From Octopus vulgaris (taxonomy: Eukaryota): a DNA stretch of 64,000 bases. The notes below the pieces were generated by a model. The model saw only the letters and a list, made by a program, of their open reading frames with translations. It was not told the origin of the DNA and made no database searches. Location: contig OX597821.1 in assembly GCA_951406725.2 (NCBI GenBank), positions 70,742,001 to 70,806,000 on the forward strand, in the 5' to 3' direction. A program made the position numbers and the translations under genes. Shown piece after piece: positions 1-64,000 of this stretch (position 1 is the first letter of the stretch; every line of letters starts with the position of its first letter).

Positions 1-184
1 ATATTAATAAATAGATATATACATTCATATGTGTAAATATATATATAAATATATATATGTATGTGTAAAGATATATATATATATATATGCATATAAATAT
101 GTATGTATGCATGTATGTGCATGTATGCATGCATGTATGTATATATGTGTGTGCTTGTGTGTGTGTGTGCGTGTGTGTGTGTGT

Positions 185-216
<32 letters not shown>

Positions 217-523
217 TTGTATGCGTGTGTGTGCATGGTCTCGTGTATAGGTATTTGATTTTACATATAGAGGGACTTAATTAAACCAACTGAAAACCTT
301 GTCTGACAAAGAATACTTTACTTATAGTAGAGTTAAATATTTTTCTCATAAAAACAGCGACTTGGCGAAACTCCAAATGACCTTTTATTTTTTAAACAAT
401 TATTTATATACGTTTGTGTATGTATGCATATTTGTATGTATGTATTTATGCATGTATTTATTTCCACTGAATTTCTTTCGTTTGAATAGAATTTCACGTT
501 ACAACGATCATTGCACATGTACT

Positions 524-560
524 TGCCTGATGATCGCTTTCGTGTGAAACTTAGGTTACA
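524..560 (+). ncRNA. Minimal type-I hammerhead ribozyme motif, slightly decayed
   Basis: TGC-CTGATGA-T-CGC tttc GTG-T-GAAAC ttag GT-T-ACA: canonical CUGAUGA/GAAA core, short stem II, near-palindromic stem III, 2 of 3 stem I pairs. Confidence 0.55.
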
Positions 561-954
561 CCAAAGGAATTCAGGTTAAACAAAGTATACTATTTACGAC
601 GTGTATTGAGTATTCTCTTCCACGTCCATCGGTAAAAATAACATTTGATAAAACTACATGTCTGTATATGTATTTGCGCGTGTGTATACACACACACATA
701 CATATATACAAAGAGAGACAGGGAGAGAGATAGAGATAGATAGATAGACATAATTATGCAAACACTCGCACATACATGTATGTATACGTGTGGGCACTGT
801 GTTTGTGCACACACACACAAATACACACACATATATACATACATGCATACATACATATATTTATATGCATATATATATATATGCATATATAAACATACAC
901 ACATATATATATACATACATACATATATATGATTATATATATATATATATACGT

Positions 955-1001
<47 letters not shown>

Positions 1002-1247
1002 CATATAAAAGCAGGAGATTAAAACATTTTTCGCATTATTAATCAACGTTACACGTGTTTCATTTGTTAATAGGAGTTTCAATATTGCACATGTAGGAGA
1101 AACATGTGAGATATCTCCTATCCGTAATTCTCCAACAATTCTGAAGCCCCTCTCAGCAAATAAAACACATGTAATGAGGAATAAATAATACCAAATATTT
1201 TTCCAGTATTTTTTTAAAACTCTTATGTATGCTATACACAAATATAA

Positions 1248-1492
<245 letters not shown>

Positions 1493-2362
1493 GACTGAAT
1501 GTGAAGAACAAGAGCAATAAGACGGAGAAAAAGAAATGATGAGGAAAAAGAGGAGGTGGAAGATCACTTTCATTCTGTTCATCATCATCATCGTCATCGT
1601 CATTATGAAAGAGGAGACACGAGACGGAAAAAATAAAGATATAAGTGAAAATAAGAAAAAAAAAAAGAAAGGAAAGCGAAAAGGAATGGAAACTGCATGG
1701 AGCATAGAGAATTCGGCCATAATTCCATATTCGTTTTGCCTATGTTGGTTTGTCAGCAGAAAGCATCGAGATAAAGCAATCTAATAAAAGTTCACTGGAA
1801 GAGGACATAATTCTGCAATTCTCCGGCATCAATATACCATTTTGAAGCTCGTAATGGAAAAAGCCAAAAAATGGCAAACCGCCGTCGCAAAATTTCTTCC
1901 ATTAATCTTCGTCTTTGCCTACTTCTATCATCTTGTATCTTGTTTCTTTTCTTCCTTTTCATCATCATCTTCTCCATGTCCTTCTTCTTATTTTTCACTA
2001 TTTTCTCCACCTCATCTTTTTTGTTCCGTTAATCAGAAATGTAATCAGGCCTTTTATAAACACGCGGGACAGCAACTGGCGAAAGCACACCAGTAAACTG
2101 TATACAATCTCTCGATGAACTTAGACCTTTACTATTATCATTCTTCTTACAGTTATTATCACTTTCATCATCATCATCATCATCATTATTATTACTTTTA
2201 TTATTCATTGTCTTTCTTTTCTGTAGGTATTTTCCTTTTTGTTTTCTTTTTGGTTTTGACCAGGAATAATGGTGAGAGGGCAAATGGCTGTTATTGTGAT
2301 TGTGGTTGACCAAGGTTGTCGCTGTCGATGACGATGTTCTCTTATTGATGTGATTATCAAAA

Positions 2363-2453
<91 letters not shown>

Positions 2454-2877
2454 TTGTGGTCTGGTAGTGGTGATGAGATAGAAATAGTGGCGTTGGACAT
2501 TAAAAGCTTTATCCTGAAAACAGCTCCAGTGAATTGGGAACAAACATATAATAAAGCACATGCATGCGTGTTTTGGAGAGTACGTATGTATAAAGATAGG
2601 TAATATATACATTACACCTACATAAGCACACACAGATATATACATACATATATATATCTATATATATATATAAGGGAAGATGTATGTCTGTAGAGTAAAT
2701 GTGCTATGTAGATAGAAGCACGTACATGTACACACACAAATACGGGGAGAGAGAGAGAGAGAGAGAGAGGTAAAAGAAAAAGAAATAAGGTGGAAGAGGA
2801 GGAGGAGGGAGAGGAGGGGAGAAGAAGAGGATGAGGATGGAGGAGGAAGGAGGAGGAAGAGGAGGAGAGAGGGAAAT

Positions 2878-3160
2878 GAAGAAGAAGAAGAAGAAGAAGA
2901 AGAAGAAGAAGAAGAAGAAGAAGAAGAAGAAGAAGAAGAAGAAGAAGAAGAAGAAGAAGAAGAAGAAGAAGAAGAAGAAGAAGAAGAAGAAGAAGAAGAA
3001 GAAGAAGAAGAAGAAGAAGAAGAAAAGAAGAAGAAGAAGAAGAAGAAGAAGAAGAAGAAGAAGAAGAAGAAGAAGAAGAAGAAGAAGAAGAAGAAGAAGA
3101 AGAAGAAGAAGAAGAAGAAGAAGAAGAAGAAGAAGAAGAAGAAGAAGAAGAAGAAGAAGA
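2878..3160. repeat. (AAG)n microsatellite, ~280 bp
   Basis: Directly visible, one phase shift near 3024. Confidence 0.97.
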
Positions 3161-4715
3161 AAAAAAAAGCAGCAGTTGGATTAATATCCACTTATGCTGC
3201 AGCCAGAATGACTCCGGCCAGTTTTGAAGGTTGTAATTTAGAGACTATTTCTGGACAACAATCCATTGTTTCCAATACCTTCTGGGCCAGAATTTCGTTA
3301 TTTCTTCAACCGATCATTTCGAACATCTTTATTAGCCTCCATCTTTATTCCTCTTCAGCATCAGCATCACCATCAAATCCGCCACCACCACCACCATCAT
3401 CATCATCATTATTATCACTGTCCCCATCACAAACACCACCATTTTTCCAGTAACCCCTTCCCCGCCTACGCCTTTCTTCTACCTTTATATGGATTATTAC
3501 ATAGAAAGAAGTCTCTATGATAATGGCTGCCATCGTGACGATAAGTTAGCTGCAATTGAAACGCTGTATTATATACTGCCTTTGTGTTGATTCTATTAGC
3601 AGATTATATCGCTTCTAAGATGCCATTATTCTTCATATTCGCAATATGAAATGATAATTTCGTTCCTCTTCTAATACACACCTTTAACCCTTGTTCCTGC
3701 TTCTATCTTTTCCCTCTTCTTCTTTACAATGCCTTCTTATAAAGGGACAATATCGATTTTATTATCAGGAGACACGTGTGAAATCGATTAATTCGACGCC
3801 AATATACAATTGATACCTATCGTATCGACCCCTAATGAAAGGAACCAAATGAGAGAGCCCTTGTCTAGTCCCTCGTTCTACTAAAATAACTATTGTTTAT
3901 CCGATTTTCAAGTCTTTGTATTTTGATAGTTCGATTTTCTTTCGCTTCAAATTTTGTTGAAAAAGAACCAACAAAATGTTCAAGATGCAAAGTGCGACGA
4001 AGCATTTTAATACATCCTAATAGACAGAACTGTTTAGAAATAAGCACGAAAATTAATACAACAGTTATTGTGTGCTCTCAGATGACCAAAACCGGTTTCC
4101 CAAGTTGCAATTTTTTCACTTGCATTACAAGTTCTACTTTCAAGAGCTCTAAGCAAACATTAGGACGATGTATATACACATATATCGGATGCGCGCGCGC
4201 GCGTGTGTCTGTGTATTAGGAATTTCTGCTATTCGAAAATTAGGAACCTGAAACTCAGAGTAACGATTAATGACGTTTCCAGTTTCCATCAGACATAATA
4301 AAATGCTCCTCCATTAATAGCCACAAACTCAGGAGAAAAGTTCTTCAAAGGGAAAAATAAAATATCAATATTTCTCATTAGATATATATTTGGTATATAT
4401 TTCAGTATTGAAGTCATTAAATAATGATTCTGTTAGATTGAAGTCGTATATTTCGGTTCTGCTTCTGCGTCTGCGATATTTTCTCAATAAATTCTGCACT
4501 TCACATTTGTATTTGGTTAGCAAGAATCTTGATGTGAATTCATGAGTTGAAACAAATCCTCTTGTGTCTTTGGTGGTTCATTGCGCTAATAATAACACAT
4601 GCACTGGTTCAAAATCACTTCGCCATTATTAGGCAATTGGTTAAATTTTTAAGTAGCTAACTAATCGAATTTTTCGTTTAATGTGACAGAGAGCAGCTCT
4701 TTAAGACAGAAGGCA

Positions 4716-4758
4716 TGTCAGTGAAGAGGTCGCGTATAGCGACGAAAGGACATTGACA
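4716..4758 (+). ncRNA. Decayed hammerhead motif related to the G3:C8 PLE family
   Basis: TGTCA-GTGAAGA-G-GTCGC gtata GCGAC-GAAA-ggacat-TGACA; same stem I and stem II as the HHR at 30249-30298, but the core has G3.G8. Confidence 0.6.
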
Positions 4759-5907
4759 AAGAAACAACCGATTGATTGTTTAATTGGTACAATAAACAAA
4801 CGATCGATTAGTTAATCGGTTAAATATTGAACCGGTTAACGAACAATGAAGAAGTGGTTTCTAACCTGTGAGTGTGTCATTATTATTGGCTTAATGATCC
4901 TCACAAGACACAACAAAATTTTGCACTGTTTAATGGTAATAAGGAAAACGATTAGTTTTAATGTTCTTTTCAAAACGTTCTGATGCACCAACATTCGCAC
5001 TTTCTGAAATATGAGCCATACTTATTCTATCAGTGTGTTTTGCCGAACCGCTAAGTTGCTGGGGCAGAAGCACATCAACACCGGTTGTTAATTGATGATG
5101 AGGGACAAACACACACACACACAAACACACATACATACACACACACATGCACCCCCCTGTATATATATATTTACAAGAGTTAAGGAATGGAGTAGATAAG
5201 ATCCGGGCTACATATTTTCCATAGCGAGCGGAACCTCGGAAATGGTAAATATCCAAGCGAGGTGTATAGCGCAGGTTACTATTTAGGCCAAGGGTATCTT
5301 GAGTAGATGAAAGTTTTATATTTTCGCAAAGAGGTACATGTCGTAAGACATGGAAGACTCAATCAAAATGTGTAGAGAGCAGAGAAGGAGATTATAAATA
5401 TAGAGAGAAATTAGGATTAAAAGAAGGAAAAGGAAAAAAAAAAACATAACGGAGAGTATTTTAAGCAAGGTTGTTTGACCAATAGTATTCAATAGGGCTA
5501 TTTTGGTCGAATCACAGAAATTAGCAAGGGGAGTGGTATTTGAGAAAAAGATAACGTTGAGGGGAGAGGGTCATTTATGTACTTTCCTTACTGTTTATAA
5601 AGAAGTTTTTTTCTCCTATTCTTCCCTTTAATCCTTATTCTCATTTACATACTTCTCTCTCTCTTTATCTTTCCTTACCATTTATAGAATTTCTTTTTCT
5701 CTTGTTTCACCTGCCTCTCCCCTCCTCCCCTCTTTGTTAACTTACACCTTACTACTTCATATTGTACTGTAAACACGCTCACCGCACACAATATACACTC
5801 CATTAGTAGCCGCCATGACTCTTGCCCATTCTATCTTTCTCCCCCTTGACCAAAAATATTTCTCTACTCTCTCACCACCATATTAACTTTTATATAATAA
5901 TAATAAT

Positions 5908-5938
<31 letters not shown>

Positions 5939-5940
5939 GC

Positions 5941-6014
<74 letters not shown>

Positions 6015-8752
6015 GGACAACAACATGTTCAAAAATAACACAAAGAATTTTTACAGGAAGATAGGAAAAACAGCGTTTACTGCAGGGTCTGTACCATCAA
6101 AAGAAGAAGTGCAGAGATTTTGGAATAAAATCTGGGCAGAAGAAAAAACACACAACGAAAAGGCCCCCTGGATTGACAGAATATCTACAGAACTGGACCC
6201 CTTAGAAGAGCAAAAGTGGGAGGGTGTCAAGGTAGAAGATATAAGATCTGCTCTCAGGAGGTCAAGCAAATGGAAGTCTCCAGGAAAGGATAAAATTCCT
6301 AACTTCTGGCTGAATGCCTTCCCAGAGAGCCATGAACTGCTAACAGAACTGTACAATGATGTTTTGCAACACCCTAGTAGGATGCCTCCTTGGCTAGTTA
6401 ATGGGTTAACATTCCTGCTTCCAAAAAGTGAAGAAACAAATGAACCAAAAAACTATAGACCCATAACCTGCTTAACAACTATGTACAAAACACTAACATC
6501 TGTCCTGACGGAATATACCTATAGTTTTTTAACAGACAGCAGCATATTCCCTAATGAACAGAAAGGATGTAAACGTGGATCCTACGGCTGTAAAGACCAA
6601 CTACTCATCAATAAGATGATCTTAGAAGATTGTCACAAACGACACAAAAACTTATCAATAGCCTGGATAGACTATAAAAAGGCTTTTGATAGCCTACCAC
6701 ATAGCTGGATTAGGAAATGCCTTGAAATGTATAAGATAGCATCAACTCTGCGAAACTTCTTGACTGTAAGTATGAGATCATGGAGAACCACACTAACTCT
6801 GAACAGTGACAGTGAATCCCTAAATGCTGGTGATGTAAAAATTTCGTGTGGCATTTTCCAGGGTGACTCACTGTCACCACTCCTCTTCTGTTTATCCTTA
6901 ATACCTCTCTCAAAGCTGCTCAATGACGCGCAGTACGGGTATAAAATGTTTGATAAAAATATAAATCATCTCGTTTACATGGATGATTTAAAGCTTTTTG
7001 CAAAAAATGATCAACAACTCAAGGGCTTACTAGCGATAGTCAAACAATTCAGTGACGACATCAGAATGCAATTCGGCCTCGATAAATGTGCAAAGGCTAC
7101 CTTTATCAAAGGAAAAATGACAGAAACATCTAACGTTAACCTTGACCAACAGAATGTCATAAAAGAACTAGACCCAGCGGAGAGCTACAAGTACCTAGGG
7201 GTAATTGAAGGGAACGGAATAAGGCATTCAGAGATGAAGGAAAGGATCAGGAGAGAATGCTATCGAAGAGTGAGAGCAATACTCAAGACAGAGCTGAATG
7301 CAAGAAACAGGATCGAAGCAATCAATGCATTAGCTATACCAGTCGTGACTTACAGTTTCAATATTGTTAACTGGTCAATTACTGAAATATGTCAGCTCGA
7401 CAGAAAAATAAGGAAACTGTTGACAATGCATAGAATGCACCACCCTAAGGCAGATACAGAACGACTCTATCTGCCAAGAAAAGAGAGAGGCCGTGGTCTT
7501 TTGCAACTGGCAATAACAATGAAGATTGCTACAATTGGCCTAGACACCTACCTGAAAAACTCTGAGGACTGGATGTTAAAACTTGTCTCAAAACATGAAA
7601 ACAAGAAAGCATCATACTCAGTCACAAAACAGGCAAAGGAATATCTAAGTGAATTCCGAATACAACCAATTTCGGAATTAGAGATAGACATACAAGAAAC
7701 AAGCACAGAAAAAGCTAGGCGCATGAAAACCCGTGCCAAAACTGCGGCCTTAGATATTCTGAATAATAAATGGCAAGAAAAACCTCTCTATGGCAAATAC
7801 CCAAAGAGAGCGAATAATGCAGATATCGACAAAGCCCTGACCCATCAATGGCTAATGGCCTCTGGCTTAAAATCTGAAACAGAGGGGTTTATCATAGCAG
7901 CTCAAGATCAATGCCTACCAACAAGAAACTACCAGGCCAACATATTAAAGATCAGAAGCAGTCCAACGTGTCGTGTATGCAAGCAACAAAATGAAACCAT
8001 TGACCATGTGGTCTCCAAGTGCAGTCTTCTAGCGCCTACAGAGTATCTCAACAGGCACGATAGAGCTGCACAATATATTCACTGGGTAATCTGTAAAAAC
8101 CTGGATTTGCCCCATGAAAAAAACTGGTGGGAACACAAACCACCCCCAGTGCTTGAAAATGACCACATCTCACTCCTCTGGAACTTCACCATTCAAACTG
8201 ACAGGAAGATAGATGCAAATAGGCCAGACATCATATTGAAAGACTTCAAACAAAGAACATGCCTCCTCATTGATATGACTGTCCCAATCGATATAAACGT
8301 ATCTGTCAAGACCTACCAAAAACTGAGCAAATATAAAGATCTTGAAATAGAAATCAGCAAAATGTGGAAGCTGAAGACTAAAACAATACCTGTTGTCATA
8401 GGTGCCCTGGGAATGATAGCAAAAGGGGCTGATAGCTACCTAACTCAGATACCAGGAAACCCAAAAATGGCAGAAGTTCAAAAGATAGTGCTCATGGGAA
8501 CTGCTCATATCCTACGCAAAATACTCTCTATGTAACCTCAAGGTTTAAAACAACCATAATTTTCGGTTTAAAAAAAAAAAAAAAAAAAACTTTTTTTTTT
8601 TTAGACATTCATTAGTACAACATCCCCACCCCCCAAATATATGGCACACTAGGCATAACAACAACATGAACTTCCAACCCTGTTGTCTCTTGAGGTCTCT
8701 GGGTGAGACTTGGAGCCAACTTGTACAAATATAAAGCAAAAGTCAAACATAG
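6015..8752 (+). mobile_element. 5'-truncated R4/Dong-clade non-LTR retrotransposon inserted in (TAA)n
   Basis: (AAT)n directly upstream (to 6014) and downstream (8753-8772); single RT-REL ORF; ~220-bp 3' UTR. Confidence 0.9.
6025..8535 (+). CDS. Reverse transcriptase + CCHC zinc knuckle + restriction-like (REL) endonuclease, 836 aa, uninterrupted
   Basis: YRPITCL, WIDYKKAFDS, GIFQGDSLSPLLF, YMDDLKLF (RT); CRVC...HVVSKC zinc knuckle; RHD, RPDIILKD...LLIDMTVP...K..KY (PD-D/ExK REL domain). Confidence 0.95.
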   Translation: MFKNNTKNFYRKIGKTAFTAGSVPSKEEVQRFWNKIWAEEKTHNEKAPWIDRISTELDPLEEQKWEGVKVEDIRSALRRSSKWKSPGKDKIPNFWLNAFPESHELLTELYNDVLQHPSRMPPWLVNGLTFLLPKSEETNEPKNYRPITCLTTMYKTLTSVLTEYTYSFLTDSSIFPNEQKGCKRGSYGCKDQLLINKMILEDCHKRHKNLSIAWIDYKKAFDSLPHSWIRKCLEMYKIASTLRNFLTVSMRSWRTTLTLNSDSESLNAGDVKISCGIFQGDSLSPLLFCLSLIPLSKLLNDAQYGYKMFDKNINHLVYMDDLKLFAKNDQQLKGLLAIVKQFSDDIRMQFGLDKCAKATFIKGKMTETSNVNLDQQNVIKELDPAESYKYLGVIEGNGIRHSEMKERIRRECYRRVRAILKTELNARNRIEAINALAIPVVTYSFNIVNWSITEICQLDRKIRKLLTMHRMHHPKADTERLYLPRKERGRGLLQLAITMKIATIGLDTYLKNSEDWMLKLVSKHENKKASYSVTKQAKEYLSEFRIQPISELEIDIQETSTEKARRMKTRAKTAALDILNNKWQEKPLYGKYPKRANNADIDKALTHQWLMASGLKSETEGFIIAAQDQCLPTRNYQANILKIRSSPTCRVCKQQNETIDHVVSKCSLLAPTEYLNRHDRAAQYIHWVICKNLDLPHEKNWWEHKPPPVLENDHISLLWNFTIQTDRKIDANRPDIILKDFKQRTCLLIDMTVPIDINVSVKTYQKLSKYKDLEIEISKMWKLKTKTIPVVIGALGMIAKGADSYLTQIPGNPKMAEVQKIVLMGTAHILRKILSM

Positions 8753-8774
8753 AATAATAATAATAATAATAAGT

Positions 8775-9550
8775 TAGAAACTTTAATATCTCTAATTTTG
8801 TGTGAACATTTTGTCTTCCCTTCTCTGACTAACAGAATATGTAAACATGCCTTTTATTGTAAGAACACAATTAAATGCACGATAAAAAGTTTAAGGAAGC
8901 ACCTGCCAATATATACATACTGCATAACTACAAAAACTGTAAACCGCAGAAAAACATTTAAAAAGAAAAGTAAAATTCCAAAAGAAAAAGAAATTCAGAA
9001 ATTCAAAAATCCAACAAGGTGAACATCTCTTCCTACCACTATTTCCAAAGACTGGAATATCTACAATTTCCTGTGAATATTTTAAATCTCCCTCAAAATA
9101 AAATAAGTTGGGAGACTTACATACCGACAGCATTGGAACACACAAACGAATCAGCTTTAAAAAAAACCCCAAAAACCTTTAATATCTACAACTAATGTGT
9201 GATGACTTATCCTTTCTTCTCTCCCTGAGTATTCGAAAATGTAAACATCATCCCCCTTTTTATTCTAAGAACACGACCATTTTTCTCTCTGTGCGGTCAT
9301 ACAAAAGACTATATTTAGTAAATCTTAGAACTTTACTAGCCACAACTTGTTTTCTTTTCTTTTTGACTCTCTCTGAGTATTCGAAAGTGTAAACATCCTT
9401 TTCATTGCAAAAGTCCTTCTGTATTCTCCAAATGGACAGACAAACGAACATCTCAAGAAACTTAAGAACTTTAATATATTACCCAAAGACGTAAACACAC
9501 CTTTTACTGCAACAACACTAATTGAATTCAGAACTTCAAAAATCCACCGA
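8775..9550. repeat. Highly diverged AT-rich internally repetitive block
   Basis: Recurrent motifs 'gtaaaca..ccttt..tt.(c/t)aa(g)aacac' (~8841, 9241, 9390, 9491), 'actttaatat' and 'aattcagaa.ttcaaaaatcca' (~8992, 9525). Confidence 0.45.
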
Positions 9551-9562
9551 CGTGATTATCAG

Positions 9563-9605
<43 letters not shown>

Positions 9606-9620
9606 GTGTGTGTGTATGCG

Positions 9621-9667
<47 letters not shown>

Positions 9668-9776
9668 TATTCTACCAGTAATTACAAATAGAACTGGTTG
9701 AATTGCTTCTTTCCAAGGCAGAGCTCCCATTATCAACTGGTAGTAGTAAACACATTTGAACCCTGCTATCTATCTA

Positions 9777-9900
<124 letters not shown>

Positions 9901-9968
9901 TAAACAAGTATATTTACGTAGAACACACAAAATAGAGAATACTACGAAAAGAATACATAGTTACTTAA

Positions 9969-10115
9969 CTCGACAGCTGTTTCAGGAAGCTCCGAATTAC
10001 GTATTAATCGTAATGCTCATAATTAGAGGAACCAATGTGCAAACAGTCTTGGGTATGAAACCAAGGAATAGTGACATAGATATATTACTATAAGTCCAGC
10101 TTCCTTTCTCAGGAG
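9969..10115 (-). ncRNA. Hammerhead-like motif with ~105-nt insert in stem II, decayed core
   Basis: Minus strand: CTC-CTGAGAA-AGGAAGCT...AGCTTCCT-GAA-ACAGCTGT-C-GAG; 8-bp stem II base, palindromic stem III identical to that at 49335-49466. Confidence 0.5.
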
Positions 10116-10789
10116 AAAAATTGGCAAAAGACGATGAAATATGTTGGAACAGATTAATGTATAAAATTGGGTTGACATAGCACGGACAAATGTTGTAGAC
10201 AAATCGAAAGCGCTTATGTGAAAGAAAAATATAGATCATATACAGATTTTGTTCATCAGCTCAGACCGGGGGCTAAACAACAGCAGTCAGCGAACACTTA
10301 ACCATCAGTTAAACATACACACGCATAAACAAATATATAGAGACACAAATTGCATATATAAACACACATGCGCACACTCAAACACACATATATACATACA
10401 CACACGCACACACACACACACACACACAAACGTATAGAACTAAACGCATAAAGGTTTGCTTCCTAAATGACGGCTAACTTCTTTGAAGTAACGTGAACTT
10501 CGACTAACCAAAATGGCTTCCGTGCGAACAGCAGCAGACTCTAACTAACTGCCGGTTTGTCTTCATAACATTGATTGGATCAAGATATTTACACCGTCAG
10601 CCATTACAAACTCTTTTGAAGATTAACAAACTTCACATTTTATTCAATGCCAACTTTCCTCGTTTTCTTTTACACTATTTTCTCTGTCTTGTATCTGTCC
10701 ATCTGTTTTATTTTCTTACCATTTTGCTCTGGTTTTGTCTGTGTGTTTATTTATATCTATGTCTATTTCTTGATCGGAGAGAGTGAGAC

Positions 10790-10825
<36 letters not shown>

Positions 10826-10975
10826 AAGGCAGAGAGAGAGAAAGGCAGAGAGAAGAATAATATGTGTATTTATGTGCACTGGGTTTATATTTGGGATGAG
10901 GGGCGAGAACGGGAAACATTACATGCAGTTGCTTCAGTGTGTGCCTGTGTGTGTGCGTGTGCATGTATGCGTGTG

Positions 10976-11015
<40 letters not shown>

Positions 11016-11590
11016 AGCATGAATGTATGTAAAAGAGAGAGAGAGTCTGTATCTAATTTGTGTATCTTTGGATGTGTGTTCGTTGATGTTAATATATGTG
11101 CAGGCGTGTGTATTTGTATATAATTCCGTGTGTGTGTGGTGTGTGGTGTGTGTGTGTAAATTTTATATTATATGAAAAGATTGTGCGTGATTGTGTGTGT
11201 GTGTATGTATGTATATATATATGCTTGTATGGACATGTAATTTTTTTTGTGTACATATGTTTTTGTGTGTAACTTCATGTGAATGTGTGGACGTATGTCA
11301 GTGCGCGTGTACTTTCGTCTGCACGTGTCTATGTTTGTATTGTTTATATTTGCAGTAGAGGTATTTGAATAGTTTTAATCTATCTCTCTCCCTCACTCTC
11401 TCTCTCTCTCTATCTGTTTTAATCTCTCCCCCCCTCTCTCTCTCTCTCTCTTTGTATGTGAGATTGTGTGTGTGCATGTATGTATCACTGAGCATATTAA
11501 TTTATTGTGACTGCATACATGTATATGTGTGAATCTGCGTGTATATATGTGTTTTGCGAGTATTTAATGAAAGCTATAGTATGGATGGGG

Positions 11591-11663
<73 letters not shown>

Positions 11664-11973
11664 TGCATGTGTGTAACCGTTTGCTCATAGTGAAAACAAC
11701 AAAACCTTCAATGAGGCTATCGTCTCTTCAACAACTATTGTGAGTGCCGTGGCCACAACATCAAATTCTCGCACACATAGTCTATACGGGTGTTCCTCAT
11801 ACCAGTAATTAGGAACGACGTCAACTGGAAATACCAAATAACTGACAAGTAGTTCTGCCTAGGCTTGAGTGTTTAGCTCCGGCAAACTAATGGCCAAACT
11901 CATTCTTCACACATTTATACTGAACAGAATCACATTGAATCACAGCAACAGCAAACATATGGATATATATATA

Positions 11974-13244
11974 TTAGGTTGTCAAGTACGATATTTATAA
12001 TAAGGTATATGGTAAACTTTGACAGCCGCTCATTTCGCGCCAATATTATATTTTGGCAATCCTTATCTTTTGTTAGAAAGCTGAAACATTTCTTTATTCA
12101 AACTCATTTTGCGCTTTATAAAGTATTTATAAATCTTTTCTTGCTATTTTTGCTTAGAGATGGAAATTCGTACAGTTTTGAAATATGAGTTCCTTCTTGG
12201 AAATATAGCATCACTGACAGCTCGGAATATTGAAGGAGTATTTCATTCTAATCTTATTACACAGCAGACAGTATCAAATTGGTTTTCAAAATTTCGTTCC
12301 GGTAACTTTGACTTCACAAATGAGCAACATGGTCGACCAGAAGCAAAGGTGGATAATGACGAACTGAAAGCCACCATCGAGTCAGAGCCATCTCAAAGTC
12401 CCCGTTCATTCATGTAGTTGTTTGGTGCTAGCAAGCAAGCAATATTGACTGACCTAGTTCAAATCCGTAAGGTGAAAAATTTGGATAAGCGAGTTCCACG
12501 TGAACTCAATGAAAATCAGAAACAGCGACGTTTGGAAGCCTGCATTATGCTACTTCTCACAACAAAAATGAATAATTTTTTTATCGAATTGTAACATGTG
12601 ATAAGAAATGGTTCCAATCCAACAACCGTAAACGTTCAGAACAATGGTTGGGCAAAGACGAGCCACCAAAACACAGTCCAAAAAGCAAAATTCATTAAAA
12701 GAAGCTGATGGTGTGTGTTTGGTGGTCTGGCGCAGGTGTGATCCACTATGATTTCATTAAACTTGGTTCAACAATCACGGCCGAAGTATATTACAGCCAA
12801 CTGGACCAAATTATGCAGAAACTTACAAAAAAATCAACCTAGATTAGTCGACAGATCCACTTCTGTGTTATTGCAAGACAACACCAGACAACACTTCAGA
12901 AAAATGACATTGGCGAAACTACAGGATTTGGAGTTGGAAGTTCTCCATCATCCACCATACTCACCTGATCTTGCCTCCACTGACTACCACTTCATCCAGA
13001 ATTTGGATAATTTTTTGAAAGGACAAAAATTTAATTCCGACGACGCTGTAAAAACGGCCTTCCAAGATTTTACTGACTCTAGATTGCCAGGCTTTTACAG
13101 TTCCGGGCTGGACAAGATACCGCTGAAATGGTAAACGTGTATTGACAATATGGCTGCATACTTTGATGAATAAAACTATTCCTTGTGTTTATAAAACATT
13201 AGCAAACTTTTTCTTTTCTACTAATTTCATACTTAACAACCTAA
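11974..13244 (+). mobile_element. Full-length but frameshifted mariner (DD34D-type) transposon
   Basis: TIRs TTAGGTTGTCAAGTACGATATT / AATTTCATACTTAACAACCTAA (3 mismatches in 22 nt), TA on both sides, 1271 bp; fragments WFSKFRSG, IVTCDKKW, LLQDN, HPPYSPDLASTDYH. Confidence 0.93.
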
Positions 13245-13340
13245 TACATATATGTGTGCGTGTATATATATGTGTGTGTGTGTGCGTGTAGGTTGAAAAG
13301 GAATACATGTGTTTATATATATATATATATATATATATAT

Positions 13341-14240
13341 GGAAAAAATTCAAGGTAGAAAATATTAAAATAATTTTATAAAAAACATTTCAGTCCCGGT
13401 TTCGGTTATTGAGATTTTTTCAACTGTAAGTATGGAAAACAATTAAATTTTGGAAAACTTAAATGAAAATTATTTTAAAAGAATATTTGCATAGTATTCA
13501 AATACAAGGGGCATTTTCATTGTTTCTGCCTGTCTCTGTCTCTCTTGTTTACTTTTGTGGGTTCGAGGTCGTTGTGAATTCTTGGCCGAGAAGAAGAAGA
13601 AGAAGAAGAAGAAGAAGAAGAAGAAGAAGAAGAAGAAGAAGAAGAAGAAGAAGAAGAAGAAGAAGAAGAAGAAGAAGAATGTGGGGGTGCTATGATAGTA
13701 GTAGGAAGTGAAGTGACCTAGGAGTGGTTCGTTGTGGATTATAGCAGTGATTGGGACTGTTTTTAATGAATTCTTGGGTCTCTCTTTTGAATGTATCATT
13801 TTTAATATTTGCGTGTGTGTGTTTCTAAGGTCGTGGTGGATATGTTATTTATTGTAGATGCGTTTGTAATAAAGGAGACGCTTTACTAATTCTTCGGCTA
13901 CAGGTTGTATCGTCCCTGAATTGATAGAGGGGAAAATTTCTGAAGCTTGGATTTTTGTTATTGGCACAAATGTCGATGTGTTGGCTGAATGATATTTTTC
14001 TCTTATTTTGAATTTTGATCTGGAATCTGTGCAGAGCCATCCTTTGGCGTAGAATGTTTTTTTTTTGTTTGGCCTATGTATTTCTCTTGACACCCAGAGC
14101 AAGTTAGTGCGTACATGAGGTTCTCCGAAGCACATGTGAAGCTGCTTTTCACTGTGAAAGGTTGTCCCTGTTTGAAGGAGAACTCTGATCCATCAATTAA
14201 ATTGACACATGTCCCACAGTAGACATCAAGGCAAGTATAT
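13341..14240 (-). mobile_element. 3' fragment of a Penelope-like element (GIY-YIG endonuclease + 3' end/pLTR), interrupted by (AAG)n
   Basis: Minus-strand translation CLDVYCGTC...FTCASENLMYALTCSGCQEKYIGQT, then frameshift to LRQRMALHRFQI...SQHIDIC; 3' end abuts (TA)n and carries an HHR relic. Confidence 0.85.
13388..13429 (-). ncRNA. Decayed U3:A8-core hammerhead in PLE 3' end
   Basis: TTACAG-TTGAAAA-aatctcaataacc-GAAACCGGG-A-CTGAAA; homologous to the intact copy at 18039-18082. Confidence 0.55.
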
Positions 14241-14947
14241 ATGGAGGCAATTATGCAGCAAACAATTTCAGCGCTACGAAGAATTTTCTATACCGAAAAC
14301 CCGAGGAACTCACCTGTTGATTGCATACATAGGTATGTATGTATTTATCTACCTGTTTGCTTGCGCCCGTGCATAATTATGTTTGTGTGCGTGCTAACGT
14401 CTGTATATTTATGCAAAGAAGAGCAGACAGCGATAGAGAAAGAATGTGACTGAGACCAAATCTAACCAAAGAGAGAAAACATGAAATCACACATAAAACA
14501 CACATGCATACAGACATATGCTTTTTTGTGCATCTATGAATGGATGTAGGTGTGTGTAGGTGTGTCTGTGTGTGTGTATGCATGTATGTATGTGCTCGTA
14601 TATTCTTGTGACTAAGTGCATGAGATTGAGTGAATGGGGGAAAGAAAGCGGAGTATGTGAGAGGAGGATAAAGAAAAGATGGAGAGGAAAAATAATACGG
14701 GGAGTGAAAGAGAGAGAAGGGGGAGACAAGAGGAAAAGAAAAAACATGAAATACCTTCTTTTGATATGATAGTGTATGTGTGGAGTTGTACAGAGAGAGA
14801 GAGAGAGTGTGTGTGTGTAGAGGAGAGAGAAAGAGAGTGTGTGTAGAGGAGAGAGAGAGAGAATGAGCGACAGGAACAGAGAATGGAAAAAAAAGGCAAA
14901 ACGAAAGAAAGAAGGAAAAAAAGAAAGAAACGAAAAAGAGGAAAAGA

Positions 14948-14999
<52 letters not shown>

Positions 15000-15051
15000 G
15001 CAAGAAGGAAGGAAGGAGAAAGAAAGAAAGGAAGAAAACAAAGAAAAATGA

Positions 15052-15087
<36 letters not shown>

Positions 15088-15449
15088 AAAACGGAGAAAT
15101 GAAGAGAGGAAAAAAGTAATGCAAAGAAGATGTGAGGAAGCGGAAGTTGTGTGAAGGGTCTTGTAAAAACTAAATGTATTTTGGTTGGCGACCAACAAAG
15201 GAAGATGAGACATGTGCTAAGTAACTGGTGTGACTAAGGATCAACTGGACACTTTTGTCTTTCATTATTTAACACCGGGGTATACACAACCACCCAGAAA
15301 GATCAACCTGCAACTTCCTTTCAATGGAAATAACGCTTGAAGGTCAAAACGAAACTAAAATAAACAATTTCTTTTGAGAGACTGGAAAATTCAAAAAGGA
15401 TTCATCGTCGTTGTTTTATGTTGTTTATTTATTTCTTTATAGATAGATA

Positions 15450-15480
<31 letters not shown>

Positions 15481-15484
15481 TGAG

Positions 15485-15530
<46 letters not shown>

Positions 15531-15626
15531 GTAGGTAGGTAGGTAGGTAGGTAGATAGATAGATAGATAGATAGATAGAGACAGACAGACAGAGACAGAG
15601 ACACACAGACAGACAGACAGACAGAC

Positions 15627-15694
<68 letters not shown>

Positions 15695-16174
15695 GTGTGT
15701 ATGTAGTTTTATTTGTTTCCTTTGCAATATTTTGGTCAAAACTGGGGGATTCGTGTAGGCACATATATTTTTTAAGCGACCCTAAATGGCCGTTAGACCT
15801 GCTAGAAATAATAGCTAAATCTCTCATAAATTGCATTTCTCCGACATAAAAATGGAAGGAATGCAGTGGATAATACAGTCTGAGGTATCCCCACATCCTA
15901 ATGCTTTGAACGACTTTAATTATGGAACTATTCGATCAGATTTGGTAGCAACAGCGAATGGCCAAGGAAAATATAATTTGATCCAAGGACAATATAGTTT
16001 AAAGTCGGCACACTGGAGCTCATAAATATTTTGAGTTGTTACTACTGTCATTTAACTTAAGGTGCCGCACTGGTAGAATCGTTAGTGCGTCGGACAAAAT
16101 GTTTATTGTACCGACCCATTTCTGATGTCCTACATGATGATGCGCCTAGATTCTATTGAATCCAATAATTAATA

Positions 16175-17285
16175 TCTATATATATAAATCTCAACTTGTG
16201 TGTCTGTGTGTGTATCTGTGTGTGTGTCTGTATGTTTAACTTCCTGGCACATCTCCTAGCCAACAAATCATAGAACCACCAAAATGGGTCACTTAAAGTT
16301 TAGGCGAATGAAAATTGAACTGCGCTATTTCTGTTCCGAAATTCACTTCGCAAGTGCAAAAATCGATAATGTGTTTGCTTATATATAAGCATTGAATAGT
16401 GAACTTTACTCAGTCAGTTGTTTGACGTGAAGTATGTTCACCACTCGTGCAAGCATGCGTAAATTGCATGAAAAATAAAAATCAAGATATAAAAACGAAT
16501 CGCCGTAAACATTGTAGAAATTCGGCAAAGAAATGAATTTTGGGGATGTAGCCTGGAGGGTTTTTCGTATTAATCGTTTGGACTTTGTGAACACATACCA
16601 ATTGTTTTCATAACATTTTTAACGCTTTGAATTAAATGTGACCATTTTGCGTTGAGTCTGCAGCTTGAATCACTTTAACCAAATTTTAGCAGGCCGGATT
16701 TTTGATCATCAGGATACATCGCCAGCGACTCCCTGAAACCGTCCCCCTGAAATCCCCGTTGAGAAATCTATATATATAAAACTCAACTTGTGCGTCTGTG
16801 TGTGTGTCTGTGTATGTATCTGTGTGTGTGTCTGTGTGTTTAACTTTTTGATCTACCAAGTTTCATTATCAAGGATGGAAAGTAGTGTGTAGCAAATCTC
16901 TATATATTAAGCTGAAGTTGTCCGTGTGTGGCAGGTTTGGTAGCCTTCAACTAACACTATCTCCTTCGAGACCCTGCAGCGCAAGTTGACCAAAATTGAG
17001 AGTATGATAGAAGAAGGCTCGCTCTTCATTCTGTAGAAGATAAAATTCAAATCGGACCATGTTAACACCAAAACTTATTTACATCAAAAAGGTGGGTTTT
17101 TTCTATGAAAATCCCTATTTTTTACGATTTTTGACTGCTGTGTCACCATTTTTCGGTGTATTTCAACTAGAAAAATGTTCATTTGAAGAGAATAACAAGC
17201 TGCATAATGCAAAATTTTTACTTTTCAAAACTTCCAATTCTAAAGGGTCGAAACAAACCCAAGCAACACCGGGTGATGCTGCTAG
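16175..17285 (+). mobile_element. Non-autonomous Helitron-like composite (three 5' ends, one 3' end)
   Basis: A|TCTATATAT... starts at 16175, 16767 and 16897, each followed by (TG)-rich sequence; 3' end ...gcaacaccgggtgatgctgCTAG|T. Confidence 0.65.
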
Positions 17286-17935
17286 TATATATATATATAT
17301 ACGTTAATATTGTGGGGCAGTACATTCTTGGCTTTGACATATAACCGCTCAGAAAGATACCAACGGTTTCGCGTCTACTGTTGCACCTGGCAATATTGAT
17401 GACTCTCCAGACATAATGGCCGTCGGTAATATTCTGACCTCTTTTATGTCACAACCAGGAATATGGTGCACGGCAATATGAAAGTTTAATTGCACAATTT
17501 CTCTTTTTAAGTTTGTCTTTTTGATTTCTGGCGTCAGAACTAGAACAACAAACCGATAATATGTTGTCGCTTCTATTTTTTTAATTATTATAAATCTTCC
17601 ACTGAGAAGGGAACCGGTTTCCAACAAAGATACAAGGCTCCATCTTTGGGATGTAGTTAACACAGACAAAAATAATAGAAGTAAAAACAAGAGTAATAAA
17701 ATAAGGATAATAAAAGTAAAAATAAGAATAATAAATAAGATTTAGCAAAATTGGAATAAAGTAGCAAAAGAAATAAAAACATAAAGTAGAATAAGAGATA
17801 AAATACTATAGAGCTGAGAAGAGTATGTTGGCTTGGATGAGATGGTAAAAGGTCATAAATAATTTCTTAGTTTGACCACTCGTTGAATTATAGATTAAGG
17901 TAATATATATAGATTAAGGTTATATATATATATAT

Positions 17936-18128
17936 CAGGAAGTCAGAGAAAGGCAGAATGCCACTTATATCTGAACACTACTATAGAAATATTCTTTAGA
18001 AAAACTTTTCAATTTTTCTAAATTTAATTATTTAATCGTTACAGTTGAAAAGGTCTCAAAATGACCGAAACCGGTACTGAAAGATTCACTATAAAATTAT
18101 CTTAGCATTTTCTATTTTTGACTTGTTT

Positions 18129-18133
<5 letters not shown>
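17936..18133 (+). mobile_element. Solo PLE 3' end (pLTR) between (TA)n tracts
   Basis: Aligns by eye with the reverse complement of 13341-13535; contains a U3:A8 HHR. Confidence 0.75.
18039..18082 (+). ncRNA. Minimal hammerhead ribozyme, U3:A8 core variant
   Basis: CAG-TTGAAAA-GGTC tcaaaat GACC-GAA-ACCGGT-A-CTG: stems I and II, palindromic stem III, GUA cleavage triplet. Confidence 0.75.
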
Positions 18134-18173
<40 letters not shown>

Positions 18174-18174
<1 letters not shown>

Positions 18175-18425
18175 TTTATTTAAAGCAGCAGAAAATTCAA
18201 CAAAATCTGTTACTCTGAGTTTCTCGTTGCCGTTCATCAGACAGTTTTTGCTAGAAAAAACTAGCAAAAATTCTAGCAAAAACTGTCTGATGAACGGCAA
18301 CGAGAAACTCAGAGGAACAGATTTTGTTGAATTTTCTGCTGCTTTAAATAAAGCATATTACTCTACCACTGGTATTTGAGTACTCTTTTTTCCACCTTGT
18401 TTCACATTTATGTGTTTACTCCGGT
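18174..18425 (+). mobile_element. Fold-back HHR element: 83-bp inverted arms (18174-18256 / 18271-18353) plus ~70-nt tail, in (TA)n
   Basis: Arms are reverse complements with one mismatch seen; each holds CTGT-CTGATGA-ACG gcaa CGA-GAA-ACTC a GAG(T/G)-A-ACAG (18283-18320 +, 18207-18244 -). Confidence 0.85.
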
Positions 18426-19169
18426 ATATATATATATATATATATATATGCACTGTAAGTCGGAAGGAATATTCTGTATTTTAAGCTGGATTGAAATCAG
18501 AATCAAAAGGCTTTAAACTAGATTTACTAAAATAATTTGAGCAACACACACACACTCTCTCTTTCTCTTTGTTTTCTCTCTCTCTCTCCCCCCCTCACTG
18601 CAGCTTTATTCATGAAATGGTCCCATAACCTCCAAAAAATAATCGTTGTCCAATGATTATTATGCACAAATTAAATATTTAAATTATGTCTGACGTTATT
18701 GGTTTTCTGTTTAAACCGCTTTGAAGTTGAATGTGTTACGTGTAAGCAACTCTATAAATATGCAAATAGATCGATGTTCTGCAGGAGTTTAAAAGGACAC
18801 CGCGTAATTAAGAATGAAACTGGCAGAAAGGTCGCTTTCCTAAGACGTCGCGTGCCGTACGTTGGTGCGGTGAATTGTGTCATTTAATTTCTTTGATGAA
18901 GTTTACTTCCATTGTTATCCAACATTTCTCTCCTGTTATGGTATTTAGTTTTCAATAAGACAATTTGCAACACCTTTCAGCCATCTCTGTGGCACTACGT
19001 CGAAAATAAGCCATCCTAAATATATATTGTTTATATCGAGGATGTTTCTCTTTACTTTTATGATTCAAATATATTCAAAGTAAGTTTACAAATGTATTTT
19101 AATCTCTAAAAAGACAACTTTTATTTATCTAATTATCCACACATCTTTATCTTTCGATCTATTTCTCGC

Positions 19170-19227
<58 letters not shown>

Positions 19228-19737
19228 TTCCTTCTCAAACCCGTCTCTCTTCCTCTTCTTCATTCATCCACCCAACTCTATACATCTCTATTTTCTTTTC
19301 TCCCTCATCCGCATCTCACCCCGTTCGTAGCCTTCGTATGAAATAAACTTATTTCTTCTCTTTATTCAAACTAATGTAACTATTTTCCTTTATATCTTTC
19401 ACATAAAGAATCTATCTCAATATTTTGACTACTTTTTTCTCTGTTTAAGATTTTAATCCAAATATTTACAAATCCAGCTTCCATCTCTGCTTCTTATATA
19501 TACACATACACATGCAGCCTCCTATGTGTTCCTGTGTGTGTATATAAACGAAACGGGAGCTGTACTTAAATATGCGTGTGTGTGCGCGTGTGTGTGTGTG
19601 TGCGTGTGTGTGTGTGTATTTGTGTATTCACACATACATAATTATCCACCCCTTGGTTATAACACTCCTTTATTCTTCTCTTTACTACTTTTCAACTCTT
19701 CGTCATCCTTCCTTCTTATATCTTTATTATAGGTATT

Positions 19738-19808
<71 letters not shown>

Positions 19809-20119
19809 CTATTTATTTATTTGTTTGTTTGTTCTTAATTTCTTAGTTATAGTTTTTGTGATTTTTTTTCTTTTTTTTTCCTTTCTATCTATGATCTTCT
19901 GCTTACAAAACTTTAAACAGTCTTTCTGTCGCTGTTTAATAGGTCAACTTCCGTTTCAATGCTACACGGGCCGGAAGTACTGCGCACCAAATCTTAAGCA
20001 TAGAGAATTCGGTAGGCACCGGTGAAAGATTTGTATTCTGAGCAATCAATCAACAACTTTTAACAGATGGAACACGGTTCTAGTCACATCCAAATACATA
20101 CATACACACACACACACAC

Positions 20120-20179
<60 letters not shown>

Positions 20180-20469
20180 CGAATTCTATCGACTGATCCT
20201 CAAGGGAGTTAAGTTAGATATAACAAGAAAATATAAACTAAGTACCGTTGCCAAAATCTGTTATTTAGCTGACTAGCATATCTGTTATGATTTCTTGGCT
20301 TACAGTAAACACGTATTTATACTTAGCGGACGCTTAGACGAAACCAAACAGTTGCTGTAATACCAGAAGGTGGATAAATAAACTCTTTTTCTCGAGGAAA
20401 CAAACTTAAATGCAAGCTAGTTATTTGTTGTCTTTGTATCTTTGTGTCTGTATATGTGTGTGTGTGTAT

Positions 20470-20521
<52 letters not shown>

Positions 20522-20658
20522 AACACAAAGCCGGAAGAGAGAATTATTTTATTCGTTTATATATATTTTTTCTTGGGTAAAGATCAGAGATATTTAGATG
20601 GTAGACTTGCAGAGCAACTGGAACAACAAGCGCTGTGGCTAGGGGTAAGTAAGTAAGT

Positions 20659-20692
<34 letters not shown>

Positions 20693-21306
20693 AAGAAGAA
20701 GAAGAAGAAGAAGAAGAAGAAGAAGAAGAAGAAGAAGAAGAAGAAGAAGAAGAAGAAGAAGAAGAAGAAGCAGTCCTTCTCTAACCCCACAGTGTAGGGT
20801 TAAGGGTTTAAGGGAGGTCTGTAGCGACTGTTGAGATCTTATAATGTTAGTCGTGCTGTTGTAGTATTCAACCCCAGGTCCGCTCTGATTCCGTAAACCT
20901 ATGGGCAAAGGCGTTTCTGATGTGGCCATCCCGGTCGTTTTAGAAATCTAAGACTACATTATCCAATGTGTCAAAGTCTGGTTTCATTTCATAGACATTT
21001 GCTTACTATTTGGTTAGTAGGATCAACATCGGAAAGATTCATCCGTTTCAAGATAAGGGGTGGAGGTAGTGGTGGTTGTCATAGTGATAGGTATGTTGGC
21101 GGTTGTCATGGCGACGTGGATATGAGATTGACGGGAAGTAAGATTATTACATCTCCTGACACAGAAAGTCAATTCAGGAGAAGAAAATCATGAGACGATA
21201 AGGTAGTATTTATGTGGTCACGTGGCCAAATCCCTCTCAAATCACGCGTTGACAAGATTGGGTAATATAACGCTAGTAACACTATTAACGTGTGTATGTG
21301 TGTATG

Positions 21307-21350
<44 letters not shown>

Positions 21351-21604
21351 GTGTCATATATCCCTATACTTCTGAGACCATAATATCATTATGCAAGACT
21401 CCCAGCCCTAAACCAATGAACTATTTACAGAAATATAAAATAAAATTCGGCCTCCGAAAGTGGTTCTGTGCTGTAATGGTTCTCTCATACGCCTTACACG
21501 CGGAACACCATTAGCTAGAATATCTATATTGTTCACATAAATATGTATCCGTAATAATTGCACTTATTTTTAAAAAAGCTGTTTTTTTTTTTTATTTAAC
21601 GTCA

Positions 21605-21730
21605 TGTCGACCGCCTTTACGTTCTGAGTTCAAATTCCGCCGAGGTCGACTTTACCTTTCATCATTTCGTGTTCGATAAATTAAGTACCAAATTTCAGGC
21701 CTTGTGCCTACTACTATAAGTAGAAAGGAT
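21605..21730 (+). mobile_element. Partial tRNA-derived SINE (family A, Meta-domain-like)
   Basis: gttctgagttcaaattccgccgaggtcgactttacctttcatc...gataaattaagtacca, same family as 22444 and 50526. Confidence 0.8.
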
Positions 21731-21806
21731 TCTTCTTCTTCTTCTTCTTCTTCTTCTTCTTCTTCTTCTTCTTCTTCTTCTTCTTCTTCTTCTTCTTCTT
21801 CTTCTT

Positions 21807-21921
<115 letters not shown>

Positions 21922-21924
21922 TTT

Positions 21925-22352
21925 TGATTTGCTCGGGTTCGGTCTTATTCTTGGTAGGAATTATGTGGAAAGTGGATTACTACCCGTAACGTTAGGTATC
22001 CACACGTTTTCAGAGAACCCTCCTGATAATCCTTGCTGTCCCTAAGAGACAAACGTTCAGTAGGAACTCTGCCGATGATTCTATTTCGGTCTTCTTCAGC
22101 CACTGGTCTATATCTTGGCTTACTGTTCCCAACGCTCCAATTATTATAGGGACGACCTTTACTGTTCTCGTGCTTATTGGCTCCATATTCTTCCTATTTC
22201 AAATTTTAAGGAATTGTATTTTTTTGTTTTTCCTCCATTTATCACGATCCTGGAATCAAGCGGGTATGATGGGTTGATAAGTAAGCAACTTCGCTTTTCC
22301 TTATCTATAATCGTTATGTCTGGTCTATTATTTTCTAATTTCTTATCCTTTT
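21925..22352 (-). pseudogene. 3' fragment of a second REL-endonuclease (R4/Dong-like) LINE in (TAA)n/(TAC)n
   Basis: NNRPDITIIDKEKRSCLLI...KYNSLKFEIGRIW, then VPIIIGALGTV; parallels the C-terminus of ORF 6025-8535; flanked by (ATT)n. Confidence 0.8.
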
Positions 22353-22370
22353 GAATAGAAATTATTATTA

Positions 22371-22440
<70 letters not shown>

Positions 22441-22443
22441 AAG

Positions 22444-22642
22444 GGCGGTGAGCTGCAGAATCGTTAGCACATTGGACGGTATTTCGCCCGTCGCACGTTC
22501 TGAGTTCAAATTCTGCCGAGGTTGACTTTGCCTTTCATCCTTTTGAGGTCGATAAATTAAGTACCAGTGAAACACTGGAGCCGACGTAACTGACTAGTTC
22601 CCTCGCCACAAATTTTGGCCCTTGCGGCCAATAAAGAAAGAA
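22444..22642 (+). mobile_element. tRNA-derived SINE family A
   Basis: GGCGGTGAGCTGCAGAATCGTTAG (A-box-like), GAGTTCAAATTC (B-box-like), gcctttcatcc...gtcgataaattaagtaccag central domain, ends in (ATT)n. Confidence 0.85.
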
Positions 22643-22666
22643 TTATTATTATTATTATTATTATTA

Positions 22667-22816
<150 letters not shown>

Positions 22817-22818
22817 GA

Positions 22819-23015
22819 AATCGTTAGCACACCGGGCAAAATACTTATTGGTATTTCGTCCGTCTTTACGGTCTCAGTTCAAATTCCGCTGAGGTCGACT
22901 TTGCCTTTCATCTTTTCGGGTTTGATAAATTAAGTTCCTGTGAAACACTGAGGTCGATGCAATTGACTAGACCCCTCCCCCTAAATTTCAGGCCTTGTTC
23001 CAATAATAGAAAGGA
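22819..23015 (+). mobile_element. tRNA-derived SINE family A
   Basis: Second copy of 22444-22642, ends agaaaggATTATT. Confidence 0.85.
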
Positions 23016-23424
23016 TTATTATTGTTATTATTATATACCATATTAATTTTCGTTTCTGCTAATTCTTTCACAGATCCAGTGAGGCTGCATTTCTTGTTTT
23101 CATCGTTTGTAAACTAAATACCAAAAAAAAAAAAAAATCCAAGCTTTGAATCGATCGAAAGCACACCCACTTTTACTTCAAAACCTGCCGGCAGCTTAAT
23201 CAAAAGAAATCTCCAAGCATTCTTTATTTCTTCCTTTCTATTCTAATGTATTTGTTGCCAGTGTTGTTGTTGCAGTTATTGTTGCGCCATAGAATTGCTG
23301 CTATCCCGACTTTTGTCTTTGAGGCGAGGAGAGAAGCGTTTGGTGTGTTTGAATTGAGTATACATACATAGATACCTGTGTGTGTGTTTGTGTATGTGTA
23401 CATACACATATACATGGATATGTA

Positions 23425-23499
<75 letters not shown>

Positions 23500-23645
23500 A
23501 GAAAGAAAGTGAGATACGTGTGTAGTATTTATGTATGTATATATGTATGTGTGTATGTATGTATGTATGTATGTATGTATGTATCTATGTATGTATGTAT
23601 GAATATGTAGCGATAGGGATATCAACAATACACACACACACATAT

Positions 23646-23730
<85 letters not shown>

Positions 23731-24595
23731 GATATAATCAGGAAAAATATCTACCAACAATGCTATTGTTAAGTGTCTAATCCAACGTAAATTGTACAAA
23801 ATGGAAAAAAAATACGAAAACACAAACTGAAGAAAATCAAGAATAAATACAAATACTGAAATAAAATAAATGAATAAAAGTAAAATAGAATTAAAATATA
23901 AAGCATTCGATGTATCAATGAAACTGTTTCAACACTAGGAAAATCCAATTTCAGTTAATTTTACCTCCAAACATAGAGAACGCCATTGCAAGAGGAAATA
24001 ACAATGTTTGAACAAAATGATCGTTCGTTTATTTACTATACAAGTATTATTATTCCGCAACGAAGTTTTTCTAAGTTGATTTCAGTTCTATGAATACAAA
24101 CATTGTTTCGTATCAGTAATGTAATAAATGACACTTTATAAATAAAGGTCCGTTACATATATACACACACACATACATACATACACACACATGCATACAC
24201 ACACACATGCATACACACACACATACACACAAAAATACAGAGACACGGACACACATACATACGTACACACATACATACAGATAGACAGACACACACACAT
24301 ACATACATACATACAGACATACATACATACATTCATACATACATACGTACATACAGACATACAGACATACATACAGGCATAAAGATATATAGGTGTGTGT
24401 GTGTGTGTGTACGTATACGTATATATATGTCTGTGTGTGTTTGCGTGTGTGTGTGTTTAATTATTATACAGTTTTTACTGTTGTTGCTGGCGGTGTTGGT
24501 GTTTTTGTTCTTGACGTCGTTCATCATCATCATCGTCGTCGTCATCATCGTCATCATCATCATCATCATCATCATCGTCGTCGTCATCATCGTCG

Positions 24596-24657
<62 letters not shown>

Positions 24658-24960
24658 TTCTTCTTCTTCTTCTTCTTCTTCTTCTTCTTCTTCTTCTTCT
24701 TCTTCTTCTTCTTCTTCTTCTCTTTCAAGCTAATTTCTCTCATTTCTTTACTATCACTCTCTATCTTTTGTTTGTTTTTTACCGTATACAAAAAACACAT
24801 ACGAATGCATTTCTGTATACGGTAGATCTGAACGTGTATCTATATGAATATATGAATATATGGATATGTGGTTATATAGTGTGTGTCTGTGCGTGTGCGT
24901 TTAGTTATATATAGATAAACTTGCGCATTATATCTTACTGTTTATTTATCTCCCTCACAT

Positions 24961-25016
<56 letters not shown>

Positions 25017-25555
25017 CACACATGTGTATGTACGCGCGCGCCTGTGTGTCTGTGTATACGAATGTATGGATATATATACATGTGTGTGTATATATATATT
25101 CATTTATATACATACATGCATACATATATATTTGTATACGTATATATTTATTATGTTTACACATACACACAGACACACACACACATATGCACATGCACAC
25201 ATACAAACATTCAATTATAACTCGAAATAAATGTGTATGATTAAGATATTTTCCATGTAAGTGTATGTATATAAATGTAGTTTTCATGTATATGTTTTGA
25301 TGTACATGCGTGTGTGTCTGTCTCTGTGTGTGTGTGTGTGCTTTTCTATTAAGACCTGTGGATGGGGTGGACATGTGTGTGTAGTTTTAGAATACATTGT
25401 AGGCTTAATAGAATTTATGAACGTAATTTTTCAAAGAAATTCTTCTGTAGTCCATAACAGAAGACACCTAGGTCTTTTTACTGCGAAAATGTAAACAAAC
25501 ATTCCAACGGTATATATACATACAAGCACATTTATGTATATATATGTGTGTGTGT

Positions 25556-25762
25556 GTGACCGCGTGTGTACCGTTGGCGATTTTTTTTCCTCTGTCTTCC
25601 CTTCTCTGGATCTTTCCTTCTCCTATGTTTCCGACGAAGAGCTCCGCTCGAAACGTTGAACCCTCCTTCTTTCCTTCTTTCCTGAGCGTCCAATAATACT
25701 ATATTTGTTCCACGTCCTCGCGTTGTTGTGTTTTTTTTGTGCTTTCATGTTTGAATTAACTT

Positions 25763-25763
<1 letters not shown>
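25556..25763 (+). mobile_element. ~200-bp HHR-bearing element (family H1; probable PLE pLTR) ending at (TA)n
   Basis: HHR at 25627-25661 GTTT-CCGACGA-A-GAGC tcc GCTC-GAAACGT-T-GAAC; homologues at 30655-30845, 33982-34197, 57895-58100, 48890-49125. Confidence 0.8.
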
Positions 25764-25798
<35 letters not shown>

Positions 25799-25799
25799 G

Positions 25800-26100
25800 C
25801 GAATGCAACGAGGAAGACACAGCTTCAAAATTGAAAAACACACAAAGACCGTTATTTGTAATGTGGCGGCGAAATTTTTGTCCCTCGAAACTGTGATCCG
25901 CTCACTGGCAAAAGATATGCAGCGAAATTATTGACAGCGAAAAGGTGGTGGTTTTCGACTGGCAAAAATTTCAATACCATATTACAAACAATAAAGGTTT
26001 AAGCGACCGTTGTGTGTTAACAAGTGTTTGCCACGTTGCAATTGCGTTTGTTTCAGCACACAGTCTCAGATCATAGCACTTGATATGCAAGTACATCTCC
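25800..26100 (+). mobile_element. Old diverged fold-back relative of the adjacent PLE terminus
   Basis: 26030-26100 is a diverged reverse complement of 26215-26285 (ggagatgtact.gcata...tgatctgaga..gtgtgctgaaac); 25800-25912 resembles the same pLTR in the other orientation. Confidence 0.55.
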
Positions 26101-26159
26101 AAAACGTATGTGTGTGTGTGTGTGTGTACATATTTTTATACGTGCCTGTATGTATGAAT

Positions 26160-26215
<56 letters not shown>

Positions 26216-26270
26216 GGAGATGTACTCGCATAGCAGGTAATTTGATCTGAGATCGTGTGCTGAAACGAAA

Positions 26271-27241
26271 ACAATTGCAGCGTGGGAGGTGTTTATAAGC
26301 CATTTAAGAAACACACAAAAGCCGTTCGATTCACTCCAACATTTAAGTTTAATTTGTCAAAATATTTTCGTCGCTAAAATCCGCGACCTGTTCACTGACA
26401 AAGTCCGTGCTGCATCTAAGAAAGTAACAGTTAGTTCGTCATATATATGTATGTACGTATGTATGTGTGTATGTATGCATACATGTGTGTATGTATGTAC
26501 GTATTCATGTCCGCACATACGCCTGTGTATGCATGTATGTATGTATGTATGTATATATGTATGTGTGTGTATAAGCACGCACATACACTCTATAAAACAT
26601 AAAGTTATAAACCTGTAGCGATGGATGGATGTAGAGTGACCACTCATCACAACGCTATCAAATTTCAACTCCCTACGGCCGAGGCTAGAAAGTGAATTTA
26701 TGACGCTTGCTCACAAGAACTATACCCTAAAATCTATTATCAGATTTTTATCTCTATATCACAGAACTAATGTTTTACTATTGTTCGTATGTATGTATGT
26801 ATGTGCGTATGTATGTATGTATGTATGTATGTATGTATGTATGTATGTATGTATGTATGTATGTATGTACATACGTACGCATGTGCGTATGTATGTATAC
26901 GCGCCCGTATGCATGTGCCCATGTATGTGTGTGTGTACATGTACGTGCGTATGTACGTGTGTATGCCCATACGTAGGTATGTATGTATGTTTGTATTCAT
27001 GTGCTACGTATGTATGTGAGTGTCTAGGAGAATGGGCAGATGTGTCCGTGAGAGTGTGTACATGTGTATGTGTATGTGAACGTATGTCCGTGTACTGGCA
27101 TGTGTCCGTCCAAGTTGTGTACATGACTGTTACTTAGCTGAAGGTTGTATACATATTTACATATATGTTTGTATAGACGCACACACATATATATATATGT
27201 GTGTGGGTGTGTGTTTGTTCCTCTCATCGTCGTCTAACCGT
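26271..27241. repeat. Left arm (971 bp) of long inverted repeat = 3' pLTR
   Basis: Reverse complement of 29414-30380; mirrored ORF-track peptides; 4-bp length difference consistent with one (TATG) unit. Confidence 0.95.
26353..26402 (-). ncRNA. Minimal hammerhead ribozyme, G3:C8 core variant (sense to the PLE ORF)
   Basis: TTTGTCA-GTGAACA-G-GTCGC ggatttta GCGAC-GAA-AATATT-T-TGACAAA: 7-bp stem I, 5-bp stem II, palindromic stem III. Confidence 0.8.
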
Positions 27242-27373
27242 GAATGGGTACAACGCCTAGGTGCGACTGTTCGTATCAAACAACGTCTGCTCATACCGTT
27301 GTATATAACTGCACATACGCATTGCAACCTGTATGTAAGGACTACAGGTGAAAGGGAGAGAGAGAGAGGGTGG

Positions 27374-29458
27374 TTATAGAATAGTCCTTCTGAATGGGAT
27401 CTGGATGTTATTCCATTCGGACTTTCGGTTGAGAGTAGGTTTGTATTCTTGTATACAAACAGCTTCTGTGACCTGTCTCAACATTGCATCGGTGGGATGT
27501 GTAGATAGGATGTTCAACTTAAGCTCCCCTAAGGATCCCTTGTGGCAGTCTACAGCATGTTGGTAGAAGATGGAGTTTGGCTTCCTTTCAATGTAGTTGT
27601 CCAGGTGTTCTTTGAACCTATCATTGATGCTTCTAGAGGTCTCACCTATGTATGACTCCGGGTTAGCCGCGCAAGCTCCCTCCTGGCACTTAATCTGGTA
27701 TACAGTGCCCTTGGTTTTACAATTTACGTGTGGATTTGTCGAACACACTGCACAATTACTCTGACAGGTGATTCTATCAAATGGATATGATCTGCATAAT
27801 GCCGATTTGATAGTCCTACCTGTCTTTTCTACAACTTTAACTTTTAGGCCCGTAGTGCGCAGGACTTTCTTGAATGCCTTACTTAGCTCGTTCATAGGTG
27901 TGGCGTCAACGAACATCACTCCGTGAAATCTCCTGTTATCGTACCAAGTAACGTTTCTCATCTTTTTGTTGGTGTCCCTCTCTAACCTATTCCAGAACTT
28001 GTTGCGGTACAGGGGGCATATACCGTTTTCGTCGTTCCCTAGAATGCGTTCGAATCTAGCTTTCGCTCCTTTGTACACCCTGACTCTATCGTCTTGTGTG
28101 TATCCGGAACGTTGCATTCGGAATATGTAGTGCTGGATGTGTTGTTGTCGTTCTTGTGGTTGGCATAGTGGTGATACATTCCTCATTACTCTAACTAAGT
28201 CTGCCACTAGGATGTTGAGTTTGGCAGTATCCGACACAGCTGAGTCACTACGGATTACTAGTGGATTAGCCATCGGTTTCTGATAGTGTGAGTGGAGTAT
28301 ACATGGTTTAATGGTACCATTAACTATAGCGTCTTCCATCCATAGCTCAGTATCTAGGACGGGTAATCGTTTACTGGGGTGTCTAGAGGGGTAGTCTATG
28401 GTAAGTTTTATACTGCTGTGGATAGAGTCAGCTATGTGTTGTATAGATGTCATCACCTGTTCTTCACTTGGTAGAGGGCCCATAACTGTGTCTGTATTAC
28501 ATTTCACAACAAGGTTAATGTCGTCGACGTAACGAGAGTACATAGCCAAGTGGATGTTACGGTTTGCTAGGCACTGTTTAAAACGCTTGTCCCACCATAC
28601 CATGAAGAGGTTAGCAACGTCACCGGCGATCCCCACTCCAATAGCACCGCCTTTCGTTTGCTTATACAGTTTGTTGTCAAATTTAAAAATATGTGTTTTT
28701 AGCGTAAATCTCAGGCTGACACCGATGGCATGTGCGATGGTGGTTCTAATATCGTGTGCACTTGAGGGTGGGTAGTCCGGCTTTGTCCATCCCTGCCAAC
28801 GCTCACAGTGAGTCTTCCTGTAAGCCGAGGTAATGGTAGGTGGTCTACCGCGTTTGTTACGGGTGGGACAAGCATATAGAAGGTTATTGCGCGACAGGTA
28901 TTCATTGGTACACGTCAGGGCCAGGAAGAGCCCTAGTTCATATACATCCACATTCTTAAATATCATACCACTCTCACTAACTATTTCTATACATTTATCG
29001 ACAGCAAAGTCTATATCGATGGAGGGGTATAGTGATACCACATCCATGCTACCCACGATGTGGTTCTTGAGGTCACACGTGTTGTTGCATTCGCGGATCC
29101 TGCTAAGGAGGTCCTCAGTACTGTCACATACATCTGCAGATAGTTCTATTAACGGTCGTAGGAATTGTGAGAGAAAGTATGATATTTTGTGGTTGTTTGC
29201 ATTGTTGGCACCACAAACGGGTCGGGTGGGTGGCCCAAGTATATTGTCCGTGTGGCTCTTGTGATCTTTGCGAAGGCCATATAGGGGTGGGATTTCGTTG
29301 TTGGTGGTTAAGAAGTTGTTAGCTGTGCGCTTCTCCGACTGGAGAATTATACTCCACATCCCCATGTGAGCATTGACGATCTTTTCGTTCTCGATATATT
29401 CGAGTGTTAGACGACGGTTAGACGACGATGAGAGGAACAAACACACACCCACACACAT
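27374..29458 (-). CDS. PLE reverse transcriptase + C-terminal GIY-YIG endonuclease (694 aa; first ~15 aa come from the inverted arm)
   Basis: PPLYGLRKDHK, RPVCG, MDVVSLYPSI, GGAIGVGIAGDVANLFM, RYVDD, LPVLD; Cys linker CQSNCAVC; GTVYQIKC..C...YIGETSRSINDRFKEH...H...E..PTLN. Confidence 0.93.
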   Translation of the reverse strand: MCVGVCLFLSSSSNRRLTLEYIENEKIVNAHMGMWSIILQSEKRTANNFLTTNNEIPPLYGLRKDHKSHTDNILGPPTRPVCGANNANNHKISYFLSQFLRPLIELSADVCDSTEDLLSRIRECNNTCDLKNHIVGSMDVVSLYPSIDIDFAVDKCIEIVSESGMIFKNVDVYELGLFLALTCTNEYLSRNNLLYACPTRNKRGRPPTITSAYRKTHCERWQGWTKPDYPPSSAHDIRTTIAHAIGVSLRFTLKTHIFKFDNKLYKQTKGGAIGVGIAGDVANLFMVWWDKRFKQCLANRNIHLAMYSRYVDDINLVVKCNTDTVMGPLPSEEQVMTSIQHIADSIHSSIKLTIDYPSRHPSKRLPVLDTELWMEDAIVNGTIKPCILHSHYQKPMANPLVIRSDSAVSDTAKLNILVADLVRVMRNVSPLCQPQERQQHIQHYIFRMQRSGYTQDDRVRVYKGAKARFERILGNDENGICPLYRNKFWNRLERDTNKKMRNVTWYDNRRFHGVMFVDATPMNELSKAFKKVLRTTGLKVKVVEKTGRTIKSALCRSYPFDRITCQSNCAVCSTNPHVNCKTKGTVYQIKCQEGACAANPESYIGETSRSINDRFKEHLDNYIERKPNSIFYQHAVDCHKGSLGELKLNILSTHPTDAMLRQVTEAVCIQEYKPTLNRKSEWNNIQIPFRRTIL

Positions 29459-30375
29459 ATATATATATGTGTGTGCGTCTATACAAACATATATGTAAAT
29501 ATGTATACAACCTTCAGCTAAGTAACAGTCATGTACACAACTTGGACGGACACATGCCAGTACACGGACATACGTTCACATACACATACACATGTACACA
29601 CTCTCACGGACACATCTGCCCATTCTCCTAGACACTCACATACATACGTAGCACATGAATACAAACATACATACATACCTACGTATGGGCATACACACGT
29701 ACATACGCACGTACATGTACACACACACATACATGGGCACATGCATACGGGCGCGTATACATACATACGCACATGCGTACGTATGTACATACATACATAC
29801 ATACATACATACATACATACATACATACATACATACATACATACGCACATACATACATACATACGAACAATAGTAAAACATTAGTTCTGTGATATAGAGA
29901 TAAAAATCTGATAATAGATTTTAGGGTATAGTTCTTGTGAGCAAGCGTCATAAATTCACTTTCTAGCCTCGGCCGTAGGGAGTTGAAATTTGATAGCGTT
30001 GTGATGAGTGGTCACTCTACATCCATCCATCGCTACAGGTTTATAACTTTATGTTTTATAGAGTGTATGTGCGTGCTTATACACACACATACATATATAC
30101 ATACATACATACATACATGCATACACAGGCGTATGTGCGGACATGAATACGTACATACATACACACATGTATGCATACATACACACATACATACGTACAT
30201 ACATATATATGACGAACTAACTGTTACTTTCTTAGATGCAGCACGGACTTTGTCAGTGAACAGGTCGCGGATTTTAGCGACGAAAATATTTTGACAAATT
30301 AAACTTAAATGTTGGAGTGAATCGAACGGCTTTTGTGTGTTTCTTAAATGGCTTATAAACACCTCCCACGCTGCA

Positions 30376-30380
<5 letters not shown>
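29414..30380. repeat. Right arm (967 bp) of long inverted repeat = inverted 5' pLTR
   Basis: Reverse complement of 26271-27241. Confidence 0.95.
30249..30298 (+). ncRNA. G3:C8 hammerhead, second copy (antisense to the ORF)
   Basis: Identical to 26353-26402 in the opposite orientation. Confidence 0.8.
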
Positions 30381-30435
<55 letters not shown>

Positions 30436-30610
30436 TATATACATATATATACATATATATACATATATATATACATATATATATACATATATATATATAT
30501 ATACATACATACATACATGCATGCATACATATACACACATACATACATAGATACATACATAATACATACATACATACATACATACATACATACATACATA
30601 CATACATACA

Positions 30611-30646
<36 letters not shown>

Positions 30647-30654
30647 TATATATA

Positions 30655-30842
30655 GTTAATAAAAAACTAGAATAAAGCAACAACGCGAGAACGTAATACG
30701 TGCAAAGTATTAGCAGACACTCAGGGAAGGAAAGAAAAGGAGTTTTACGTTTCGAACAAAGCTCTTCGTCAGAAACAAGAGACAAAAAAGGAAGACGGAA
30801 GAAAAAAAATTGTCAACGATCCACAATGAGTTTCATTTTGAA

Positions 30843-30845
<3 letters not shown>
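30655..30845 (-). mobile_element. HHR family H1 element with canonical core
   Basis: 30742-30776 minus: GTTT-CTGACGA-A-GAGC ttt GTTC-GAAACGT-A-AAAC; (TA)n flanks. Confidence 0.8.
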
Positions 30846-30888
<43 letters not shown>

Positions 30889-30894
30889 TGCATA

Positions 30895-31715
30895 CAGAGT
30901 GCGGTGAATAAACTGCCGTCTAAATGACGCAAAACGGAAAACAACACTGACATCTCATTTTAACAAATATCTTGAAATACTAAAGAGTAAATTTATTCAA
31001 TAAAATCGCCATTGACTCCAACCACGGCCTCGAGACAACTCTTCCGTACGCTCTCCTTGTTTAAGTTGGTGAATATTGCCATAAACCTTGCTTTCAGTTC
31101 ATCTTTGGTGTTGCAAGGAGTTTCGTTGGTCTCTCGTTCAACTGTACCCCACACATAATAATCAAGGAAGTTGCAGTGTGGGGAGTTAGGTGGCCAGATG
31201 TTAGGGGTGATGTGGTCGCAGAAATTATCTGACAGCCATAAATTGTGTTTTCCTGTTTGAGTGGCATGGTGCAGAGTCCTATTGCCAGACATAGGGTCTT
31301 ACAGCAGCCACCCTTTTGACCCAGGGCAGCGCTACCTCCTCAAGGCACTTGATGTAGGCCTCCAAGTTGAGTCTAAAGCTGTGTGGAAGATGAATGGAGG
31401 CATAACGTCGCCATCACTAGTAACCACTAGAAACAGCATGATGTTGACTGGATGTTTGATTTTTATCACTCTCGGTACATGTTTTGGGTACTCAGATTGA
31501 CTCTCAAACACACTGAAATATTCGTATTGGAGCTGACGGCACGAATGCTAAGCAGTACAGCATTTCTGGCAGTGTGAATTGCGTCATGGTGCTGGTTTTC
31601 TCACAGACGGTGCCCAACTGACCCTACTATACAGTGTAGTCGACGACAAAATCAAAAGGAAATAATGCACGAAATTATAAATATAAAATGGCAACAATTT
31701 ACCCATCGCTTCCTG
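30895..31715 (-). mobile_element. Internally deleted Tc1/mariner-superfamily transposon (maT/rosa-like motif)
   Basis: WPPNSPHCNFLDYYVWG motif; imperfect TIRs TA|CAGAGTGCGGTGAATAAACTG and CAATTTACCCATCGCTTCCTG|TA. Confidence 0.75.
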
Positions 31716-31795
31716 TATATAGGTCAGTAGTCACATAGAGGTGCTGCATTACTTCCCGTGCAACTGTAGGCCTGACTATCGGGCCATACTTCTGT

Positions 31796-31877
<82 letters not shown>

Positions 31878-32419
31878 ACATACATACATATATACATATT
31901 GGGGCCCTGAGATGTGTAACACACTGCCTAAATACCAATTTTGAGAAATTAGGCTTCTCAAAACCAGAAAGGAGAAAGCTAATTCGAAGACTACAAATTC
32001 ATTCTATCATTGTAAAGTTTTTCATTTGAATATATATGAGCATGTCTAGATATGCAGCGATATGTATGAGAATACATACATGAAACATATAAATCTGCAC
32101 ATACATACATACATACGTACACACATACATACATACATACATACATACATACATACATACATACATACATACATACATACATACATACATACATACATAC
32201 ATACATACATACATACATGATGGTTGCCAACTCGATTTCGAGTAGAGCCATTGCCCGATTTCTTTATGCCCCAGAATACCATCGTTGAGCTGCACGAATA
32301 TGGCTTTTGAGGCCTACCAAAGACTTGCATGCTTGTTGACAAGAAAACTTGGTGATCGTATAGTTTACAGCTCCGTGAACCTTATTTTCAAGCCACTTTT
32401 TGATCTGCATACTTTATAG

Positions 32420-33152
32420 CAGAGAATGCATTCGAAATCCTCTCTCCGTCTATAATCGATGTGCGGTTGTGCAATATGTGGTTTCAAATGGCTCTTTAGC
32501 CCAGCCTTCCTAAGACAAATCTTTCCACATTCATCTCAAGTTCATTAATGCTTGTTAGAACATCATTCCTGTCATTTTTTCTCATCTTTCTTTTGATCTT
32601 TGTGTGCTCCATTCTCTTCCTTTCAAATTCATTTTTACCTTCATACACAACTTTTTCCCCTTTTTCTCGGTAATGAGCTAAATATTCCCAGTTGTCAATT
32701 GTAACATTTATCGTATCCAATCCCGACTTCAGACAATCTGTGTACCTCATCTTTGGTTTGTCGGATGGACGCTTATCTGTCGCCAATTCTCCGTAAAAGA
32801 AGTTGTTTAGGCATTCTGTTGTCTGTCATTCTGACTCCACTCCATCTCAATCTGTACTGCAATAGCAAAGCTTCAATACTGAACCATTTCCCTCTTTCAG
32901 ACACCTCATCGTCACTCACAAATGTTATCCAGCTGATCCGCAAAATCCTTCTTAGACATTGTTGGTGGAAACGTTCCATAAGTTTTAAGTGTTTACGATA
33001 CACAGTCCAGGTTTCGCAAGCATACAATAAAGACGTATACCTTAATCTTTGTCGCAGTGGAAACGCCATGTCTAAACCATAGGCGGTCTTCCAGTTTGCC
33101 AAAAGCAAAACTGACTTTCTGAATGCGTAGTGACACTTCATCATCAAGATTC
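32420..33152 (-). pseudogene. RTE-clade LINE 3' fragment (RT C-terminus)
   Basis: LDDEVSLRIQKVSFAFGKL..RLW; LLYACETWTVYRKHLKLMERFHQQCLRRILRISW; LRWSG.VRMTDNRMPKQLL; frameshifted. Confidence 0.88.
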
Positions 33153-33945
33153 GATAAATACATACATACATGCATACATACCTACATACATACATACATA
33201 CATATATGCATGCATACATGCATACATACCTACATACATACATACATATATGCATGTATACATACATACATAAATACTTACATACATGCATACATACCTA
33301 CAAACATACATACATACATACATACCTACCTACCTACATACATACATACATACATACACACATACATACATATATACATACATACATTCATACATATATG
33401 TATGCATACATACATACATACTTTCATACATACATACATATATGCATGCATATATACAGACATACAATCAAACAAAAATACTGATGTTGAAATTCCAAAG
33501 AACCTTGGATCTAGGTTAGAAACCGGTTCTTTCTCTATTGGCAAGAAATATTGAAATATAACTGAAAAATGACATACATACATATATACATATGTATATG
33601 TGTGTATGTGTGTGTTGTTCGGTGTGTCTACATGTGCAAAAACGTACCTGCACACCAGGATCTGTACACGCTGTAGTATACATCGGTGTGCAGGTATATG
33701 CATGTGCGAAAGTTCCGTGCGTGTGTATATCTCGATCGCTGCAACTGAGTCTCTTATGTTTATATTTGTATATGTACACGCGGTTCTGTGCATATGAATG
33801 GGTGGCTTCGTTGGGTTAATTCATATACTTTCTTAATGTGGATCTATGCCTACGATTCTGTGTGTTTGTCTATATATATGTGTGTGTTTGTGAGTGTATG
33901 CGTATATACATATGTATATATATGTCTATCTATCTATCTATCTGT

Positions 33946-33981
<36 letters not shown>

Positions 33982-33987
<6 letters not shown>

Positions 33988-34194
33988 TAATCCAAACAAG
34001 AAAACACAAAAAAAATACAACAACGCGAGGAGGTGGAACAAACATAGTATTATTGGACGCTCAAGAAAGAAGGGAAGAAGGAAGATTTAACGTATCGAGC
34101 GGAGCTCATCGTCGGAAACATAGGAGAAGGAAAGATCCAGAGAAGGGAAGACAGAGGAAAAAAAACCCAACGGTACACACGAGGTCACATTTTG

Positions 34195-34197
<3 letters not shown>
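33982..34197 (-). mobile_element. HHR family H1 element, ribozyme decayed
   Basis: Reverse-complement homologue of 25556-25763; 34084-34119 has GATA in place of GAAA; (TA)n on both sides. Confidence 0.8.
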
Positions 34198-34286
<89 letters not shown>

Positions 34287-35024
34287 TGTATGTATGTATG
34301 TATACACACACACACATACACTCATATATGCACCTCGCCGTATGCATAGTTTTATATGCGAGCTGTAAACCTCTATTTATGGACATGGGTCTCTAAAAAA
34401 CTTACACCTGCACACAAATATGGCCACAAACTTGGACCTGTATTTCATGAGTTCTGTTTTCCTTCTTTTGTTTAAAAATTATCTTTGGACACGCACTCAC
34501 TGGCATGTGTCTGTGAGGCAGATATGTGTGTGTGCGTGTGTGTGTGTATACACGCGCGTGTATGTATGAATATTCATCTATATTTATTTATATACATTCA
34601 TGCATTTATATTTCTATATATGTGTGTGCATGCACACACACGTGCGTATAGCATGTGCCTATGTGAGTGTGGGTGAGTGTGAGTGAGTGTCAGTGCGTGC
34701 GAATGTGTTTGTGAATGTGTGCGTGTATGTGTGTGTGAGTGCGTGTATGCAAAAACGTTGTCATCGCCACTGTTGTAGTTTTTGTCGCCGTCGTCATCAT
34801 ATCGAGAAGGTTGTGGTCAATGATGCTGCTGCTGTTTTTGTTGCTGTTGTTACTGTTGTTACTCTCTCCTCCTCTTCCTCCTTCTTCTTCTTCATCTCTT
34901 CCCCCTCCTGCTTCTCCACATCCTCGTTCTGTTTATTGTTATTTAACACCGTTACATTCACGCTTCACACCTCAACTCAGCATCACTCTCTTTCTCTCTT
35001 TCTTTCTCTCTTTCTCTCTCTCTT

Positions 35025-35067
<43 letters not shown>

Positions 35068-35207
35068 ACTCTTCTCACATTTGAACCCCCCACCGAACGG
35101 CTTTGGTGACGCAGATCACAAATCGATTTCCGCTCCAGCATTCTATTAAGTTGTTATCCTCCTTCATTCGTGTAATTAGTGAAGTGTCATTCATCATCGC
35201 AACCTTG

Positions 35208-35238
<31 letters not shown>

Positions 35239-35485
35239 ATTTTAAGATTTGAAATAAATGGGAAGACAGACTGGAGGCAAATTATCGCCAGTAATGAAAC
35301 AATCCTGCAAACGTCTCTTCAAACTTCAGTCTTCTTTCGAACGAAGTCTTTTCGATGGAGTTCCTGCGTAGTCTTTAAACAAGTTAGAAATAGCAGCGAA
35401 ACCTCCTTCAAACTATGCCAAATTCTCTTAAGAAAGGACAGGTTACATCATGTTCTCCTGGCTTCTCTACGTATAGGGAAAATGC

Positions 35486-35669
35486 GTTGGTCACTGCTGG
35501 AAGGCTTTTTATCAGTGTTGGTCACTGCTGGAAGGCTTTTGATCAGTGTTGGTCACTGCTGGAAGGCTTTTGATCAGTGTTGGTCACTGCTGGAAGGCTT
35601 TTGATCAGTGTTGGTCACTGCTGGAAGGCTTTTGATCAGTGCTGGTCACTGCTGGAAGGCTTTTGATCA
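35486..35669. repeat. 31-bp minisatellite, ~6 copies
   Basis: Unit GTTGGTCACTGCTGGAAGGCTTTTGATCAGT at 35486, 35517, 35548, 35579, 35610, 35641; no spacers. Confidence 0.95.
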
Positions 35670-36847
35670 CGTGTTTAAATTATCAGGATTGATGATCTGT
35701 AGATTAACAACGACGATGACAAAAACGCTTCTTCCAACGAGAAAGTGTGAGTGGAGCCCCTATGAGATTATTGGGCATGCTAGAAATAGCAGTGAAATGA
35801 CATGAATTCATATCTCTCTGCCTTAAACAGAAGCAAGTTTTCTATAATCCTACATATCTAGGGATTGAGACATTTGGAATGTCTTTAATTATAAGTCTCT
35901 ATCAGAAAAGAAGTGCAAAGGTACCAATTAATAACAAAAAAAAATTTCTATAGTCAATAACTAAAAACATAATAATAACAAAATAAGTCTTATTCCAACG
36001 AAATATCAGAAGGCAGTCTCTCTGTGCAAACGATTTTGTCACCAAATTTAATAACATTAAAAGGAACTGGAACAGCAAATATACAAAAGAAAAATATATA
36101 AAAATATATAAAAACACTTGTTCACAAATTTTGGAGAAAATAAAGAAAGCAACAATAAGAAACAATAACAACAAAAACAAAGACAAAACGAAACCTAAAT
36201 GACAAATCTAATTAGAAGAGAATAATTGCCGACAATATCAGAATGAATTGAATATAAATACTGAATAACAGCCGCCATATTAAAGACTGCTTTGGTGGGC
36301 GGGGGGAAGTAGATTGTGCTGACTTGTTAAATTCTTATTAATTAACGGTCTCTTTCGAAAATTAGAAATCGCTAATTATTTTGGGGCTTGAAAATGTATG
36401 TTTATAAGTATTTTGATATCAACGCAAACATGAAATTCGGAGAATATATAAAAATGCTCACGTGCACGCACACATGCACTCATATATATATATATATACA
36501 CATACATATGAATATATATGCGTGTGAACACAGAGAACGTAAGCAATATTTCATGCTTTTCATGCTTTATATAATATACACGAGTTTCAACAAGGCGACT
36601 GCCGTTATTACATTACCTGGTTTTCCATATTGCTCAATTCAATACAGTCAATACATTTCATCAACGTTATCAGGAAAAATACATGCACACATATACACAC
36701 ACATATACGTCCAAATATATTGTTAATTATCGAAATTACTAGGATGATCCGGTTCTTGACTGAAGATTCAAGGCTTCGAATGTTTTGTCCGTGTTTTTTG
36801 TATCGTCTTCTAAATGTTTTACGTTCTTGTCCCAGTTTGTACTTTTC

Positions 36848-36919
<72 letters not shown>

Positions 36920-37906
36920 TAAATAAATAAAACATATGCATATATACATACATATATGTACGTACCTACCTCTACATGTATATATACATGCATATATGGG
37001 TACAGGACACCAAAAAACGTTGAACGCAATGAGAAACGAAAACATAAACACAAAACCAAAGAAGTGGACATTTTTCTTAAACAACGAAAAAATAGAGTAC
37101 AGGACATACAAAACAAGGAAAATTCCCCTTCTTCAGTCGCCTTTGTTTCATCTACTTCACGTTTCGAAGGTCAAGGCGATACATGACTTTAATGAAACAA
37201 TCCTTCCCGCGAAAATCAAATTAAATAAAATTTGAGACTTTTTTGCGAAGGGGTAAAATAGTAACAAAAACAGGACAGTAACGACAGTACAAAATATAAA
37301 CAGTAAAAGACAGGACAAGGAGAATAACAGTATCACAAACAAGAAGGGCTGTTAAGTCGAACGAGATAAAAAATTTTACGAACGCTATTTTTTTAGAACG
37401 GTGAGGGAGCAACAGATGTGCCGTCTCTACTTGAAGGTAGCCAGGAAAAGAAAGACAGTAGCAGAGTTCTCGTCGCGGGTCAACTACGGGACGGAGGAGG
37501 AGGAGGAGTAAGAGAAAGGGAGAGAAAAAAGGGAATGGTTGTAGAGAAAAGAATGAAGAATGAGAGAGAGAGAGAGAGGGGGGAGACAGTAAGGTAGAAG
37601 AAAAGGAAAGCCAAAAGAATGAAGGCTAGTAAGGGAGGGGGAGAGAAAGGTTAAGAGTGCGCATCATTATTAATATTAAGAACATATATATATATGAGTG
37701 CATGTGTGCGTGCACGTGAGCATTTTATATATTCTCCGTGTTTCTTGTTTTTGATCCTAATATGATCCTAATATCACCATAAACTTTATTATACAAACTT
37801 TGTGTGACTTTTACATTTCTTTTCTTTCTTATATACCTATCCCACATGTATACAGAACTTTCCATTCTTCACTATATATATATATTTACATATAGACATA
37901 CGTATT

Positions 37907-39420
37907 TAATGATTATTGTGTTATCGTTTTGTAGGTGTTATCGTTTGTAAACGCCTAGAAAACGACAACAATAATCATTAAGCAAGCAGATATAGGGAGT
38001 GCAATTGTTATAATGGATGCCGAATACTAAAGAGATTTAGTTGAGGACTAATTGAAGGACACGACATTCCACTGTGAAAAACCTTCAAACATCGACCACC
38101 ATATCATGAAAAAAAGTTGATAATCTGATTTCAAAACATTACAGCTCCGTAACCAATTACGAAAGAGATTACAGCAGCAATATCGAACCAAAACTCAGCA
38201 AAGTCTGTGACTTGCCAAAAATACACAAGTCAAAAGAAATTCAACATGCAGTCAAGAAACAGGGAAGCAAGTACATAAAATTACCACATTTGAAGACCTA
38301 AAACTTAGACCTGTTATAGCTGGTCCAGTATGCCCTGTCCACCATCTAAGCAATTCTATTGACATTATTTTAAAAGCATTATGTACCCACATACCTAGTT
38401 TCATCCGGGTTGACATCACTTCCTGCCCTATCTTCACAAAACAACGAAATCGAATTCACTTTTACTTAGCTTTGATGTAGTAAGCTTCTACACCAATATT
38501 CTACATGATTTAGGAATAAAGATGATTGAATCCTGGGTGTAAAACCATAGAGAAATGATTCCTAGTAGATTCACCGTGTCATTTATATAAGACACAGTGA
38601 AACTTATCCTTGAAAATAACATATTCTTGTTCAGGGAACGAGTTTTTCGCCCATTTATGCGAACTCCGTAACGGGATACTTTGAAAAACAACTCTATCAA
38701 AGAATAGAGGAAAGCTATGGCACTGAATTTAGAAAGTGTATTGAAGATGCATGGATGAGATACCTTGATGATTGCTTCATAATCTACACAAAATCTCTAG
38801 TTACTCTGGAAGAATTTAATATCCTCCTGAACAATCTGCACCCAACTCTCAAGTTTGCAAAGGAGATGAGTACTACCAAATTGCCTTTTCTGACGATAAT
38901 TAAAAGTGACACCACCATCACCACAGATATATACTATAAGCATACAGACACGCATCAGTACCGGAAGTTTAAATCGTGCCATCCAACACATACAAACCGC
39001 AATATCCCATACTGCCTAGCCAGAAACATTTGCACCATTGTGGGAGATGTGAATACCAGAGACAAACACCTAATAGCACTCAAAGAATTTCTACCCAAAC
39101 AAAAATACCCATCTCTTCATTTAGAAAATGGCATACAGGGTGCTTTAGAAATACCCATACAATTTAGGGCAAACCCCAAAAAGAGGAAAACAAGAAAAGG
39201 TCATAACATTTATCGTGATACACAATCAGTGTTACCAAAATATCTTTAGCATTGACAAAGCAAACTATTTCGATCATTGTTCAAAGTAATGAATTAAAGG
39301 ATACAATCACAGATCGAGTTATGATTCTAAGTAAAAGACAGCCGAAGAACTTGAAACAATTACTAAAAAAGGGATAAGTATGACCTAAGCAGCAATGACA
39401 AATCATTCATTGTATCTAAA
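37907..39420 (+). mobile_element. Decayed Penelope-like RT fragment with fold-back 5' junction
   Basis: IIIKQADIGSAIVIMD, LPKIHKS, LRPVIAGPVCP, FDVVSFYTNI, WMRYLDDCF, LPFL, DIYYKHTDTHQY..F.SCHP, KRQPKNLKQLL; many stops and frameshifts; no endonuclease seen. Confidence 0.88.
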
Positions 39421-39628
39421 TACATGTCAGTTCATACATAGCGGTCGATATATGAAGAGTACCACTGGTCGATAACTGGTGAAGAATTGTGGACTGTCTG
39501 TCTCCCGTTTGTTTTTACATTCAGGATAAGTTGTCGTCTGTTTATACATTTTTTCATTTATCAAGTAATGGAACACAACACACTGAATTTGTATTAACAA
39601 ATAAGTTTATATATATATATATATATAT

Positions 39629-40291
39629 AATAATATGTTACATTTACTCAATAGTCAAGATAAAACTCTGAGTTTCAGATGCCGAAGTGGAAATCCACAA
39701 CACCATCTCTTCGGTTATCTGGTCATCTGAAAAACTCTATGAAAAAAATACCGTTATATAAAGGGAAATTACTGTGTTATAATTCTGCTCGCGTACCCAC
39801 GTGCGTACTTATACGTCACTATGAAAACGTACACATCTTCACTCGCATTTTTCGCCAAATATATACGCATATATATACAAACTCATACACACACATGCGT
39901 ACCGTAAAAGTTCATACATACGTCTATATACGCACAAGCACAAGAAAAACCATGGTGTGTGTGTATGAGTTTGTATATATATGCGTATATATTTGCGAAA
40001 AATGCGAGTGAAGATGTGTACGTTTTGCTAGTGACGTATAAGTACGCACGTGGGTTCGCGAGCAGAATTATAACACAGTAATTTCCCTTTATATAATGGT
40101 ATTTTTTCATAGCGTTTTTCAGATGGCCAGATAACCGAAGAGATGGTGTCATGGATTTCCACTTCGGTATCTGAAACTCAGAGTTTTATCTTGACTATTG
40201 AGTAAATGTAACATATTATTTTATAGATAAATTTCGTCTATTTACATAATATTGAGGTCTCTTTCTTTCTTTTGTTATCTTACCGTTTTTA

Positions 40292-40295
<4 letters not shown>
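39629..40295 (+). mobile_element. Fold-back HHR element: ~265-bp inverted arms (39629-39894 / 39955-40220) plus ~75-nt tail, in (TA)n
   Basis: Arms are reverse complements with scattered mismatches; HHR AGATAA-CCGAAGA-GATG...(C/T)ATC-T-GAA-ACTC a GAGT-T-TTATCT at 40129-40191 (+) and 39658-39720 (-). Confidence 0.85.
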
Positions 40296-40372
<77 letters not shown>

Positions 40373-40578
40373 GGGAGGTGTATGTACGCATATATGCATA
40401 CACACACATATAAACATATATATATACGTATATACATATGTATGCATGAATGTGTGTATATATGTATATACGTGCATATATGTATATATGTATGTATATA
40501 TATAAGAGTATTGTGTGTGTATATATATACACAGACATAACGGAAGTAAATATATTCAAATTATATATTAGTTATTAT

Positions 40579-40952
40579 ACCAACCACATGGTTCTGGGTT
40601 CAGTCCCACTGCGTGGCACCTTGGGTAAGTGTCTTCTACTATAGCCTCGAGCCGACCAAAGCCTTGTGAGTGGATTTGGTAGACGGAAACTGAAAGAAGC
40701 CTGTCGTATATATGTATATATATATATGTGTGTGTATGTGTTTATGTGTCTGTGTTTGTCCCCCTAGCATTGCTTGACAACCGATGCTGGTGTGTTTATG
40801 TCCCCGTTACTTAGCGGTTCGGCAAAAAGAGACCGATAAAATAAGTACTGGGCTTACAAAAGAATAAGTCCTGGGGTCGATTTGCTCGATTAAAGGCGGT
40901 GCTTCAGCATGGCCGCAGTCAAATGACTGAAACAAGTAAAAGAGTAAAAGAG
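40579..40952 (+). mobile_element. tRNA-derived SINE family B (CORE-like), slightly 5'-truncated
   Basis: GGTTCAGTCCC B-box, gcgtggcaccttgggtaagtgtc, internal (TA/TG) tract, tail ...gactgaaacaagtaaaagagtaaaagag; multiple copies in the window. Confidence 0.88.
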
Positions 40953-40959
40953 TAATAAT

Positions 40960-41500
40960 GTGAATATCAAATATTTAGCAGAGATGCCCTTTGCATTTTT
41001 CAATGCAAGGACCCTATAAGGCATGTTACTGATCAGATGACGAATATTCTGTTGAGGAATTTCTAACCAAGTTTTATGAAGTAATCTCAAATGATCTGGC
41101 TTTGAGGATGTTTTCTGGTTCTTTTTACGAAGTGTCCTGTTCATTATGCTCTAGGGATGTTCAATAGGATTCATACCTGGTCACTGAACTGGCTATGGGA
41201 GTTTAGTGCCATCATTTTCAAACCAATCCTTTTAGCCGTGTGACAAGGAGACCCATCTTCCATAAATAGAGTCTTCTTTAATCATTTCACCATTGGAGAA
41301 GATTGAAAGGTGTCCTTTCTGCAATATGGATGCATATTTATCTGGGTTGATGTTTCCCTCACATTCCACTAGCTCTGATTCACTATTGCTTCAAATTGCT
41401 CCACAGACCATCTGGTCTGCCATGGTTCATTGTTGGCTGCAATGTTTTCATGTCAAATTCTTGATCACAGAGTCTCCAGGCCGATACTCGATCACTTTTT
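40960..41500 (-). pseudogene. Tc1-like transposase 3' fragment
   Basis: Minus strand FMEDGSPCHTAK, P.Q*PGMNPIEH, W.EIPQQNIRHLISNMPYRVLALKNAKG..KY. Confidence 0.75.
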
Positions 41501-42110
41501 CATGCGACTCTATACTGTTTTCCCCCTCATCTTTTTCTCCGCTTCACCGTTTTCTATCTCTCTCTCTCGCTCGCTCTCTCTGTCTCTCCCTTTCTCTTTT
41601 TCTTTCTCTCTCTCATTGCTCACCCGCGACCATCGCCCATCTTTCTTTTCCTCACGTGTTCATCTTTCTTTTCCTTCTGGACTGTCCTAAAGACTGGACG
41701 TATTCTATCTCCCTCTTCCATCTTTTCCCTTTTCAAAGAAAATATTTCGCCAGCATTCGCTATTTTACCCTCGTTCTGGTATAACGACCCTCGGTTTCCT
41801 TGTATTTTTTCCCTGTCCTGTTTCTGTTCCCATCTTTGACCCTCCATGAATCCAAGGTTTTATTTTGGTACTTATGGCAGCGACTGTCTTCGAAGACTGA
41901 TATTGTCGTTCAATGCTCAAAATGAGGAGTAGACAGACAGCTGACCGCTGACGAAGGGTCGTTCTTTATATTACTTGTCCTGTTTTCCATTTGTTTCTCT
42001 CGTTGTTTGCGTATTTCATGTTATTTACTGTTGGTGACCAACCCATTTACTGTACCCATATATGCATATGTATATATGTGTGTGCGCGCACATGCGTGTG
42101 TCTGTGTGTA

Positions 42111-42193
<83 letters not shown>

Positions 42194-42242
42194 ATAATAA
42201 TGTATGTGTATATGATTGTGTGAATTCATTTGTTATAAATCC

Positions 42243-42299
<57 letters not shown>

Positions 42300-42400
42300 A
42301 ATATACGCATGCGCAACTAAAGACTCGTACAATAGGAATAGAAACTGCCAGATCGTTAATAAGGAGAAACACAAAAAAGACAGAAGAAAGCAAAGGACAA

Positions 42401-42436
42401 CTGATGATGTCACAGAAATGTGACGAAAGAACTCTA
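42401..42436 (+). ncRNA. Hammerhead-like motif lacking stem I
   Basis: CTGATGA-T-GTCACA gaaa TGTGAC-GAA-AGA ac TCT-A, within a ~290-bp island between (TA)n tracts. Confidence 0.55.
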
Positions 42437-42590
42437 CCCGAAATACAATTAATATAAAATAAAGCTGAACCAAGTGAACACCAAATATATAGTGCGTGTG
42501 TTTTTATTGGATAAACTGGCAACATGATCCTCCCCAAATACAACAATATCTATTTCAACACGCGAATTCATATCAAGAATCTTGCAAAAC

Positions 42591-42663
<73 letters not shown>

Positions 42664-42667
<4 letters not shown>

Positions 42668-43867
42668 TTTCGCAACTAGGTTCCGCTGTTTTTTTTTAAT
42701 TTTGGAATTTATTGCGTTTTTAAATTTTGGAATCTACGTTTTTCGAGAATTCTATTTTTTAATCATATTGTGTTTTTCTAATTAATTTTAGTTAATTTTT
42801 GTTTATTTTCAGATCATTAAAATAGAATGTCAAGTTAAGAAAACGAGCATTTTCAACACTTCCTTCTTTTTGCTTTTAATCAAAGTTCTAAGGCCGCAAA
42901 AGCTGCTCACGACATTTGTGCTGTGCATGGAGAGGATGCCTTGGATGAAAGAACCGCTTGTGATTGGTATGCCAAGTGCAAAAATGGAAATTTTGACCTC
43001 AAAGACACACCTAGTTCTGGCCGTCCAGTTGAGTTCGATGAAAAGCGATCAAACCAAATCTTACACAAAAATTCTCGTCAAACGACAAAGGAAAATAGAA
43101 TGCTCCCACACTTCTATAGAGAAGCATCTTCACTCGATGGGAAGGTTCAGAAGTATGGAGCATGGGTTCTGCATGCTTTAAGTGACAACAACAAAAATCA
43201 ACGAGCCACAATTTCCGCCGGTTTGCTTTCTAGTCACCGCTCAACTCATGGACACAAGCAACGATTTCTTTACCGAATTGTAACTGGCGATGAAAAATGG
43301 TGCCTGTACATCAATATGAAGCAGCGTAAGGAATGGCCTAGCCCCGGTAACAAGCGACACTGCGCGTGAAACAAGATCTTCATCCGCGTAAATTGATGTT
43401 GTGCGTATGGTGGGACTGGGAAGGGATTATCCATTACGAATTGCTTGAACGAAACCAAACGGTCAACGCGGAACTCAATGTTCAACAGATGGAACGACTC
43501 AAGAGAAAAGACCTAATCATCAGCATGGAGTTTTTCTGTTGCACGTCAACGCCAGCCCTCATATCGCCAATATGACCAAGGAAGCCATCCAAACGCATGG
43601 CTGGGAAGTGCTGCCACACCCGCCGTACTCTCCTGATTTGGCACCAACGGATTTCCACCTCTTTCGATCTCTTTCAAATGCTATGCACGGAATTTCATTC
43701 AATACTGATACAGAATTAAGAAGTTGATTGGATCAATTTTTCGAGTTGAAATTGGGTTGTAAACAACAAGGGTGAATACATTATTGATTAATTAGTTGTT
43801 ATTTTTTAATAAACCTTTAAAAGAACTTAAATTTAAAAAAACGGCGGGAATTTAGTTGCCGACCAAA
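42664..43867 (+). mobile_element. Second mariner transposon, frameshifted, inserted in (TA)n
   Basis: TIRs TTGGTTTCGCAACTAGGTTCCGCTGTTTTT / AAAAACGGCGGGAATTTAGTTGCCGACCAAA; motifs WVLHAL, IVTGDEKW, MLCVWWD, HPPYSPDLAPTDFHLF. Confidence 0.92.
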
Positions 43868-44045
43868 TATATATATATATATATATATAGATAGATAGAT
43901 ATAGATATATATATATATATACATACACATACATAAATATTTATATGTATGCGTGTATGCATGTGTATGTATATATACGTATATATATTTGTCTGTATGT
44001 GTGAATATATGTGTAATATTTGTGTGTGTGTATGTATATGTATAT

Positions 44046-44104
<59 letters not shown>

Positions 44105-45257
44105 TATACACGCATATGAATGTGTACATGCTTATCTATATACATTCGCAGAAAGTTTCAGAAATTAAGACGAAGAATGAAAGTTATGTATGTTAGAACG
44201 AAAAAAGAAAGAAAGAAGGAAAGAAAGACAGGAACGAAGGAAGGAAGGAAGAGAAATGAACGAATGAATGAAGTAAAGGCAGAAAGAATTGGAATAAATG
44301 AAAGAAGTGAAATTTCATTATGTTTACTTCAGTAAATAATCACAATGCGCATGTCTATTTCTATATCTCTATGTGACTTTCTCTTCCTGATAACACCACC
44401 TTCATCCATTTAGTTTTTTTTTATTTTCTTGTTTTACGTATTCAACATGCATCATATCTATACAAAATGGCCGTCCTTCTTACTTCGTCAAAAACCATTT
44501 ATTTGTTTAATTTTCCCTTCCCCTGTATTTCTGTCAATCCATTAACAATCCTAGCTTTTCCACAGTTTTATTAATAGTAACCATTAATATCCAATCATCA
44601 CTTTCCAAACGATCCTTCCATTTGCCCGTTATTCACATCGTATCAGTTATTGTGAAGAATTAAAAGAACTTATAAATTATTCTTGTAGAAGCTATTCAAT
44701 GAAGCTCATACGATATTCTTGAACACACTCTATAACTGATTCTTCTTCAACGAGATTTCCTCAGTTTTGCTTAACAACAGAATTCTATATATTTCTGTAT
44801 GTTCAGCCATATTTAATATTACAACATTTCAATGTGTTTCCAGGATATCCCCCACCCGCCCGCCTCCCCTTTCATCTCTACTTTCCTTGTTTAAGAAGTT
44901 AGTCAAAAGACGAGTAGTAAAATGTCCATGTCTTTTATAAGCCCTTCTGCGTTTATTAAATTGATGTGGTTTCTTTTAAATTTGAATATCTATAGATCGT
45001 GTCTTCGGAGAAAAAAAAAACAAACAAAAACGTCCATAGGCAGAGTAGTTCCAAAGATCTGCGGTTCTGGCAAAGAATGTTTGAGTAAAGAATATAGTTT
45101 AGGATTGGCAGGCGGGAAGGGGTCAGATACAGTGGGGGACAATGGAAGGGAAAGAAACAAATGTATTGGACAATTCTGGATAGAGTCGAAACGAGACAGA
45201 GGTGGATGTCCTAATGTTAGAAAAGTAGAACGAGAAACACACAATCAGCGTTTGTTA

Positions 45258-45675
45258 GTTTTCTTTCTTTCATTTTCTTTTTACTCGTTCCTCACAGCGA
45301 ACAGAGGCCATACTGGGGCACTGCTTTGAAGAGTTATACACGAATAAATCGACACCATTACTTGTTTTTTCTACTCTATCCGTCAATTTTGCCGAACCGC
45401 TATGTTATGAAGGCATAAAGAAATAACCAACACCGGTTATCAAGAGACGGCAAGCACAAGCATGAATCCACACTCACATACACACACTCTTTCACACACA
45501 CATACATACACATACAAACAAGCATACCCACAGTTTACATCGACAAAATTCACTTACAAACCATTGGCTGGCCCAGGACTCTAGTAGATGTCATCCGGTG
45601 TGGCACGCAGCGGAACTGAACCCAGAACCATGTGGCTGGGAAGCAAACGTCTTACCCGTCAGCCACACCAGCGCG
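45258..45675 (-). mobile_element. Diverged SINE family B
   Basis: ttttgccgaaccgcta, acaccggtt, actgaacccagaaccatgtggctgggaagcaa, cagccaca. Confidence 0.75.
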
Positions 45676-46363
45676 ATAGAATTTTATTTCGTGTTTGACA
45701 ATGTGAAATGATTTTGAGTAATTGTGAGAGACATTGGGGAGAAAGTTTGACTGTGGCACAGCCTCCTCAAATTGTGTCACGTTGATTCAATGTTAGAATC
45801 TCGTTACGGATATACTTATATTCGGATCACACTGCGACCACATACTCTAATTTAACAAGCAACTATTTTGAGTTCAAGGCTGGAATCTGCAAAACATTCC
45901 CAAGTTTTTAGTGATCTGTTTCCTACAATCTGACTATTCTTCAGTTTCGATTAACCATAATAGATGCATAAAGATGGATTAGTAACTTGATTTAGGCTCC
46001 GGCTAAATAAATGTCATTAGGATTCTTTTTTAAATTGCCATCTATGTATTATACTTAAAATATACACACTACCGCTAGTCTAGTTACTGCGGTATTTTTC
46101 TAAGGATAACATCTCTTATGGAGTAGCCATGTTAAAAACACAGTAGATATCATAGAGAACCGAAACTTCGTCCCAGTATCGGCCAATAAGTGCGCCAGAT
46201 GTATTTCAGCAAATTTAATTTTGTGGTTAACTGCGAGTATGCACCATTGAAATAGTCCGTAGATGCTGAAACGTAGCTGCTGCTCTCCCTGGCCGCTGCT
46301 GGGACCAACATCCGTCTTTATCTAATGTTTATTGTTTTTAATACAAGTCTTAAAGAGAATTAC

Positions 46364-46561
46364 GGTGATGTACTTGCATAGCAAGTGACCTGATCTGAGA
46401 TCGTGTGCTGGAACAAAAACAATTGCAGCATAGAAGGTGTTTATAAGCCATTTAAGAAACACACAAAATCCGATAGATTCACTTCAACATTTAAATTTAA
46501 TTTGCCAAAATATTTTCGTCGCTTTGAGACAGCGACCTGTCCACTGACAAAATTCCGTGCT
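46364..46561 (-). mobile_element. Solo terminal pLTR of the 26-30 kb PLE family, with G3:C8 HHR (46501-46551)
   Basis: Direct homologue of 26216-26412; minus strand TTTGTCA-GTGGACA-G-GTCGCT gtctcaa AGCGAC-GAA-AATATT-T-TGGCAAA. Confidence 0.88.
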
Positions 46562-46965
46562 CTTAAAGAGAAATCATCTCAGAACAAATAGAAACTGACC
46601 TGTCCACGGTGTATAAACATTAAACATGATACATAGATGAGTGTTTTAATGAAATACTGCCTCCAGTGTGTATACCGGATTTATATAAACATGTCTGTAT
46701 GTTATTTATGTTGCTTTAACTTAAACGTTTCGAACTGTTACATTTGTTTCTTGACTGTTTTCATCTACATACTATTGGCAGAGTCAATTTATTGAGATAA
46801 ACTAATACCTCATACAAGCTTATGTGAAGCGGCGTGTCATTTAGTTTTCAAAATGTCACCTTCATCACCAACTCCCCTTCGTTCTTCACATTATCGATAT
46901 CTCCCGCTTTTCATGTTCTATCGCCTTCTCTCTTTCTTGATCTCTATCTCTCTTTTTCTTAATCT

Positions 46966-47011
<46 letters not shown>

Positions 47012-47160
47012 AATCTCTCTTTCCGTCTCTGTCTTTATTCCAGAGAAGAGCGAGAGAGAGAGAGTCAGAAAGACTGTGAAAGACAGAACATTAATAACTG
47101 ATGCAAGAAGTAAAATTTTAGAGTCCGGTAAGATACGAACATACTGCTATCATATCTCCC

Positions 47161-47195
<35 letters not shown>

Positions 47196-47879
47196 CTCTT
47201 TCTCTTCCGTCCCTCTCTCTCTCTCTTTCTTCACCTGTATTTACATTCTCTCTAGTCTATCATTCCAGAAAGAAAAATATTAAAAGAAAAAGGAAACGAA
47301 GAAAAGATTACTGCAACAACACCCTAACAACTTTCTGTTTTCTTCACCTCGTTTATTAGCAGTCACAGCGATTCCATTTATGTTACGTGTCTCGGAGGAC
47401 CTGCGAGGGGCATAGTTATAGCGTCATCATCCAGATCAAACGAATAACAATGTCATCTTTCAGTTATTTCCTTCGAAGCATTATGAACAATCATTTATAG
47501 CGTTAATTCCAACTGAGTAAAACCACTCAATTCTTTAAATTAGCCAAATTTTGATTATTTTCTTTTTTTTTTTAAATAAAGCTGAAACGATAGAAAGTTA
47601 CCTAATGTTTCCTTGCTGTAGTTATAGAACGTCGTTTATTCTTGCACGTGATTCCAGCCACAGTTTCCCGCGCAAGGGAGACATTTTGATCGATATCTTA
47701 TGCACTAGAATTTGTGCCATCATTTACATTTAAAAAATACTTTACAGACTATTTCCGAATTTCTCAACATTCTTCTAACGAACCGAAACACACACATTTC
47801 AATATTAGCTTTGAATCAATAATATCTTTTTAATTGTTTTATCAGTTTCAGCTCAAAGCTGTGGCCAAGCTCGGGTACC

Positions 47880-48450
47880 GCCGTTTTGCTACATTGTTAT
47901 TTTTAAGAGCCTCCTCTGATATGTGGCATTTGGTGAATAAGGGAGTTTGATGTCGCTACCCTCATTTGCGCCTCCTGATTTGAAGTAGGTTCATCTGGGA
48001 CTCTCGACAGGAAGGGATCCAGTTTTGATTTGAAAACACCTACATCCACTTTATAGAGCGCGCTCAGGCTCTTTGGGAGAATATTAAAAAGCTGTGAGCC
48101 CCTGAAACCCAGGATGCTGCAGAAAATGGTCCTGAAGCGCGATGGCATTGCTGGGATCTTTGGCACTGTGCAGTGGCGACCTGTCCTGGCATTTGTGTAG
48201 CTTTCAATGCCAAAGTTTAGCACAATCCCTTCTAGAAACTTCTAGATGTATATTACTGCATATCTCTCCCGCCTTCGATCCAGAAAGTAGAGTCTTACTG
48301 TTTCAGCCTTACCCAGTAGCTGAGCTGCTGCAATTAGACGACCTTCTTCGTGAAGCTTCACTGGATTGCTTCAAGGTCCGCTGCTAATAATACACTGTGG
48401 GGTAACCATAGCTGGGAGTCGAGACGGCTGAGGACGAATGAAGCTTCATG
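47880..48450 (-). pseudogene. CR1-like LINE 3' fragment
   Basis: LYFLDRRRERY, TGRHCTVPKIP, GSQLFNILPK, FKSKLDPFLSRVPDEP..SNSL. Confidence 0.75.
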
Positions 48451-48889
48451 AATTTTGTTACGTTGTTTAGTATTACCGTTAAAACAACATTACGGTTGGT
48501 TTTGTTAAAAGTGGTAGTATATTACGTTAGAATGCACCTACTGATCTATACGAAGCATGATAATCCAAGGCAATGTGATATACTATTCAATGTTGTTCAT
48601 GTTTTTTGCACATGTGATTAATATGTACGATTTGCCTGTGTGTGTATATGTATGTATATTTGTATATTTTATATGTATATATGTGCTTATGTATATATAT
48701 ATACACACACACACACCCTTATACATACTAATACATACTAATACATACACCAACCCTATACATACACACGTCCAGACCTCTCATACGCACTAATACTCTC
48801 TCATACACACACACACACAGCTCCTTATGTTGGAGCTGGTCACTCAACCCTATTATCTCCCCTAATTTCGCTCTCGCGTCTCATGTTTG

Positions 48890-49125
48890 ATCTTTAACTT
48901 CTGGCCGAAATCAGATCGCCATGTTGATTCGTTAGTTACTGCACGCATTTTTTTTCTCTCCTTCTTTCTGTGTTTTTTTTCTCTCTGTGTATCTTTCTGT
49001 TGAAGAGCGTAGGCTCGAAACGTTAAAGACTTGTTTTATTTATATTTCCTGAGCGCCATACTAATACAATTGTTTGTTTTCCACCTGCCTTCGTCTTTTG
49101 TCTATTTTCATAAAGCTTCCCGTTA
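48890..49125 (+). mobile_element. HHR element related to family H1
   Basis: 48992-49029 TCTTT-CTGTTGA-A-GAGC gtag GCTC-GAAACGT-T-AAAGA, followed by the shared 'ttcctgagcg' motif; ends at (TA)n. Confidence 0.7.
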
Positions 49126-49132
49126 TATTTAT

Positions 49133-49164
<32 letters not shown>

Positions 49165-49334
49165 ATATATATTTATATGTATATATATATATAGGTATTT
49201 TTAGTATTTGTTTTACTATTTATTTTCTTGTTCTTATTCGATAGTATGGGAAACATGTTTTTTATGTATCAATATTATTATTATCATTATTATTATTACA
49301 TTATTATATTATTATAACTTTGTAGTTATGTATA

Positions 49335-49466
49335 TCCTCTGACGAAGCCTTTGGTTATTTAAACAGACAAATATAACCTTTAATACCTAAGACTATGCTA
49401 CAATGGCATATATGAACAATTTAAGGTGGATTGCCTCTTGACCATAGGCTGAAACAGCTGTAAGGA
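49335..49466 (+). ncRNA. Hammerhead ribozyme with long (~105-nt) stem II domain
   Basis: TCCT-CTGACGA-AGCCT t TGGTT...GACCA t AGGCT-GAA-ACAGCTGT-A-AGGA; all core nucleotides canonical, GUA triplet. Confidence 0.75.
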
Positions 49467-49808
49467 GCAGTTTATTTGTATTATTTTTATTGTATTACTG
49501 ATTTGCATATTGATGGATATTGTTTTGTTCGATTTTCATGTTCCTATTTGTATAATTAATAAATAATATGAAATTGGAATATCCGTAAGTTGATGATCGA
49601 AATAAATTTGTTCCTCCATTTTCTTATTTGTATTATGAATTTACTGTAAAATACTTTTTACCTTCACCCATTCAATACAGTAAATGAATTAATTGCATTG
49701 CAATTATAAGCATTTATGTATTTAGTATTTGGGTACTTCACCAGCAGTATATTGGATAACTGATATCCCATAGTGGGTTACCCTCATAACCCCTATCTTA
49801 CTTTGTAC

Positions 49809-49894
<86 letters not shown>

Positions 49895-49922
49895 TATGTG
49901 TGCTTGTATGTATGTATGTATG

Positions 49923-49972
<50 letters not shown>

Positions 49973-50010
49973 ATACATATCTCTGTGTGTGTGTATGTGT
50001 ATGTGTGTGC

Positions 50011-50061
<51 letters not shown>

Positions 50062-50461
50062 TGTTAGCATCACCTTTAAGATACACCCAAGACTTGGACT
50101 CCGTGCTCTATGCCCACTACATAAATTATACTCTCATCACATAACAACAATACGGTACAATTGCTCCACCTCAATTGGTCCCGCTCTCTTTAGCATTAAA
50201 CCCAAACACATTAAAGCATAAAGTTCAAGAAGGCTTTGGACAAATTTCTTCAAAAATTTCCAGATAAACCTCCTACACTAAGATGTCTCCATAAACAATA
50301 ACTCTCTCTTCGAGTGAGCCATGTTGTCCGATTCCTGATTTTAAGGACTTTGCCAGATGGCGCTATTAAGTTAGCCATGAGCCAATTCTGGCCGAAACCT
50401 ATCAAAGTTATGCATATGTGTATATATTTAAACATTGTATTATACATTACATACAATCTTA

Positions 50462-50525
<64 letters not shown>

Positions 50526-50528
<3 letters not shown>

Positions 50529-50938
50529 CTTTACTGCCCACAGGGGACTAAACATAGAAGGGACAAACAAGGACAGACAAACGGATTAAGTCGATTGTAT
50601 CGACCCCAGTGCGTAACTGGTACTTAATTTATCGACTCCGAAAGGATGAAAGGCAGAGTCGACCTCGGCGCAATTTGAACTCAGAACGTAACGGCAGATG
50701 AAATACCTGTTTCTTTACTACCCACAAGGGGCTAAACACAGAGAGGACAAACAAGGACAGACAAACGGATTAAATCGATTATAACGACTCCAGTGCGTAA
50801 CTGGTACTTATTTAATCGACCCCGAAAGGATGAAAGGCAAAGTCGACCTCGGCGGAATTTGAACTCAGAATGTAGCGGCAGACGAAATACCGCTAAGCAT
50901 TTCGCCCGGCGCGCTAACGTTTCTGCCAGCTCGCCGCC
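50526..50938 (-). mobile_element. Tandem pair of SINE family A (full copy 50707-50938 + partial copy 50526-50706)
   Basis: Repeated ttctttact.cccaca.gggg.ctaaac...gtcgacctcggcg.aatttgaactcagaa; head GGCGGCGAGCTGGCAGAAACGTTAG on the minus strand. Confidence 0.9.
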
Positions 50939-50950
50939 TTAGCATATATT

Positions 50951-51068
<118 letters not shown>

Positions 51069-51155
51069 TAGATACATACATATACATATATATATGCATA
51101 CATATAAACAAACATATATATAATATATAATCTACAGAGGCATGCATATTTCTCT

Positions 51156-51551
51156 CTTTACTCTTTTATTTGTTTCAGTCAGTTGACTACGGTCATGCTG
51201 GAGCACCGCCTTTTAGTCGAGCAGCCTGACCCTGGGACTTATTCTTTGTAAGCCCAGTACTTATTCTATCGGTTCTTTTGCCGAACCGCTAAGTTACGGA
51301 GACATAAACACACTAGCATCGGTTGTCAAGCAATGCTAGGGGACAAACACAGACACACAAACATACACGCACACATATATACATATAAACATATATACGA
51401 CAGGCTTCTTTCAGTTTCCGCCTACCAAATCCACTCACAAGGCTTTGGTCGGCCCGAGGCTATAGTAGAAGACACTTGCCCAAAGTGCCACGCAGTGGGA
51501 CTGAACCCGGAACCATGTGGTTGGTAATCAGGCTACTTACCACACAGCCAC
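51156..51551 (-). mobile_element. Full-length SINE family B
   Basis: Reverse complement of 40579-40952 plus head gagtggctgtgtggtaagtag. Confidence 0.9.
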
Positions 51552-51670
51552 TCCATTATATTATACATTGCATAAAATTATATAAGTATATATGCATATA
51601 TATGTGTGTGTATGTATATATATTCATATTTATAATTAGATACATGCATATGTCTGTGTGTTTGTGTGTG

Positions 51671-51767
<97 letters not shown>

Positions 51768-52108
51768 GATTGAATTTCTGTAAAAATCACGTCAAGTAAA
51801 ATGGACAAACACTGGACAATAATGATTTATCTGACGCGTTATGAATGAATGGATAAAACGATAAAAACAGAATCGTACTTCGCCGTACAGATTTCTAGAT
51901 GTACATCTGTGTATGGACATATGTAATACATACACACACACATACACGTACAGACAGGATGAATCAAATCGTTTTCGTAGCATTTTTAATAAAATTCAGA
52001 TATGCATATATTTATATGCGTGTATGTGTGAGTAATAAATACATTAGCACGAGCACTCACACAAATGCATGCGCTCATATATGCATACACACACACGCAC
52101 ATGTACAA

Positions 52109-52281
52109 CTGATGCTGGTGTGTTTACGTCCCCGTAACTTAGCGGTTCGGCAAAAAAGACCGATAGAATAAGTACTAGGCTTCCAAAGAATAAGTTCTAG
52201 GGTCGATTTGCCCGACTAAAAAGGCGGTGCTCCAGCATGGCCGCAGTCAAATGACTGAAACAAGTAAAAGAGTAAAAGAGT
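52109..52281 (+). mobile_element. SINE family B 3' part
   Basis: gatgctggtgtgtttacgtccccgtaacttagcggttcggc...caagtaaaagagtaaaagag. Confidence 0.85.
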
Positions 52282-52333
52282 ATAACCTAATGGGTGTGAA
52301 CAGATGGATGAATGGAGGGACGGACAGACAGAC

Positions 52334-52386
<53 letters not shown>

Positions 52387-52462
52387 TATAGATAGATAGA
52401 TAGATAGATAGATCACATAGTTATTGTAATCGCTTGTGGACGAGACATTTTGAGATACTACA

Positions 52463-52533
<71 letters not shown>

Positions 52534-52920
52534 GCAGAATTTTTGATGATATGTAACCTAATTTTGGTAATAACCGTCTCATAACATTATTCGTCATTAC
52601 ATTACCAACCATAATATGTTTGAGTGCATATATGTGTGTGTGTGTGTGTATGTATATATATGTTTGTGTGTATATATATGTATGTGTGTGTGTGTGAATA
52701 TATATATGCATGTATATATGTATGTATGTATGCATGTATGTATGTATGTATGTAAGTATGTATGTATGTATAGTTATTCTACCTTCGAAGTATGTATGTA
52801 TGTATAGTTATTCTACCTTCGAAGACACACGCGCAAGGTGTCACGCAGTGGAATTGAACACGGAACGAACTGATTAGAAAGCAACCTTCTTAGCACACAG
52901 CCGCAGAGCCAATTAAACTA

Positions 52921-52967
52921 TTGCCCGACGAGGGCTAAACTGGCCGAAACTTCGAAATCACTGTCAA
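52921..52967 (+). ncRNA. Decayed hammerhead-like motif
   Basis: CCGACGA-G-GGCTA aac TGGCC-GAAAC...GTC; stem I poorly paired. Confidence 0.35.
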
Positions 52968-53112
52968 CTATATTCTTGTTTATGAATAATAAATTTGTAT
53001 TCTACAAATTTATTCTACAAATTTATTGGGTAAATACTGAGATTTAATGTAAAATTGGTTTTATTATAACTAAATTTAAAAACAAAGACACACACACACG
53101 CATGCATACGCA

Positions 53113-53165
<53 letters not shown>

Positions 53166-53975
53166 TATATTATTTAATAATATAACTGGCCGCACATAAT
53201 TGCGCCTGCTGTGCCAGGCACGGCAGAACAACCTGGCCTAGCATGTGACAACGGGGTCTCCCAATGCGAAATTAATATAAAATCCGACTCGATGCGACTC
53301 TTAGCATCAAGTCAATGGCGTCGATTATGCCACGCCCATCAACCTCTTCATCAACGTACAATAACAGAAGAGACAGGCCTGTCACAGCAATACCCGTCAC
53401 CTGCTGAGAGTACGTGTGTGTGTGTGTGTGCGGCTTATTATTGTTATTCGAGAAAAAGGAAGAAAGAGAAAGAGGGTAGGTAGGGAGAGTGAGAGAGAGG
53501 GAGGAATAAAGCGTTGAAGACAAACACTGCCAGCGGGATAGAAAGTGACAAAATGGGGCTGTGATTGTTGGCGGGGAGAGGGAGAGGGTAAGTGTGCGGT
53601 AAGGAGAGGGGAGGGAAGAGAGAGGATAAACGATTTCAGTAGAAGAGGACAAGGAGGAGGAAGGAGTAACGAGTGAGGATGAAGTAGATAAAGCAGGGAG
53701 AGGTGGGAGATGGAGGAAGTAAAAAACAAAATGAAGGAGAGAGGAAGAAAAGTGGTTAGAGAGGAAATCTTTTCCCAGCAGGGTCCAGGGCAGATCGCTT
53801 TATTTATTAAAAATATTTGGCAAACAACTCATGAAAATTAGTTGAGAAGAGGATGAAAAAGAAGAAGAAGAAGAAAAGGATGGAGTGAAATAAGCCGAAG
53901 TTAAACATAATGATTGTGCTATTGGGGAAATTAATTGTGTAATTATAATAATGAAAACAACTACAAGAACTGGAA

Positions 53976-54340
<365 letters not shown>

Positions 54341-55149
54341 TAACAATATTCCGTGTCATCGTGAGAAATTATCCTCTTCATGATCATCGTCACTATAAAT
54401 GCCTCTTCTTCATCGTCATCGTTATTGACTTGTCACAATCTGTAAACTATTCTGACGAACAAAAAAAGCCTCTTGGCCTTTAATTATCTCCCTTTATGTT
54501 TCCAGTTCAAATCTTATCCAACTGTGTCATCCTTCAGGAATCGATAAAATATGTGACAATCATTACTTTGCCCTGTGCCAAAATATTTCTAAATGGATCT
54601 CCATCGGTTTCGACGTTCGAGGTTTCAGTAAGACGTTAAATTAACGAAAGCGCTACTTGAATTATCGTATATCTGGATGCGTATTCCACACGCTTGCAGC
54701 CAAATTATAACTCTATAAGCAAGTTCTAAAGATATTCTGGAAACTATAAGATTATTTACAAGGGGCCAAGAAATACATGATGTCTTTCATTCTTGAGAAG
54801 GCCTCTCTTAAGACTGAGTCTTGGCAACGCAGTCCTTAAAGAGATTACCTTTGTAAACTATATTCTTAATTAAACATCTGTCATCTTTCATATCGTCAGA
54901 ATTGTTATTATATTTATTTTTATTGTGAGAAAAGAACAACTTACCAATCGCACAAACGTGGATGTTATATATATATCGATTATGCACAGCTTTTCGATAA
55001 GGTTGATTATGTGATGATATGTCGCAACCTACGAAGACTCGACAGAGTTCGAAAACTAAGAGAGTGGTTGCATGACTCCCTGAAAGATAGAAGCCCGGTT
55101 GTAGCAACCAATGGAACCCTCGGCAAGCAGAGATATGTAGCCACTCTTA

Positions 55150-56010
55150 TTAGCTAGACTGATGACACAAAAATAGCACAAGCAGTCAAGGATCTTCCCG
55201 ATGCTAATCTTTTACATAATGACCTGGATGTAATACATAAATAGGCTGAAGAAAGCAGCATATACAATTGAATGCAGGAGAACATTTCCAAGCCCTCCGC
55301 TATCAGCCAGCTTGCATTAACACGTCGCAACAAAGTTACTTTGGAGCAAAAGGAGCGGCAATCATAGAGTGACACACAATGCTTGTGCTGGGGACTGATA
55401 TGAGCAACGATCTCTCGTTTCATGTACATATCACCATGAGGGTGGCAATGTGCAGGCAAATGGCTGGAAATCTTTAAGAATAAAGGACCAAAAAATTATA
55501 ATGGCCCTATGGAGGAGTTTAGTCCTCAGAAATCTCGAGTGCTGCTTTGAATTATGGTCACTCTACAAAATTAATTTAACATCGGAACTGGAGGCACCCC
55601 AGCGGAACGACACCAAGAAATTTGCATCAATGGAACACTTTGGCTGCTGAAAGAGAATTACTACTCTATTGCTTGGAGCGAAGGCGGGAGAAATATGGGG
55701 TGAGATACATATAGAAGACCCTACAGGAGCTGGCACCTAACTTTAGCATCGAGTTATACCAACCCCCGAATAGCACGCCACTGCACTGTTCCAAAGACCC
55801 CACCCGTCCAGTCAAGAGTGAGGATCAAATACTGCAACGGATAAGGAGTTCAAAGGCTCACAGCTATTTAATATCTTGCCAAAAGTACCTGAAAGATTTA
55901 TATGGAGTCGGGGAAGGTGCTTTCCAGAAGTAACATGAACTCTTGCTGTCCAACAGCCTAAATGAATTACCCAGAAGAGGGCAGCAATATCAACTCCCTC
56001 CTTCACCAAA
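55150..56010 (+). pseudogene. CR1-like LINE 3' fragment (same family as 47880-48450)
   Basis: DDTKIAQAV, LWRSLVLRNLECCFELWS, YCLERRREKY, gccactgcactgttccaaag, GSQLFNILPK. Confidence 0.75.
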
Positions 56011-56517
56011 ACCCATCCACATATCGATGACGATTGAAAAGGTGATGGTACGGTCAGTGTCCCAGTATGGTCACAGCGTTTGGGATGAAACATGTAATGG
56101 AATAATAGAGAGAAAGAATACATATGAGTGTGTATGAATGAATGCATGTATGTATGTATGTATGTATGTATGTATGTATGTATGTATGTATGTATGTATG
56201 TACGTATGTATGTATGTATGTAAGTAGGTAGGTAGGTAGGTAGGTAGGTAGGTAGGTAGGTAGGTAGGTAGGTAGGTAGGTAGGTAGGTAGGTAGGTAGG
56301 TAGGGTAGGTAGGGTAGGTAGGTAGGTGGGTAGGTAGGTAGGTAGAGAGGTAGGTATGCATTCAAAATACTTATCAGTCAAATATATTGAGAATAGAATG
56401 AATGATATAAATAAATATTACATCTTCCGATTTCGTTCCATAGTTGAAACAAAAATGTGTAAACCGTAGGAGAAAGTTGCACGTGTTCAAGTGTATACAT
56501 ATATATATATATATATA

Positions 56518-56556
<39 letters not shown>

Positions 56557-56707
56557 CATACATACATACATACATACATACATACATACATACATACATA
56601 ATACACACACACAAACACTCACAGACACAATAAATGTTACATGTCATAGAATATATTTTCCATTTCGTTCCATAGTTTATCAACCAATTGTCTCAAAAAT
56701 ATCATTG

Positions 56708-56755
<48 letters not shown>

Positions 56756-56806
56756 TAGGTGTAGATTTAGGTTTCCTCTTGCGTGTGGTCAAGATCATTT
56801 GAGCGT

Positions 56807-56864
<58 letters not shown>

Positions 56865-57530
56865 GTTGTGCGCGTTAACATGGCCAATGTCAGTGGATGA
56901 AATTAAGGAATAAAATTTGAAAGAAAATTTATGCATAAGTAAATAATATTTATGAATATATATACACACACGTACACACACATATCTGTGTGTTCATCAC
57001 TATGCGTGTGTGTGAGTGTGTTTGTTCATATGCATATACATAGATATATGTAATTATATACATACGCACACATATATAATACACACACACACATATATAT
57101 ATATATATATGTATGTATATACATGCACACACGCATGCATATAGACACATACAAGCATGTATACGGGTACCTGTACCGCTCTATAGTTTTCTCTATGGCT
57201 ATGAATTGGCATCGATTGTTTTGTGTGTCTTTTCTCTATCAGTTTTCGGCTGAAACAGTTGCATGCGGAGGATAAACTGTAATTATAGAATTTATTTTCT
57301 TAATTTATCAAAATATATCTAGCGAATTATTAAGGAAGGGGGGGAAATAGTGACCGGTCTTGCTTAGCTAAATATGTGAACTCATGAGGGACGACCCAAA
57401 CCAATAAAGTATTGCTATGAAATACACACACACACACACACACATACACACACGTACAAGTTTATATCTATTGTGTGTGTACGTGTTTTGTTGTGTATGT
57501 GTGTGGACATGTGTGACTGTAGATAGATAT

Positions 57531-57635
<105 letters not shown>

Positions 57636-57636
57636 C

Positions 57637-57672
<36 letters not shown>

Positions 57673-57770
57673 TTTGTATATACAGTTCGATATTTAAATT
57701 TATCATTTTCTCTATGTATCTGCGGGCAGATAGATAGGAACTTAGACAGATCAACAAAGGATATATACAA

Positions 57771-57824
<54 letters not shown>

Positions 57825-57855
57825 AATACATATATATACATATATATGTATGTAC

Positions 57856-57894
<39 letters not shown>

Positions 57895-57896
<2 letters not shown>

Positions 57897-58100
57897 ATCC
57901 AAACGGGAAACAAAAAAACAACAACAAGGGAACAATTACAGTATTATTATTAATAGGCGCTCAGGAAATGGAAGCAGGGAGGTATGACGTTTCGAGCGGA
58001 GCTCTTCGTCGGAAACATAAAGAAGGAAGAGAGAGGAAAGAAAGATCCCGGAGCGGGCAACGGAGATAGAGAAAAAACGGCTGGTGTTAGGAGTAGCACA
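57895..58100 (-). mobile_element. HHR family H1 element
   Basis: 57982-58016 minus: GTTT-CCGACGA-A-GAGC tcc GCTC-GAAACGT-C-ATAC (GUC triplet); 3' end at (TA)n. Confidence 0.8.
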
Positions 58101-58699
58101 TGGTGAAAGGCGGATGTTTACGATAACAAGAGCAAAGTGGGTTTTTAAAGGCAAAAGAGTGGAGACAAGGTTGGTAACGCAACAGATGTGTGTGTATGTG
58201 TGAGTGTGTGCGTGTGCGTGTGTGTATGTGTGTGTGTGAGGCGAGGTAAAAAAACAAAAAATATATGTATGTGTTAGTGTGTGCGTCTGTGTGTAGGCGT
58301 GTGAGGTAGGGCGAGACGGTGGTCAGCATAGCAGACAAAGGTCAGTAGTGAGAAAAGGGAGGAAGGAGGAAGGGAGGGAGGGGAAGGGGTGGGGGCGTAT
58401 GTAGCGTGCCAGCGTGTGTTGAGTAGTAGTGTGTGTGTGTGTCCAGTGTCGTGGTAGTATTAGTGGCGAGTAGATTGAATGTGTGTAAGGGTGATGTATA
58501 TGTTTAAGCAATGTGTGTATATGTGTGCGCGTGTGTGTAAGAAAAAAGGGGGGGGGGTTAGGAAAAGGACTCCAGCGGAGGGAAGATGGAAGAGTGGTCC
58601 CGCGGAGACGGGCGTGGGAAACCCAACGACAAGCGGCATCCCAGGAACGGGCGGGAGGTCTCGTCGGGTCCAAGGGCGAGGTGCATGCGGGGCGCATGC

Positions 58700-60083
58700 G
58701 TGCGCGAACCGGCGCAAACGCGTGTGTGCGCGAGCCTGCGAGTGTGCGCGTACGTATGTGTGCGTGTGGATGTGTGAGTGTGTCTGTGTGTATGTCTGGG
58801 TGGCAGTGTGTCCGATGAATGTATGTGAGTATGTGTGTATATATGTGTGTGCATAGATGTATGTCCGTGTGTGTGTGTGTGTGTGTATGTGTGTATGAGT
58901 GTGTATGTATGTACGTGTGGGTGTGGGGAAGTGTGTGTATGTGCATGTGTGTGCGCGAACATACAGGTGTGTGAGTGAGTGCGTGTGTGTGTATGTATGT
59001 GTGAGTGTGTATGTACGTGTGTGTAGGATGCATGTATGTGTATGGGTGTATGTATGCGTGTGTGTATGTATGTATGTGTACGTGCGTGTGTGTGTGTGTA
59101 TGCGTGTAGGTGTGGCGTGTGCATGCGTGCATGTATGTGCGTATGTGTGTGTGTGTGCATGTGTGTGGGTATATATGTGTCTGCGTATATGTGTGTGTAT
59201 GTGCGTACATGTGTGTGTGTGTGCATGTGTGTGTGTAGGTGTGTAGGCGTGTGTGTATAGGTGTATGTATGTAAGTATGTATGGGTGTGTCCGTGTATGT
59301 GTGTATGTATGTGTGTGTATGTAGCTGTGTGGGCGTGTGTATATGTGTGTGTATGTAGGTGTGTAGGCGTGTGTATATAGGTGTATGTATGTATGTCTGG
59401 TGTGTCCGTGCATGTTTGTGTGTGTGTGTGTATGCATGTGTATGTAGGTGTGTGTGTACGTGTATGTATGTGTGTATGCGTGTGTATGCGTGCGTGTGTG
59501 TATGTAGGTGTGTGTGTATGTGTGGGAGTGTAGGTGTGTGTGTGCGTGTGCGTGTTTATGTTGGTGTGTGCGTATGTGAGTGTGAGTGTATGAGTGTTTG
59601 TCATGCATGTGTGTGCGCGTGCAGGTGAGTGTGTGTGTAAGTATGTGTGTGTGTATGTTTGTGTGAGTGTGTATGTGTGTATGTCTGTGTGTATGTATGT
59701 GCGTATAGGAGTATGTAGGTATGTGTGTGTGTATGTATATGGGTGTATGTATGTATGTGTGTGTGTGCATGTATAAGTATATGCGTGTGTGCGTATGTGT
59801 GTGTATGTGTATGTGTGTGTGTTTATGTATGTGTGTATGTATGTGTGTAGGCGTGAGTGTGTAGATGTATGTATGTATGGGTGTGTGTCAGTGTGTGTTT
59901 GTGTGTGTGTAGGTAGATGTGTGTGTCTGAGTGAGGGTATGGCTGTGTAGGTGTGTGTGTGTATGAATGTAAGTGTGTGTGTATACAAGTGTAATGTATG
60001 TATGTGGGTGTGTGTGTGTGTGTGTGTGTACGTGTGCGTGTGTATGTGTGTGTGTGTATGGTGTGAGTGTGGGTGTATGGGTG

Positions 60084-60087
<4 letters not shown>
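58700..60087. repeat. ~1.4-kb degenerate (TG/TA)-rich low-complexity tract
   Basis: Directly visible; source of the long His/Thr ORFs. Confidence 0.9.
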
Positions 60088-60149
<62 letters not shown>

Positions 60150-60153
60150 TATA

Positions 60154-60201
<48 letters not shown>

Positions 60202-60466
60202 ACCGAGTTACAGTTTATATATTTTTAGACTTTAATAAAATAGTGTATGCATGAATGTATGATGTGTGTATATATGTATGCATATCTATGTTTGTGTGCA
60301 TGCGTGTGTATACACCTACATATGCATAAATACTTTATAAAACCTAGTACTTATTCGATTGATTTTTTTTCCCGAACCGCTAATATGAGGGAACGTAAAC
60401 ACACCAACAGAGGTTGTCAAGTAGTCAAAGAGGCAAATGGAGGCACACGCATAGATCAATACGTGC

Positions 60467-60587
<121 letters not shown>

Positions 60588-60975
60588 CGTGTGTGTGTAT
60601 TATTGGTGTGTTACGTGTATACATTAATGAATCGTTGTGAGGTTTCCAAAGTGAGACAAGAGTACAGGTATGCACCACCAGCACACAGCTGTCTGCGTGC
60701 ATGAGTGTATTTGTGAATGCGCAGACAGGTAGGGGTGGATATAATTGAATAAGCGATTAAACCACGTAAACGTGATAGGTATCTCCTTTCATTTGGTGCA
60801 TTTATTCAATTTTAAGTGATTAAAGATACGGAAATAATTAACGTCATCTCTCTAGTGTAGAAATTTCCTGATGCTATACACACAAACATACATTCACGCA
60901 CCCATTATACATACATACATACATTCATACATACATACATACATACATACATACATACATACATACATACATACA

Positions 60976-61008
<33 letters not shown>

Positions 61009-61171
61009 GTATCTATGTATTCATGTATGTATGTATGTATGTGCAAACAAATACACATGTGCGTAGAAGTATATATTGAACTCACAAAGGGCAGACACAG
61101 TCACACAAAAGATAGGAAAATGTGCAGAAAAATAAGTGTATATGGCATGTCTTCTTTGCATACCTACACAC

Positions 61172-61274
<103 letters not shown>

Positions 61275-61387
61275 TGTGTGTATGGGTATATATGTATATG
61301 TATATATATATATATGTATATGTATATGTATATCTATACCTATATGTATATGTATATATATATATATGCATATACATATACATATAC

Positions 61388-61434
<47 letters not shown>

Positions 61435-61607
61435 GGTCACAAAAAACAGTTTTAGATTACTTTAACTCTTATTTTTAGCAAAATCGATGCTAGTCAATAC
61501 CAACGGTCACTTTTGAGACCTCTGTTAATTTTGCCTTTAGTGTTCTAAGTGCTAATAAGACAGCCCTTTAAATTTGTTATATATATATACATATATACAT
61601 ACATACA

Positions 61608-61686
<79 letters not shown>

Positions 61687-62004
61687 GCATATATATATAT
61701 ATATGTGTGTTTGTGTGTGTATCGTTTAAAATATAAGAACCAAAACGCTATAAGGGGGCAGGGTTATACGGATTCCGTCTAAGCCGACGCAATCAAAGGA
61801 TGGGAATCGAGTTAGTGGGATCGAACGACGGATGGATTGTCGTTGTTGCCAGTGTAATCGTAACCATTTACTCATGCCATGCCCACACGAACACACACAC
61901 ACACACACACACACATACACACACACACACACACACACATGCACACACATACACACATAAATATATATATGCATACACGCACACATACGTGCATACGTAC
62001 AAAT

Positions 62005-62190
62005 TTTATTCTTTTATTCTTTCCCTTCTTTTAGTCATTAGACTGTGGCCATGCTGGAGCAGCGCTTGAAGAATTTTTACTCGAATGAATCAACACCAAA
62101 ACTTATTTTATTGGAGTCTTTTGCCGAACCACTATGTCAAGGGGGTGTAAACACACCAACACCGGTTGTAGAGCGTTGGTGGGGGAAAAC
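62005..62190 (-). mobile_element. Diverged SINE family B 3' part
   Basis: agtcattagactgtggccatgctggagca, ttttgccgaaccacta, gtaaacacaccaacaccggttg; similar fragments at ~5020-5115 and ~60340-60430. Confidence 0.75.
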
Positions 62191-62205
62191 ACACACACAT
62201 ACATG

Positions 62206-62248
<43 letters not shown>

Positions 62249-62342
62249 ATATATATGTATATATGTATATGAATGTATATATGCATATATATATATAATA
62301 TTTATTTATGTGTATATATGCATGTGTATGTGAGATATTATA

Positions 62343-62415
<73 letters not shown>

Positions 62416-62975
62416 GAAAGAGAGAGAGAGAGAAGGGGAGAGGGAGTGAAAGAGTGTGGCTGTATGAGAATGAAGGCATATGTGTAGCGGCTGAGTATTT
62501 TAATGTGGGAAGTTCAAATCCGAGACGGCTGGGTTATAGTGTCTCCGTGACATAACGCTTCATTGAAAATGAATGGCAACCGAGGACTCCTGAAGGTCTC
62601 AGTCATTCTAGTGGTCACTTCCTTGGGTCAAACATGCTGAGGCATAACAGGTCTTTCTTTCTCTTCTCGTCAGTACACAGGCACGCAAAATAGTAAACGA
62701 AAGCACGGTAGAGGTTACTAAGATATACAAGTTCAGGGGCTGTATGGCTGTTGCATAAATAGATAGACTGGATAGATAGATAGATAAGTTTCTTTATTGG
62801 CCACACAGGGCTGCACACAGATGGGACAAGTTACAAGGTAGAGCTTTTCTTTTGGGGGAGAGAAAAAAAAAGGTGGCGTAGGTTTTCGATCAAAAGTGAT
62901 CGTAAAAGGGAAAAAAGAAAAAAAAAAGAAAAAAGAAAAAAGGAAAGGAAAAAAAAAGAGAAAAAAAAAGAAAAA

Positions 62976-63019
<44 letters not shown>

Positions 63020-63335
63020 ATAGATGATATAATTATGCATATATCCCTGTACAAGCATGCACATATATATATTTATATAAACATAAATATACCTACACAC
63101 ATATATATATATTTAATATATATGTGCGCGTGTGTGTGTGTAGACAAAACTTTCTGACGCTCTCTCTTTCTTTCTCTATCCCTCACTCTATCTCTCTCTC
63201 TATCCCTCCCTCTCTCTCTCTCTTTCTCCCTCTCTCCCTTTCTCTCTCTCCGTTTATATATGTATGTATAAGAGAGATTAGTTTATTAGTTGTGCAAATC
63301 ATTAATATATACCCGACTAATACATACACACAAAG

Positions 63336-63444
<109 letters not shown>

Positions 63445-63472
63445 CATATATATATATGTATATATATGTATA

Positions 63473-63511
<39 letters not shown>

Positions 63512-63518
63512 ATATGTG

Positions 63519-63569
<51 letters not shown>

Positions 63570-63833
63570 ATATACATATATGGACGGCTCGTAGTAAATA
63601 GTAAAGTGTATTTTTTGTACATATATATTCGTATGTATAAATAAGTATATTACTTGAATAATAAATACACATATCTATATAAATATATATATTTGTAGCT
63701 ATATACATATGTATGTATTTATGTGTGTGTGTATGTGCGTGTGTTTATACATATATATACTTACAAACACGTGTGGTTTGTATGTAGACAGGCATGTATA
63801 ATGTATATACATAAATATGTTTTATATATATAA

Positions 63834-64000
63834 GCGCAGAGGTGGCTGTGTGGTAAGTAGCTTGCTAACCAACCACACGGTTGCGGGTTCAGTCCCACTG
63901 CGTGGCATCTTGGGCAAGTGTCTTCTGTTATAGCCCCGGGCCGACCAATGCCTTGTGAGTGGATTTGGTAGACGGAAACTGAAAGAAGCCTGTCGTATAT
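63834..64000 (+). mobile_element. SINE family B 5' part (runs off the window)
   Basis: GTGGCTGTGTGGTAAG A-box, GGTTCAGTCCC B-box, gcgtggcatcttgggcaagtgtc. Confidence 0.9.

Follow-up and report, generated by a model that had tools for sequence, protein, structure and literature searches.

On the reverse strand of the window analysed here, a 64,000-nucleotide stretch of the Octopus vulgaris genome (contig OX597821.1, positions 70,742,001 to 70,806,000), a 5'-truncated Penelope-like open reading frame (ORF; 27374..29410) is followed by a microsatellite-rich 3' pseudo-LTR (pLTR; 26213..27373) that carries a hammerhead motif in sense orientation. The ORF domains, a reverse transcriptase (RT) with a YVDD motif, a CX3CX2C linker, and a GIY-YIG-type endonuclease at the C-terminus, were assigned from motifs and homologues. 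A direct Pfam search of the ORF gave no match, and PF01541, which we take to be the GIY-YIG family, is present in one homologue. By these motifs, a single ORF joins an RT, a CX2-5CxxC linker, and a GIY-YIG domain at the C-terminus, the arrangement of EN+ Penelope-like elements (PLEs). On the other side of the ORF lies an inverted 5' copy of the pLTR (29414..30380, forward strand; 94% over 1145 bases, flanking repeats included), within which a third hammerhead copy (30249-30298, forward strand) has an identical core and identical stems. Each insertion has the first 30 codons of the ORF as its 3' end (26213..26303, reverse strand); this segment is open from an ATG at 26303, 92 nt downstream of hammerhead position G3, and resembles by eye the ORF start of a sister family. 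Beyond the element 3' end, 28 of 30 loci have a (TA)n repeat.

The domain order, the inverted 5' pLTR, the tail-like second 3' end, and the (TA)n targeting are shared with Neptune-clade EN+ PLEs (PMC8557442). The host appears to be a Neptune-like EN+ PLE, its clade read from the linker motif alone and its RT tree containing no reference Neptune, Nematis, or Poseidon sequences. The best homologue of the ORF carries an Octopus vulgaris label and clusters with a sister family of the same genome. All 40 scored candidates match the full 218 bases at about 100%, and 29 other loci that were inspected yielded one single mismatch to the window sequence; the family is young. The near-identical copies, the RT ORF, and the inverted pLTR copy agree with the young Penelope pLTR that a preliminary description of this DNA had proposed as the setting of the motif.

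The motif and its exchanged core pair

The motif at 26353..26402 (reverse strand) reads as a minimal type I hammerhead by fold, descriptor, and covariation, with G3 (26395) opposite C8 (26390). The 5' strand of stem I (26402-26396) forms 7 bp with the 3' strand (26359-26353) and leads into the core GUGAACA (G3-A9, 26395-26389). Next come an extra G (26388) between A9 and G10.1, typical of PLE hammerheads, a 5-bp stem II (26387-26383 with 26374-26370) with an 8-nt loop, G12-A14 (26369-26367), the palindromic stem III AAUAUU (26366-26361), and U17 (26360), with cleavage predicted between 26360 and 26359. Except for the extra G, which it does not mention, this is the architecture claimed in the preliminary description, and sequence, fold, and descriptor bear it out. 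Stems I and II surround the core in a three-way junction, U4, G5, A6, A9, G12, A13, A14, A15.1-U16.1, and H17 are all present, and the triplet UUU falls under the NUH rule (PMC8495972). The literal consensus C3-U4-G5-A6-N7-G8-A9 is departed from, with G3 and C8 instead, and the 3:8 pair is Watson-Crick, as G:C.

The minimum-energy fold of the motif consists of stems I and II (z -3.4; equalled by 1 of 200 shuffles), and a strict G3:C8 descriptor gives 2 matches in the window versus none in 200 order-1 Markov resamples. Standard tools pass it by, as had been anticipated for searches of the CUGANGA type: Rfam returned no hammerhead on 26230-26430 (201 nt) at E values up to 10, and for the whole window the 150 matches listed of 508 are microsatellite-driven miRNA matches, with no hammerhead among them.

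The closest known counterparts are the min-HHRs of metazoan PLEs (Cervera and De la Pena 2014, PMC4209133), which likewise lie on the sense strand of a pLTR, have an extra nucleotide between 9 and 10.1 (nucleotide 9.1), G10.1-C11.1, and a palindromic stem III, and occur in thousands of copies, mostly single and truncated. Unlike them, the octopus motif has a G3:C8 core and a stem I of 7 bp rather than 4-5. The natural core pairs given in the portions of that report considered here are C3-G8 and U3-A8 only, and the four GUGANCA strings are absent from the searchable text of its supplement, a search that covered the files other than file 1.

Further copies occur in the window. A short decayed copy of an older subfamily (46361..46561, reverse strand) contains a hammerhead at 46501-46551, which the preliminary description had offered as a paralogue indicating selection on structure. 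G3 and C8 are indeed kept there; the selection argument was rejected because the core reads GUGGACA (A6G) and the extra, sixth stem II pair rests on a letter found in 1 of 100 family copies listed. At 4713-4762 (forward strand), a decayed copy from an old family in which C3:G8 prevails has stem II as in the G3:C8 family and reads G3/G8. An open 882-aa frame at 5887-8535 (forward strand), with RVT_1 and a weak zf-RVT match, belongs to a non-LTR retrotransposon unrelated to the hammerhead.

Core state across the family and its relatives

When the eight core letters may vary freely, the family pattern finds 6,131 copies (control 0), and among 100 of these listed and read by hand the exact core occurs in 88, G3 in 98, and C8 in 96. 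G3:C8 is the family norm, and the conservation of G3/C8 and of stem pairing on which the preliminary description had staked its claim is present, the stems themselves covarying. Three subfamilies have G3:C8 in common: a young one (loop of 8 nt), a middle one (9 nt), and an old one, whose stem II has 6 bp and a 4-nt loop. Across them, stem III lengths differ and N7 varies, with U4, G5, A6, A9, and GAAA fixed. The old-subfamily pattern, which required C8, has 11 matches, of which the eight in the old group read G3 in five, A3 in two, and T3 in one. In about 1,800 copies, a stem I change preserves a U-G wobble. Four runs, labelled as three other organisms, yielded contigs that contain the stretch, with no variant listed at position 3 or 8 at a 5% share.

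G8 occurs in 169 family copies. The first 100 listed are all G3:G8, with no canonical C3:G8 ancestor of the family among them. About 25 of these 100 cluster, near-identical, on one contig at about 1.2-10.6 Mb, which would reflect local duplication or a short-lived source copy.

At the homologous site, a sister PLE from this genome (RT identity 64%) reads C3:G8, and its stems I and II have changed in a compensated manner. Its pattern has 4,967 matches (control 4), the older copies carrying A9 and a young subfamily A9C. The sister family is very young and includes numerous ORFs, nearly identical to one another, of about 1,310 aa; its hammerheads lie at L084:4883-4925 and L085:7384-7434. An older family shares the stem II and inner stem I letters; among its 16 pattern matches, C3 stands in seven and G8 in nine, and the remainder look decayed. 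In metagenome relatives, the motif lies behind the ORF in four of nine loci, as C3:G8 in L141, L142, and L147 and as U3:A8 with C9 in L143. The L142 copy (4965-5018) has C3:G8, the 15.1-16.1 pair turned round to U15.1-A16.1, and a stem III with another palindrome. No motif was found at L144, L145, L146, or L148, of which L144 and L145 stop about 200 nt past the ORF match; one weak match at L149 was set aside, and the viral contigs searched held no relative of the element. The presence of A9C in the active sister subfamily, and of C9 in L143, means that the clade tolerates core departures.

A quick 20-row RT tree places the element as sister to the C3:G8 family (SH-aLRT 100) and nests it among C3:G8 relatives, so G3:C8 is the derived state. 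The 3:8 swap is both derived and compensated, since the sister family and three of the four motif-bearing metagenome relatives are C3:G8 and stems I-III covary. RNAalifold recovers stems I and II unaided from eight representatives. Once 3:8 and the palindrome are included, both sides have changed in 12 of 14 pairs and none of 500 shuffles attains the score, a result obtained by pair counts on hand-picked related rows and with a shuffle control that ignores relatedness. The 3:8 pair is Watson-Crick in all eight representatives (CG in five, GC in two, UA in one) and is paired in 13 of 14 rows of a second set; the changes at 15.1:16.1 in relatives are likewise compensated. The 3:8 covariation amounts to two independent events, one of which (L143) comes from a single contig. 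It is this covariation between families that upholds the earlier claim of a compensated G3:C8 core and that is the real evidence of selection.

These observations bear on the view that the motif is a catalytically dead relic, the swap having drifted to fixation in a single master lineage and the element transposing without cleavage. A relic of this kind would fit A9C in an active sister subfamily as well as the G8 copies with their G3:G8 cluster, and it is consistent with PLEs that thrive without canonical hammerheads, as Naiad elements do (PMC8557442). We consider it unlikely: the catalytic tertiary pair is exactly what two transversions restored, the invariant core letters stayed fixed over three subfamilies whose loops changed, and the relatives' changes at 3:8 and 15.1:16.1 were compensated too.

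Compensated change of the 3:8 tertiary pair has natural precedent in the U3-A8 core variants (Perreault 2011, PMC3088659), including those of Schistosoma Cercyon PLEs (PMC4209133). U3-A8 is reached by two transitions, with a possible U-G wobble route, whereas G3:C8 takes two transversions, and its direct routes would lead through a G-G or C-C mismatch. The same core letters have been engineered. C3G/G8C gives partial rescue of cleavage (PMC8495972), a full double-mutant scan found the G:C swap to be the sole rescue in that core region (PMC9901934), and C3G/G8C partly restores the hammerhead of an Anolis Poseidon PLE, which cleaves only with its protein (PMC11167929). Rescue of cleavage by swapping the pair, as stated in the preliminary description, is thus published. 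G3-C8 also appears as a lab variant in PMC3884650. In contrast to these laboratory constructs, the octopus family, which has amplified recently, carries the swap as its wild type. Natural G3-C8 was found nowhere in the literature compared, whose scope did not extend to Lunse et al. 2016 and Przybilski and Hammann 2007; term look-ups in PMC11014351 and PMC6257768 returned no relevant text. What appears to be new here, for a predicted ribozyme, is a family-wide compensated G3:C8 core in nature, with laboratory G3-C8 rescue and natural U3-A8 already known.

The putative RNA 5' end and the predicted cleavage site

Copy starts were taken from 60 of the first 81 listed places, with 20 in head-to-head pairs and one other excluded. 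Upstream pLTR similarity ends at most 26 nt from G3 in 52 of the 60, one of which resumes beyond a deletion and seven of which, with a single fold-back junction in common, are not independent of one another. Exactly 22 nt upstream of G3, 11 of the 60 come to an end, and seven of these 11 are preceded by a non-genomic G (binomial P 0.001-0.008). Cap-derived G addition is a known source of such residues, and we read this end as the capped RNA 5' end, at 26417, with a leader spanning 26403..26417 (reverse strand). In the seven fold-back copies (L175, L198-L201, L203, and L217), the junction upstream of the motif is identical, which points to a short inverted, non-autonomous element amplified as a unit. 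Separately, L046, L047, and L091 belong to a canonical hammerhead family of this genome that is unrelated to the G3:C8 one; its stem II loop is long, its stem III is longer, and in L046 and L047 it occurs in head-to-head pairs. Directly after the putative RNA 5' end, an AUG opens a 7-codon frame (26417-26392, reverse strand) whose stop is formed by core U4-G5-A6.

The leader start is initiator-like and also splice-acceptor-like, and a tiny spliced exon is the alternative to a transcription start at 26417. A transcription start is preferred because the pLTR has no consensus 5' donor and no splice joint is listed in four contig sets (contigs, which show neither ends nor strands). The same surroundings could suggest that G3 and C8 are kept for something other than catalysis, as a splice-site-like signal or for protein recognition near the RNA 5' end. 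A pyrimidine run leads to an AG that G3 completes, C8 sits inside a CAG-GU donor-like word, a branch-point-like word and a YAG stand just upstream of the leader, and in D. virilis an intron end abuts helix I (PMC4209133). We regard such non-catalytic retention as very improbable, given the pLTR without a consensus donor and the contig sets without a joint; it also leaves unexplained that the changes at the two positions yielded a Watson-Crick pair.

No peak of copy starts marks the predicted cleavage site, where 2 of 33 TA-abutting copies begin (read by hand). A letter other than U17 precedes the predicted 3' product in 118 copies, a count whose control is spoiled by a subfamily variant. Among 30 of the 118 that were inspected, a script assigned 18 as beginning at the site, nine as point changes, and three as fold-backs, and three of the 18 were misclassed by eye. 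Since the copies whose similarity ends near G3 all span the cleavage site and the TA-abutting ones show no start peak there, the templates were mostly uncleaved, as has also been reported for the Anolis PLE (PMC11167929). Uncleaved templates are a further point in favour of a dead relic.

Folding, mechanism, and meaning

By computed energies, the monomer with a closed stem III reaches -7.9 kcal/mol versus -13.3 kcal/mol when open, and a double hammerhead reaches -27.2 kcal/mol versus -26.6 kcal/mol for two open monomers, a gain of about 0.6 kcal/mol. Because stem III of the monomer cannot be closed at a reasonable energy and the dimer is marginal, a partner, a protein, or both are likely to be needed, and cleavage is predicted to be slow and is likely dimer- or protein-assisted. 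The palindromes are perfect from 15.1 in six of eight representatives, with differing sequences, and the stem III of the sister family is an imperfect palindrome. This pairing, together with the report that min-HHR dimers cleave in vitro and monomers do not (PMC4209133), fits the dimer suggested in the preliminary description. One alternative is that the monomer cleaves upon binding of the element's own RT/EN protein, the palindrome being incidental; the protein requirement of the Anolis hammerhead (PMC11167929), the small dimer gain, and the stability of stems I and II in the inferred 5' context (pair probabilities 0.7-1.0) speak for it. That perfect palindromes recur in differing sequences, and that min-HHRs cleave as dimers, makes it improbable in our judgement.

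The reading we favour, and hold to be rather better than an even bet, is a hammerhead of a Neptune-like Penelope family with G:C at 3:8, which would self-cleave slowly after U17 with the help of a second hammerhead or a protein. G12 and the 2'-OH of position 8, which act in hammerhead catalysis (PMC6155905), would do so here as well, with G3 positioning C8. The element RNA would start, capped, about 22 nt upstream of G3, and cutting would strip a capped 58-nt fragment from the region before the start codon. The transcript of a tandem locus would contain a further hammerhead, that of the downstream pLTR; paired through AAUAUU, the two might excise an RNA of unit length, which is perhaps re-ligated. 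As cleavage is likely slow, most RNA would be reverse-transcribed uncut, and synthesis starting internally, within the first codons of the ORF, and running as far back as the cap would yield the thousands of short copies. Against an active ribozyme stand the sister's A9C, the G3:G8 copies, the missing cleavage footprint, and insertion without cleavage in vitro, seen for the Anolis PLE, whose insertion is unaffected by hammerhead mutants (PMC11167929).

A wider interpretation is possible, if doubtful: that the G3:C8 hammerheads, roughly 9,000 copies, are a natural family with catalytic activity, which got across a valley of two transversions at the general-acid pair and which, directly behind the cap, acts as a slowed switch between capped RNA (translated or templating) and decapped or circular RNA. 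If this were true, selection on PLE hammerheads, whose function has been called unclear and for which parasitism has been raised (PMC8557442), would favour tuned catalysis, and current descriptors would fail to see a class of hammerheads in genomes. The C3-G8 pair was established by laboratory swaps, to which a wild-type swapped family would be the natural counterpart, and compensated change in a purely tertiary catalytic pair would amount to genomic evidence for selection of the active fold. A ready paired test is offered by two sister families that share a genome, one C3:G8 (A9C present or absent), the other G3:C8.

The counts also concern ribozyme surveys, including the one in PMC8557442, which used a cuganga descriptor that would overlook the G3:C8 motif. 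A G3/C8 pattern has 11,285 matches versus 2,013 in a reversed control, and the same pattern with C3/G8 has 2,768 versus 998. With an excess over control of about 9,300 for G3/C8 versus about 1,770 for C3/G8 (the sister's A9C copies not counted), CUGANGA descriptors and Rfam would undercount ribozymes.
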